Source of the DNA: a virus
Taxonomy: Duplodnaviria; Heunggongvirae; Uroviricota; Caudoviricetes
DNA: 19,694 nucleotides
Direction: 5' to 3' (one strand)
Virus record (IMG/VR): IMGVR_UViG_2703718835_000001
Coordinates: 1 to 19,694 of that record
Shown: one piece after another, positions 1 to 19,694 of the stretch
Position numbering within the stretch: the first letter of the stretch is position 1
Layout of the letters: each line of letters opens with the position of its first letter
Translations under genes and position numbers: made by a program
The notes under the pieces: generated by a model
What the model saw: the letters and a program-made list of their open reading frames with translations, nothing else
What the model was told of the DNA's origin: nothing
Database searches by the model: none

Positions 1-72
1 ATTTATTCAACAAAGCCTTACCTGTCAGGAAATCGCAGAGCTGAAAGGCAAACATTACAACGGAGGTGCTGT

Positions 73-930
73 ATGAGCACCATCCTGAAATGGGCGGGAA
101 ATAAAACCGCCGTAATATCCGAACTGAAAAAACATCTTCCTGCTGGTCCGCGACTAGTTGAACCTTTCGCGGGTTCCTGTGCTGTGATGATGGAGACGGA
201 TTATCCCTGCTATCTGGTTGCGGATATTAATCCTGATTTAATCAACCTCTATAAAAAGGTTGCCGCTGATTGTGAATCGTTTATATCTCGCGCCAAAGTT
301 TTATTTGAGATCGCAAACAGGGAGGTGGCTTATTACAACATAAGGCAGGAGTTTAATTACTCAACTGAAATTACTGATTTCATGAAAGCGGTATATTTCC
401 TGTATCTCAATCGTCACGGTTACCGTGGGTTATGTCGCTATAACAAGAGCGGGCATTTCAACATTCCCTACGGTAATTATAAAAATCCGTATTTCCCTGA
501 AAAAGAAATTCGCGCTTTTGCAGAAAAAGCCCAGCGAGCAACGTTTATCTGCGCCAGCTTTGATGAAACGCTGGCGATGTTGAAGGCGGGGGATGTGGTG
601 TATTGCGATCCGCCTTATGACGGTACGTTTTCCGGCTATCACGCTGACGGCTTTACTGAAGATGACCAGTATCACCTGGCATCCGTTCTTGAACATCGGT
701 CATCAGAAGGACATCCGGTCATTGTTTCTAACAGTGACACATCCTTGATCCGTTCGCTGTATCGCAATTTTACTCACCACTATATCAAGGTAAAACGCAG
801 CATCGGCGTAGCAGCTGGTGAGAGTAAATCAGCAACAGAAATCATTGCTGTTTCCGGGCCGCGCTGCTGGGTGGGATTTGATTATTCGCGTGGCGTGGAT
901 AGTTCTGCCGTGTACGGAGTACGTGCATGA
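73..930 (+). CDS. dam: DNA adenine methyltransferase, Dam family (probable GATC N6-adenine MTase)
   Basis: 285-aa ORF with GGAGGT ribosome-binding site upstream. N-terminus 'LKWAGNK...[11 protein letters not shown]' (AdoMet-binding motif I) and catalytic 'DPPY' motif. Collinear similarity to E. coli Dam throughout, e.g. 'FLYLNR.GY.GLCRYN' and 'VYCDPPY'. Confidence 0.9.
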
Positions 931-3341
931 GCCATGCCGATATGAGCAACTGCTGCGGCTTTAACGAGGCTGCCGCATCGTTCTCATGGAACAGCCCGAA
1001 AAAGGCCATTAACCCTTATCTGGACCCGGCGGAAGTTGCGCCGGTTTCTGCGCTTTCAAACCTGATCACTCTGTACGCTGCCGATAACGAGCAGGAACAA
1101 CTGCGCCGCGAGGCACTGAGTGATCAGGTCTGGGAGCGTTATTTCTTTAATGAATCCCGTGATCCTGTCCAACGCGAAATAGAGCAGGATAAGCTCATTA
1201 GCCGGGCAAAGTTGGCGCATGAGCAGCAGCGTTTTAACCCGGACATGGTCATTCTGGCAGACGTCAGCGCCCAGCCCTCCCATATCAGCAAGCCGCTGAT
1301 GCAACGTATTGAATACTTCAGCAGCCTGGGCAGGCCAAAGGCTTATTCCCGCTATTTACGTGAGACGATTAAGCCATGTCTGGAACGACTGGAGCATGTA
1401 CGCGACAGCCAGCTATCTGCATCTTTTCGTTTTATGGCAAGCCATGAAGGGCTGGACGGCCTGCTGATTCTGCCTGAAATGAGTCAGGATCAGGTGAAAC
1501 GCCTGTCTACTCTTGTCGCTGCGCATATGAGCATGTGCCTTGATGCAGCTTGTGGTGATTTGTATGCCACCGATGACGTTAAGCCAGAAGAAATCCGCAA
1601 GACATGGGAAAAGGTGGCAGCGGAAACCCTGCGTCTGGATGTCATCCCGCCTGCGTTTGAGCAACTCCGTCGGAAAAGAAACCGCCGTAAACCCGTGCCC
1701 TATGAACTCATTCCGGGTTCGCTGGCGCGTATGTTGTGCGCCGACTGGTGGTACCGGAAATTATGGAAAATGCGTTGCGAATGGCGGGAAGAGCAGTTGC
1801 GTGCTGTCTGCCTGGTCAGCAAAAAAGCATCTCCCTATGTCAGCTATGAAGCCGTGATGCATAAACGTGAGCAGCGCCGCAAGTCACTGGAGTTTTTCCG
1901 TTCTCATGAACTGGTGAACGAAGAGGGCGACACGCTGGATATGGAAGACGTGGTAAACGCCAGCAGCAGCAACCCGGCGCACCGCCGCAATGAGATGATG
2001 GCCTGTGTTAAAGGTCTGGAGCTTATCGCGGAAATGCGCGGTGACTGCGCCGTTTTCTACACCATTACCTGTCCGTCACGTTTCCATTCCACGCTCAATA
2101 ACGGCAGACCAAACCCAACCTGGACAAATGCGACGGTAAGACAAAGCAGCGATTATCTGGTCGGCATGTTTGCTGCATTTCGTAAGGCGATGCACAAAGC
2201 CGGGTTGCGCTGGTATGGCGTGCGGGTGGCTGAGCCGCATCATGACGGTACAGTTCACTGGCACCTGTTGTGTTTCATGCGCAAAAAAGACCGCCGCGCC
2301 ATTACTGCATTGTTGCGTAAGTTTGCCATCCGTGAAGACCGCGAGGAACTGGGTAATAACACTGGTCCACGCTTTAAATCTGAGCTGATAAACCCGCGCA
2401 AAGGAACGCCGACAAGCTACATCGCGAAATACATCAGTAAGAACATTGACGGGCGTGGTCTGGCTGGCGAGATCAGCAAGGAAACGGGTAAATCCCTGCG
2501 TGATAACGCTGAATACGTTAATGCCTGGGCGTCTCTGCATCGTGTTCAGCAATTCCGCTTCTTTGGTATTCCGGGACGTCAGGCTTACCGTGAACTTCGC
2601 TTGCTGGCTGGTCAGGCGGCAAGGCAACAGGGTGACAAAAAAGCAGGTGCGCCGGTACTGGATAACCCGCGTCTTGATGCCATTCTGGCTGCTGCTGATG
2701 CTGGTTGTTTTGCCACCTACATCATGAAGCAGGGCGGCGTACTGGTTCCCCGCAAATATCACCTCATCAGAACCGCTTATGAAATCAACGAAGAGCCAAC
2801 CGCCTATGGCGATCACGGTATTCGTATTTATGGCATCTGGTCACCCATTGCAGAGGGCAAGATCTGCACTCATGCAGTGAAGTGGAAAATGGTTCGTAAG
2901 GCCGTTGACGTTCAGGAGGCGGCAGCCGACCAGGGCGCTTGCGCCCCTTGGACTCGTGGCAATAACTGTCCCCTTGCTGAAAATTTGTACCAACAAGGGA
3001 AAGACAAATCAGCTGATGGAGATACCAGAACGGATATCACCCGCATGGATGACAAGGAGTTGCACGATTACCTGCACAGTATGAGCAAAAAAGAGCGCCG
3101 GGAACTGGCAGCAAGGTTACGCCTGGTGAAACCGAAACGGCGTAAAGACTACAAACAGCGAATTACAGATCATCAGCGACAGCAGCTCGTGTATGAACTG
3201 AAGTCCAGGGGATTTGATGGCAGCGAGAAAGAGGTCGATTTACTGCTTCGCGGCGGCAGTATTCCGTCAGGAGCAGGCCTGCGTATCTTCTATCGAAACC
3301 AGCGTTTGCAGGAAGATGATAAGTGGCGAAACCTGTATTAA
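927..3341 (+). CDS. A: Rolling-circle replication initiation endonuclease, P2 gpA family
   Basis: 804-aa ORF. Contains '[13 protein letters not shown]' (HUH-type metal-binding motif) and '[12 protein letters not shown]' (catalytic tyrosine region), as remembered for P2 gpA. The start overlaps the dam stop (ATGA); the true start may be a downstream Met. Confidence 0.88.
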
Positions 3342-3433
3342 TTACGCGGGTTAACAATTCGTGCTCTTAATAATACCAGGCATATCAGGCTGATGAGCGT
3401 AAAAAAACGTTTTACATCAGTAAGATTATTATA

Positions 3434-3453
3434 TACTGTAAATATAAACAGTG
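3434..3453 (+). promoter_or_regulatory. LexA (SOS) box overlapping a sigma70-like promoter
   Basis: TACTGTAAATATAAACAGTG fits CTGT-N8-ACAG with an AT-rich spacer (consensus TACTGTATATATATACAGTA). It overlaps a candidate -10 (TATACT/TACTGT), with a -35-like TTTACA at 3411-3416, about 40 bp upstream of the ATG at 3494. Confidence 0.65.
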
Positions 3454-3493
3454 GTTATGTATACAGTATTGCTTTGGTGTCATAGGAGGAAAG

Positions 3494-3682
3494 ATGCAGG
3501 ACTATTTTTTGGAGTCTTTGAAGCTCCAGCGCATTGATTTTTTTCTTAAGCTTGTAGCGGCCAGTGAGTGTAGTGATGAAGAGAAGGGGCTGGCTCTGCA
3601 GTGGGTTTCTGAATTGACTGATGAACTCATGGCAAAAATCAGAAGCCACGAATACAACCGCTCAATGGATGTCATCAGCTGA
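3494..3682 (+). CDS. Small hypothetical protein (62 aa), first gene of a putative SOS-regulated operon
   Basis: Strong ribosome-binding site AGGAGG 5-6 nt upstream of ATG. Sits immediately downstream of the LexA box. No recognisable motif. Confidence 0.5.
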   Translation: MQDYFLESLKLQRIDFFLKLVAASECSDEEKGLALQWVSELTDELMAKIRSHEYNRSMDVIS

Positions 3683-3692
3683 GGTGACTTTT

Positions 3693-3926
3693 ATGCGCAT
3701 TGAAATAATGATCGATAAAGAGCAGAAGATTAGCCAGTCTACCCTGGACGCCCTTGAATCCGAGCTTTACCGCAATCTGCGCCCCCTGTATCCCAAAACG
3801 GTAATTCGTATCCGTAAAGGTAGCTCTAACGGTGTGGAACTGACCGGACTGCAACTGGACGAAGAAAGGAAGCAAGTGATGAAAATTATGCAGAAGGTGT
3901 GGGAAGACGACAGCTGGCTGCATTAA
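3693..3926 (+). CDS. DinI-like damage-inducible protein (DinI/ImpC/Tum C-terminal family)
   Basis: 77-aa product 'MRIEIMIDKEQ...LDALESELYRNL...YPKTVIRIRKGSSNGVELTGL...ERKQVMKIMQKVWEDDSW' aligns collinearly with E. coli DinI ('MRIEVTIAK...IDALAGELSRRI...EILQETWE', from memory). Ribosome-binding site GAGGTG upstream. The ORF track lists a longer 3621..3926 frame; the internal ATG at 3693 is preferred. Confidence 0.82.
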   Translation: MRIEIMIDKEQKISQSTLDALESELYRNLRPLYPKTVIRIRKGSSNGVELTGLQLDEERKQVMKIMQKVWEDDSWLH

Positions 3927-4026
3927 GAAACGTTGCTGGCGTCTGAACTTGCTTCTGGCGTCAGCAAGGTTGAACACCAAGCCCTTGCGAGGCGTTAGCT
4001 CTGTAGTGCATGTCTATGCCGCATGA

Positions 4027-4098
4027 GATCGCATGATCGTTTGAGGATCGTTTTTGCTAAGGCCCGCCAGAACTGGCGGGCTTTTGCGTAGATCATGC
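4027..4098. repeat. Cluster of four GATC (Dam) sites with a flanking 8-bp inverted repeat
   Basis: GATC at 4027-4030, 4035-4038, 4046-4049 and 4091-4094: four sites in 68 bp, against roughly 0.3 expected by chance. GCATGATC (4031-4038) and GATCATGC (4091-4098) form an inverted repeat flanking the terminator hairpin. Confidence 0.6.
4062..4085 (+). terminator. Rho-independent terminator downstream of the DinI-like gene
   Basis: GC-rich inverted repeat GCCCGCCAG / CTGGCGGGC (4062-4070 / 4073-4081) followed by TTTT (4082-4085). Confidence 0.6.
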
Positions 4099-4130
4099 AG
4101 GTGCATGAAAACCACTACATAAAGCGGGCA

Positions 4131-4156
4131 GGCGTGGCGGGGATACGAGTGCGCGC
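4131..4156. other. Putative cos (cohesive-end) site
   Basis: GGCGTGGCGGGGATACGAG followed by TGCGCGC. The first 13 nt match the remembered 19-nt cohesive ends of P2 (GGCGAGGCGGGGAAAGCAC) and 186 (GGCGTGGCGGGGAAAGCAT). The assignment rests on memory only. Confidence 0.4.
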
Positions 4157-4231
4157 AATACGGTTCGATAAGAATTCACTTCGACTATGTTTTTAGATAA
4201 TCTGGCAATAAAAGGATGAGGAGAATGGCAA

Positions 4232-5473
4232 ATGCAAAGAATAGTTTTTTACTCTTGGCAATCTGATTTAAATGGAAAATGTAATAGAAATTTAATTCAA
4301 GATGCTTTGGTTAGATCTCTAAAAGCAATAAAAAAGGATGAAACAGAAACATTGGAGCCAGTCTTGGATCGTGATACTAATGGTTTAAATGGCTCACCAT
4401 CAATTAGCGAAAGCATTTTTAATAAAATATCACTTTCAGATGTTTTTGTTGCCGATGTTTCTATCATAAATGGAAGGTCTGAGGATAAGAAGACACCTAA
4501 TCCAAATGTTTTGATTGAATTAGGATATGCAGTATCCCAGCTAGGCTGGGATAGAGTAATCATGGTCCAGAATACATTTTATGGTTCTCCAGAAGAACTT
4601 CCTTTTGACTTAAGAGGACGGAGGGTAATTGCATATACTATGGACCCTGATAGTGATTCAAAACCTGAGGTAAGAAGCTTACTGCAAGGGCGACTTGAAA
4701 CTGCATTAAGGGAGTCCTTGAGTGATTCAAGCCAAGGAGCTATTTCTTCAGGTTTAAATGCACCAATATGGTGGGGGGAGTGGTACAAGGACAATCGCAG
4801 AAGTAATTTTGGCAAATTATTTATTCGTGAAACATCGTCAAATGGTTTTCTTTTTGATTTAGTAGTTATGAATGGATCACATTCTGGGAGTATTACAGGA
4901 GAGGCGGTTTTTGTAGCTAGAGATTCAGCTTACGCTAGAATAAAAATACCTGGAAGTAATGAATTTGGCGAGTTGAGTTTTAGGCGCAGCATATTTGATG
5001 GTAAACGATATATTAGGATAAGTGAGACCGTTAGTTGTCAATACTGGCGAGGTATGGGGGCCTTTTTTGATGGTGAGTTTCGTTGTGCAGAGGATCATTT
5101 GTTTTTATTTGGTTTTGCAAATGAAATGGAACTTCAGAGATTATACAACGTTATGGGGCAATATTACTTTGAACTGAAAAAAGTGATGGAGCAAATAGGT
5201 GAGCGCGATAATCTTGATACTTTTGTCGCAAAGGCTTATCAGGGAGGAGTTAGAGGACTTTATACCATTGCGGAAGGTATGGTGATGTTTGGTAGAGAGG
5301 GCGAGATATGGGCTATTTATCTCAATGATGGTGAAATTCGTTATTTCACAAATGTACATAAATGGAAAAAAACTATTCCAAAAACTTTTGAACAGTGGCG
5401 AGAACGATTTCCAGAGATTGAAATAAATTATGGAGGTGATATCTCGACACTTCCTACACAAGAAGATTTATAG
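4232..5473 (+). CDS. Cargo protein (413 aa) with N-terminal nucleoside 2-deoxyribosyltransferase/Rcl-like (SLOG/TIR-like fold) domain and uncharacterised C-terminal domain; candidate antiphage effector
   Basis: Ribosome-binding site AGGAGA 7 nt upstream. Markedly AT-rich against GC-rich phage flanks. The N-terminal 'RIVFYSWQSD' strand and 'NPNVLIELGYAVSQLGWDRVIMV' (Glu96, codon 4517-4519) resemble the catalytic-glutamate region of nucleoside deoxyribosyltransferases ('GMELGYALSQGKYVLLV', from memory). No Walker A motif, so it is not Old-like. The C-terminal ~270 aa have no recognisable motif. Confidence 0.75.
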   Translation: MQRIVFYSWQSDLNGKCNRNLIQDALVRSLKAIKKDETETLEPVLDRDTNGLNGSPSISESIFNKISLSDVFVADVSIINGRSEDKKTPNPNVLIELGYAVSQLGWDRVIMVQNTFYGSPEELPFDLRGRRVIAYTMDPDSDSKPEVRSLLQGRLETALRESLSDSSQGAISSGLNAPIWWGEWYKDNRRSNFGKLFIRETSSNGFLFDLVVMNGSHSGSITGEAVFVARDSAYARIKIPGSNEFGELSFRRSIFDGKRYIRISETVSCQYWRGMGAFFDGEFRCAEDHLFLFGFANEMELQRLYNVMGQYYFELKKVMEQIGERDNLDTFVAKAYQGGVRGLYTIAEGMVMFGREGEIWAIYLNDGEIRYFTNVHKWKKTIPKTFEQWRERFPEIEINYGGDISTLPTQEDL

Positions 5474-5480
5474 ACAAATG

Positions 5481-5513
5481 ACCCGCGATTCGCCAACGCG
5501 GGTTTTGTTTGTT
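5481..5513. terminator. Terminator hairpin between the convergent cargo gene and Q
   Basis: Stem ACCCGCG (5481-5487), loop ATTCGCCAA, stem CGCGGGT (5497-5503), followed by TTTGTTTGTT. It lies between the cargo stop (5473) and the Q stop (5525). It is strongest for the plus-strand transcript. Confidence 0.6.
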
Positions 5514-5524
5514 CAAAAAAATTA

Positions 5525-6568
5525 TTAAGTTATGTTGGGTTCAAATGCATAAGAATCAAAACGAATTACTTGTTCATTGGCCCAGCTATTCAGTTCCTCA
5601 AAACGCTTCTGTAGGGGGATCAGTTCATTTCGAACAAAAACACGGCTGGCCTTCTCCACATCCCCAAACCCCCCGACATTATTCGGCATAATCCCCATCA
5701 TCTGTGGCGGAACACGATGCGCCGCCATCATGTCATCGCGGCTGACGTTCTTGATGTTCAGAAATTCATCTTTCGCCGCGACTTCTGACAACGGGATGAT
5801 CTGAAGCCCGTCTTTTTTGCCGTTAGGCGAGTACATAAACAGGTTGCGGAAGTTGCCCGGGCCTTTGGCGCTTTTCATTGCGTTGCGGAGGTTGTTCACG
5901 TCCTCCTGGTTCTGCGCGGCATCGGTCATGTACATGATGAAGCCTGCATGACTGCCGTTAATGTAATACTTGCGGCGGAACAGCGTGGCGGACTCGTTGA
6001 GCAGGGCTGATGGAATGGCAGAAAGATAACCGGGCAGGCCGTAGATCTCCTGGTTGATATCCGGTTCCATCAGGTGAAAAATGCTGCCTTTCGTGAACTG
6101 ATACGGCTGGGTTGTCATACCGTATTGCACAAACCAGTAGGTATCCAGGTCTAACCCGCGTCGGGTGTATTTTGCCAGAGCAGGCTCAAGGGCGATAACT
6201 TCACCGAAGCGGTTCGTGCGTTTCTCCAGGTAGGCGTTACCAAATACCAGATAGTCCTGCACAAAACGTGAAAAAGCCTGCTGGCTGAGCAGCGGGTGAG
6301 GGATGTAGGTGCTGGTCAGAATGTTGCACTTTACTGCAATCGGTGAGCTGTGATGCACGGCGGCGCGAAAGGTGCGCGCCAGCCCGTCGAAACTCACTGG
6401 CGGCTCATACCAACGATCTGTCTGTACGCATTCCACATAGTCCAGCAGTTCGCGGCGGTCCAGAACAGGAACGGGATCACCGAAGCTGAATGCTTCGGCT
6501 GAAGTTTGGTTTTTATGCTGGATCTGATTCGTCGCCGCAGCGCGGTTTTTCTTACTCTTTCCCATCAA
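5525..6568 (-). CDS. Q: Portal protein, P2 gpQ family
   Basis: 347-aa ORF, convergent with the upstream cargo gene and overlapping the P stop by 4 bp. Position and size match P2 Q (about 344 aa). Confidence 0.88.
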   Translation of the reverse strand: MMGKSKKNRAAATNQIQHKNQTSAEAFSFGDPVPVLDRRELLDYVECVQTDRWYEPPVSFDGLARTFRAAVHHSSPIAVKCNILTSTYIPHPLLSQQAFSRFVQDYLVFGNAYLEKRTNRFGEVIALEPALAKYTRRGLDLDTYWFVQYGMTTQPYQFTKGSIFHLMEPDINQEIYGLPGYLSAIPSALLNESATLFRRKYYINGSHAGFIMYMTDAAQNQEDVNNLRNAMKSAKGPGNFRNLFMYSPNGKKDGLQIIPLSEVAAKDEFLNIKNVSRDDMMAAHRVPPQMMGIMPNNVGGFGDVEKASRVFVRNELIPLQKRFEELNSWANEQVIRFDSYAFEPNIT

Positions 6569-8331
6569 AAAATCTCCACAATATTGCTGGTATTGGCGGA
6601 CTCGCCCTGCAGCGGTTCGTTAAACAGTGCGTGCATGGTTGCCCACGCCAGATCGGCGTGGCTGGCTTCTTCGCTGCGGCTGGCTTCATAGGTCGGGCGG
6701 TTGCCGCTGGCGGTGGTGGCGCGACGGATTGCCATAAATGACTGCGCAATGTCGGTGTGTCCGGCGTCAAACTCAAGACGGCGGTGGCTGATAATGTCGT
6801 AAGCCTTGAGTACCAGGGCGTTTTTAACGTTGGGGTTGTAGACAAACTCCCGGACGGCAGGAAAAAACGCTTTCACGTTCTCGTAAACCCCGTGACCAAC
6901 GCCGGTTGAGTCGATGCCGATATAGGTCACGTTGTACTGTTCGGTCAGTTTTTTGATGGCGTCAGCCTGGGCGCGAAAGTCCATCCCGCGCCACTGGTGA
7001 CGCTCAAGAATGCGAAACTTACCGCCCGGCACGGCTGGCGGTGCCAGCACCACGCATCCGGCACTGTCGCCGTTCTGCGTACCTTTTGCCGGGTCATAAC
7101 CGATCCACACTTCGCGCCAGCCAAATGGGCGCAGCGCCAGTGCATGAAAGTCGGTCCAGACTTCCCAGCTGTCCACCATGCACGCCTGCAGCTCGCTGAG
7201 CGGGAACACGGACGCGAGATCGTCCACAAACTCGCACATCAGCAGGTTCTGGTATTCGTCCGGGCTGTACTCCATGCGCAACTGGTCAAGGTCGAACAGG
7301 TTACAGCCGCCGCGCACTGCATCTTCCACGGTGACTATCTGGCGGTATTGCCCGTCTGCGCACAGCAGGCCGGGGGCCAGATTGCTGTGGGACAGGTCGA
7401 TGTCCACCTTGTCGGCTTTGTTGCGCCCACGGTTGAACAGCGCACCGGACCAGAACGGATAAGCACTGTGTGTCAGGCTGGATGGCGTGGAAAAATAGGT
7501 TTGTCGCCATTTTTTGTGAATAGCCATACCGGAAGCCACTTTGCGCAGCTCCTGGAATTTCGGTATCCAGAAATATTCATCCAGATACAGGTTGCCGTGG
7601 TAACTCTGAGCCGTGCGGGCATTGGTGCCGAGGAAGTAAAGCGTGGCCCCGTTAGGAAGCACCATCGGATCGCCTTTCAGCTCCACCTCGACTTCTTTGG
7701 CGAAGTCGATGATGTACTGCTTAAAGACGTGAGCCTGTGCCTTACTGGCAGAAAGGAAAATCTGGTTACGTCCGGTAAGCAGGGCGTCAATCAGGGCTTC
7801 ACGGGCAAAGTAAAAGGTCGCGCCGATCTGGCGTGACTTCAGCAGATTACGGATGCGGTTGGTTTTTCCTGCTTCCCACCAGTGGCGCTGGTAGTTGAAC
7901 ATGGAGGAATGGAAGATTTCTTCCAGCTTCTCAATCTGTTCATCGGTGAAAACATTCTTTTCAGGCTGACGGCGCGGGCCTTTGTTGCGGTTGGCGACGT
8001 TAGGGTTTAAATCGGCTTCGTTGCCGCCATTGTTAAACTTGCCGATCCGCGCGTGGCGCTCCGACTGGCGCGACAGCAGATCAATTTCTTTGAAATCTTT
8101 CCCTTCTTTGTGCTCCTTCATAATGAGCTGGCAGTAACGTGCGGCGGTGGTGAGCTGCATCTGATCCAGCGGCCCATAGTCACCCCACTTGTCGCGTTTT
8201 TTCCAGCTGTGAACGGTTGCAACTTTCTCGCCCAGCATTTCAGCAATGCGGGCTACGCGGTATCCCTGAAAGTACAGCAGCATGGCCTGCCGACGGGGAT
8301 CGAGATCTGCGGGTGTCAGTGTGGTGTTCAT
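6565..8331 (-). CDS. P: Terminase large (ATPase) subunit, P2 gpP family
   Basis: 588-aa ORF (P2 gpP is about 590 aa), divergent from O. The start codon overlaps the Q start region, as in P2. Confidence 0.88.
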   Translation of the reverse strand: MNTTLTPADLDPRRQAMLLYFQGYRVARIAEMLGEKVATVHSWKKRDKWGDYGPLDQMQLTTAARYCQLIMKEHKEGKDFKEIDLLSRQSERHARIGKFNNGGNEADLNPNVANRNKGPRRQPEKNVFTDEQIEKLEEIFHSSMFNYQRHWWEAGKTNRIRNLLKSRQIGATFYFAREALIDALLTGRNQIFLSASKAQAHVFKQYIIDFAKEVEVELKGDPMVLPNGATLYFLGTNARTAQSYHGNLYLDEYFWIPKFQELRKVASGMAIHKKWRQTYFSTPSSLTHSAYPFWSGALFNRGRNKADKVDIDLSHSNLAPGLLCADGQYRQIVTVEDAVRGGCNLFDLDQLRMEYSPDEYQNLLMCEFVDDLASVFPLSELQACMVDSWEVWTDFHALALRPFGWREVWIGYDPAKGTQNGDSAGCVVLAPPAVPGGKFRILERHQWRGMDFRAQADAIKKLTEQYNVTYIGIDSTGVGHGVYENVKAFFPAVREFVYNPNVKNALVLKAYDIISHRRLEFDAGHTDIAQSFMAIRRATTASGNRPTYEASRSEEASHADLAWATMHALFNEPLQGESANTSNIVEIF

Positions 8332-8377
8332 GGCACAAACCTACAGCCTTGAATGAAGGCTTTCCCCGCCTGCGGTT

Positions 8378-8395
8378 TGTGTGGTTGTCGGTACA
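8378..8395. promoter_or_regulatory. Late-promoter activator (Ogr/Delta-type) binding dyad TGT-N12-ACA in the P/O divergent region
   Basis: TGTGTGGTTGTCGGTACA in the 142-bp P-O intergenic region. The geometry (centre about 88 bp upstream of the O ATG) fits an activator site near -55 for the O promoter. Confidence 0.45.
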
Positions 8396-8473
8396 AATAC
8401 CGCGCATTGTTTCACTGCCCCCATCACCGCAACCATAAGGCTCCAGTAAGTTTTTTCTAACGGAGCACGGCTC

Positions 8474-9307
8474 ATGACAGTGAAAGCAAAGCGTTTTCGC
8501 ATCGGGGTGGAAGGTGCCACTACCGACGGACGCGAAATCCAGCGTGAATGGCTGGAACAGATGGCAGCCAGCTACAATCCGGCGGTGTACACCGCGCTGA
8601 TTAACCTTGAGCACATCAAGTCTTATCTGCCGGACAGCACCTTTAACCGCTACGGCAAGGTGACGGCGCTGTTTGCTGAAGAAATCACGGAAGGTCCGCT
8701 GGCAGGCAAGATGGCACTGTATGCCGACGTTGAGCCAACGGAGTCCCTGGTGGAACTGGTGAAAAAAGGCCAGAAATTATTCACCTCTATGGAAGTCAGC
8801 CCGAAGTTTGCTGATACGGGCAAAGCCTACCTGGTCGGCCTGGCTGCCACTGATGATCCCGCCAGTCTGGGTACGGAAATGCTGACATTCAGCGCCAGTG
8901 CAGCCCATAACCCGCTGGCAAACCGCAAGCAGAATCCCGCCAATCTTTTTACCGCTGCAGAGGAAACGGTGATCGAACTGGAAGAAATCCAGGAGGACAA
9001 GCCGTCCCTGTTTGCCCGCGTCACGGCGCTGTTCACCAAAAAAGAGCAGTCCGATGATGCCCGGTTCTCTGATGTGCATAAGGCCGTGGAACTGGTCGCC
9101 ACGGAGCAGCAAAACCTGAGCACGCGCACCGAAAAATCCCTGTCTGAGCAGGAAGAACGCCTGTCTGAGATGGAGACTGCCCTGCAGGCACAACAAGCCG
9201 CCTTTAACGAACTGGTGGATAAGCTGAGTCATGAAGACAGCCGCCAGGACTACCGCCAGCGTGCAACAGGCGGTAACGCCCCCGCTGACACTCTGACCAA
9301 TTGCTGA
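8474..9307 (+). CDS. O: Capsid scaffolding protein, P2 gpO family
   Basis: 277-aa ORF (P2 gpO is about 284 aa) in the position between P and N. The acidic C-terminal half is typical of scaffold proteins. Confidence 0.85.
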   Translation: MTVKAKRFRIGVEGATTDGREIQREWLEQMAASYNPAVYTALINLEHIKSYLPDSTFNRYGKVTALFAEEITEGPLAGKMALYADVEPTESLVELVKKGQKLFTSMEVSPKFADTGKAYLVGLAATDDPASLGTEMLTFSASAAHNPLANRKQNPANLFTAAEETVIELEEIQEDKPSLFARVTALFTKKEQSDDARFSDVHKAVELVATEQQNLSTRTEKSLSEQEERLSEMETALQAQQAAFNELVDKLSHEDSRQDYRQRATGGNAPADTLTNC

Positions 9308-9323
9308 TGGAGCACAAAACCCG

Positions 9324-10382
9324 ATGAAGAAGAATACCCGCTTTGCTTTTAACGCTTACCTGCAGCAGCTGGCGCGTCTGAACGGTGTGGCAGTTGAAGA
9401 ACTGTCCAGCAAGTTCACCGTCGAACCGTCCGTGCAGCAGACGCTGGAAGACCAGATCCAGCAGTCCGCCGCTTTCCTGACACTGATTAACGTCACGCCA
9501 GTGACTGAGCAGTCCGGTCAGTTGCTGGGGCTGGGTGTTGGCAGCACCATTGCCGGAACCACTGATACCACCGCGAAAGAGCGTGAACCTGTCGATCCGA
9601 CGCTGATGGTCGATGTGGAATATAAATGCGAGCAGACCAACTTTGACACGGTGCTGACCTACGCGAAGCTGGACCTGTGGGCGAAGTTTCAGGATTTCCA
9701 GGTGCGTATCCGTGACGCCATCGTGAAACGTCAGGCACTGGACCGCATCATGATCGGCTTTAACGGCGTGAAGCGCGCGAAAACCTCTAACCGTAGCGAA
9801 AACCCGCTGCTGCAGGATGTGAACAAAGGCTGGTTGCAGAAAATCCGTGAGGATGCACCGGATCACGTCATGGGCAGCACCACCACGGGCGGTGAAACCA
9901 CACCGGGTACGGTGAAAGTCGGGAAAGGTGGCGAATATGCCAACCTGGACGCCGTGGTGATGGATGCCGTCAATGAGCTTATCGACGTGGTCTACCAGGA
10001 CGATGACGATCTGGTGGTGATTTGCGGGCGTGAACTGCTGTCTGACAAGTATTTCCCGCTGGTCAACAAAGAGCAGGAGAACAGTGAAAAACTGGCTGCC
10101 GATATGATCATCAGTCAGAAACGCATGGGGGGCTTGCAGGCCGTGCGTGCGCCATTCTTCCCGCCGAATGCGCTGCTGATCACCCGTCTGGATAACCTGT
10201 CCATCTACTGGCAGGAAGACACCCGCCGCCGTTCAGTTATCGACAACCCGAAACGTGACCGGATTGAAAATTTTGAATCCGTTAACGAAGCCTATGTGGT
10301 TGAAGACTACCGCTGCGCTGCACTGGTGGAAAACATCCAGATTGGCGATTTCAGCGCCGCCGCAGCAGAAACCGGAGCGTAA
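9324..10382 (+). CDS. N: Major capsid protein, P2 gpN family
   Basis: 352-aa ORF. Long collinear similarity to remembered P2 gpN, e.g. 'TRFAFNAYL', 'KFTVEPSV', 'LDLWAKFQDFQVRIRDAIVKRQ', 'VGKGGEYANLDA', 'ISQKRMG'. Confidence 0.92.
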   Translation: MKKNTRFAFNAYLQQLARLNGVAVEELSSKFTVEPSVQQTLEDQIQQSAAFLTLINVTPVTEQSGQLLGLGVGSTIAGTTDTTAKEREPVDPTLMVDVEYKCEQTNFDTVLTYAKLDLWAKFQDFQVRIRDAIVKRQALDRIMIGFNGVKRAKTSNRSENPLLQDVNKGWLQKIREDAPDHVMGSTTTGGETTPGTVKVGKGGEYANLDAVVMDAVNELIDVVYQDDDDLVVICGRELLSDKYFPLVNKEQENSEKLAADMIISQKRMGGLQAVRAPFFPPNALLITRLDNLSIYWQEDTRRRSVIDNPKRDRIENFESVNEAYVVEDYRCAALVENIQIGDFSAAAAETGA

Positions 10383-10385
10383 TCC

Positions 10386-11036
10386 ATGAGCCTGAGTCCC
10401 GCACGGCAGCATCGCCTGCGCGTTCAGGCTGAACAGGCCGCCCGCGAGGGCGGCAGCGTTCGCCACGCGTCGGGCTATGACCTGATGCTGCTGCAACTGG
10501 CGGAAGACCGACGCCGTCTCAAGGGCGTTCAGTCCACGGTGAAAAAAGCGGAAATAAAGGTGGAGCTGCTGCCGAAATATGCCGCCTGGGCGGAGGGCGT
10601 CCTGGCTGCCGGAGGCGCTCAACAGGATGACGTGCTGATGTACGTGATGCTGTGGCGCATTGATGCCGGAGATTATGCCGGGGCGCTGGAGATTGGGCGT
10701 CATGCCCTGCGTCATGGCTGGGTGATGCCGCTGGGTAACCGCAACGTGCAGACCGTGCTGGCAGAGGAAATGGCAGATGCAGCCCAGAGCGCAATGCTTG
10801 CCGCCACCGGCTTTGATGCCGATCTGTTGCTGCAGACGCTGGAGCTGACAGACGGTCTGGATATGCCGGACCAGTCACGGGCGCGTCTGCATAAAGCGAT
10901 TGGCGCTGTCCTGAGTGAAAGCAATCCGGCTTCCGCCCTTAATCATATCAACCATGCGTTACAGCTCGATCCCCGCTGTGGCGTGAAAAAAGACAAACAG
11001 CAGCTGGAGCGCAGACTGCGCAATGACAGCCGCTGA
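10386..11036 (+). CDS. M: Terminase small (endonuclease) subunit, P2 gpM family
   Basis: 216-aa ORF directly after N. Motifs 'RVQAEQAAREGG..RHA', 'QDDVLMYVMLWRID.GDYAGALEIGR' and 'TLELT...DMPD' match remembered P2 gpM. Confidence 0.85.
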   Translation: MSLSPARQHRLRVQAEQAAREGGSVRHASGYDLMLLQLAEDRRRLKGVQSTVKKAEIKVELLPKYAAWAEGVLAAGGAQQDDVLMYVMLWRIDAGDYAGALEIGRHALRHGWVMPLGNRNVQTVLAEEMADAAQSAMLAATGFDADLLLQTLELTDGLDMPDQSRARLHKAIGAVLSESNPASALNHINHALQLDPRCGVKKDKQQLERRLRNDSR

Positions 11037-11131
11037 CAGAACGTGCCCCCGCGCACGGGCGGCACGGGGTGGCGAAAGGCACTGCCACATCAAAACCCCG
11101 TCCACCGCCCTTTATTTCAGGAGAAAGCAGC

Positions 11132-11596
11132 ATGAAGTTTGTTGCGCCAGAACAGGCACCGGAACAGGCGGAAATCATCAGAAATACGCCGTTCTGGCCT
11201 GATGTGGACCTGTCGGAGTTTCGCAGTGTCATGCGCACTGACGGCACAGTGACGCAGCCGCGTTTAAAGCAGGTTGCGCTGTCGGCAATTTCGGAGGTCA
11301 ACGCAGAGCTGTATGAGTTTCGCAGACGTCAGCAGATGCTGGGATATGCCTCGCTGGCAGAGGTTCCGGCGGAACAGCTGGAGGGCAAAAGTGAGCGCAT
11401 TCATCACTATTTCAACGCGGTTTACTGCTGGGCACGCGCCATGCTCAACGAGCGTTATCAGGACTATGACGCCACGGCATCCGGTGTGAAGCGGGGCGAG
11501 GAACTGGCGGAAGCAAGCGGTGATTTGTGGCGTGACGCCCGCTGGGCCATCAGCCGGGTGCAGGATGCGCCGCACTGCACAGTGGAGCTTATCTGA
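11132..11596 (+). CDS. L: Head completion/stabilisation protein, P2 gpL family
   Basis: The ORF track begins at 11069, but the internal ATG at 11132 has an AGGAGA ribosome-binding site and gives 'MKFVAPE...', collinear with gpL ('ELYE.R', 'LWRD.RWA..R.Q'). Confidence 0.82.
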   Translation: MKFVAPEQAPEQAEIIRNTPFWPDVDLSEFRSVMRTDGTVTQPRLKQVALSAISEVNAELYEFRRRQQMLGYASLAEVPAEQLEGKSERIHHYFNAVYCWARAMLNERYQDYDATASGVKRGEELAEASGDLWRDARWAISRVQDAPHCTVELI

Positions 11597-11799
11597 TGAA
11601 AGTGCGTGCGCATCAGTATGACACGGTGGACGCGCTTTGCTGGCGTCATTACGGGCGCACGCAGGGTGTCACGGAGCAGGTACTGAAGGCAAATCCGGGG
11701 CTTGCCGAATTTGGCCCCTTTTTACCTCACGGGCTGCAGGTGGAGCTGCCGGACATTCCGACCACCACCACCGTGCAGACCGTCCAGCTATGGGACTGA
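11596..11799 (+). CDS. X: Tail protein X, P2 gpX family
   Basis: 67 aa. 'YGRTQGVTEQVLKANPGLAEFGPFLPHG..VELPD' closely matches remembered P2 gpX ('YGRTEGVVETVLAANPGLAELGAVLPHGTAVELPD'). Confidence 0.88.
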   Translation: MKVRAHQYDTVDALCWRHYGRTQGVTEQVLKANPGLAEFGPFLPHGLQVELPDIPTTTTVQTVQLWD

Positions 11800-11802
11800 A
11801 TT

Positions 11803-12018
11803 ATGACGCTTGAGCGAATCAGCGCCTTTATCACGTATTGCATCGCCGTTGTGCTGGCCTGGCTGGGCGATTTGTCCATCAAGGATGCCTCAACGCTGGG
11901 CGGCCTGATGATCGGTGTGCTGATGCTGGCTATCAACTGGTACTACAAACACAAAGCCTACCAGCTTCTGCGCGACGGGCAGATCTCGCGGGAGGACTAT
12001 GAATCCATCAATCGTTAA
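11803..12018 (+). CDS. Holin (two predicted transmembrane segments; possible pinholin)
   Basis: 71 aa with two hydrophobic stretches ('ISAFITYCIAVVLAWLG', 'LGGLMIGVLMLAINWYY') and a charged C-terminus. Immediately upstream of, and overlapping, the endolysin. Confidence 0.7.
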   Translation: MTLERISAFITYCIAVVLAWLGDLSIKDASTLGGLMIGVLMLAINWYYKHKAYQLLRDGQISREDYESINR

Positions 12019-12514
12019 ACGCTGCCTTGTCGGGGCCGTGCTGGCTATTGCTGCCACGCTGCCGGGGTTTCAGCAACTTCACACCTCCGTGGAGGGGCTG
12101 AAACTGATTGCCGATTACGAAGGCTGTCGTCTGCAGCCGTATCAGTGCAGCGCGGGTGTCTGGACCGACGGCATTGGTAATACGTCGGGCGTCATTCCCG
12201 GCAAAACTATTACGGAACGACAGGCAGCAGAAGGACTGATCTCCAACGTGCTACGTGTGGAGCGGGCGCTGGAAAGGTGTGTGAAGCAACAGCCGCCGCA
12301 GAAGGTGTATGACGCTACGGTGTCGTTTGCCTTCAACGTGGGGACGGGCAATGCCTGTAGTTCCACGCTGGTGAAATTGCTCAATCAGCGGCGCTGGGCG
12401 GATGCGTGCCGACAGTTGCCGCGCTGGGTTTATGTGAAAGGTGTTTTTAATCAGGGGCTGGATAACCGCCGTGCGCGGGAGATGGCCTGGTGCCTTAAAG
12501 GAGCTGGACTATGA
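11999..12514 (+). CDS. K: Endolysin, lysozyme family with N-terminal signal-anchor-release (SAR) domain
   Basis: 171 aa. N-terminal hydrophobic 'LVGAVLAIAATLPGF' followed by the lysozyme motif 'EGLKLIADYEGCRLQPYQCSAGVWTDGIGNT' (catalytic E-8aa-D-5aa-T type). Confidence 0.85.
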   Translation: MNPSIVKRCLVGAVLAIAATLPGFQQLHTSVEGLKLIADYEGCRLQPYQCSAGVWTDGIGNTSGVIPGKTITERQAAEGLISNVLRVERALERCVKQQPPQKVYDATVSFAFNVGTGNACSSTLVKLLNQRRWADACRQLPRWVYVKGVFNQGLDNRRAREMAWCLKGAGL

Positions 12515-12939
12515 CACGTGCGCTGGCGGTAGTGGCGGCGCTGGCACTCGTTGCGCTGGGCTGGCAGTCGTGGCGGCTTAACAGCGCCAGCCACACCATC
12601 GAAACGCAGCGCGCGGCGCTGAAAAGTAAAGCGCACGAACTAACGAAGAAAAATAGCCAGCTGATCAGTCTGTCCATTCTGGCTGAAACCAACAATCGGG
12701 AGCAGGCGCGGCTCTACGCCGAAGCAGAACAGACCAGTGCACTGCTGAGACAACGACAACGCCGGATTGAGGAACTGAAACGTGAGAACGAGGATTTACG
12801 CCGCTGGGCTGATACTCCTTTGCCTGCTGACATTATCCGGCTGCGGAAACGTCCGGCATTCACCGGAGGTGCAGCTTACCGTCAGTGGTTGTCCGCGAGT
12901 GACGCCGTGTCGGCTGGATCAGGCAACGCCGCGCACTAA
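12511..12939 (+). CDS. lysB: i-spanin (LysB/Rz-like)
   Basis: 142 aa. N-terminal transmembrane segment 'ALAVVAALALVALGW', then a coiled-coil-like charged region. Start overlaps the endolysin stop. Confidence 0.8.
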   Translation: MTRALAVVAALALVALGWQSWRLNSASHTIETQRAALKSKAHELTKKNSQLISLSILAETNNREQARLYAEAEQTSALLRQRQRRIEELKRENEDLRRWADTPLPADIIRLRKRPAFTGGAAYRQWLSASDAVSAGSGNAAH

Positions 12940-13072
12940 CGGTGATCTGAACGCGTTGCTGGATGAAACGGAGGCCGCCTGGGCGGTCTGTGCAGACAAA
13001 GTGGACATGATTATTGCGTGTCAGGAGCGAAACAGTGAACAAACCACAATCCCTGCGCCACGCCCTCAATAA
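12782..13072 (+). CDS. lysC: o-spanin lipoprotein (LysC/Rz1-like), overlapping the lysB 3' end in another frame
   Basis: 96 aa. Lipoprotein signal with lipobox 'LTLSGC', Pro-rich mature region. Overlapping out-of-frame with lysB, as in P2. Confidence 0.7.
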   Translation: MRTRIYAAGLILLCLLTLSGCGNVRHSPEVQLTVSGCPRVTPCRLDQATPRTNGDLNALLDETEAAWAVCADKVDMIIACQERNSEQTTIPAPRPQ

Positions 13073-13466
13073 AGCGGTGCCTTATGTCCGCAATACCCCG
13101 GACAAACTGCATCTGTTTGTGGATAACGGTTCGCTGGTTGCTACGGGGGCCAGCTCCATGTCATGGGAGTACCGTTACACCCTGAACGTGGTGATTGAGG
13201 ATTTCAGTGGCGACCAGAATCTGCTGATGGCCCCGGTTTTGCTGTGGCTGCGTGATAACCAGCCCGATGCCATCAATAACCCGGCGTTATGGGAAAAACT
13301 ATTCACCTTTGAGGTGGATATTCTGCGCAACGATGTCTGTGATATCAGCCTTAACCTGCAACTGACGGAACGTGTGCTGGTCAGCACTGACGGCACTGTG
13401 TCCAGCGTTGAAGCTGTAGCGGAACCCGATGAACCTGAAGAAATGTGGACGGTGAAACGTGGCTGA
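13035..13466 (+). CDS. R: Tail completion protein, P2 gpR family
   Basis: The ORF track begins at 13014. A GTG at 13035 with an AGGAG ribosome-binding site 7 nt upstream is preferred. 'PDKLHLFVDNGSL' is typical of gpR. Start is uncertain. Confidence 0.78.
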   Translation: MNKPQSLRHALNKAVPYVRNTPDKLHLFVDNGSLVATGASSMSWEYRYTLNVVIEDFSGDQNLLMAPVLLWLRDNQPDAINNPALWEKLFTFEVDILRNDVCDISLNLQLTERVLVSTDGTVSSVEAVAEPDEPEEMWTVKRG

Positions 13467-13905
13467 ACTGCAGAAGGTGGACGACTGGCTGAGTGCCTTG
13501 CTGGCGAATCTGGAGCCAGCCGCAAGAAGCCGCATGATGCGCCAGCTGGCGCAGGAACTGCGCCGGACACAGCAGCAGAATATCAGGATGCAGCGCAACC
13601 CTGACGGCAGCAGCTATGAACCGCGACGGGTAACAGCACGCAGTAAAAAAGGCCGTATCAAACGTCAGATGTTTGCAAAGCTGCGCACCACAAAATACCT
13701 GAAAACTGCCGCCAGCGCCGATTCTGCCAGCGTGCAGTTTGAAGGTAAGGTGCAGCGTATTGCCCGCGTTCACCATTACGGCCTGCGTGATCGCGTCAGT
13801 CGTAAAGGGCCGGAGATCCGTTACGCAGAGCGTCGCCTGCTGGGTGTAAATGATGATGTTGAGACAATGACCCGCGACATGATTCTGCAATGGCTGGCGG
13901 GGTGA
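13459..13905 (+). CDS. S: Tail completion protein, P2 gpS family
   Basis: 148 aa with a GTG start overlapping the R stop. Position and size match gpS. Confidence 0.8.
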   Translation: MAELQKVDDWLSALLANLEPAARSRMMRQLAQELRRTQQQNIRMQRNPDGSSYEPRRVTARSKKGRIKRQMFAKLRTTKYLKTAASADSASVQFEGKVQRIARVHHYGLRDRVSRKGPEIRYAERRLLGVNDDVETMTRDMILQWLAG

Positions 13906-13909
13906 TCTT

Positions 13910-13927
13910 TGTATCAGCACTGATACA
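13910..13927 (+). promoter_or_regulatory. Late-promoter activator dyad TGT-N12-ACA upstream of V
   Basis: TGTATCAGCACTGATACA, part of the near-perfect palindrome TTGTATCAG-CA-CTGATACAA (13909-13928), in the S-V intergenic region where P2 has its V late promoter. Confidence 0.5.
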
Positions 13928-13973
13928 AGTTGCAGCACTGCCGCCTTTCTTCTCCTGATGGCAACCTTTCTCT

Positions 13974-14552
13974 ATGAACGCACAATTAACCGAAATCATG
14001 CGCCTTATCACCAACCTGATCCGCACTGGGGTAGTCACCGAAGTGGACAGGGCAAACTGGCTGTGTCGGGTGAAAACTGGCGACCTCGAAACCAACTGGA
14101 TTAACTGGCTGACACTGCGCGCGGGCAAATCGCGCACCTGGTGGAAACCGTCTGTGGGCGAGCAGGTTGTGCTGTTCAGCCTGGGTGGCGATCTGGAAAC
14201 CGCGTTTGCCCTGCCTGCGGTCTACTCAAACCAGTTTCCACCACCTTCAGATTCTGAGGACGGCAACGTGGTTGAGTACCCGGACGGTGGCTGGTTTGAA
14301 TACGAACCCGCCACCGGGCGCTGGTATGTCAGGGGCATCAAATCAATGGTCATTGAAGCCGCTGACAACATCACCATGAAAACCAGTGAGTTTGTACTGG
14401 AGGCTGACCGCACGCGCATTAACAGCGAAGTGGTGATCAATGGTGGCGTTACCCAGGGCGGCGGAGCGATGAGTTCTAACGGGATCGTGGTTGATGCGCA
14501 TCAGCATACTGGCGTCCTGAAAGGCGGCGACACAACCGGAGGCCCGGTATGA
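13974..14552 (+). CDS. V: Baseplate spike/hub protein, P2 gpV family
   Basis: 192 aa. 'IRTGVVTEVD', 'RAGKSRTWWKPSVGEQVVLFSLGGDLETAFALPAVYS' and 'SSNGIVVDAHQHTG' match remembered P2 gpV. Confidence 0.88.
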   Translation: MNAQLTEIMRLITNLIRTGVVTEVDRANWLCRVKTGDLETNWINWLTLRAGKSRTWWKPSVGEQVVLFSLGGDLETAFALPAVYSNQFPPPSDSEDGNVVEYPDGGWFEYEPATGRWYVRGIKSMVIEAADNITMKTSEFVLEADRTRINSEVVINGGVTQGGGAMSSNGIVVDAHQHTGVLKGGDTTGGPV

Positions 14553-14908
14553 CGCTTTATAGCGGGATGAACAATACCAGCGGTAAAGCCATTACTGATA
14601 TTGACCATCTGCGCCAGTCGGTGCGGGACATTCTGCTGACGCCGCAGGGTAGCCGCATTGCTCGTCGGGAATATGGTTCCCTGCTGTCGGCACTGATAGA
14701 TCAGCCACAAAATCCGGCGTTACGCCTGCAGGTTATGTCGGCTGTGTATGTGGCACTGAGTCGCTGGGAGCCACGGCTGACGCTGGATTCCATCACTATT
14801 AACAGCAATTTTGACGGTTCAATGGTGGTGGCGCTGAACGGGCGGCGTAATAACGGTGTGCCTGTTTCCCTTTCCGTATCAACAGGAGCAGAGAATGGCA
14901 GTGATTGA
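14549..14908 (+). CDS. W: Baseplate protein, P2 gpW (gp25-like) family
   Basis: 119 aa. ATGA overlap with the V stop. 'LRQSVRDILLTPQGSRIARREYGS' is typical of gp25/gpW. Confidence 0.85.
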   Translation: MTLYSGMNNTSGKAITDIDHLRQSVRDILLTPQGSRIARREYGSLLSALIDQPQNPALRLQVMSAVYVALSRWEPRLTLDSITINSNFDGSMVVALNGRRNNGVPVSLSVSTGAENGSD

Positions 14909-15803
14909 CCTTTCGCAGTTGCCTGCGCCGCAGATTGTGGATGTGCCGGACTTTGAGACGTTGCTTGCCGAACGCAAGGCAGAATTTGTGGCGCTTCATC
15001 CGAAAGATGAGCAGGAAGCAGTGAGCCGCACACTGGAACTGGAATCTGAACCCGTCACCAAATTGCTGCAGGAGAACGCTTATCGTGAGTTGCTTCTGCG
15101 CCAGCGCATTAACGAAGCCGCGCAGGCGGTGATGGCGGCTTATGCCATAGGGAGCGATCTGGACCAGCTCGCTGCCAATTACAACGTGAAACGCCTGACG
15201 GTGACGCCTGCTGATAATGACGCTGTGCCGCCCGTCGCGGCTGTGATGGAAAGTGATGAAGCGTTACGCCTGCGTGTGCCTGCGGCTTTTGAAGGGCTTT
15301 CGGTTGCGGGGCCAACTGCCGCTTATGAATTTCATGCCCGAAGCGCCGACGGTCGGGTGGCGGATGCCAGTGCAACCAGTCCGGCACCTGCAGAGGTGGT
15401 GCTGACTGTCCTGAGCCGCGAAGGCGATGGAACAGCAGAAAAAGACCTGCTGGACGTGGTGGAAAAAGCTCTGAACAGTGAGAACGTCCGCCCAGTGGCT
15501 GACCGTCTTACGGTTCGCAGCGCAGAAATCATCCCGTACCGGGTGGAAGCCACTATTTTTCTCTATCCGGGACCGGAAGCAGAGCCGGTAATGGCAGCGG
15601 CAAAAGCCAGCCTGCAGAAGTACATCGCCAGTCAGACGCGTCTTGGTCGGGATATTCGCCGTAGCGCCATCTTTGCCGCCCTGCATGTTGAGGGTGTGCA
15701 GCGTGTGGAGCTGGCTTCTCCTCTGGCGGATATGGTCCTGAACAAAACACAGGCGGCATCATGTACGCAGTGGAGCGTAACCAACGGAGGAACGGATGAA
15801 TAG
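14895..15803 (+). CDS. J: Baseplate wedge protein, P2 gpJ family
   Basis: The ORF track begins at 14856. The ATG at 14895 with an AGGAG ribosome-binding site gives 302 aa, the size of P2 gpJ. Confidence 0.85.
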   Translation: MAVIDLSQLPAPQIVDVPDFETLLAERKAEFVALHPKDEQEAVSRTLELESEPVTKLLQENAYRELLLRQRINEAAQAVMAAYAIGSDLDQLAANYNVKRLTVTPADNDAVPPVAAVMESDEALRLRVPAAFEGLSVAGPTAAYEFHARSADGRVADASATSPAPAEVVLTVLSREGDGTAEKDLLDVVEKALNSENVRPVADRLTVRSAEIIPYRVEATIFLYPGPEAEPVMAAAKASLQKYIASQTRLGRDIRRSAIFAALHVEGVQRVELASPLADMVLNKTQAASCTQWSVTNGGTDE

Positions 15804-16401
15804 TCTGCTGCCACCGGGTTCAACACCACTGGAGCGCCGATTGGCGCAAACCTGCAGCGGGATTTCTGATCTGCAGGTGCCGCTTCGTGACTTGTGGAAT
15901 CCGGTAACCTGTCCGGTCAGTTTCCTGCCTTATCTCGCCTGGGCGTTCTCTGTGGATCGCTGGGACGAGGGCTGGACAGAAAGCGTCAAGCGCCAGGTGG
16001 TGAAGGATGCTTTTTATATTCATCAGCATAAAGGGACCACCAGTGCCGTGCGGCGGGTGGTGGAGCCGTTCGGCTTTTTGATCCGCATTATTGAGTGGTG
16101 GCAGACCGGAGAGGCACCGGGCACGTTTCGCCTGGATATCGGCGTGCAGGACCAGGGCATCACTGAAGATACCTATCTGGAACTTGAGCGACTGATAAGC
16201 GATGCCAAACCATGTAGCCGCCACATGATCGGCATGTCCATCAATCTGCAGACCAGCGGCCCGCATTGGGTGGGAGCCGCCAGCTATCTTGGCGAAGAAA
16301 TCACGATCTATCCGTATATCAACGAAACAATTATTTCTGGCGGCACCGCGCATGAAGGCGGGGCGGTCCATGTTATTGACACAATGAGAGTGAATCCATG
16401 A
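15796..16401 (+). CDS. I: Baseplate protein, P2 gpI family
   Basis: 201 aa. Overlaps the J stop. Conserved position between J and the tail fibre gene. Confidence 0.82.
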   Translation: MNSLLPPGSTPLERRLAQTCSGISDLQVPLRDLWNPVTCPVSFLPYLAWAFSVDRWDEGWTESVKRQVVKDAFYIHQHKGTTSAVRRVVEPFGFLIRIIEWWQTGEAPGTFRLDIGVQDQGITEDTYLELERLISDAKPCSRHMIGMSINLQTSGPHWVGAASYLGEEITIYPYINETIISGGTAHEGGAVHVIDTMRVNP

Positions 16402-18086
16402 GCACAAAATTTTATACCCTGCTGACGGAGATTGGTGCGGCGAAACTTGCCAGCGCCGCCGCGCTCGGTGTGCCGCTTAAAATTACCCATATGGCGGTGG
16501 GGGATGGTGGTGGAGCATTGCCGACGCCGGACGCAAAGCAGACTGCACTGGTAAATGAGAAACGCCGGGCTGCGCTGAATATGCTCTATATCGACCCGCA
16601 GAACAGCAGCCAGATTATTGCTGAACAGGTGATCCCCGAAAACGAGGGCGGTTGGTGGATCCGTGAAGTGGGCCTGTTTGATGAATCCGGGGCATTGATT
16701 GCCGTGGGCAACTGCCCGGAAAGCTATAAGCCGCAACTGGCTGAAGGCAGCGGGCGCACCCAGACCGTGCGCATGGTGCTGATTACCAGCAGTACGGAAA
16801 ATATCACCCTGAAAATCGACCCTGCTGTAGTGCTGGCAACCCGCAAGTATGTGGATGACAAGGTACTGGAGCTGAAGGTGTATGTGGATGACCTGATGGC
16901 AAAGCATCTTGCCGCACCGGACCCGCATTCACAGTACGCGCCAAAAGCCAGCCCGACGTTTACCGGAACCCCCAAAGCGCCAACTCCAGAGGCAGGGAAT
17001 AACACCACGCAGGTTGCGACCACCGCGTTTGTTCAGGCGGCACTGCTCACCCTGATTGACGGTGCGCCAGCCACGCTGGACACGCTGAAAGAAATTGCAG
17101 CTGCTATTAATAATGACCCGAAATTCAGTACCACCATTAACAATGCGCTGGCACTCAAAGCACCGCTGTCGAGTCCTGCACTCACCGGAACGCCAACAGC
17201 ACCTACTGCGGCACAGTCGGTCAACAATACACAGATTGCCACCACGGCTTTTGTGAAATCGGCAATTGCGGCAATGGTGGGTTCTGCACCTGCGGCACTG
17301 GATACGCTGAACGAACTGGCGGCGGCGCTGGGGAATGACCCGAACTTTGCCACGACAATGCTCAATTCGCTGGCGGGAAAACAACCGCTGGATAATACGC
17401 TGACTAATTTGAGTGGAAAGGATGTTGCTGGTCTTCTCGCATACCTTGGTTTAGTAAATAACGGCGCAGTCGGTCGTCTGATTGGCATGCAGATAATCAA
17501 GACGTCTGGCACTTACACCAAAACTCCCGGAGCAATGTTCGCGGATGTCATCGCTATTGGGGGCGGTGGGGGCGGCGGATGGGCAACTTCCACAGCAAAC
17601 TATAACGCCGCGGGTGGTGGTGGCGGTGGCGGCGGAATGGCACGGGGTCTCTTTAACCTGTCTGCAATATCAACCGTGCTTGTCACGATTGGTGCGGGTG
17701 GTAATGGCGGTATTGCGTCGACGATAACCCATGGCGCACAGGGCGGCACGACGACTTTTGGCTCTTATCTCTCAGCAGGTGGAGGCCAGCCAGGCAACGG
17801 CTGCACCGCGTCAGTCTCCTCTGCGTCATGTGGCATGGGCGGTAATGGTGGCACTTCGACCGTGGGTGCCCTTTTGTGCAACGGGTACGCCGGGCTGCCC
17901 GGTGTGATGGCAACCCCAACAGCAGTCGGAGGGACTGTAGGTTCCGGACTTGGCGGCGGTAGCTTTATTTCTGGCCCTGGTGGGTATGGTGCTGGTGGTA
18001 ATGGCGCTGCAACCAGTGGTGGGGCGCAGAATGTCAACGGCAACCCGGGCAATGCTGGCGTGATTATTATTTTGGAGTATGCGTAA
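16398..18086 (+). CDS. H: Tail fibre protein, P2 gpH family, with internal tail-fibre repeats and a glycine-rich C-terminal receptor-binding region
   Basis: 562 aa. The N-terminus 'MSTKFYTLLTEIGAAKLA...' is gpH-like. Two tandem ~75-aa repeats carry 'TGTP.APT......NT..ATTAFV' and '...AP..LDTL.E.AAA..NDP.F'. The C-terminal ~180 aa are Gly-rich with polyglycine runs. Confidence 0.88.
   Translation: MSTKFYTLLTEIGAAKLASAAALGVPLKITHMAVGDGGGALPTPDAKQTALVNEKRRAALNMLYIDPQNSSQIIAEQVIPENEGGWWIREVGLFDESGALIAVGNCPESYKPQLAEGSGRTQTVRMVLITSSTENITLKIDPAVVLATRKYVDDKVLELKVYVDDLMAKHLAAPDPHSQYAPKASPTFTGTPKAPTPEAGNNTTQVATTAFVQAALLTLIDGAPATLDTLKEIAAAINNDPKFSTTINNALALKAPLSSPALTGTPTAPTAAQSVNNTQIATTAFVKSAIAAMVGSAPAALDTLNELAAALGNDPNFATTMLNSLAGKQPLDNTLTNLSGKDVAGLLAYLGLVNNGAVGRLIGMQIIKTSGTYTKTPGAMFADVIAIGGGGGGGWATSTANYNAAGGGGGGGGMARGLFNLSAISTVLVTIGAGGNGGIASTITHGAQGGTTTFGSYLSAGGGQPGNGCTASVSSASCGMGGNGGTSTVGALLCNGYAGLPGVMATPTAVGGTVGSGLGGGSFISGPGGYGAGGNGAATSGGAQNVNGNPGNAGVIIILEYA
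16944..17393 (+). repeat. Tandem duplication (2 x ~225 bp) inside H encoding tail-fibre repeat units
   Basis: Copy 1 (about 16944-17168) and copy 2 (about 17169-17393) encode 'KASPTFTGTPKAPTPEAGNNTTQVATTAFV...' and 'SSPALTGTPTAPTAAQSVNNTQIATTAFV...', clearly related repeats. Confidence 0.6.
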
Positions 18087-18482
18087 ATGAACTATGCAAT
18101 TATCAAAAATGGTATCGTAGAAAATATTGTTATCTGGGATGGCGAGTCAGAGTGGCCTGAATCAGCAAGTGCCATTCTCTCTACCGATGGTGTTGGTATC
18201 GGCTGGCATTACGATAACGATGTTTTTAGTGCGCCACCGCCAACTAATAAAGAACTTGAGGCAGCAAAACAGCAGAAAATAGCCAATAATCTGGCTACAA
18301 AAAACGCACTGATGAGTGAGGCGACACAACAGATTAGCGTTTTACAGGATGCTGTTGATTTGAGTATGGCGACAGATGCAGAAACCGTAGCGCTGCCATT
18401 GTGGAAGCAATACCGGGTATTGCTGAGCAGGATTGACGCTAACACTAATGCAGAGATTAGCTGGCCGGAAAAGCCAGCTTGA
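18087..18482 (+). CDS. G: Tail fibre assembly chaperone, P2 gpG/Tfa family
   Basis: 131 aa. The C-terminal 'LPLWKQYRVLLSRID...ISWPEKP' is typical of Tfa proteins. Lower GC than upstream tail genes. Confidence 0.85.
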   Translation: MNYAIIKNGIVENIVIWDGESEWPESASAILSTDGVGIGWHYDNDVFSAPPPTNKELEAAKQQKIANNLATKNALMSEATQQISVLQDAVDLSMATDAETVALPLWKQYRVLLSRIDANTNAEISWPEKPA

Positions 18483-18492
18483 ATTACTTCAT

Positions 18493-19575
18493 CTATTTTT
18501 TATTTAGCAATTTATAACAAGCCGCAAGAACATCGTCTGGTGATATATTCGACATCGGAATTGCTGAGCCAGACCAGCCATGTGCATTTATAAAATCTTT
18601 TGTGCCTACCTTGTTTTGTATCTCTGGTGGGAAAACCGTAATACAGTTCGAAAATTCCTCAGGGTATGGCACAAATGCATGCAAACCAGTACCATTCGAA
18701 ATACAAACAGTTTTAATCCCTGCCAGAGCACCAACATGGAACATGCCTGTGTCGTTTGCAATCAAAAGTTCAGATGAAAGAACAATATCGCACGACTCAG
18801 ATAATGTAGTCCTTCCAACAAAACCTGCTACAATATCCTTGTTATCGATATGCTCAATAAGAACATTGTAATCTGAAATTTCATCATTGGAGCCAATGAT
18901 TTTAAAATTGGCATTGTATGAAGATGATATGCTGTTTATTACATTTGCTAATTGTAATACAGGGTATTTTTTAAAAGGCGCAGAGGCTCCCAGTGAAATG
19001 CAAATATCAATCTTGCCACTGTCTTTATTTTTATTTTTTAGTGGAATTTCAACTTCGAATTTAGGAAATGGTATAATCTCAGAGAAAAACTCTTTATTCA
19101 TATCCAGGACATGCTTTGAAAAATCAATATCCGGCTTTGTGGAATAGCCAAAAAACTCCCTTTGATGGTCAGGTATATTCATACCATTGATGATGGCTCT
19201 ATCCCTCACACTAGAGATAAATGGAGTAACACGCAAAGTAGTTGACGCACCCCACCAATCTGGAACTATAATCTCATCGAAATTTGAGTGCTTAATTAAA
19301 TTTCTGATGTAAAACCTGATGGCTTTATTTTTAATCTTAGTATATGTGCTCTCTTTGGTTTGCACATAAGGAGTAACCTTATTACAATCAACCCAAATGA
19401 AATGATTAAATATATTCATATCAAACTTGAGAGAAAAATCTTTGAATGCAGTGTTGCCAAGCAAGGTGAATTTAGCGTGCTTATATTTTTCATCATCGCG
19501 GAGTGATTTCATGAATACTCGTGATAATAAGTGATCTCCGATGCCCACCAAGCTAACTATCAATACTTTTTTCAT
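18493..19575 (-). CDS. Glycosyltransferase family 9 (ADP-heptose:LPS heptosyltransferase-like) cargo protein
   Basis: 360 aa from the ATG at 19575, with a GAGGT ribosome-binding site upstream on the minus strand (the ORF track extends to 19611). N-terminal 'MKKVLIVSLVGIGDHLL' and C-terminal 'IANDTGMFHVGALAGIKTVCISNGTG' resemble GT9 heptosyltransferase signatures (WaaC 'MRVLIVKTSSMGDVLHTLP' and 'VSVDTGLSHLTAALDRPNITVYGPT', from memory). AT-rich. Convergent with G, with a 10-bp gap. Confidence 0.7.
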   Translation of the reverse strand: MKKVLIVSLVGIGDHLLSRVFMKSLRDDEKYKHAKFTLLGNTAFKDFSLKFDMNIFNHFIWVDCNKVTPYVQTKESTYTKIKNKAIRFYIRNLIKHSNFDEIIVPDWWGASTTLRVTPFISSVRDRAIINGMNIPDHQREFFGYSTKPDIDFSKHVLDMNKEFFSEIIPFPKFEVEIPLKNKNKDSGKIDICISLGASAPFKKYPVLQLANVINSISSSYNANFKIIGSNDEISDYNVLIEHIDNKDIVAGFVGRTTLSESCDIVLSSELLIANDTGMFHVGALAGIKTVCISNGTGLHAFVPYPEEFSNCITVFPPEIQNKVGTKDFINAHGWSGSAIPMSNISPDDVLAACYKLLNKK

Positions 19576-19694
19576 TATGTACCTCAATTTTTTTGTGTTA
19601 ATGGTACACACTCAGGAGTCATGAGTCGATAGTATCATGGCGTCGGGACAGGGGTTTACTACTCTCATCTTAAAGCAACCTTTGAAAATGGTCA

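Follow-up and report, generated by a model that had tools for sequence, protein, structure and literature searches.

Induction by DNA damage through the antirepressor Tum is textbook biology for phage 186. Tum sequesters the CI repressor and its promoter, p95, is LexA-regulated (PMC7708051), while the interaction between Tum and CI is described as direct, reversible and blocking operator binding (Shearwin et al. 1998, as relayed in PMC3121763 and PMC7708051). In Fels-2 and PSP3, according to passages of Lemire et al. 2011 (PMC3121763), a stop codon divides tum in two, with the antirepressor encoded upstream and the DinI homologue downstream; for PSP3, the same passages quote second-hand a personal communication that the upstream gene is the antirepressor (PMC3121763). 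The antirepressors of the Gifsy prophages inactivate a non-cleavable repressor by binding it (PMC3121763). In E. coli HS, an in-frame deletion of tum (ECHS_RS04495) abolishes mitomycin-C-induced lysis and virion foci (the Phollow paper, PMC12055606), a lexA(Ind-) allele likewise abolishes both, and the tum-deletion strain retains SOS reporter activity (PMC12055606). These deletion phenotypes, taken together with the intact SOS reporter, place the action of tum after that of LexA and before lytic development.

The locus described here lies within a 19,694-nt stretch of DNA, which we refer to as the window. It is a segment of a P2/186-like (Peduoviridae) prophage, and the nearest phage records are Fels-2 and P2-like phages of Escherichia and Klebsiella. 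We consider it highly probable (roughly 90%) that the LexA-box module within this segment represents the split-tum form of the SOS operon from a P2-family prophage of the Fels-2/PSP3 type (186-like). The module was predicted to lie downstream of replication gene A and this is indeed its location, as gpA ends at 3341 and tumA, the first gene of the pair, begins directly downstream at 3494. The same placement after gene A is found in HS, Fels-2, 186 and the divergent loci considered below. The features of the region, several of which are predictions, are as follows.

73-930, Dam methylase gene, upstream of gene A in the same prophage segment
927-3341, replication protein A (gpA) gene; PF05840, E 2e-127
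3411-3416, + strand, -35 hexamer TTTACA of the putative SOS promoter (p95 equivalent), read from the sequence
3434-3453, + strand, predicted LexA (SOS) box TACTGTAAATATAAACAGTG, the first 6 nt of which double as the -10
3449-3468, + strand, degenerate LexA-like site CAGTGGTTATGTATACAGTA, a possible feature only, of uncertain function
3484-3489, + strand, Shine-Dalgarno sequence AGGAGG of tumA, read from the sequence
3494-3682, + strand, tumA, 62 aa, Tum-type antirepressor by homology (equivalent of the N-half of 186 Tum)
3665-3694, + strand, weak hairpin over the tumA stop and the tumB Shine-Dalgarno sequence; dG -9.4 kcal/mol, z -1.45
3693-3926, + strand, tumB, 77 aa, DinI-like protein; Pfam PF06183
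3930-3970, + strand, strong hairpin lacking a U-run, in the 3' untranslated region; dG -21.6 kcal/mol, z -4.7
4062-4085, + strand, predicted intrinsic terminator of the SOS operon; dG -23.4 kcal/mol, z -5.0
4232-5473, + strand, TIR-domain gene, 413 aa, 3' of the SOS operon

Past the TIR-domain gene, the window continues with portal, terminase, capsid, lysis and tail genes. A separate observation concerns the record of Escherichia phage 500465-1 (L002, NC_049342.1, 1-3513), in which gene A is broken by an IS21-family (IS100kyp-like) element and several genes (portal, terminase and the tum region) are annotated in fragments. Due to this fragmented annotation, the record is a poor guide to the tum locus.

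One of the key features of the module is its predicted LexA box. The sequence TACTGTAAATATAAACAGTG at 3434-3453 matches the LexA consensus TACTGTATATATATACAGTA at 17 of 20 positions, and it is unique in the window in two respects: it is the sole CTGT-N8-ACAG on either strand of the 19.7 kb (0.28 expected) and the sole 20-mer with three or fewer mismatches to the consensus, with none found in 200 shuffles. The near-consensus SOS box of the original prediction is therefore present, and so is its proposed overlap with a promoter -10, since the box begins with TACTGT (3434-3439), which follows TTTACA (3411-3416) after a 17-bp spacer. At the level of sequence, the putative promoter is thus overlapped by the box in the same layout as the annotated p95 of 186, the -10 of which is likewise the TACTGT of its own LexA box. 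A generic sigma-70 promoter scan did not call the SOS promoter of the window, because TACTGT agrees with TATAAT at just three of six positions. The -35 hexamer, the promoter and the LexA box are identical in the window, E. coli HS and Fels-2, and we infer that LexA occupies the box at 3434-3453. The box lies about 40 bp upstream of the 62-aa ORF, as expected from the original prediction, and the ribosome-binding site anticipated ahead of this ORF is the AGGAGG at 3484-3489.

The distance of 40 bp exceeds the 15–21 bp that separates box and start codon in most other lineages, and this is attributable to the second, degenerate site, CAGTGGTTATGTATACAGTA. This site has five mismatches to the LexA consensus, with a perfect right arm and GTGG as its left arm, and it shares bases with the right arm of the box at 3434-3453. 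In HS and Fels-2 the arms of the degenerate site are retained while three spacer bases vary, and the site is absent from the other lineages compared.

Conservation of the box extends well past these close relatives. Among divergent TumA homologues from unrelated assemblies (35–52% identity), all of those examined directly follow gene A and each has a near-consensus LexA box 15–41 bp upstream of its start codon. With the exception of one locus (L009), where one arm carries a single-base variant (CTGG), the box is a strict CTGT-N8-ACAG in all of them and the sole one in its locus. The flanking DNA of these loci is otherwise unalignable, and the persistence of the box amid such flanks is therefore more than chance. 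A similar survey of 20 species-representative genomes from other genera yielded a strict box in 13, a single-base arm variant in five and no box in two; three of the five variants adjoin truncated or frameshifted genes, and at the two loci lacking a box, a full gene A match is likewise missing from the DNA immediately before the homologue. Judged from these comparisons, the predicted LexA box upstream of tumA is a clear phylogenetic footprint.

The tumA gene itself runs from an ATG at 3494 to a stop codon at 3680-3682. The counterpart of its product in DuoHS, a prophage of E. coli HS, is ECHS_RS04495 (100% identity), and that in Fels-2 is STM2728 (97% identity). The protein is assigned to phrog_698 of PHROG (E 5.9e-38). 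Searches of Pfam, NCBIfam and PADLOC and a PDB sequence search all returned no match for the 62-aa ORF, and a phmmer search of 1.8 billion representatives recovered only small standalone relatives and no Tum-like N-terminal fusion. An AF2 model of TumA is a two-helix hairpin (pLDDT 87.8), for which Foldseek found just generic helical hairpins (E > 0.5), and the fold is consequently silent on function. As a side note on annotation, the protein is labelled "hypothetical protein" by RefSeq and "unknown function" by PHROG 698, one UniRef entry and one Klebsiella phage record name it "levan regulatory (domain) protein", and neither Pfam nor NCBIfam offers a model for it.

The original prediction had suggested aligning both ORFs of the module to 186 Tum, and the outcome differs between the two. 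The second ORF aligns readily, as TumB matches residues 71–145 of 186 Tum, its C-half, at 41% identity (E 3e-24), whereas BLASTP gave no alignment at all between the 62-aa ORF and 186 Tum. For TumA, a comparison of profiles was needed for this reason, and HHalign was used to compare a profile of 29 diverse relatives with one of the family of the 186 Tum N-half. This comparison aligned residues 1–44 of both with a probability of 96.5% (E 7.8e-10) at an identity of 17%, and the two profiles have in common the motif ExxxxxRI(D/E)xxxxLxxxxxCxxxxxxxAL. The N-half of 186 Tum also matches phrog_698, the TumA family (E 5.9e-6), and both proteins match phrog_8554 and phrog_1993. Taken together, TumA is a remote homologue of the N-half of 186 Tum, recognizable only at the profile level.

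Given that remoteness, it is conceivable that TumA induces the prophage by a route other than the sequestration of CI, for example via Apl/CII, RNA polymerase or a host factor. The 17% identity in the profile alignment leaves room for such a change, the generic helical hairpin offers no informative structural match, and binding of CI by TumA is, in this subfamily, a prediction from homology. However, the half of Tum to which TumA is homologous belongs to a CI inhibitor (PMC7708051, PMC3121763), antirepressor activity in PSP3 is assigned to the upstream gene in the passages of PMC3121763 mentioned above, and TumA co-occurs with a 186-type CI of similar divergence. For the latter point, the cognate CI was observed in relatives, since the window does not reach the immunity region of this prophage: carriers of an identical TumA (HS and QDFD216) encode a 186-type CI bearing PF07022 and PF16452, with 32% identity to 186 CI. 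Sequence comparison thus indicates that the CI repressor has diverged alongside the antirepressor and to a similar degree. We regard a mode of action independent of CI as very unlikely, and direct binding of CI by TumA is what homology to 186 Tum and the statement on PSP3 would both suggest.

The functional case for the 62-aa gene comes from E. coli HS. The primers NHR24 and NHR28, published for the deletion of tum, match the window at 3482-3496 and 3680-3702, and they fuse the ATG to the TGA of exactly the tumA ORF. The HS phenotype alone does not fully separate tumA from tumB, since the leftover ATG-TGA could lower translation of TumB. Nevertheless, together with the literature on the Fels-2/PSP3 pair, the deletion of this identical gene bears out the original proposal that the two ORFs are a split form of a Tum-like antirepressor. 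The other option raised at that stage, a RecA/SOS modulator, holds by homology for the downstream ORF only. In its strongest form, this second option would make the DinI-like protein the functional product of the module and the 62-aa ORF an irrelevant leader or a decaying tum fragment, which would be in keeping with the curated family match of the second ORF alone and with the uninformative RefSeq and PHROGs labels of the first. Against this, the length of the 62-aa ORF and its key residues W37, E40, L41 and R13 are conserved in homologues from across Enterobacterales with as little as about 35% identity, the ORF is retained in lineages without a DinI gene, and its loss abolishes induction in E. 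coli HS (PMC12055606). A module that serves solely to modulate SOS is for these reasons highly improbable.

The DinI-like ORF was predicted to follow after 10 bp, and it does so: the tumA-tumB gap is 10 bp, holds a GAGGTG, and leads to the tumB ATG at 3693. TumB (77 aa, 3693-3926) covers the full 63-position model of Pfam PF06183 (E 6.6e-23, 81.3 bits against a cut-off of 24.2) and is 100% identical to its counterparts in HS (ECHS_RS04500) and Fels-2 (STM2726.1); the Fels-2 record likens its own DinI-like copy to PSP3 TumB. Chromosomal E. coli DinI (PDB 1GHH) aligns with TumB end to end (E 2.7e-6), including the C-terminal W-E-D/E acidic helix. TumB nonetheless scores just 42.7 bits against the cut-off of 111 for the host DinI equivalog NCBIfam NF007893, and it is therefore a phage paralogue rather than an orthologue of host DinI. 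Based upon this family membership, TumB probably acts as a modulator of RecA filaments. The weak hairpin at 3665-3694, in which the end of tumA with its stop codon is paired to the region of the tumB Shine-Dalgarno sequence, might speculatively couple the translation of the two genes, its stability being no greater than that of shuffled sequence.

The arrangement of the two reading frames raises a further alternative, in which programmed +1 frameshifting or transcriptional slippage would yield an active Tum-like fusion of about 140 aa, as in 186, where the two halves are fused. The DinI frame is open from 3621 (ORF 3621-3926) and overlaps the last 62 nt of tumA, and an A5 run lies within this overlap. 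Set against this, tumB is equipped with a separate Shine-Dalgarno sequence (GAGGTG) and a separate ATG, and the offset between the tumA and dinI frames varies by lineage, being 1 in the window, HS and Fels-2, 2 in loci L011 and L012, and 0 in L035 and L036, such that no single recoding event is conserved. Because the offset varies, the fact that the DinI frame overlaps tumA in the window is no evidence for recoding. Furthermore, the DinI gene is missing from 18 of the 20 species-representative homologues as well as four divergent loci, the 186-type N-half is also found alone as a protein of 63 aa, and 186 itself translates its DinI-like part separately as well, from an internal GTG preceded by AAGGAGG. 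With offsets not conserved and the DinI gene often absent, we rejected a programmed frameshift, which we consider extremely improbable.

The same distribution is informative about the form of the system. A DinI gene is present in the lineage of the window, HS and Fels-2 and in the four loci for which other offsets were given above. By gene content, the standalone small predicted antirepressor is the common, conserved core form, to which a DinI gene is an optional addition. The fusion of antirepressor and DinI is found in 186 and, as far as sampled, in few other lineages, and among the loci and database matches sampled the 146-aa fusion of 186 appears to be the rarer arrangement. Two loci (L039 and L040, 1501-1692) encode a 186-type Tum N-half as a standalone 63-aa "Tum protein" gene after gene A, followed by a cytosine DNA methylase gene in place of a DinI-like gene. 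As for abundance, 1281 of the 5426 complete genomes of E. coli, or about a quarter, have a match to the module.

At the 3' end of the operon, the terminator placed at 4062-4085 by the original prediction was recovered by folding (dG -23.4 kcal/mol, z -5.0). Its stem is composed of GC (4062-4069/4074-4081) and is followed by UUUU; a simple terminator scan missed it, because its U-run has just four U. An Rfam search of 3300-4300 returned no RNA family. The terminator falls within a block (4008-4160) that is conserved 3' of a cargo slot in HS and Fels-2. This slot, a variable part of the SOS operon that separates tumB from the conserved block, consists in the window of a gene-free 83-nt spacer with a hairpin (3925-4007); in HS, Fels-2 and E. 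coli 23CRST010 it holds a gene instead, encoding 225 aa in HS, 243 aa in Fels-2 and an HNH endonuclease in 23CRST010 (slot coordinates in relatives: L008, 13053-13893; L005, 3432-4274; L041, 1007-1726). The HS and Fels-2 slot genes are mutually unrelated, and when both were tested as possible homologues of 186 orf97, neither proved to be homologous. Any gene in the slot between tumB and the terminator would be LexA-controlled.

A second variable cargo region extends from the SOS operon to the portal gene. In the window it contains the TIR-domain gene (4232-5473), the product of which matches the Pfam CAP12/Pycsar TIR family (E 6.7e-6) and PADLOC TIR effector models (E 1.8e-9) and has no NCBIfam match. 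In other members of the group, the region encodes a SEFIR-domain protein (QDFD216) or a Hypoth_Ymh protein (vB_EcoM-813R9), and HS and Fels-2 carry other genes there before the portal. The TIR-domain gene is likely anti-phage defence cargo.

Based upon these features, the operation of the module can be outlined as follows. In the lysogen, host LexA bound at 3434-3453 would keep the operon silent, because the box overlaps the promoter -10. Upon DNA damage, activated RecA would trigger self-cleavage of LexA and the promoter would fire, with transcription presumably ending at the terminator at 4062-4085. TumA would then bind the 186-type CI non-covalently and stop it from binding its operators, and the loss of CI from the operators would derepress the early lytic promoter and permit lytic growth. 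TumB would not be an antirepressor; it would most likely bind RecA filaments and thereby tune the strength or the duration of the SOS signal. Due to such a LexA-controlled Tum operon, the prophage would be inducible by DNA damage despite having a repressor that RecA does not cleave. The split-tum DNA-damage switch is already known and published, and this is an ordinary instance of it. The sole practical value lies in annotation, as the 62-aa protein could safely be renamed Tum-family antirepressor (TumA).

It is also conceivable, though in our view unlikely, that the LexA-controlled unit is more than an induction trigger. In some lineages, TumB could damp or reshape the co-protease activity of RecA once the phage is committed. 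If so, TumB could restrain co-resident prophages with RecA-cleavable repressors or allow induction to be reversed. The slot between tumB and the terminator would place accessory genes under SOS control, and partial read-through of the terminator would bring the TIR-domain gene under SOS control as well.

When the locus is compared with the described systems, its closest counterparts are those of PSP3, HS and Fels-2, the last two of which differ from the window in carrying an extra cargo gene between tumB and the terminator and in having genes other than the TIR-domain gene 3' of the terminator. The operon of 186 shares with the window its position downstream of gene A, and the CI targeted by 186 Tum and that of TumA carriers belong to one two-domain family. 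However, 186 encodes both halves of its 146-aa Tum in a single frame, whereas the window has two ORFs, and its box lies 18 bp from the start codon rather than 40 bp. The two also differ downstream, as the p95 operon of 186 is followed by orf97 and two terminators (t95a and t95b), of which t95b is the positional counterpart of the window terminator. [quoted passage not shown] In the Gifsy operons, however, dinI comes first, the reverse of the order in the window, and these prophages are lambdoid, with repressor families that differ from those of the 186-like phages.

Follow-up and report, generated by a model that had tools for sequence, protein, structure and literature searches.

The window analysed here, a stretch of 19,694 nt, is part of a P2-like (Peduoviridae) prophage of the Fels-2/SEN8 type, and the database records nearest to it are Peduoviridae of E. 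coli, Klebsiella, Salmonella and Yersinia. The genes around its cohesive-end (cos) site are arranged in the order Dam, gpA, DinI, cos, cargo, Q and P, with Q and P on the minus strand, and the order is likewise found in P2 and 186. The genes and features of the locus are as follows:

73–930, plus strand: phage Dam, a D12-class N6-adenine methyltransferase (Pfam PF02086, E = 9e-75)
927–3341: gpA replication endonuclease, its start overlapped by the Dam stop
between gpA and the DinI-family gene: a 62-aa ORF
3693–3926, plus strand: DinI-family gene (Pfam DinI, PHROG 189 and the annotation of relatives)
4006–4036, plus strand: three direct GCATG(A) repeats (GTGCATG 4006–4012, CGCATGA 4020–4026, CGCATGA 4030–4036)
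4027–4030: GATC site 1, at −104 from cos; found in a sub-lineage only
4035–4049: the GATC-N7-GATC dyad, with sites at −96 and −85 from cos, 11 bp start to start
4059–4085, plus strand: predicted Rho-independent terminator hairpin (AAGGCCCGCCA-GAAC-TGGCGGGCTTT, 4059–4084; T run 4082–4085)
4091–4094: GATC site 4, at −40 from cos; found in a sub-lineage only
4093–4108: inverted pair TCATGCA / TGCATGA, opening the cos core
4102–4156, plus strand: 55-bp conserved cos core, comprising TGCATGAAAACC, 8 nt, AAGCGGGCA, the 19-nt end and TGCGCGC
4131–4149, plus strand: 19-nt cohesive-end sequence GGCGTGGCGGGGATACGAG, aligned to the annotated cos of P2 and 186
4232–5473, plus strand: variable cargo of the hotspot separating cos from portal gene Q, a TIR-like protein of low G+C (0.33–0.41; weak TIR matches)
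5525–6568, minus strand: portal gene, Q homologue (Pfam)
6565–8331, minus strand: large terminase gene, P homologue (Pfam)
10386–11036, plus strand: small terminase gene, gpM homologue (PHROG 74, E = 5e-88)

The product of the ORF at 73–930 is homologous to the E. coli Dam of solved crystal structures (E = 1e-72) as well as matching the Pfam family, and the original prediction that this phage encodes its own Dam was therefore borne out. The DinI-family gene is the final conserved gene to the left of the cos module. The cos site itself had been described as cos-like; it is a genuine P2-type site, with a 19-nt end at 4131–4149 that lies in a core of about 55 bp, on the strand opposite to Q and P. 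The sequence GGCGTGGCGGGGATACGAG matches the P2 cos (GGCGAGGCGGGGAAAGCAC) at 14 of 19 positions and is identical to the cos published for SEN8 (PMC5427200), and the deposited genome records of SEN8 and EtG end exactly at window position 4130. In alignment, the block 4102–4156 is common to P2, 186 and the P4-type satellites, and it is probably the 55-bp cos region that is required for P2/P4 packaging (Ziermann and Calendar 1990, as cited in a passage of PMC3931495).

An arrangement of three GCATG(A) repeats, an inverted TCATGCA followed by TGCAT(G/T)AAAACC, the 19-mer and TGCGCGC was found in the alignment with P2 and 186 to be shared by all lineages. The GCATG(A) repeats are in register across P2, 186, phages of the window's cos type and P4-like satellites, and are probably the terminase-recognition repeats of the left cos arm, to which terminase would bind; the TCATGCA / TGCATGA pair is also kept in all lineages and in the satellites. 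Eight related phages show sequence identity to the window from approximately 125 bp to the left of cos to approximately 27 bp to its right (window about 4006–4158), with unrelated cargo on both sides, and the cos module of approximately 150 bp (about 4006–4156) is swapped as a unit between the variable cargo on either side. This layout agrees with the variable-cargo hotspot that adjoins cos in P2-like phages (PMC9122126). Of 5426 complete E. coli genomes, 1221 contain the module, which is also present across the Enterobacterales.

The feature that drew attention to this locus was a group of GATC sites, the target of Dam, in the left arm of the module. As predicted, four sites fall within 68 bp (4027–4030, 4035–4038, 4046–4049 and 4091–4094), where 0.23 would be expected by calculation; they are arranged round the terminator hairpin at 4059–4085, 36–104 bp to the left of the cohesive end, and GCATGATC (4031–4038) and GATCATGC (4091–4098) form an exact 8-bp inverted repeat. 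All four sites lie outside the 4102–4156 block, and there are none between −40 and +180. Across the 19,694 bp of the window, 70 GATC sites are observed against 65 expected, and when 70 sites are placed at random at least four within 68 bp occur somewhere in the window in 8.9% of placements, and at least three within 23 bp in 12.8%. With within-window P values of 0.09–0.13, the cluster is meaningful only through comparison with related loci.

A comparison set of approximately 180 related loci was used. A scan of IMG/VR with a cos-core pattern yielded 120 loci, and a scan of one genome per species yielded 62 loci of the window's cos type, which is defined by a 19-mer ending in (A/C/G/T)TACGAG; the hosts of these 62 are all Enterobacterales, save for a few doubtfully labelled metagenome bins. 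Loci were classed by their neighbours, as phage in the presence of gpA, Q, Dam or DinI and as satellite in the presence of a P4-type psu or integrase. The four sites fared differently in this comparison. At the position of site 1, relatives carry GAGATC, GAAATC, GAATCT, GAATTT or GGATCT, with column identities of 0.6–0.84, whilst at the position of site 4 they carry TAGATCATGC, TATGTCATGC or TATCTCATGC, with weighted conservation of 0.6 at the G, 0.4 at the A and 0.9 at both the T and the C, and the TC alone belongs to the conserved TCATGCA repeat. As judged by alignment, the sites at 4027 and 4091 are incidental by-products of chance extensions of the GCATGA and TCATGC repeats. Additional GATC sites near −104/−105 have arisen in differing contexts (GAGATCG and TGGATCT).

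The two central sites behave as a unit. Amongst the 114 phage loci that have the window's cos type, 105 carry the GATC-N7-GATC dyad, always with N7 spacing, even though the spacer takes 26 distinct forms (gtttgag, cgaaaag, caaaaag, ccaatag, tcaaaag, aaaaaag, cgcagag and others). Amongst 90 unique phage modules, column identity is 0.94–0.99 for the GCAT that precedes the first site, 0.98 at each position of the first GATC, 0.47–0.60 for the five variable bases of the spacer, 0.97 and 0.94 for the AG 5′ of the second site, and 0.96–0.98 for the second GATC. The conserved blocks thus exceed GATC itself, being GCATGATC and AGGATC, and flank variants in which GATC is intact are also found (AAGATC, ATGATC, CGGATC, GAAGGATC and GCACGATC). 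Each of the nine phage loci that lack a site has lost it through a single uncompensated base change, which indicates that it is the sequence, and not a stem, that is conserved. Several of these nine have few other phage genes nearby, where there is enough flanking DNA to judge, and some may be decaying prophages. Small ORFs that are annotated across the module in some records are regarded as spurious, as the spacer variants destroy them. The alignments clearly point to purifying selection on the two dyad sites, at a fixed spacing of 11 bp, beside cos, and the ‘cluster of four’ is, on this comparison, a conserved dyad with two lineage-specific additions. The question of whether the cluster persists in relatives with the same cos therefore has a divided answer: the dyad (4035, 4046) does, and the sites at 4027 and 4091 belong to a sub-lineage only.

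The dyad adjoins the third GCATGA repeat directly, with the terminator a short distance downstream, and the P4-like satellites that share the 19-nt cos end allow its place in the cos arm to be assessed. These satellites, recognized from their alpha-primase, psu, delta and integrase genes and defence cargo, retain all three GCATG repeats, together with the TCATGCAGGTGCATGAAAACC block and the 19-mer, spaced as in the phages, and have unrelated sequence in place of the phages' dyad and terminator, which are the two items that phages carry between −96 and −45. The dyad is absent from all 19 satellite loci and present in 105 of 114 phage loci (Fisher P = 1e-16, uncorrected for ancestry). In one metagenome bin a satellite occurs together with a Dam-carrying phage of the window's cos family (loci L145 and L170). 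P2 and 186 have no GATC whatever from −170 to +50. Since the dyad is absent from P2, from 186 and from 19/19 satellites, and lies outside the core, it is unneeded for terminase recognition; on this comparative evidence it is a phage-specific accessory element and not a core terminase recognition signal. The link to packaging that had been proposed for the cluster is accordingly narrowed: two of its four sites are conserved at a fixed 11-bp spacing beside cos, and these are not part of the required recognition signal, whilst the other two are features of a sub-lineage.

The second phage-only item, the hairpin at 4059–4085, has a predicted free energy of −19.3 kcal/mol and is present in both the minimum-energy and the centroid structures. 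Its conservation extends to 75 unique modules, in which the mean free energy is −19 kcal/mol and the U run is 3–5 long; transcription coming rightward out of dinI, or out of cargo on the left side, is predicted to end there. Its stem is conserved mostly without compensatory change, and with so little covariation the terminator is supported by energy and position only. A simple terminator scan missed 4059–4085, probably because the extension of the stem consumes the T run. No Rfam family matched the window at the gathering threshold, and matches in 3900–4260 were noise only (E > 6).

The relationship between the dyad and the phage Dam proved to be one of lineage. Of 36 assessable loci that have the window's cos type, 29 encode a Dam homologue upstream of gpA, as against 0 of 20 P2/186-type loci (Fisher P = 1e-9, uncorrected for ancestry), and the Dam-positive loci include phages whose gpA is just 36% identical to that of the window. 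The Dam slot is variable, and where Dam is missing the DksA-like zinc-finger gene has as its next neighbour either gpA or a PAPS-reductase-like gene. At least 13 of 14 assessable Dam-less phages keep the dyad (6/7 from IMG/VR and 7/7 from the species set), which speaks against a relaxation of constraint without phage Dam. Conversely, no dyad was found in the cos-side region of the Dam-carrying Peduoviridae SEN5 (Dam and two further methyltransferases) and YenM_42.18 (Dam 52% identical), the cos regions of which differ from that of the window, and these two phages rule out any simple rule that phages with Dam have GATC at cos. The coupling to the phage's own Dam that was originally proposed thus stands as a confinement of the homologue to the dyad lineage and fails as a strict dependence: as far as the genomes compared can tell, Dam is associated with that lineage and is neither necessary nor sufficient for the dyad. 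The Enterobacterales hosts are taken to be Dam-positive, so that host Dam could methylate the dyad sites anyway. Outside this host range, relatives in Ralstonia and Stenotrophomonas have no GATC in the 300–430 bp to the left of cos, and in the Aeromonas phage LPM4, which lacks a D12 Dam, cos is surrounded by four AAGGATC repeats, a pattern that suggests a sequence-specific protein with a site extending beyond GATC. No data on the dyad sites were found in the accessible methylome papers.

Several explanations of the dyad can be weighed against these observations. That the cluster is functionless, a chance grouping kept by recent common ancestry, would fit the within-window P of 0.09–0.13 and the finding that two of the four sites are accidents of a sub-lineage; it is nevertheless very unlikely, as the dyad spans many genera, gpA identities down to 34–36% and 26 spacers, the columns that neighbour it vary freely, and its presence in 105/114 phage and 0/19 satellite loci argues against drift. 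Less probable still, to the point of being hardly tenable, is the original suggestion that the neighbouring cargo gene (4232–5473) is expressed under the control of the cluster's methylation. Clustered GATC sites occur in many Dam-regulated promoters, and the cluster is approximately 140–200 bp upstream of the gene, but proximity is all that speaks for this role: a strong predicted terminator and the cos cleavage site intervene, homology to relatives stops at 4158 so that the cargo supplies its own upstream DNA, and the dyad persists beside cargo of very different kinds and also where Q directly follows cos. No sigma-70 promoter-like sites were found on either strand of 3400–4400, and, where control of the pap, agn43 or opvAB type places GATC in a regulator site overlapping a promoter, here the sites are followed by a terminator. 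A role at the RNA level is somewhat easier to entertain, though still improbable. The dyad would then belong to the unit that terminates a rightward early/SOS operon at its 3′ end, with a GAUC/GAUC stem-loop serving RNA stability, termination efficiency or a 3′-UTR small RNA, unconnected to cos or Dam. It would explain why phages have both dyad and terminator in the −96 to −45 segment and satellites have neither; in the predicted fold the two GAUC sequences do pair, closing a 7-nt loop, with a U-rich stretch and then the terminator downstream, and the module is always downstream of a rightward-transcribed gene. A 4-bp stem is weak, however, and is never replaced by other complementary 4-mers or maintained by compensatory changes; moreover the U-rich linker is poorly conserved (0.48–0.84), the dyad persists in one sub-lineage whose hairpin is remodelled and whose U run is weak, Rfam offers no match, and the module stays beside cos whichever gene is upstream.

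Two explanations remain that place the function of the dyad at cos. The one preferred here, tentatively and at somewhat less than even odds, is that the dyad is an accessory site, read through its methylation, by which the phage adjusts how its own cos is used; ranked close behind it, and considered nearly as likely, is a possible but more doubtful role as the site of a sequence-specific phage or host protein that binds independently of methylation, with GATC incidental. Such a protein could be the phage's own small terminase, for which the dyad would be an accessory site, or an end-binding or architectural protein, and would improve or time use of the phage's cos in a way that satellites manage without. 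The size of the conserved blocks (GCATGATC and AGGATC) favours a protein site, and the AG before the second GATC, nearly as conserved as GATC itself (0.97 and 0.94), tells against methylation being all that is read. On the other hand, the GCAT before the first site is accounted for by the GCATGA repeat, which the satellites share, and the two sites thus have essentially GATC in common; flank variants that leave GATC intact point the same way, as does the retention of the dyad in 105/114 loci whilst the spacer takes 26 forms. The 11-bp spacing can be turned to either account, as direct spacing that suits tandem protein binding or as a means of placing both sites on one helical face, and paired hemimethylated GATC sites on one face have a geometry that suits binding by SeqA. 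The position of the dyad against the third GCATGA repeat is in keeping with a protein site, although satellites are packaged through the same cos type without it. The distribution of Dam is similarly two-edged. Its restriction to the dyad lineage (29/36 compared with 0/20, figures that ignore shared ancestry) supports methylation reading and weakens the protein site, as do, for the former, the close homology of the window's Dam to that of E. coli, the recurrent gains of GATC near −104/−105 and the combination of Enterobacterales hosts with the lack of GATC to the left of cos in the Ralstonia and Stenotrophomonas relatives; the retention of the dyad in at least 13/14 Dam-less phages and the AAGGATC repeats of LPM4, which has no D12 Dam, support the protein site and count against methylation reading, and SEN5 and YenM_42.18, with Dam and no dyad, count against it too. 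The resemblance of the dyad to known binding sites was also considered, and none of Fis, IHF, OxyR or the oriC 13-mer fits across the spacer variants, as judged by eye against consensus sequences.

If the dyad is indeed read through its own Dam methylation state, then rolling-circle replication would render it hemimethylated, SeqA or a similar reader would bind the hemimethylated dyad beside the terminase repeats, and the bound reader would delay use of cos until Dam had fully methylated the dyad. The methylating Dam would possibly be the host enzyme, boosted in most members of the group by the early-expressed phage Dam, and satellites without the dyad would escape the methylation gate. It may further be hypothesized that the dyad acts as an outright methylation checkpoint on cos, with SeqA, or a reader encoded by the phage, barring fresh hemimethylated circles from terminase by binding next to the GCATGA repeats, the early Dam of the phage hastening methylation, and the satellites having shed the dyad and so being packaged without waiting; this version is unlikely.

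The closest precedent for such a gate is the pac site of phage P1, which, as Sternberg and Coulby reportedly found, contains TGATCA/G hexamer repeats and is cleaved in a manner dependent on Dam methylation. P1 encodes its own Dam, and seven pac sites flank its cut. The window resembles P1 in having short GATC-containing repeats in the arm of the packaging site of a phage that carries a dam gene (ORF 73–930), and by analogy methylation could plausibly gate the packaging of newly replicated DNA. It differs in that P1 is a headful pac phage and the window that of a cos phage with a 19-nt cohesive end, and in that the seven flanking sites of P1 correspond here to two conserved sites, one-sided and 85–96 bp from the cut. 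With the additional sites included, every GATC is still on the same side of the cleavage point, at −104 to −40, and the repeats do not appear to be required by terminase, being seemingly dispensable for recognition in view of the satellites, P2 and 186. SeqA binds paired GATC sites in sequestration at oriC and P1 oriR and in activation of lambda pR. The dyad resembles such sites in having two GATC one helical turn apart, in Dam-positive hosts, where they would be hemimethylated after replication, and the pair at 4035 and 4046 lies on the same face within the limit of about 31 bp for sites of this type; the window differs in having two conserved sites (four in total) and in being neither origin nor promoter. 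The cosB and cosQ elements of lambda are likewise short accessory elements beside a nicking site that tune the initiation and termination of packaging, but they have no sequence relationship to the dyad and are needed for efficient packaging, whereas the dyad is missing from satellites of the same cos type.

Within the family, passages of PMC3931495 and PMC9122126 describe the cos sites of P2, P4 and 186 as having 19-nt 5′ cohesive ends within a 55-bp core. The window matches them in architecture, in its place between the accessory genes of the gpA side and the portal gene, in core sequence, in the GCATG repeats and in the flanking hotspots of variable cargo; it differs in its 19-mer, which ends in ...(A/C/G/T)TACGAG and not in ...AAAGCAC or ...AAAGCAT, and in the dyad and strong terminator of its left arm, both of which those sites lack. 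A terminator of 186, t95b (Dodd and Egan 1996), and the Dam-carrying prophages of the retron Ec67 type (Hsu et al. 1990) are covered in a section of PMC7826664. As at t95b, a rightward SOS/DinI-type operon appears to be terminated just to the left of cos, but the terminator of 186 is farther from cos (−188 to −161), outside the module, and has no dyad with it; the retron Ec67-type prophages provide a Dam-carrying, 186-related family with cargo beside cos.

Many P2-like prophages carry Dam genes, and to our knowledge methylation-licensed packaging has so far been described solely for P1 pac. The dyad offers a concrete and easily mutated target at which the timing or licensing of packaging by adenine methylation can be tested, and with the module present in 1221/5426 E. 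coli genomes the question is easily addressed experimentally. The contrast between phages and satellites separates the needs of a shared terminase (the GCATG repeats and the 55-bp core) from an element found in the helper only, and bears on satellite–helper competition and on the design of P2/P4 cosmid vectors. Should the dyad prove to act independently of methylation, it would still mark an undescribed accessory element of P2-family cos sites; should the checkpoint prove true, it would reveal a previously unrecognized layer of conflict between helper phages and their satellites.

Three features of the cos region and its right flank are considered here in addition to the GATC sites:

4006-4036 and 4093-4108, GCATG(A) repeat array
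4112-4127, minus strand, short imperfect inverted repeat CCACTACATAAAGCGG, within the cos core and adjoining the cut site
4232-5473, cargo between cos and the portal gene Q, a single open reading frame of low G+C content (0.33-0.41)

The GCATG(A) array comprises three direct copies on the left side, followed by TCATGCA in inverted orientation and then TGCATGA in direct orientation, the latter adjoining AAAACC. The positions of these repeats are unchanged across P2, 186, P4-like satellites and the phages that share the cos type of the window, and the array reaches far past the 55-bp cos core, which is the part quoted as sufficient; the repeats are probably bound by the terminase. Inside the core, a terminator-like call on the minus strand coincides with the CCACTACATAAAGCGG repeat, whose arms differ by lineage (CCGC...GCGG versus CCC...GGG) through changes that may preserve pairing.

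GATC sites are also found in other settings. In many 186-type cos modules (for example in the related loci L029, L065, L113, L198 and L200) and some P2-type ones, a single conserved GATC (gcgGATCca) lies at -50 relative to cos, on the 3' side of the GC-rich inverted repeat of the module. Within the window, a pair of GATC sites just 6 bp apart is present at 8298-8307, in the large-terminase gene at its 5' end and close to the divergent late-promoter region.

In the window, the phage Dam (73-930) occupies a slot flanked by the DksA-like zinc-finger gene and gpA. Comparison with the equivalent slots of L015, L034, L036, L044, L074 and L130 shows that it is variable among phages of this cos type: most carry Dam, some have an empty slot, and L074 has a gene resembling PAPS reductase there, as 186 does (orf84). 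The P2-like Salmonella phage SEN5 (L194) encodes three methyltransferases around gpA (8998-14486), namely a Dam, a Dcm-type enzyme and another annotated as ‘DNA methylase’; its cos-like end has GCAT repeats but lacks any GATC pair. In Aeromonas phage vB_AsaM_LPM4 (L201; cos at 8030), AAGGATC occurs four times around cos, from about -126 to +83, with three copies to the left and one to the right. The D12 Dam is absent from this phage, which encodes an N6_N4-type adenine methyltransferase directly after gpA plus a C5 methyltransferase.

Of 5426 complete E. coli genomes compared with window 3990-4160, 1221 contain the cos module, mostly as a single copy per genome, with eight copies being plasmid-borne. 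The cargo occupies a defence hotspot, the interval between cos and the portal gene. Its TIR-domain similarity is weak both in Pfam (CAP12/Pycsar TIR, E = 7e-6) and in PADLOC (TIR effector, E = 2e-9), and in relatives the same hotspot holds very different cargo, including Hypoth_Ymh, ATP-binding/RloB and SEFIR proteins.

Follow-up and report, generated by a model that had tools for sequence, protein, structure and literature searches.

Positions 4102–4156 of the window, by which we mean the whole 19,694-bp stretch of viral DNA analysed here, very probably form the cos site of a P2-family prophage of the Fels-2/186 kind, at which the terminase would cut and beyond which, from position 4157 on, a slot would be free to take up cassettes (Table 1). 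In the window the slot holds a single low-GC, TIR-like cassette, transcribed away from cos as far as a terminator that abuts the portal gene Q.

Table 1. Positions of the features discussed; numbers refer to the window unless a comparison locus (L number) is named.
Feature	Position	Strand	Remarks
Dam-type N6-adenine methyltransferase gene	73–930		
Replication endonuclease gene gpA	927–3341		
Perfect LexA box CTGTAAATATAAACAG	3436–3451		upstream of the small ORF and the DinI/Tum-like gene
Small ORF	3494–3682		
DinI/Tum-like gene	3621–3926		
A-side slot, comparison loci	L129 5130–5849; L001 3219–3950; L138 2693–3433		compared with window 3927–4007
Conserved cos block	4008–4156	+	common to Fels-2-like phages; variable DNA on both sides
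GCATG repeats	4008, 4021, 4031; fourth, in the core, at 4103	.	all to the A side of the nicks
GC-rich hairpin followed by TTTT	4059–4089	+	RNA fold; inside the cos block
cos core, 55 bp	4102–4156	+	29 bp left, 19-nt cohesive end, 7 bp right
Predicted 19-nt 5' cohesive end	4131–4149	+	homology to the cosL/cos features of P2, 186 and PSP3
Right nick-site flank TGCGCGC	4150–4156	+	read from the sequence; alignment
Low-GC replaced segment	4157–5614	.	cargo cassette, terminator and recoded last ~90 bp of Q
Cargo gene, 413 aa	4232–5473	+	N-terminal TIR/nucleoside-deoxyribosyltransferase-like domain; beta-rich C-terminal domain
Hairpin and T-run	5480–5512	+	−18.3 kcal/mol, z = −3.58; in the 51-bp cargo–Q interval
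Portal gene Q, 347 aa	5525–6568	−	Pfam Phage_portal 7.7e-18; aligns to Fels-2 Q, P2 Q and 186 W
Terminase large subunit gene, gpP-like, 588 aa	6565–8331	−	Terminase_6N 3e-65, Terminase_6C 1.6e-49, Terminase_5 3.3e-27
Terminase small subunit gene, gpM-like, 216 aa	10386–11036	+	Pfam Phage_term_smal 2.2e-40

The preliminary description of this DNA had reported a cos-like motif, GGCGTGGCGGGGATACGAG followed by TGCGCGC, at 4131–4156, and it is present there exactly as written, with ggcgtggcggggatacgag at 4131–4149 and tgcgcgc at 4150–4156 of the window sequence. The likeness of its first 13 nt to P2-family cohesive ends, also put forward there, is borne out by the annotated records: all 13 positions agree with the ends of 186 and PSP3 (GGCGTGGCGGGGAAAGCAT) and 12 of the 13 with that of P2 (GGCGAGGCGGGGAAAGCAC). 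Over the full 19-mer the identity is 15/19 to 186 and 14/19 to P2, and the seven flanking bases that follow, TGCGCGC, are the same in P2, 186 and the window. The degenerate 13-mer GGCGWGGCGGGGA has a single copy on both strands of the 19,694-bp window and appeared in none of 200 dinucleotide-preserving shuffles; when up to two mismatches were allowed, one additional, unrelated match was found in the window. A search of both strands of the window with the exact pattern returned no second copy of cos. The 51 bp between the end of the cargo stop codon (5473) and the start of the Q stop codon (5525), positions 5474–5524, contain only a hairpin and a T-run, in agreement with the earlier claim that this interval has no G-rich, cos-like motif.

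The records of P2, 186 and PSP3 annotate 19-nt cohesive ends at position 1, and the P4 record begins with the sequence of P2. The circular junctions were rebuilt and aligned with the window, Fels-2 and six IMG/VR loci (an 11-sequence alignment). An alignment to the cos regions of P2, 186 and Fels-2 had been put forward as a check on the motif; it shows the sites to be homologous, and the homology extends well past the 19-mer. Across a 55-bp core, the window is identical to P2 at 43, to 186 at 45 and to P4 at 42 of the 55 positions, for which the 48/55 between P2 and 186 themselves serves as a yardstick. The common pattern reads (G/C)TGCAT-AAAACC-...-AAG(C/T)GGGC(A/G), then GGCG(A/T)GGCGGGGA......, then (T/C)GCGCGC. 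Positions 4131–4149 thus carry the P2-family type of 19-nt cohesive end, GGCG(A/T)GGCGGGGA......, and 4102–4156 the conserved 55-bp core around the nick sites that is common to P2 and P4. Passages of PMC5694545, PMC9594776 and PMC2231350 credit a "55-bp cos core" to Ziermann & Calendar 1990; by that definition, which comes from secondary citations, 4102–4156 appears to have the length and the limit of P2–P4 homology expected of the core. That a G-rich motif should have arisen here by chance, the real packaging site being a pac site or a cos beyond the window, is barely conceivable in view of the shuffles, the lack of a second copy in the window, and a homology of ~150 bp that takes in the 55-bp core and has the right position, from the A and DinI genes to Q, and the right orientation.

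The 19-mer is identical in Fels-2 and in the published cos site of SEN8, a plaque-forming Salmonella phage of the genus Felsduovirus, whose cos site was assigned by annotation as 'ggcgtggcggggatacgag' (PMC5427200). The first base of the SEN8 record is that of the 19-mer, and its last base corresponds exactly to window position 4130. We conclude that 4131–4149 is the predicted cohesive-end sequence of this phage. Overhang positions 14–19 read TACGAG in the window, AAGCAC in P2 and AAGCAT in 186, a difference that may not matter, since the two ends of the genome carry the same sequence. By homology, a terminase of gpM and gpP would recognise the cos block of ~150 bp at 4008–4156 and place two nicks 19 nt apart, one 5' of G4131 on the top strand and one after 4149 on the bottom strand, and virion DNA would start with the 5' overhang GGCGTGGCGGGGATACGAG. 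The cargo gene would then begin ~100 nt from the left end of virion DNA, and in the circular or integrated form it would lie between the DinI/Tum-like SOS operon and Q.

Other elements of the cos block are consistent with such a role. Four copies of GCATG fall within 3990–4131, or 28 per kb where the window as a whole averages 1.2 (~23-fold), and the upstream GCAT columns are invariant across P2, 186, P4 and the Fels-2-type sequences; we regard these repeats as candidate recognition elements for the terminase small subunit. The hairpin at 4059–4089, in a fold of 4050–4095, reaches −24.6 kcal/mol (z = −5.07), and none of 200 shuffles was as stable. A terminator scan did not call it; folding supports the hairpin, and a similar one occupies this place in 186, P4 and the Fels-2-type sequences. 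It looks like the terminator of the rightward DinI/Tum-like operon, from which it would insulate the cargo gene.

The flanks of the two nick sites mirror each other. The left flank GCGGGCA (4124–4130) has its counterpart in GCGCGCA, the reverse complement of TGCGCGC, such that GCGSGCR lies 5' of each nick; this mirroring may be the reason why conservation reaches exactly 7 bp beyond the overhang on its right. In the 11-sequence alignment, the GCGCGC of this flank does not vary, and the base that precedes it is either T or C. That base was considered as a marker of cargo type and set aside, the same cargo being found with different flanks (L019 and L059 versus L089). An inverted repeat in the core, like the CCGCCC/GGGCGG of P2 and P4, is weak in the window and was likewise not used. 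The elements common to P2, 186 and P4 all lie to the left of the nicks, save the 7-bp right flank TGCGCGC. With its determinants so placed, the site would leave the DNA from 4157 on free to vary.

The gene content identifies the element as a prophage of the P2 family (Peduoviridae) and, within it, of the SOS-inducible 186/Fels-2 type. The A-side genes, gpA and a DinI-like gene, precede cos at 4131, and Q on the minus strand reads toward it. A cognate two-subunit terminase (gpP and gpM) is encoded in the same element, and cleavage at cos is to be expected from its gpP-like large subunit. The scaffold gene O and the capsid gene N lie between P and M. The regulatory sequences upstream of cos suggest that the prophage is SOS-inducible via a Tum-type antirepressor. 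The LexA box, the small ORF and the DinI/Tum-like gene have the layout of the p95 SOS operon of 186. As in Fels-2 and the retron-Ec67 prophage, gpA starts within the Dam-type methyltransferase gene.

These genes also bear on whether the site is still in use. The window could hold a true cos homologue that is a relic in a defective prophage, from which nothing is packaged and in which placement at the left end is physically meaningless. For this it can be said that 19.7 kb of the element are visible and that some related loci are clearly degraded, the Pantoea locus L130/L131 having a truncated or fused portal gene and phage 500465-1 having IS insertions and split genes. We nevertheless consider a relic unlikely: Q, P, O, N and M are all full-length with strong Pfam matches, a perfect LexA box precedes the DinI/Tum-like operon, as expected for an SOS-inducible phage of the 186 type, and the cos block shares 93–99% identity with the cos blocks of numerous phages that were induced or isolated (91–95% over the aligned stretch for Fels-2 and SEN8).

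Sequence comparisons mark out the limits of the cos block. A blastn search of 50,697 phage records with positions 3930–4240 matched 88 records; among the phage matches listed, every alignment stops at 4156–4158, and many start at ~4008. When 4100–5700 was compared with 5,426 complete E. coli genomes, 1,165 matched, most of them covering just 4100 to 4156–4159. Homology to E. coli restarts at ~5582–5620, inside Q, and the whole cassette was found in only 3 of the 5,426 genomes. Between ~4157 and ~5600 the GC content is 27–46%, and in the flanks it is 50–57%. The DNA of Q is 43–57% identical to that of Fels-2 Q in 5525–5614 and 77–97% identical further in; these last ~90 bp of the gene have a GC content of 37%, and the C-terminal ~27 residues that they encode are unlike those of Fels-2 Q. 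From the alignment ends, the drop in GC and the divergence of Q, the cos block at 4008–4156 is a fixed island and the replaced segment runs from 4157 to ~5600. Foreign DNA thus takes the place of the ~180-bp cos–Q spacer, the gap here being 1,375 bp of 27–46% GC, and sequences of the empty site show by eye no likeness to the window from 4157 to Q. On the right, the cassette ends within Q instead of at the Q terminator. A segment of the Q tail, KRFEELN-W, resembles the Q tail beside the homologous cargo gene in a Pantoea prophage (L130).

The cargo protein is probably an anti-phage defence effector, on support at the level of its domains, namely a predicted TIR-like fold; more specifically, it is likely to be an effector of the NADase type with a C-terminal sensor domain. 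The beta-rich domain of residues ~180–400 was modelled with a pLDDT of about 90, and comparison of this model with the PDB gave no convincing match. The protein has more than 4,400 homologues, those listed being mostly about 410–450 aa long. In a 99.6%-identical E. coli prophage the gene is annotated as WP_053289770, and this exact protein appears as 'TIR-like', among the content of the gpA–gpQ hotspot, in Table S5A of Rousset et al. 2022 (PMC9122126). A tblastn search of the 50,697 phage records with the cargo protein gave no match, so that at this threshold no similarity was detected to the 'TIR domain-containing protein' that phage 500465-1 carries in the same slot. A pattern scan with the cargo protein over one genome per species confirmed no relative, and the loci of its relatives were found instead by exact-protein look-ups. 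On an Aeromonas veronii chromosome (L135 2662–5242), a 56%-identical homologue directly follows a 212-aa ORF and a ThsB-type TIR gene, with no recognisable phage context.

As to its expression, the hairpin at 5480–5512 looks like the terminator of the cargo gene and possibly serves the convergent Q gene too. A scan of the 75 bp from cos to the cargo start (4157–4231) for a sigma-70 consensus promoter found none, and the candidates picked manually upstream of the cargo gene have poor spacing.

The cargo gene had been placed between cos and Q, and this order is confirmed: 4232–5473 lies between them and would occupy the left end of the virion DNA. The record of P2 bears out the accompanying statement that tin and old lie on the A side of cos in that phage. 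The same description had called the placement in the window atypical, which holds relative to P2 itself and fails within the lineage, as we found in a survey of 120 IMG/VR loci with the cos core pattern, in which Q and A were located by tblastn. Q was located in 28 loci with the window-type 19-mer, and the gap between cos and Q exceeds 600 bp in 23 of these (3.4 kb at most), measures 261–600 bp in one and is empty in four (160–191 bp). The 17 loci with the ...ATAGCAT-type 19-mer divide in the same way into 11 with a gap above 600 bp, one of 261–600 bp and five empty (185–225 bp). At the 26 loci with the P2-type 19-mer, four gaps exceed 600 bp (all are longer than 2 kb), none falls at 261–600 bp and 22 are empty (~180 bp). 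Fels-2, SEN8 and the Pantoea prophage have Q-side cargo as well. It is well supported that Q-side cargo is the usual layout in this lineage; the finding in the window is correct, ordinary and already documented.

The P2-type loci could be taken to mean that a rare rearrangement, atypical of the lineage, moved cargo of the tin/old type from the A side to the Q side, given that P2 and 22 of the 26 P2-type loci have a cos–Q interval of ~180 bp, with cargo on the A side. Such an event is highly improbable against the 23 window-type loci, the three named elements and even four P2-type loci that have their cargo on the Q side; the slot was, moreover, described in 1996 and 1999, and the slots on the two sides of cos are independent (see below). 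Cargo of the P2 TO-region type between A/orf91 and cos is absent from the window, where the interval from DinI to cos consists of the cos block only.

The slot takes up a variety of genes of the defence type. At 43 loci with cos–Q slots of 0.6–4.4 kb we counted 73 ORFs of at least 80 aa, and a Pfam scan of 66 of them returned 37 families, among which are reverse transcriptases (retron/DRT), AAA_21/AAA_15, RloB, KAP NTPases, restriction-modification, SieB, AbiC, RES, SEFIR and TIR; reverse transcriptases are the most frequent cargo in the surveyed slots. Close phages thus carry unrelated gene sets at this one position. The great majority of these ORFs (68/73) read away from cos and converge with Q, as the gene in the window does.

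A second slot lies on the other side of the cos block. In the window this A-side slot, from DinI to the first GCATG (3927–4007), is empty, and in Fels-2 and SEN8 it is filled. The two slots behave independently, since the window's Q-side cassette recurs in the 99.6%-identical E. coli prophage, which has an extra HNH gene between DinI and cos. The published gpA–gpQ hotspot is thus two slots split by a fixed cos block of ~150 bp. The Q-side slot matches the hotspot of P4 satellites in its position relative to cos, and at least one cargo family is common to both. We suggest tentatively that the cos core might double as a left-hand recombination anchor by which defence cassettes move between P2-like helpers and P4-like satellites. 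The idea comes from four observations: helpers and satellites alike become variable exactly 7–9 bp beyond the bottom-strand nick; members of one TIR-like family are found at that place in both; 68/73 of the ORFs in P2-like slots read away from cos; and the right junction in the window lies inside the 3' end of Q, the cassette bringing its own recoded Q tail. Exchange might proceed by annealing or ligation of compatible cohesive ends, or by recombination in the core, together with a homologous crossover in Q. Passages of Rousset et al. 2022 speculate in a similar direction (PMC9122126).

In conclusion, the analysis sets the predicted virion ends of the prophage at 4131/4149, which is of value for annotation, and delimits a cos block of ~150 bp (4008–4156) that is usable for cosmid or transduction constructs. 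The genome architecture is not new. The slot on the Q side of cos, occupied here by a TIR-like gene, is a reliable place to seek anti-phage genes. The wider interest is modest and lies in the two independent slots that flank a fixed cos block, the Q-side one matching the P4 hotspot in position. What residual interest there is comes from the resolution of two slots, the orientation bias of 68/73 and the right junction inside Q. The hotspot passages of Rousset et al. 2022 and of NAR 2026 gkag898 contain no mention of the split by side of cos, of the orientation bias or of the intragenic junction in Q.

The interval from cos to gpQ was already recognised as a hotspot for foreign genes in P2-like phages by Dodd & Egan 1996 and by Nakayama 1999, according to passages of PMC5694545 and PMC6868368. 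Passages of Rousset et al. 2022 (PMC9122126) and NAR 2026 gkag898 describe gpA–gpQ in P2-like phages and psu–int in P4-like satellites as cos-adjacent defence hotspots, and PMC13586616 is a further source on the hotspot; the locus in the window is the gpA–gpQ hotspot. These passages of Rousset et al. 2022 and gkag898 bound the P2 hotspot by gpA and gpQ, without giving the side of cos for each system. The closest precedent in the older literature is that of retrons Ec67 and Ec86, which, according to Dodd & Egan 1996 as cited in PMC6868368, replace ~180 bp between cos and the packaging-gene terminator of a 186-related prophage. The Ec67 and Ec86 prophages share with the window the slot and its left boundary at cos, and the empty length in our survey (160–191 bp) agrees with theirs. 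They differ in that the cargo is a retron there and TIR-like here, and that in the window the Q terminator is replaced too and the last ~90 bp of Q are recoded.

Among the phages, the cos of the window has the same architecture as those of P2, 186, PSP3 and P4, and the same position between replication/SOS genes and Q. P2 and 186 have ~180 bp of non-coding DNA between cos and Q, in contrast to 1,375 bp with a gene in the window. The TO region of P2 (tin, old) is, like the cassette here, non-essential, low-GC phage-exclusion cargo that adjoins cos, but it lies on the other side, between orf91 and cosR, with leftward transcription. Fels-2 (NC_010463) has a 565-aa ORF between cos and Q, and SEN8 (NC_047753) a 332-aa ORF and an HNH gene; these are other cargo genes than that of the window, and the 19-mer is followed by C in both phages and by T here. 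In both, an ORF also fills the A-side slot (DinI to cos) that is empty in the window. In the P2-like Pantoea prophage, the interval from cos to the portal gene contains a 72%-identical homologue of the cargo gene. P4 and P4-like satellites resemble the window in that their variable genes follow directly on cos and its 7-bp flank, and in satellites of this kind from Klebsiella and Pectobacterium psu is followed by cos, a 234-aa ORF, a 60–62%-identical homologue of the cargo gene, and int, in that order. The 234-aa ORF (L133 3268–3972 in Klebsiella; L134 3263–3967 in Pectobacterium) has no Pfam match. Given this partner in the satellites and its absence from the window and the Pantoea prophage, the cargo family may function either through a single gene or through two.

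Follow-up and report, generated by a model that had tools for sequence, protein, structure and literature searches.

In CBASS (Cap12, TIR-STING, TIR-SAVED) and in Pycsar (PycTIR), a TIR domain and a ligand-sensing domain are joined in one chain, and NAD+ is cleaved on oligomerisation. [quoted passage not shown] The phage protein recognised is the portal protein for SpbK, TIR-V and TIR-IX, and the tail fibre for TIR-VI; TIR-V and TIR-IX have C-termini that superimpose and N-termini that differ. In P2-like phages, the gpA-gpQ region carries old and tin, and phage AC1 has a TIR together with membrane proteins (2TM+1TM+TIR) at this hotspot (Rousset et al. 2022). Stand-alone TIR proteins were by design no part of the most recent systematic survey of TIR immunity in bacteria, and of the E. 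coli TIR clusters only half have been tested (32 in Wang et al. 2024).

The window analysed here (the whole 19,694-nt stretch of IMG/VR record IMGVR_UViG_2703718835_000001) contains a P2-like prophage cargo gene that is most likely a variant of the known single-protein anti-phage defences, and not a nucleoside 2-deoxyribosyltransferase (NDT). A first-pass annotation had called its product a candidate undescribed effector, which is an overstatement: the protein is named 'TIR domain-containing protein' in RefSeq (WP_023277642.1) and appears under the label 'TIR-like' among the P2-hotspot proteins of Rousset et al. 2022 (Table S5A), outside the set of systems tested there. No functional test or phenotype was found for it in the searchable literature, and no mention of WP_023277642 was found in the main text of papers.

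The cargo block between cos and Q

The features of the locus, with window coordinates and strand, are as follows.

4056..4087 (+): hairpin followed by a T-run, after a DinI-like gene (inverted repeat I3, 15-nt arms, 87% complementary, then TTTTGC)
4131..4149 (no strand): cos, the 19-nt cohesive-end site of the P2-like prophage (GGCGTGGCGGGGATACGAG), by alignment with the annotated cosL of P2 and 186
4159..5524 (no strand): variable cargo block, from cos to the stop codon of Q, where P2-like similarity breaks off; rare compared with its flanks
4213..4223 (+): ribosome-binding site AGGATGAGGAG, read from the sequence, with GGAG at 4220-4223 and the ATG 8 nt on
4232..5473 (+): gene for the TIR + barrel + α/β protein (413 aa), 99% identical to RefSeq WP_023277642.1
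5481..5512 (+): intrinsic-terminator-like hairpin (ACCCGCG...CGCGGGT) followed by a T-run, past the stop codon and between the convergent TIR gene and Q

The ORF starts with ATG and its product is matched by 4473 database proteins (E<=1e-3), many of them full-length and 45-72% identical. Thus, it is not a chance ORF. GC content is 0.34-0.40 along the TIR gene, compared with 0.53-0.58 in gpA and Q/P. The ribosome-binding site, the low GC relative to the flanking phage genes and the terminator past the gene had all been described in the first-pass annotation, and all are found. The same holds for the two strings that it had singled out in the translation, RIVFYSWQSD and NPNVLIELGYAVSQLGWDRVIMV, and for its placing of the Glu96 codon. 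The upstream transcription unit ends at the hairpin at 4056..4087. A σ70 promoter scan returned no site upstream of the TIR gene; by eye only, a weak candidate (TTCACT, 15 nt, GATAAT) can be seen at ~4175-4201.

The alignment of 4131-4149 with cosL of P2 (NC_001895 1-19) and 186 (NC_001317 1-19) includes the TGCGCGC that follows, and this confirmed position places the TIR gene on the Q side of cos. All ten sibling E. coli loci checked have the identical cos 19-mer, separated in each from the downstream TIR start codon by exactly 101 nt. The interval from cos to Q is 1375 bp in the window, and only 170-190 bp in P2 and 186. Similarity to other P2-like phages stops at ~4158 and restarts at ~5557-5607, inside Q. 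The cargo block is present in three of the 5426 complete E. coli genomes, whereas the flank is present in 1226, so the TIR gene is ruled out as a conserved core gene of P2-like phages. It is a single-gene variable cargo of the cos-proximal defence hotspot between gpA and gpQ, as had been supposed. The more specific statement that it sits where P2 carries tin and old is only loosely right: the hotspot is the same, but in the P2 map old and tin lie on the A side of cos, opposite to the TIR gene. It is evident from this locus that P2-like phages carry a cargo slot on each side of cos, and that the two vary independently.

The N-terminal domain

Two features define this part of the protein.

4232..4726 (+): N-terminal TIR domain (aa 1-165), of a divergent 'FYSWQSD' clade of PF10137, by HMM and Foldseek matches
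4517..4519 (+): Glu96 codon GAA (NPNVLIELG), putative catalytic glutamate, by conservation; within all TIR HMM matches

On profile and fold comparison, the N-terminal ~165 aa is a TIR domain of the CBASS Cap12/Pycsar type. PF10137 (CAP12/PycTIR type) matches aa 54-135 with 26.5 bits (E=6.7e-6), a narrow margin over the cut-off of 24.7. Matches to this model are precomputed for many, not all, homologues, and many homologues score under the cut-off. The CBASS TIR-effector models of PADLOC match at E=1.8e-9 (aa 78-151) and 4.5e-8, and its PycTIR model at E=0.0045. NCBIfam Cap12 matches aa 73-155 at 0.013, with 14.8 bits against an equivalog cut-off of 450. When the predicted structure was searched against the PDB with Foldseek, the top matches were TIR-STING structures (7un8, 9lmq/9lmr; E 4e-5 to 6e-4, prob 1.00), with NDT and flavodoxin-like proteins below them; the flavodoxin-like α/β fold of the domain is thus nearest to solved TIR domains. 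Sequence searches of the PDB, whether with the N-terminal domain or with the profile of the family, gave chance matches only (E above 0.3). Aligning the TIR clade to TIR_2 domains by hhalign gave a probability of 2% and no usable alignment. Glu96 is present in all 39 full-length homologues compared, and across 77 proteins of the TIR clade its conservation is 95% or more, whatever C-terminal domain follows. The FYSWQSD, DRDT and LPFDLRGRR motifs are likewise invariant or nearly so in the homologues and the TIR clade.

The first-pass annotation had seen the N-terminus as an NDT/Rcl-like N-glycosidase, which would deplete or modify (deoxy)nucleosides or nucleotides and not NAD+. NDT/Rcl enzymes (DNPH1; PF05014) do show a weak similarity to the cargo protein, by HMM and by structure: both have a flavodoxin-like fold and a glutamate within an E-[LI]-G motif, and both would act on N-glycosidic bonds. 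The fold and the catalytic glutamate are shared by TIR and NDT in general, the E-L-G-Y-A motif of the cargo protein looks like the NDT/Rcl catalytic motif, PF05014 gives a weak match over aa 29-103, including Glu96 (E=0.13), and Foldseek also matches the NDT structures 8qc0, 8pqr and 8pqs (E 5e-4 to 3e-3). However, the PF05014 match reaches only 12.8 bits against a cut-off of 28.8, whereas the TIR-specific models score higher and pass their threshold. The first NDT structure (8qc0, E 5e-4) comes at rank 11; ahead of it are the TIR-STING chains and two EF-Tu matches with poor superposition. The first strand, FYSWQSD, follows the TIR pattern, unlike the N-terminal glycine-rich nucleotide-binding motif of NDT, which the cargo protein lacks. 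This family assignment is therefore highly improbable, and both checks that had been suggested for it, by Pfam and by structure, favour TIR. The earlier description holds insofar as the domain is Rossmann-like and of the N-glycosidase type, and Glu96 in it is invariant. As the domain is TIR and not NDT/Rcl, the expected substrate is NAD+ and not (deoxy)nucleosides or nucleotides, and by analogy with characterised TIR effectors the enzyme is probably NAD-destroying.

Two other assignments are ruled out. A DUF4062/NIR TIR-like NADase has no Pfam match at E<=10, and for an Old-like ATPase the P-loop is absent from the ORF translation, as had been noted at first.

The C-terminal barrel plus α/β module

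The remainder of the protein had been described as unrecognisable. Its ~240 C-terminal residues are, however, confidently predicted (pLDDT 94) to fold into two parts, which together form a widespread, unnamed module.

4766..5089 (+): eight-stranded up-and-down β-barrel (aa ~179-286), lipocalin/avidin-like
5090..5437 (+): α/β subdomain (aa ~287-402), from the secondary structure of the predicted fold

The barrel begins with WWGxW and bears the motif NGSHxGxIxGxA, and D329, R341 and E348 of the α/β subdomain are the most conserved polar residues of the module among 118 module homologues. No relative of the module was found in Pfam, the PADLOC models or the PDB: the best Foldseek match of the C-terminal model to the PDB is no lower than E=0.019, and solved structures gave no significant match to the α/β subdomain. 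The module is fused separately to PF10137-type and TIR_2-type TIR domains. Secreted proteins and lipoproteins (LprI, SLH, Big_5) contain it as well, often alongside a lysozyme-inhibitor-like LprI domain, and it is thus not dedicated to immunity. Conversely, the same TIR clade is found joined to 12 or more different C-terminal domains, and among these is one with weak similarity to the C-terminus of bSEFIR (E=1.8e-5). Such modularity is typical of immune proteins. The earlier suggestion that the C-terminal part is a sensor is plausible.

A bolder and tentative proposal, which we consider unlikely as a whole, is that the C-terminal module may recognise a ligand or a protein as a domain type that has had no name so far, and that TIRs of the PF10137 and TIR_2 types took it up on separate occasions. 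The cargo protein would then stand for a new class of single-chain TIR immune receptor, with perhaps an envelope or lysis cue as its trigger. If so, the trigger might be a phage muralytic enzyme or a cell-wall fragment and not a capsid or portal protein. In this family, a highly conserved clade of TIR domains comes together with an unnamed module that is sensor-like and confidently folded, and that has no solved structure and no entry in the defence databases searched. If the binding partner of this module were identified, the recognition domains of TIR immunity would gain a new member, and the use of the module in secreted proteins would be explained.

Genomic contexts, proposed function and known systems

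The family is large, with thousands of proteins and, in species-representative genomes, at least 528 loci. Homologues with 60-62% identity occupy the cos-int hotspot of P4-like satellites, a Pantoea homologue (72%) adjoins a P2-like portal gene, an Aeromonas homologue has a ThsB gene as neighbour, others adjoin AAA_15/AAA_21-DUF3696 genes, and several stand alone amid housekeeping genes. Full-length homologues are found in free-living environmental bacteria (Nitrosospira, Methylomonas, Flavobacterium, Acidobacteriota), mostly outside phages, and a tblastn search of 50,697 deposited phage genomes recovered no homologue. Among 11 contexts, no neighbour is conserved.

The reading that we prefer, with a probability of about 0.6, is that of a cytosolic, single-chain anti-phage immune protein carried as P2-like prophage cargo, in which a TIR NADase effector and a sensor would act together by abortive infection. 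The N-terminal TIR domain, with Glu96 as putative catalytic residue, would be the effector. As in TIRs of the Cap12, PycTIR and TIR-STING type, it would cleave the nicotinamide-ribose N-glycosidic bond of NAD+ when TIR domains are brought together. The barrel plus α/β module would be the sensor or regulator, holding the enzyme inactive for as long as the module has not bound a cue of infection, which may be a phage protein or a small ligand. Binding would lead to oligomerisation, collapse of NAD+ and growth arrest of the infected cell, and such abortive infection would shield both the lysogen population and the prophage. In favour of this reading are the TIR identity, the variable-cargo and hotspot location, the defence genes beside some homologues, the lack of a conserved neighbour and the modularity of the domains. 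Against it count the slim PF10137 margin, the use of the module in secreted proteins and lipoproteins, the homologues amid housekeeping genes, a membrane-protein gene that precedes the homologue in P4-like satellites, and the empty tblastn search of deposited phage genomes.

The TIR domain could instead generate a signal, as ThsB or the AC1 2TM+1TM+TIR system does, with an ADPR-derived messenger passed to an effector encoded elsewhere. AC1 pairs its TIR with membrane proteins at this same hotspot, and a ThsB gene lies beside the Aeromonas homologue. In two P4-like satellites the homologue is preceded, at 28-33 bp, by the gene for a conserved 234-aa multi-pass membrane protein, which makes a two-component mode possible for some members; this protein, or a host gene, would be a candidate effector. 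In the window and in the ten sibling E. coli loci, however, there is no partner gene, since cos lies 101 nt upstream and Q directly downstream, and no partner is conserved across phyla. The HMM affinity is to the NAD-depleting effector TIRs (Cap12/PycTIR) and not to ThsB, for which PF08937 gives no match at E<=10. Signal generation thus seems rather improbable for the cargo protein.

A role outside defence is very unlikely. Such a role could be counter-defence or host manipulation (a sponge or hydrolase of immune nucleotides), a Tcp-like TIR virulence factor or an enzyme of lysogenic conversion. On inspection of its sequence the protein has no signal peptide, and both the spread of full-length homologues through environmental bacteria and their absence from the deposited phage genomes speak against this role. 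A pure sponge is further disfavoured because Glu96 is invariant.

The proposed cytosolic TIR effector with its own sensor can be compared with three groups of described systems. The first is the other cargo of the P2 hotspot (old/tin, the Rst systems and the AC1 2TM+1TM+TIR system), which like the TIR gene lies between gpA and gpQ near cos with variable occupancy; the AC1 system has membrane partners, whereas the TIR gene of the window is a single gene without them. The second is CBASS and Pycsar, whose TIR effectors have the TIR subfamily, by HMM, and the fold in common with the cargo protein. The one-chain combination of TIR with a ligand-sensing domain is also shared, the sensing role of the module being predicted here, and the same cleavage of NAD+ on oligomerisation would be expected by analogy. 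In contrast, the neighbours of the cargo gene are cos and Q, with no CD-NTase or PycC cyclase at the locus, and the protein has no sensor domain in Pfam (SAVED, STING or cNMP-binding); its predicted sensor is the unrelated barrel plus α/β module. The PADLOC CBASS and Pycsar TIR-effector models match through their C-terminal parts, whereas the TIR domain of the cargo protein is N-terminal, and the domain order is thus reversed.

[quoted passage not shown] Like these, the cargo gene stands alone on a mobile element and combines a TIR-type with a non-catalytic domain, with no partner gene, although the bSEFIR and other single-gene TIR models of PADLOC do not match its product. The layout of TIR-V and TIR-IX is opposite to that of the cargo protein family, in which it is the TIR domain at the N-terminus that is conserved.

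Position of the TIR gene in the prophage

The 19.7-kb window is P2/186-like prophage DNA in which a gene for a TIR-barrel protein, the TIR gene, lies between cos and the portal gene Q.

Features of the window
73-930, Dam methylase (MethyltransfD12)
927-3341, replication endonuclease gpA
After gpA, up to 3926, a 62-aa ORF and a DinI-like gene
4131-4149, cos (cohesive-end site), aligns to the annotated cosL of P2 and 186
8 nt 5' of the TIR gene ATG, GGAG
4232-5473, + strand, TIR gene, 413 aa, ATG start
5481-5512, GC-rich hairpin followed by a T-run, 3' of the TIR gene
5525-6568, - strand, portal Q
6565-8331, - strand, terminase P
Beyond terminase P, scaffold, capsid, small terminase and tail genes

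The 413-aa ORF with ribosome-binding site, low GC and terminator in the first-pass annotation is real, with GGAG, the 5481-5512 hairpin and a GC content of 0.34-0.40 against 0.53-0.58 on both flanks. Its placement between cos and Q also stands. The alignment to P2 and 186 cosL extends to a TGCGCGC 3' of cos, and the distance from cos to the Q stop codon is 1375 bp, compared with 170-190 bp in P2/186, the enlarged gap being occupied by the TIR gene. Likeness to other P2-like phages ends at about 4158 and returns inside Q, confirming that the TIR gene is an insert between cos and Q. The locus had also been equated with the position of tin/old in P2. This is correct for the gpA-gpQ hotspot but not for the side of cos, as on the P2 map old/tin presumably lie on the opposite side from this slot; Rousset et al. 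2022 place them between gpA and gpQ, and no finer.

In all sibling loci read, cos is 101 nt 5' of the TIR start codon and Q is directly 3'. Next to this constant gene, what lies on the A side of cos changes independently (siblings L101-L108 and L002; window equivalent 3927-4130). The window has nothing between the DinI-like gene and cos, and siblings carry a 239-aa HNH endonuclease gene, a DUF8087 gene, or a 297+87+138-aa cassette, the first protein of which matches the PADLOC candidate PDC-S42 (8.8e-44). Thus, P2-like phages have two cargo slots flanking cos. The earlier sense of a cargo context was well judged: among 5426 complete E. coli genomes the TIR gene is found in 3, compared with 1226 for the flank. 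None of 50,697 deposited phage genomes encodes the protein (tblastn). Escherichia phage 500465-1 (NC_049342.1, 5215-5643) has a short 'TIR domain-containing protein' between DinI/cos and the portal gene, annotated at 142 aa in a frameshift-ridden record; it differs from the TIR-barrel protein and has no tblastn match to it.

Two other regions of low GC were observed. The Dam-type methylase gene (73-930; GC 0.42-0.47, seen over window 1-800, below 0.53 in neighbouring gpA) may be a further acquired module. At 18493-19611 (- strand), immediately following the gene for tail-fibre assembly (18087-18482) and in the P2 Z/fun position, is a cargo gene with GC 0.33-0.38 against ~0.55. Its 372-aa product matches glycosyltransferase family 9 (heptosyltransferase; PF01075, E=3.3e-7), has no PADLOC match, and may have an LPS-modifying lysogenic-conversion or receptor-masking function.

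The N-terminal TIR domain

In Pfam, the protein matches PF10137 (CAP12/Pycsar effector TIR) with E=6.7e-6 and 26.5 bits, narrowly exceeding the cut-off of 24.7 bits. PADLOC models of CBASS TIR effectors match at 1.8e-9 and 4.5e-8 and the PycTIR model at 0.0045; Cap12 in NCBIfam matches faintly, far under its equivalog cut-off. An AlphaFold model with 39 homologues as input (mean pLDDT 84) has TIR-STING as its top solved-structure matches (7un8 and 9lmq, E 4e-5). The domain had previously been assigned to the nucleoside 2-deoxyribosyltransferase (NDT)/Rcl enzymes. The superfamily chemistry of that proposal holds (N-glycosidic, Rossmann-like, with a catalytic Glu), but not the family: Pfam NDT (PF05014) scores E=0.13 and 12.8 bits, below its cut-off of 28.8, and NDT enzymes rank below TIR-STING, with E values of 5e-4 or poorer, generic flavodoxin-like proteins coming after them. 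The first strand, FYSWQSD, we take to be a TIR pattern and not the glycine-rich NDT motif. An NDT-like nucleotide glycosidase is considered highly improbable.

Glu96 (GAA, 4517-4519), inside NPNVLIELG, is invariant among TIR-barrel homologues; in 77 proteins from the broader 'FYSWQSD' TIR clade it is likewise conserved, irrespective of C-terminus. It is the putative counterpart of the catalytic Glu of solved TIRs; a residue-by-residue match to one of these was looked for and not obtained. The N-terminal domain is a TIR domain, and its predicted substrate is likely NAD+.

The C-terminal module and its distribution

The C-terminus, previously described as unrecognisable, folds with high confidence: aa 172-413 modelled alone (pLDDT 93.8, pTM 0.87) form an eight-stranded up-and-down β-barrel plus an α/β subdomain. 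Exhaustive HMMER searching of 1.84 billion representative proteins found this module in 432 clusters; it has no Pfam family, and a literature search found no paper on it. It occurs behind PF10137-type TIRs, as here, and also behind TIR_2 (PF13676), with at least two visibly distinct N-terminal sequence types; in some relatives it is preceded by TPR repeats. In secreted or lipoprotein relatives it follows a signal peptide, LprI (PF07007), SLH repeats or Big_5 domains. Among relatives P0121-P0269, a signal peptide or lipobox often precedes it. Residues conserved superfamily-wide are mainly structural (G, W, F), the few polar ones (D329, R341, E348) all being in the α/β subdomain; a Cys pair is found in most non-TIR members but not in the TIR-barrel protein. 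The module, shared by TIR and secreted proteins, is the most original element here.

The 90%-identity cluster of the protein has 104 sequences, from E. coli, Shigella sonnei, Enterobacter cloacae and Klebsiella pneumoniae. When one genome of each species was scanned, at least 528 loci had a relative. In the best 80 of these, 29 have the full TIR-barrel architecture (Proteobacteria, Bacteroidota, Acidobacteriota and Deinococcales), 32 join the TIR clade (~50% identity) to another C-terminus of ~310 aa (proteins of ~475 aa) that weakly matches the C-terminal part of bSEFIR (PADLOC E=1.8e-5), and the remainder carry about ten more C-termini. Overall, the 'FYSWQSD' clade has at least 12 unrelated C-terminal domains (loci L053-L100), is ~50% identical over Cyanobacteria, Chloroflexota, CPR, Planctomycetes and other phyla, and is borne by plasmids, joined to other partners.

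Gene contexts, proposed mechanism and known systems

The Pantoea homologue (72% identity) adjoins a P2-like portal gene, and those of Klebsiella and Pectobacterium (60-62%) are in P4-like satellites, at the cos-int hotspot. In both satellites a conserved 234-aa protein is encoded 28-33 bp upstream (L009 7268-7972; L109 6263-6967); the copies are 77% identical, appear to be multi-pass membrane proteins and match neither Pfam nor PADLOC. This protein could act as a facultative partner or effector, or be cargo in its own right. In Aeromonas veronii (L110 5662-6796) a bona fide ThsB gene (PADLOC 5e-60) is directly upstream of the homologue, preceded by an unannotated 212-aa gene. This arrangement may be a Thoeris-like pair. 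The Nitrosospira homologue adjoins AAA_15/AAA_21-DUF3696 genes and that of Paraburkholderia is set amid mobile-element genes. No partner gene is conserved across these contexts and the housekeeping neighbourhoods in which other homologues occur alone. It is unlikely that the TIR generates a signal, in the manner of Thoeris, for a remote or optional effector, and a role outside defence is very unlikely.

Three patterns are seen: a strongly conserved effector domain joined to swappable C-terminal domains, capture of a single C-terminal module by differing TIR families, and a location in hotspots next to cos, both in P2-like phages and in P4-like satellites, as well as beside other defence genes. 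These are typical of single-chain immune proteins, and because of them a single-protein TIR defence acting by abortive infection, with the module as sensor and the TIR as NADase, is the favoured reading (probability about 0.6). Abortive TIRs that hydrolyse NAD+ include TIR-STING, TIR-SAVED, PycTIR, SpbK and bSEFIR. Beyond domain identity, we infer every step: the barrel and α/β module would sense an infection cue and then release or assemble the TIR domains, which would hydrolyse NAD+ and so abort the infection.

Contrary to the earlier reading, the gene is not undescribed. RefSeq names the product 'TIR domain-containing protein', and in Rousset et al. 2022 exactly WP_023277642 and WP_053289770 are entered as 'TIR-like' where the arrangements of the P2 hotspot are tabulated, though neither was tested there. 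Stand-alone TIRs were explicitly left out by Yirmiya et al. 2025. The gene is better called catalogued, with no functional test of it found in the literature searched; its product is probably a single-protein TIR defence with the barrel and α/β module as candidate sensor. Wang et al. 2024 divided E. coli TIRs into 64 clusters, tested 32 of them and found nine new systems. Their single-protein systems TIR-V and TIR-IX have superimposable C-termini and differing N-termini; in the TIR-barrel protein, by contrast, it is the N-terminal TIR that is conserved.

Follow-up and report, generated by a model that had tools for sequence, protein, structure and literature searches.

The tip family treated here is known from solved phage structures. 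In the cyanophage Pam3 (gp24/gp25; PDB 7YPX, 7YFW), gp24 contains a TNF-like beta-sandwich with strands extending into a glycine-rich domain, in which 12 glycine-rich motifs build up a lattice of four layers; its distal tips are poorly conserved and have been proposed as receptor binders, and the chaperone is trimeric, clasps the glycine-rich unit and is similar to Mu Tfa in its N-domain (PMC9608196). The 'tail wing brush' gp33 and a subdomain of the tail spike gp29 of the mycobacteriophage Bxb1 (PDB 9D93) belong to the same family. A parallel with the design of the gp38 adhesins has already been drawn for both Pam3 gp24 and Bxb1 gp33 (PMC9608196; PMC13243192; bioRxiv 10.1101/2023.11.25.568672). 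Among eukaryotic receptors, the extracellular TG domain of ALK and LTK is a larger TNF-like/glycine-rich domain with 14 PPII helices, which binds cytokine ligands.

A further group of described systems concerns the DNA that carries such tips. The invertible segments of Mu (G/Gin), P1 (C/Cin) and e14 (P/Pin) adjoin a serine invertase and are bounded by inverted 26-bp sites with a 2-bp core, placed inside the fibre gene at the border between its constant and variable parts, and they carry the variable tip together with its tail fibre assembly protein (Tfa). In these systems the variable part of the fibre sets the host range. The sites and the joint carriage of tip and Tfa recur at the locus described below, and the adjoining invertase in other copies of its segment, whereas the second arm, which holds an alternative tip and Tfa in Mu, P1 and e14, is here occupied by a gene for a GT9-family glycosyltransferase.

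The window, i.e. the whole 19,694-nt stretch of DNA that was analysed, comes from a P2-like prophage of Escherichia coli and represents its late region. Annotated P2-family prophages of complete E. coli genomes match it at 95-97% identity over the aligned parts, positions 9123-13835 and 13974-19690; their annotations include a capsid scaffold, a P2-family major capsid protein, lysis genes and the baseplate genes V/W/J/I, as well as a tail fibre and its assembly protein. The window stops 16 nt past the core of the right crossover site. The features of the fibre region, in window positions, are:

16398..18086, + strand: tail fibre gene H, 562 aa (open reading frame and translation), N-terminal collar/shaft of the P2 type, tip rich in glycine
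16398..17445, + strand: constant part of H, aa 1-349, common to other P2-like phages
17434..17459, + strand: left crossover site, TTCTCGCATACC-TT-GGTTTAGTAAAT, with its core TT at 17446-17447, within codon L350
17446..19678, no single strand: invertible cassette of tip, G and GT9, with copies in both orientations
17475..18083, + strand: predicted domain of a TNF-like beta-sandwich with a glycine-rich lattice (H aa ~360-562), presumed to be the tip that binds the receptor
17559..17579, + strand: poly-glycine run 1, G388-G394, codons GGG GGC GGT GGG GGC GGC GGA
17613..17636, + strand: poly-glycine run 2, G406-G413, mixed GGT/GGC/GGA codons, tandem-repeat score 33
18087..18482, + strand: G, tail fibre assembly chaperone (Tfa), 131 aa, Pfam Caudo_TAP at aa 40-131 (E 4e-23)
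18493..19575, - strand: GT9-family glycosyltransferase, 360 aa, Pfam Glyco_transf_9, second arm of the invertible segment
19665..19690, + strand: right crossover site, TCATCTTAAAGC-AA-CCTTTGAAAATG, the inverted counterpart of the left site, core AA at 19677-19678

Taken as a whole, the C-terminal ~200 aa of H are very likely an exchangeable TNF-like/Gly_rich_2 tip that serves as the variable arm in an invertible segment of the Gin/Hin type at 17446-19678. An earlier note on this DNA had described polyglycine runs interspersed with short variable segments at the C-terminal end of H, and composition, the two strings that it quoted and column entropy all agree with that description. Glycine accounts for 58 of the 182 residues (31.9%) in H aa 381-562 against 28 of 380 (7.4%) in aa 1-380 (binomial P 3e-22). 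Both strings are present in the translation of H, 'GGGGGGGW' at aa 388-395 (nt 17559-17582) and 'AAGGGGGGGGMARG' with its G8 run at aa 406-413 (nt 17613-17636), and across all six frames of the whole window these G7 and G8 runs are the only runs of five or more glycines. When 51 homologues were aligned, column entropy averaged 1.15 bits over the glycine positions and 2.34 bits over all others, and both runs of H fell in conserved, gap-free columns. The note had placed the start of the region at 17540; the region itself stands, but its start has to be moved, since the folded domain begins near aa 360 (nt ~17475), and the module that is exchanged begins further upstream still, at nt 17446/17448.

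Profile and structure comparisons assign this end of H to a known, widespread and structurally solved family, Gly_rich_2, of the Pam3 gp24 and Bxb1 gp33 type. In the full-length protein, Pfam Phage_tail_fib covers aa 1-150 (E 3e-65) and Gly_rich_2 (PF21722) aa 370-553 (E 3e-9; 37.5 bits, where the cut-off is 24.3; spanning 3-218 of the 226 profile positions), and the tip alone scores 33.8 bits against Gly_rich_2, above the gathering score. The profile built from the 51 homologues matches Pam3 gp24 with an E value of 1.7e-20 over the whole domain (profile positions 38-284, chain residues 53-284). An AlphaFold2 monomer model of H aa 341-562, computed from the same 51-sequence alignment, has a pLDDT of 88 and a pTM of 0.83, with a weaker stretch at ~aa 501-530; it shows the beta-sandwich and glycine-lattice fold and superposes on solved structures. 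A structural search of BFVD returned 255 viral models matching the tip at E<=1e-3, many of them tail fibre proteins. One of the BFVD matches bears the name 'Gp38 [Synechococcus phage syn9]', which we take to be a mere gene number; judged by its naming, it was set aside as a link to the T-even gp38 adhesin.

A single-sequence search with the tip found 1865 cluster representatives at 50% identity, and of the 150 representatives listed of these 1865, proteins that differ widely in length, most carry the match at the C-terminus. In the window the tip stands at the C-terminus of the fibre and is followed by the gene for a Tfa-like chaperone, an arrangement repeated in further loci (L006-L012). A tblastn search of a phage collection with the tip gave three weak partial matches and nothing else, and the tip is therefore essentially absent from sequenced phage isolates. 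The Pfam comparison of the H tip gave no cross-match to the ALK/LTK TG domain, and a literature search for PF21722 or Gly_rich_2 by name found nothing. Annotation pipelines already call such proteins 'glycine-rich domain-containing protein'.

Within the family, the surroundings of the tip differ. The N-terminal part of Pam3 gp24 is a short alpha-helical shaft, while H has a 350-aa P2-type collar/shaft with repeats; the chaperone G is a classical Caudo_TAP protein of 131 aa, unlike Pam3 gp25; and the H tip lies on an invertible segment, whereas none is noted for the Pam3 fibre (PMC9608196). Bxb1 is a siphovirus, and its proteins of this family are accessory tail-tip proteins, whereas the H tip is the end of a P2-type fibre.

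The boundary between the constant and the exchangeable part of H is sharp. In a megablast search of phage genomes only nt 1-1055 of H were matched, at ~93% identity, by Escherichia phage Cartapus, phage 500465-1 and many Klebsiella P2-like phages, and the homology stopped abruptly at window position 17452. The tip was found on at least four different fibre shafts; at 92-94% DNA identity it is carried on other shafts by a 309-aa Mu-like Stf and by fibres of 325 aa and 356 aa. In these copies the DNA is homologous from the crossover site as far as window position 18145, ~58 nt into G. The suggestion of a modular, recombining fibre tip is thus upheld by the mosaicism, with its abrupt end of homology and its tip on several shafts. 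It had further been proposed that the tip was acquired together with G, and this holds for part of the comparison: G is identical alongside the tip in the P2-like and StfP prophages, but elsewhere the Tfa differs past ~58 nt. The Tfa proteins that follow the 92-94% identical tips are only 38-39% identical overall to G; they conserve its N-terminal motif and differ in the C-terminal half. The unit of exchange is either the tip with the N-terminal part of the Tfa, or the whole invertible cassette.

The sites at which the cassette inverts were found by reading the homology breakpoints, and they are short and imperfect. The gix and hix sites follow the pattern AAACC-NN-GGTTT, and the cores of the present sites were compared with published ones (PMC3985619). 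Both sites have AAACC-NN-GGTTT-like half-sites about a 2-bp core and stand in inverted orientation, as in the Gin/Hin type, and the left site coincides with homology breakpoints. A generic inverted-repeat search around the segment found no long inverted repeat, and a scan of the AAACCNNGGTTT pattern was uninformative (9 matches against 8.8 expected), with breakpoint coincidence only at 17441.

The cassette occurs on two prophage backbones and in both orientations. Positions 17443-19678 are 99.2% identical, without a gap, in a Mu-like (StfP) prophage of two E. coli genomes (L002, L004), where the homology ends at 19678, the cassette is turned round with respect to the fibre gene and adjoins a serine recombinase, and the fibre gene is annotated as lacking its C-terminus. 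The orientation that completes H (ON) is that of the window and of three other loci (L001, L003, L005), and the OFF orientation is that of the StfP copies and of L013, a metagenomic P2-like scaffold that represents the flipped state on a P2 backbone. In L013, H is cut to 353 aa (ending ...YLALR*), the GT9 gene lies in sense 90 nt downstream of the shortened H, the opposite strand carries G and the tip, and a 188-aa invertase with Resolvase and HTH_7 domains follows after G and the tip. The junction reads CATACC-TT-GGTTTAG in the orientation of the window and CATACC-TT-GCTTTAAGAT in the flipped one, and the junctions of L013 correspond exactly to the two products of a reciprocal exchange at the TT/AA core. 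The same 188-aa Resolvase+HTH_7 protein is encoded directly to the right of the cassette in L001, L003 and L013; in L001 and L003 it comes directly after the point that matches the end of the window, where L005 has an IS3 element instead. The window lacks a second fibre C-terminus with a Tfa to match, its second arm being GT9; the canonical two-tip invertible segment was seen only in L011, with an H-type tip as one of its arms. With GT9 in the place of a second tip and Tfa, one orientation therefore gives a tipless H of 353 aa.

Other explanations of the glycine-rich end of H were weighed against its assignment as a Gly_rich_2 tip. The high glycine content, the small tandem units at 17558-17575 and 17613-17635 and the presence of some giant-virus 'collagen-like' proteins among the structural matches would all suit a linker that is flexible or disordered, of low complexity or collagen-like, without a defined fold and varying in length by slippage at GGN codons. 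Against this stand the high-confidence model and its superposition on solved structures, as well as the DNA: the lengths of the runs are kept in the gap-free columns of the 51 homologues, the alignment of 2236 bp with the StfP copies is gapless, gaps relative to L006 and L012 fall only at the H/G junction, and both runs are built of mixed codons. This explanation is exceedingly improbable, and the glycine-rich end of H is a structured domain, not a low-complexity tract. The slippage variation that the earlier note had envisaged for the GGN-rich DNA is likewise unsupported, given the mixed codons, tandem-repeat scores of 33-36, which are minimal, and the lack of indels in the runs among both homologues and DNA copies. 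The same note had likened the region to gp38-type adhesins; as a rival reading, the tip would be a true homologue of the T2/S16-type gp38, fused to the end of fibre H. The H tip does have conserved glycine motifs that alternate with hypervariable segments, but such alternation is a matter of functional design and not proof of homology. Profile, pairwise and Foldseek comparisons were all negative for homology. Neither Pfam GP38 (PF05268) nor Gp38_N (PF21721) matched full-length H at E<=0.1 or the tip alone at E<=10, while the positive control, S16 gp38 as encoded in the phage genome, matched the GP38 profile with an E value of 4e-73. In hhalign the family alignment and S16 gp38 gave a probability of 1.2% over 13 columns of one poly-G run, BLASTP against S16 gp38 gave an E value of 3.4, no gp38 chain matched the family profile at E<=10, and gp38 was absent from the best 50 Foldseek matches in the PDB. 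In structure, the H tip lacks the gp38 fold, a beta-helix with a three-layer sandwich of 10 glycine motifs, and has a TNF-like sandwich that gp38 does not. The two also differ in arrangement, gp38 being a separate monomeric protein on gp37 that docks as a small protein through an N-terminal attachment domain (the H tip has no Gp38_N match), whereas the H tip is a fused, presumably trimeric tip and the C-terminus of H itself. Homology to gp38 is thus highly improbable. The likeness that remains is one of design, gp38 of the T2/S16/PP01 type (PDB 6F45, 9V85) and, as proposed here, the H tip each presenting variable loops at the fibre tip on a glycine-rich PPII/PGII lattice. By this comparison the H tip plausibly works like gp38 but is no gp38, an analogy and not a homology.

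It could also be envisaged that H has the Gly_rich_2 fold, with the domain serving mainly as a structural cap or as a docking module for the chaperone, and with specificity residing in the repeats of the shaft or in a separate protein. The Pam3 chaperone does bind the side of the corresponding domain (PMC9608196). However, the H tip is the extreme C-terminal, distal element of the fibre, it has been exchanged between phages and is switched by inversion, and the shaft is ~93% conserved across phages of Escherichia and Klebsiella. The pattern of variation points in the same direction, with recurrent substitutions clustered in the loops of the tip. When 16 tips 89-99% identical to that of H were compared, substitutions recurred at few positions, namely A400, I443/H445/A447, G461, V473/S474, N483, L492, S540/G541/A543 and N549/P550/N552. 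None of the recurrent substitutions falls in the two poly-G runs, and G461 and G541 are glycines of shorter runs. This pattern fits loop-based specificity, and the position of the variable loops between glycine motifs would most likely place them on the distal face of the tip. A mainly capping or docking role is therefore unlikely, and the Gly_rich_2 domain of H is retained here as the presumed receptor-binding tip.

The other arm of the segment is GT9. Its assignment rests on a match to Pfam Glyco_transf_9 (E 3e-7; 30.3 bits, where the cut-off is 22), and its matches to heptosyltransferase NCBIfam models are weak and all below cut-off. The gene has a GC content of 36% against 52% for the whole window. 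Protein searches with GT9 gave one tight 90% cluster and few next relatives, at ~27% identity; one of these relatives (P0077), in the one context checked (L014), sits in a polysaccharide gene cluster, and none was found in representative genomes. Scans for promoters inside the cassette and in the invertase-proximal flank gave no convincing promoter for GT9. In the flipped state, as represented by L013, GT9 is preceded by a GAGG ribosome-binding site, and the late tail operon would read into it.

From the model and from the better described relatives of H and G, a mechanism may be proposed. The small beta-sandwich of the H tip would send out glycine-rich hairpins, the glycine runs of which would pack as extended strands of the PPII/PGII type into a lattice, while the non-glycine segments that join them would most likely form the distal surface that contacts the receptor. 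G probably binds the tip through its tip-specific N-domain and helps it to fold and trimerise. The C-terminus of G matches Mu Tfa U (5yvq_B) with an E value of 7e-9, and by analogy with what has been proposed for Mu and Pam3 its conserved C-domain may promote assembly of the trimer from the C-terminus. In the orientation of the window a complete H would be made; inversion would end H at 353 aa and put GT9 in sense 90 nt behind it. The core of the LPS is a likely receptor class for fibres of the P2 type, and glycosyltransferases in an invertible hypervariable region of P2-like tailocin loci in Xenorhabdus have been proposed to give self-resistance (bioRxiv 10.1101/2025.04.19.648921). It is conceivable, though we regard it as rather doubtful, that the flip in the present cassette is a functional two-state switch and not a decayed G-segment, alternating between a glycine-tipped fibre and a tipless H with an orphan GT9 that would modify the LPS core, so that receptor binding would be coupled to receptor modification or self-exclusion on a cassette moving between P2-like and Mu-like prophages. 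Alternatively, GT9 may be a moron that has replaced the second tip, the flipped state being simply defective.

For annotation, P2-like and Stf tips of this class are better described as receptor-binding tips of the Gly_rich_2 (Pam3 gp24) type than as relatives of gp38, and the 'carbohydrate kinase' label that some records give to such tips is a misnomer. For phage engineering, the crossover site at L350 and the point ~20 codons into the Tfa gene offer ready-made swap junctions, and the substitution hot-spots mark loops worth mutating. While the tip is an ordinary member of its family, the GT9 arm is the unusual part of the invertible segment. If functional, it would link a switch in fibre specificity to the modification of LPS, as in the proposal made for the Xenorhabdus tailocins.

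The cassette comprising the C-terminal glycine-rich tip of the tail fibre H, the Tfa-type chaperone gene G and a glycosyltransferase gene (GT9) was found in both orientations and on two prophage backbones, P2-like and Mu-like StfP, and its inversion cuts H to 353 aa. The features concerned are as follows.

17446-19678, Gin/Hin-type invertible cassette (tip, G and GT9), with sites at 17434-17459 and 19665-19690
17802-17804, 17829-17831 and 17877-17879, cysteines C469, C478 and C494 of H
18493-19575, minus strand, GT9 glycosyltransferase (family match), 36% GC
L002:9045-9644, L004:3961-4641 and L013:5490-6167, flipped-state ORFs named 'glycine-rich domain-containing protein' by pipeline annotation

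These flipped-state ORFs, from two Mu-like StfP prophage copies (L002, L004) and a metagenomic P2-like scaffold (L013), encode 199-226 aa and start within the invertase-proximal flank; rather than being genuine genes, they probably represent the tip arm in its silent state, lacking a promoter. The tip is also wrongly named 'carbohydrate kinase' in some database records.

The final 16 nt of the window (19679-19694) read CCTTTGAAAATGGTCA, while the invertase-proximal flank of prophages otherwise 95-97% identical to it reads CGTTTAAGAAAATGCAG, so the invertase allele of the window copy may differ, or its flank may have been rearranged. In the P2-like prophage L005, an IS3 element occupies the place of the invertase. 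In a further P2-like prophage, L001, compared over 4716-5535 with 13835-13974 of the window, the virion morphogenesis gene and baseplate gene V are separated by an extra reverse-strand hypothetical gene of ~660 bp; its absence from the window marks this position as a variable moron site.

Within the cassette, G (18087-18482) was compared with the Tfa genes that follow related tips at L006:5930-6334, L010:5930-6334 and L012:6071-6475. The first ~50 aa of G hold the motif MN..YA.I.NG.V.NI..WDGE ... GIGW ... VF..PP, which is common to Tfa proteins after related tips, and the remainder is another Tfa allele than in these three loci, DNA homology with their Tfa region ending at 18145. By this comparison G is itself mosaic. 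The GT9 protein is an orphan; it forms a single 90% cluster of 33 sequences, the nearest others being just 27% identical. The relative whose context was checked (L014, ~27% identical) sits within a polysaccharide gene cluster. Promoter scans of the cassette interior and of the invertase-proximal flank gave no convincing promoter for GT9.

In the tip, C469 and C478 flank the variable segment 'TASVSSAS', which itself lies between glycine motifs, and C494 follows 16 residues past C478, an arrangement that could form a disulfide-stapled loop. These cysteines are missing in tips 55-59% identical to that of H (e.g. the homologue P0022). When searched against the PDB, the tip family profile matched the N-terminal ~200 residues of RemZ (8gl8_D, 1114 aa; E 1.6e-4), which suggests that the Gly_rich_2 domain is also present in bacterial surface proteins outside phages.

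Follow-up and report, generated by a model that had tools for sequence, protein, structure and literature searches.

A divergent GT9-family glycosyltransferase gene as a candidate arm of an invertible tail-fibre segment in P2-like prophages

Why does a P2-like prophage carry a glycosyltransferase-like gene on the strand opposite to its tail-fibre genes? We addressed this question in a window of 19,694 nucleotides (the whole stretch of DNA that was analysed), for which the original prediction had proposed a cargo gene of lysogenic conversion that remodels the lipopolysaccharide (LPS) core. Our reading, to which we give a probability of roughly one half, is that the gene encodes a divergent GT9 enzyme and forms an arm of an invertible segment in a P2-like (Peduoviridae) prophage, with a presumed role in envelope-glycan modification and an orientation-dependent output.

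As expected from the first inspection, an AT-rich minus-strand ORF convergent with the P2 G equivalent is present at 18493–19575. Only this part of the interval 18493–19694 is coding, while the remaining 119 bases (19576–19694) are noncoding and comprise the 101-nt leader of the gene and a 26-bp invertase crossover site. The ORF translation of the window extends from a GTG over 18493–19611 (372 aa), and the start codon preceded by a Shine–Dalgarno sequence is the ATG at 19575 (GAGG 6 nt upstream), which gives a product of 360 aa. The gene is separated by a 10-bp gap from the Caudo_TAP fibre-assembly gene (18087–18482, plus strand). Its GC content is 36% vs about 56% elsewhere, and ranges along the ORF from 0.28 to 0.43, compared with 0.53–0.66 in the fibre tip and approximately 0.55–0.60 in the phage structural genes. 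Acquisition from a distant AT-rich source best explains this gene.

Both signature peptides on which the GT9 assignment had been based, MKKVLIVSLVGIGDHLL and ANDTGMFHVGALAGIKTVCISNG, were found in the translation, and the Glyco_transf_9 profile (PF01075) matches residues 141–292 with 30.4 bits against a gathering cut-off of 22 (E 3.1e-7). The predicted fold, on which the assignment could have foundered, is GT-B, closest to 3TOV, WaaF, and WaaC. In a Foldseek search of the PDB with the AlphaFold model (pLDDT 75.9, pTM 0.80), the best nine matches were all GT9 structures (3TOV, 1PSW, 6DFE, 2H1H, 2GT1, and 2H1F; E 6e-16 to 5e-11, TM 0.57–0.74), and other GT-B families followed at E 3e-8 or worse. 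The catalytic Asp14 lies within GIGDH, which aligns with HLGD of 3TOV; the donor motif FKKYP aligns with AKRWP of WaaF and DKHWP of WaaC, and NDTGMFH with NDSGLMH and VDTGLSH, respectively. These data support a predicted enzyme of the GT9 family with a GT-B fold that has kept its catalytic and donor-site motifs, and an active-looking, highly divergent GT9 glycosyltransferase is the best explanation of the ORF. The product shares with WaaC, WaaF, and 3TOV the GT-B fold (TM 0.62–0.74), the catalytic Asp of the GD motif, and the K-x-P and DTGxxH donor motifs. It differs from them in its low identity (14–18% to WaaC 2H1H and 6DFE, WaaF 1PSW, and Veillonella 3TOV), in a different and poorly modelled acceptor domain, and in its affiliation with a large subfamily distinct from theirs, which numbers 1,950 cluster representatives (E ≤ 1e-30). 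The acceptor-binding N-domain diverges from that of the relatives in alignment, and its residues 109–150 are the least confident part of the model (pLDDT < 50).

Invertible segments are known from phage Mu (G, with Gin), P1 (C, with Cin), and e14 (P, with Pin). In tail-fibre genes they serve as host-range switches alternating between fibre structures. The GT9 gene lies between two 26-bp sites in inverted orientation that share the same TT core, one of which is at the junction of the constant and variable parts of the tail-fibre gene H (Table 1). The product of H matches Pfam Phage_tail_fib (219 bits, residues 1–150) and Gly_rich_2 (37.5 bits, residues 370–553). Crossover sites were mapped from homology breakpoints and junction comparison among the window and the loci L001, L002, and L011, and the crossover-site pattern matches the window twice, at these two places only, against 0.16 matches expected. 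A generic inverted-repeat search (8-base seed; window, L001, and L002) returned chance pairs only, because the 26-bp sites are too imperfect for it. In the right site, the outer half-site is a variant that is 2 bp shorter than the canonical TTTTCTTAAACG. Homology to the e14-like cassette starts at 17443, with cassette boundaries exactly at the TT cores; the e14-like prophage L001 carries the segment at 99.2% identity and with reciprocal junctions, and all four half-site combinations were seen across the loci.

Table 1. Features of the invertible tail-fibre region in the window.
Feature	Position	Strand	Details
Tail-fibre gene H, 562 aa	16398..18086	+	constant part 16398–17447; invertible glycine-rich tip 17448–18086
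Tail-fibre assembly (chaperone) gene, P2 G equivalent	18087..18482	+	Pfam Caudo_TAP 82.5 bits
GT9-family glycosyltransferase gene (predicted)	18493..19575	-	360 aa, intact, 36% GC; from ORF, profile, motifs, and structure
GT9 leader, 101 nt	19576..19676	-	Shine–Dalgarno GAGG 19585–19582
Left crossover site inside H	17434..17459		TTCTCGCATACC TT GGTTTAGTAAAT; 12-bp half-sites, TT core 17446–17447
Right crossover site	19665..19690		minus-strand reading CATTTTCAAAGG TT GCTTTAAGATGA; core 19677–19678
Invertible segment, core to core, 2.2 kb	17446..19678		tip, assembly gene, and GT9 gene

The 188-aa recombinase of sister prophages is a Gin homologue (3UJ3, E 1e-93; Resolvase and HTH_7 domains), whose gene begins approximately 55 bp beyond the equivalent of the window end; the window, which is an entire contig, stops before it. 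The outer right flank of the window matches only L007, a locus with a deleted or truncated cis invertase, and the window's own copy may be locked in the fibre-ON state. Judged from these comparisons, the GT9 gene stands in place of the alternative tip and chaperone that normally make up this arm of a Gin-type segment. A second tip-plus-chaperone arm is absent from the segment, the other arm being the GT9 gene alone, and the GT9-bearing segment is a variant rather than a canonical member of the Gin/Cin/Pin/Hin type.

This placement bears on the proposal that the gene is cargo at the P2 Z/fun position. The G–FI interval of P2 is a mixed-purpose hotspot that serves fibre swapping and other cargo, often with a DNA invertase and inverted neighbours. 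By position, from the fibre-assembly gene to the sheath gene, the locus is the same, and a foreign AT-rich gene does sit between G and FI; however, it is not free-standing and lies inside a Gin-type invertible segment. Different from the hotspot, the cargo here is between crossover sites, and the description of the hotspot mentions no glycosyltransferase. Among sequenced examples, the nearest is Escherichia phage Cartapus (NC_070909; Peduoviridae, Elveevirus), with a serine invertase 97% identical in DNA to that of the sister prophages. Its 26-bp sites likewise have a TT core, and their outer half-sites are identical, as is seen at the left site inside H; one site is at the constant/variable junction of the fibre and the other adjoins the invertase. 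Where Cartapus has tfa' and tip', the GT9 gene sits here. If the leader were what is left of an alternative tip, it would be expected to resemble the Cartapus tip', but no such likeness was seen by eye.

In the window orientation, H is full length with its glycine-rich tip and the GT9 gene is antisense to the late tail operon. The same arrangement was found in loci L003, L004, L006, L010, and L012, and the P2-type locus L011 is flipped, its GT9-side half-site adjoining an H-constant half-site of the L003/L004 allele; the e14-like loci L001/L008, L009, and L016 carry the reciprocal junction pair. The same P2-type phage thus exists in both orientations, and the sequence comparison indicates that the inversion is real. 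In L011, H' is 353 aa and ends three codons past the crossover core; after a further 89 nt on that strand comes the GT9 gene, which has a ribosome-binding site of its own (...TAC CTT GCT TTA AGA TGA, 89 nt, then ATG). The first 12 nt of the leader, when flipped, provide the H codons A-L-R-stop. As read from these junctions, inversion exchanges the complete tail fibre for a truncated one with the GT9 gene behind it. Like Mu G and other Gin-type systems, the segment has a close Gin homologue beside it in sister prophages and occurs in nature in both orientations; unlike them, it alternates a complete fibre with a truncated fibre plus GT9 and is not a two-fibre host-range switch.

The gene had been presented as one of lysogenic conversion, which requires expression in the lysogen. 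Promoter scans found no usable sigma-70 promoter in the GT9 leader, and lysogen expression of GT9 is for this reason unproven. In neither orientation did promoter and terminator scans exceed the counts obtained from shuffled sequences. The single strong promoter match was rejected since its -10 element overlaps the ATG, and such a promoter could not express the full-length ORF. An extended -10-like TGATACTAT was read by eye in the leader and could give orientation-independent expression. The sole Rfam match, IS009, was sub-threshold and inside the chaperone gene. With a leader in which no usable promoter was seen and a position 89 nt behind H' in the flipped state, GT9 output is likely orientation-dependent: transcription would probably depend largely on upstream DNA, and output would likely be high from the late operon when the segment is flipped.

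The distribution of the gene points to a mobile unit. GT9 was found in 5 of 5,426 Escherichia coli complete genomes, and this tip and chaperone allele only in those same five. Across 11 loci, the GT9 gene and leader have no nucleotide differences, and the chaperone gene none in 10 of the 11, with one synonymous change in L005; the P2-like and e14-like backgrounds of these loci differ by 4–6%. An index of the assembly collection lists the identical GT9 protein in 442 blocks, and two unrelated types of prophage carry it. On this sequence evidence, the glycine-rich tip, chaperone, and GT9 gene move together as one cassette between unrelated prophages, so that a receptor-binding tip gene is welded to a candidate receptor-modifying enzyme in a unit that hops between P2-like and e14-like prophages. 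As phage cargo the enzyme is as unusual as had been anticipated: it belongs to no PHROG family and has no tblastn match in 50,697 phage genomes. PADLOC and a megablast search against phages yielded no match, a plasmid search yielded only two distant megaplasmid GT9 fragments, and JGI metagenome contigs contained no copy of the leader.

Relatives of the product share at most 31% identity with it, the next best being 31% among 5.8 billion proteins, and are located in O-polysaccharide/EPS clusters of Bacteroidota, Ignavibacteria, and Leptospira. Their neighbours include Wzm/Wzt, a Bac_transf initiator, GT1/2/4/61 glycosyltransferases, and methyltransferases, as well as a pyruvyl transferase (PS_pyruv_trans), GNVR/Wzz, NeuB, and MBOAT. 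Our best guess is that GT9 may modify an envelope glycan. From the cytoplasmic face, the enzyme would act on an envelope glycan that is linked to a lipid, candidate substrates being an Und-PP-linked O-antigen or ECA-type intermediate, or the outer core, and would change the lysogen surface, most plausibly masking the receptor of the linked glycine-rich tip (self-exclusion or receptor masking). The flipped state leaves a tip-less fibre, which seems costly for the phage, and the GT9 arm could be an evolutionary accident. If the enzyme is functional, the locus would represent a new way in which E. coli surface glycans become phase-variable and a new case of a phage that holds "key and lock-changer" together. 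It would also give access to a large GT9 subfamily that is still uncharacterised and has thousands of members in polysaccharide clusters from the environment.

A more ambitious extension, which we consider doubtful, is that the segment acts as a two-state switch coupling virion infectivity to surface-glycan remodelling, that is, phase-variable lysogenic conversion by a tail-fibre invertase. The flip would turn the fibre off and put GT9 under an upstream (late or fibre) promoter, and clonal lysogens would split into phage-producing and glycan-modified cells. Tip, chaperone, and GT9 would then be a mobile "receptor-binding plus receptor-masking" cassette, self-contained and pluggable into any fibre gene with a Gin/Pin crossover site. 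With an enzyme gene in place of one arm, the same machinery could gate a host-surface trait.

Among the alternatives to our reading, the one that survives best, unlikely as it appears to us, takes GT9 for a passenger that is inert or nearly neutral. Foreign DNA, inserted recently by an illegitimate event, would have destroyed the alternative tip and chaperone arm; GT9 would have no role for phage or host, and the cassette would spread by hitch-hiking with a successful tip and by exchange at invertase sites. The zero nucleotide diversity of GT9, which carries no signal of purifying selection, fits this explanation, as do its rarity in E. coli genomes, the lack of close relatives anywhere, and the truncated fibre of the flipped state. 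Because there are no differences in the 11 loci, dN/dS is impossible and selection on GT9 is not demonstrable. On the other hand, the ORF is intact and retains every catalytic motif, and it has a good Shine–Dalgarno sequence and the polarity of an alternative arm; the identical protein recurs in the assembly collection in two unrelated prophage types; and functionless foreign AT-rich genes usually decay. Even if inert, the gene would be a clear case from nature of how invertase sites capture cargo.

It is quite improbable that the gene is a free-standing Z/fun moron for an ADP-heptose-dependent inner-core heptosyltransferase of the WaaC/WaaF/WaaQ type, expressed constitutively from its own promoter in any orientation. 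E. coli produces ADP-heptose. GT9 membership, the conserved WaaC/WaaF-like donor motifs, and the location between G and FI agree with such an enzyme, and heptosyltransferases II and I are the best NCBIfam matches. Nevertheless, the scores are 4- to 10-fold under the equivalog cut-offs, at 35.8 bits vs 134.6 for TIGR02195, 25.5 vs 185.3 for TIGR02193, and 15.1 vs 170.2 for TIGR02201, with 15.3 vs 569 for PRK10916 and 14 vs 467 for PRK10422. Identity to WaaC and WaaF is 14–16%, and the subfamily sits in O-PS/EPS clusters and not in inner-core operons. Kdo/heptose core-biosynthesis genes were found neither beside GT9, which adjoins phage fibre genes, nor beside its closest relatives. The gene is moreover within the invertible segment and not beside it, and the leader yielded no usable promoter of its own. 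The predicted addition of heptose to the LPS inner core is thus unsupported, given the scores below the equivalog cut-offs and the O-polysaccharide/EPS setting of the relatives.

Late virion modification, in which GT9 made together with H' in the flipped state would glycosylate H' or another virion protein and a glycan-tipped or shielded particle would serve as the alternative "fibre" (compare autotransporter heptosyltransferases and mycobacteriophage virion glycosylation), is very unlikely: the late-operon position behind H' in the alternative-tip orientation, the leader without a detected promoter, the existence of the GT9-like protein heptosyltransferases TibC and Aah, and a distant viral Aah/TibC-annotated model among the structural matches (TMq 0.51) speak for it, but the argument is purely geometric, the relatives lie in polysaccharide clusters, and no acceptor motif was identified in H'. 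A TibC/Aah-like protein glycosyltransferase is disfavoured, as neither structure is among the best 50 PDB Foldseek matches.

Prophage-borne modification of surface glycans that leads to exclusion is known from gtrABC. GtrA, GtrB, and a serotype-specific GT-C were absent from the window segment and the 11 loci, in which PF01075 is the only glycosyltransferase domain; the GT9 product is predicted to be a soluble or peripheral cytoplasmic GT-B enzyme, in contrast to the periplasmic GT-C of gtr. The P2-like tailocin xbp1 of Xenorhabdus carries glycosyltransferase genes in a hypervariable fibre region, for which LPS self-resistance has been proposed. In both loci, a P2-type contractile tail has glycosyltransferase genes interspersed with its swappable and invertible fibre genes. 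The two differ in that xbp1 has a mannosyltransferase and an unspecified glycosyltransferase and no invertase in the locus; the arm-replacement geometry is not described there, and its function is likewise only proposed. PinQ inversion of the e14 P segment creates StfE2, which blocks T2 adsorption. It is likewise a Pin/Gin-type inversion of a prophage fibre, with a host-beneficial non-virion output, and the cassette described here also occurs in e14-like elements; the product there is a chimeric fibre protein, whereas here an enzyme gene is placed behind the constant part of the fibre.

The AT-rich open reading frame (ORF) predicted to converge on the fibre-assembly gene was confirmed on the minus strand. 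It encodes 372 aa when begun at GTG, and an ATG with GAGG on its 5′ side is the biologically sensible start, giving a product of 360 aa and leaving 119 bases of the originally predicted interval non-coding. GC content is 0.28–0.43 across the ORF, against 0.53–0.66 in the fibre tip beside it and roughly 0.55–0.60 in the structural genes, and its stop lies 10 bp from that of the 131-aa Caudo_TAP fibre-assembly (chaperone) gene. Both peptides that the original prediction had read as glycosyltransferase family 9 (GT9) signatures are present in the translation, and the Glyco_transf_9 profile (PF01075), proposed there as a check, matches at 30.4 bits (cut-off 22). In an AlphaFold model made from a seven-sequence alignment (pLDDT 75.9, pTM 0.80), confidence is good for the C-terminal donor domain and poor at residues 68–74 and 109–150 of the N-terminal acceptor domain. 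The model's nine best Foldseek matches in the PDB are all GT9 enzymes (Veillonella 3TOV, WaaF 1PSW, WaaC 6DFE/2H1H/2GT1/2H1F; E 6e-16 to 5e-11, TM 0.57–0.74, identity 14–18%), so the different fold that would have spoken against the assignment was not found and GT9 membership stands. In sequence alignments, GIGD14H aligns to the N-terminal catalytic G-D motif, and FKKYP and NDTGMFH to donor-binding motifs of WaaC, WaaF and 3TOV.

The 1.6-kb unit of fibre-assembly and GT9 genes is present in five of 5,426 complete E. coli genomes, three of which have a window-like arrangement; in the annotation of EC21Z-137, a 'recombinase family protein' gene begins about 55 bp past the equivalent of the window end and is followed by the sheath gene FI. 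The other two carry the cassette in an e14/Mu-like tail module, flanked by a recombinase gene and a truncated stfP. The EC21Z-137 recombinase, with Resolvase and HTH_7 domains, is closely homologous to Mu Gin (3UJ3, E 1e-93 across 184 residues). The block common to the window and the e14-like locus is 99.2% identical (BLAST), and its breakpoints coincide with short sites built as a 12-bp half-site, TT and a 12-bp half-site. These read TTCTCGCATACC TT GGTTTAGTAAAT in the tail-fibre gene H of the window, TTTTCTTAAACG TT GCTTTAAGATGA adjoining the invertase of sister locus L002 (reverse complement), TTTTCATAAACG TT GGTTTAGTAAAT adjoining that of L001, and CTCTCGAAAACC TT GCTTTAAGATGA in stfP of L001 (reverse complement); outer half-sites (fibre-constant or invertase-side) are therefore found in all four pairings with inner ones (tip-side or GT9-side), joined at the TT core. 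A degenerate site pattern, partly derived from these same sequences, matches the window exactly twice, with 0.16 matches expected by chance and two matches in 4 of 200 shuffles. Phage Cartapus (Peduoviridae, Elveevirus) has the same outer half-sites and a 97% identical invertase in a canonical layout of H, tfa, reversed tfa′ and tip′, invertase and FI, whereas in the cassette the 1,083-bp GT9 gene takes the place of tfa′ and tip′. GT9 would then make up the cargo arm of a fibre segment that inverts. Invertible fibre loci of the P2 type are already known, as is a mixed-purpose Z/fun hotspot with invertases; in the literature we found neither a Gin-type fibre segment in which a glycosyltransferase stands in for one arm nor this tip–chaperone–GT9 cassette.

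Coordinates of features in the window and in sister loci
Feature	Locus	Positions	Strand
GT9 ORF, begun at GTG	window	18493-19611	-
GT9 gene, begun at ATG	window	18493-19575	-
Non-coding part of predicted interval	window	19576-19694	
Fibre-assembly (Caudo_TAP) gene	window	18087-18482	+
Fibre tip, as compared between loci	window	17448-18086	
Block common to e14-like locus	window	17443-19678	
Site-pattern match	window	17437	+
Site-pattern match	window	19687	-
Palindrome/outer-site region	window	19679-19694	
Palindrome/outer-site region	L007	9860-9911	
Rearranged right flank	L007	8100-9900	
IS transposase	L005	8638-9800	
TIR-domain ORF	window	4232-5473	+
DinI-like gene	window	3621-3926	
IS009 (RF02111) match	window	18257-18445	+
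Extra ORF between S and V	L006	15695-16354	-
Extra ORF between S and V	L005	15685-16839	-

Inversion of the cassette segment is real. The P2-type tail module of L011, from a Logan assembly, has, in order, Tail_P2_I, a 353-aa H and GT9 on one strand, followed by chaperone and tip on the other. Its junction consists of the H-constant half-site of the L003/L004 allele, TT and the GT9-side half-site (...TAC CTT GCT TTA AGA TGA, 89 nt, GT9 ATG), and is not an assembly artefact because the sites have too little common sequence. Among the P2-type loci read for orientation, the window, L003 (with 14 similar places), L004, L005, L006, L007, L010 and L012 are fibre-ON, with full-length H, and L011 is flipped; GT9 lies behind the stfP constant part in three of three e14-like loci (L008, the same place as L001; L009; IMG/VR contig L016). 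In these three, the stfP constant part before GT9 is truncated and an intact 184-aa invertase lies alongside. The fibre-ON excess in P2-type prophages is what slow inversion and a founder effect would be expected to produce, since, by analogy with Mu, only fibre-ON virions would infect.

The tip and chaperone allele occurs at ≥80% length only in the same five E. coli genomes that carry GT9, and the tip was not found in deposited phages save for one partial 44% match. Across 11 loci, no nucleotide differs in GT9 (1,083 nt) or its 101-nt leader, and the chaperone gene (396 nt) is invariant in 10 of them, with one synonymous change in L005. Such near-identity in host phages that are 4–6% divergent argues that the cassette moved horizontally, and recently, between unrelated prophages. 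The glycine-rich tip (645 nt, with runs of 7–9 Gly), compared between the window and L003–L009 and L016, differs by 8–37 substitutions, with non-synonymous changes often equalling or exceeding synonymous ones, which suggests tip-specific diversification or recombination. GT9 itself may be an inert passenger, with which its zero diversity is consistent; the same lack of diversity makes a selection test on the gene impossible.

In Mu, the expressed arm is the one that abuts the constant part, and by this analogy GT9 output is probably orientation-dependent. In the window orientation, late transcription through H and the fibre-assembly gene would enter GT9 antisense, no terminator being predicted in the 10-bp gap between the convergent genes. 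When flipped, GT9 would run in the direction expected of an alternative arm, and transcripts of the late tail operon would include it; a hairpin resembling a terminator then lies about 200 nt past its stop, with terminator counts no higher than in shuffles. The geometry of this flipped state is the one argument for a rival reading, glycosylation of the virion or fibre by GT9. The GT9 leader has no sigma-70-like promoter that could serve the full ORF (the sole 10/12 match places its -10 at the ATG), and a candidate extended -10-like TGATACTAT was spotted there by eye.

Draft contig LONV01000079.1 is covered by the window from end to end, and the right end falls within a perfect palindrome, GGTCACCTATATAGGTGACC, 16 nt after the right core. 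The half-site outside that core, CATTTTCAAAGG, is a variant 2 bp shorter than the canonical one and occurs elsewhere only in L007. There the right flank is rearranged: the canonical invertase is deleted save for its last ~45 nt, and a second resolvase is cut off at residue 88, a break that coincides exactly with a crossover site (...AATATTCG TT GGTTTGGGAGAA), its remnant being fused to a Gp53-like_C tip′ and chaperone pair. A co-oriented 140-aa ORF upstream of GT9 in L007 has no Pfam or PADLOC match. Because the right flank of the window is of this type, its copy may be locked in the fibre-ON state unless inverted in trans by a Pin-type enzyme; invertases of this kind are known to be interchangeable. 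In L005 (E. coli NH-21), an IS transposase (HTH_Tnp_1/rve) stands in place of the invertase beside the GT9-side site, and this copy is probably locked too.

The original prediction had inferred a heptosyltransferase-like enzyme that remodels the LPS core, GT9 enzymes being known to act on the inner core. NCBIfam ranks heptosyltransferases II, I and III highest, but every score is well under its equivalog cut-off (35.8 vs 134.6, 25.5 vs 185.3 and 15.1 vs 170.2, respectively). Apart from the protein's own cluster of 33 sequences, a word-indexed search of 5.8 billion proteins returned only six relatives, at 24–31% identity, and exhaustive profile searching across 1.84 billion cluster representatives placed those six in a large subfamily (1,950 representatives at E ≤ 1e-30). 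The 53 related loci in a one-genome-per-species set (identity ≤30% over the full-length match) are mainly from Bacteroidota (Cytophagales, Mucilaginibacter, Saprospiraceae, Chitinophaga) and Ignavibacteria; a few are from Leptospira and other lineages, and none is from Enterobacteriaceae. Every neighbourhood examined contained surface-polysaccharide assembly genes and none a Kdo/heptose inner-core operon. Some relatives neighbour GT1/GT2/GT61, methyltransferases, pyruvyl transferase, Wzz and NeuB; that of Leptospira idonii has Bac_transf, Wzm and Wzt with a C-terminal domain immediately upstream, and a Mucilaginibacter relative adjoins an epimerase, GT1, three GT2s, MBOAT and a second GT9. An inner-core role is therefore disfavoured, and the evidence best supports a cytoplasmic GT-B enzyme that would decorate a lipid-linked envelope glycan of the lysogen. 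Because GT9 is strictly linked to one tip and chaperone allele, this decoration may mask the receptor of the linked tip; glycosyltransferase genes in the fibre region of the Xenorhabdus xbp1 tailocin are a recent parallel, and the Pin-type inversions of e14, with host-beneficial output, are another.

PHROGs has no family for the GT9 protein, PADLOC no match, and tblastn against 50,697 phage genomes gave zero matches; the only GT9-like models in BFVD are distant ones, from uncultured phages. 'Glycosyltransferase family 9' is listed, as annotation only, in cargo tables of P. aeruginosa prophages.

A second AT-rich island (GC ~0.39), between the DinI-like and portal genes, contains a 413-aa ORF with a CAP12/Pycsar-effector-type TIR domain (Pfam 26.5 bits vs 24.7; PADLOC TIR effector, E 2e-9), which is probably cargo for defence against phages, located in the other P2 hotspot. 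Within the fibre-assembly gene, a sub-threshold Rfam match to IS009 (50.6 bits vs gathering 117, E 5e-10) most likely stems from DNA homology among fibre-assembly genes and not from an RNA gene. Extra reverse-strand ORFs of 219 or 384 aa, absent from the window and with no Pfam match, lie between tail genes S and V in L006 and L005; the S–V interval is another small cargo slot.
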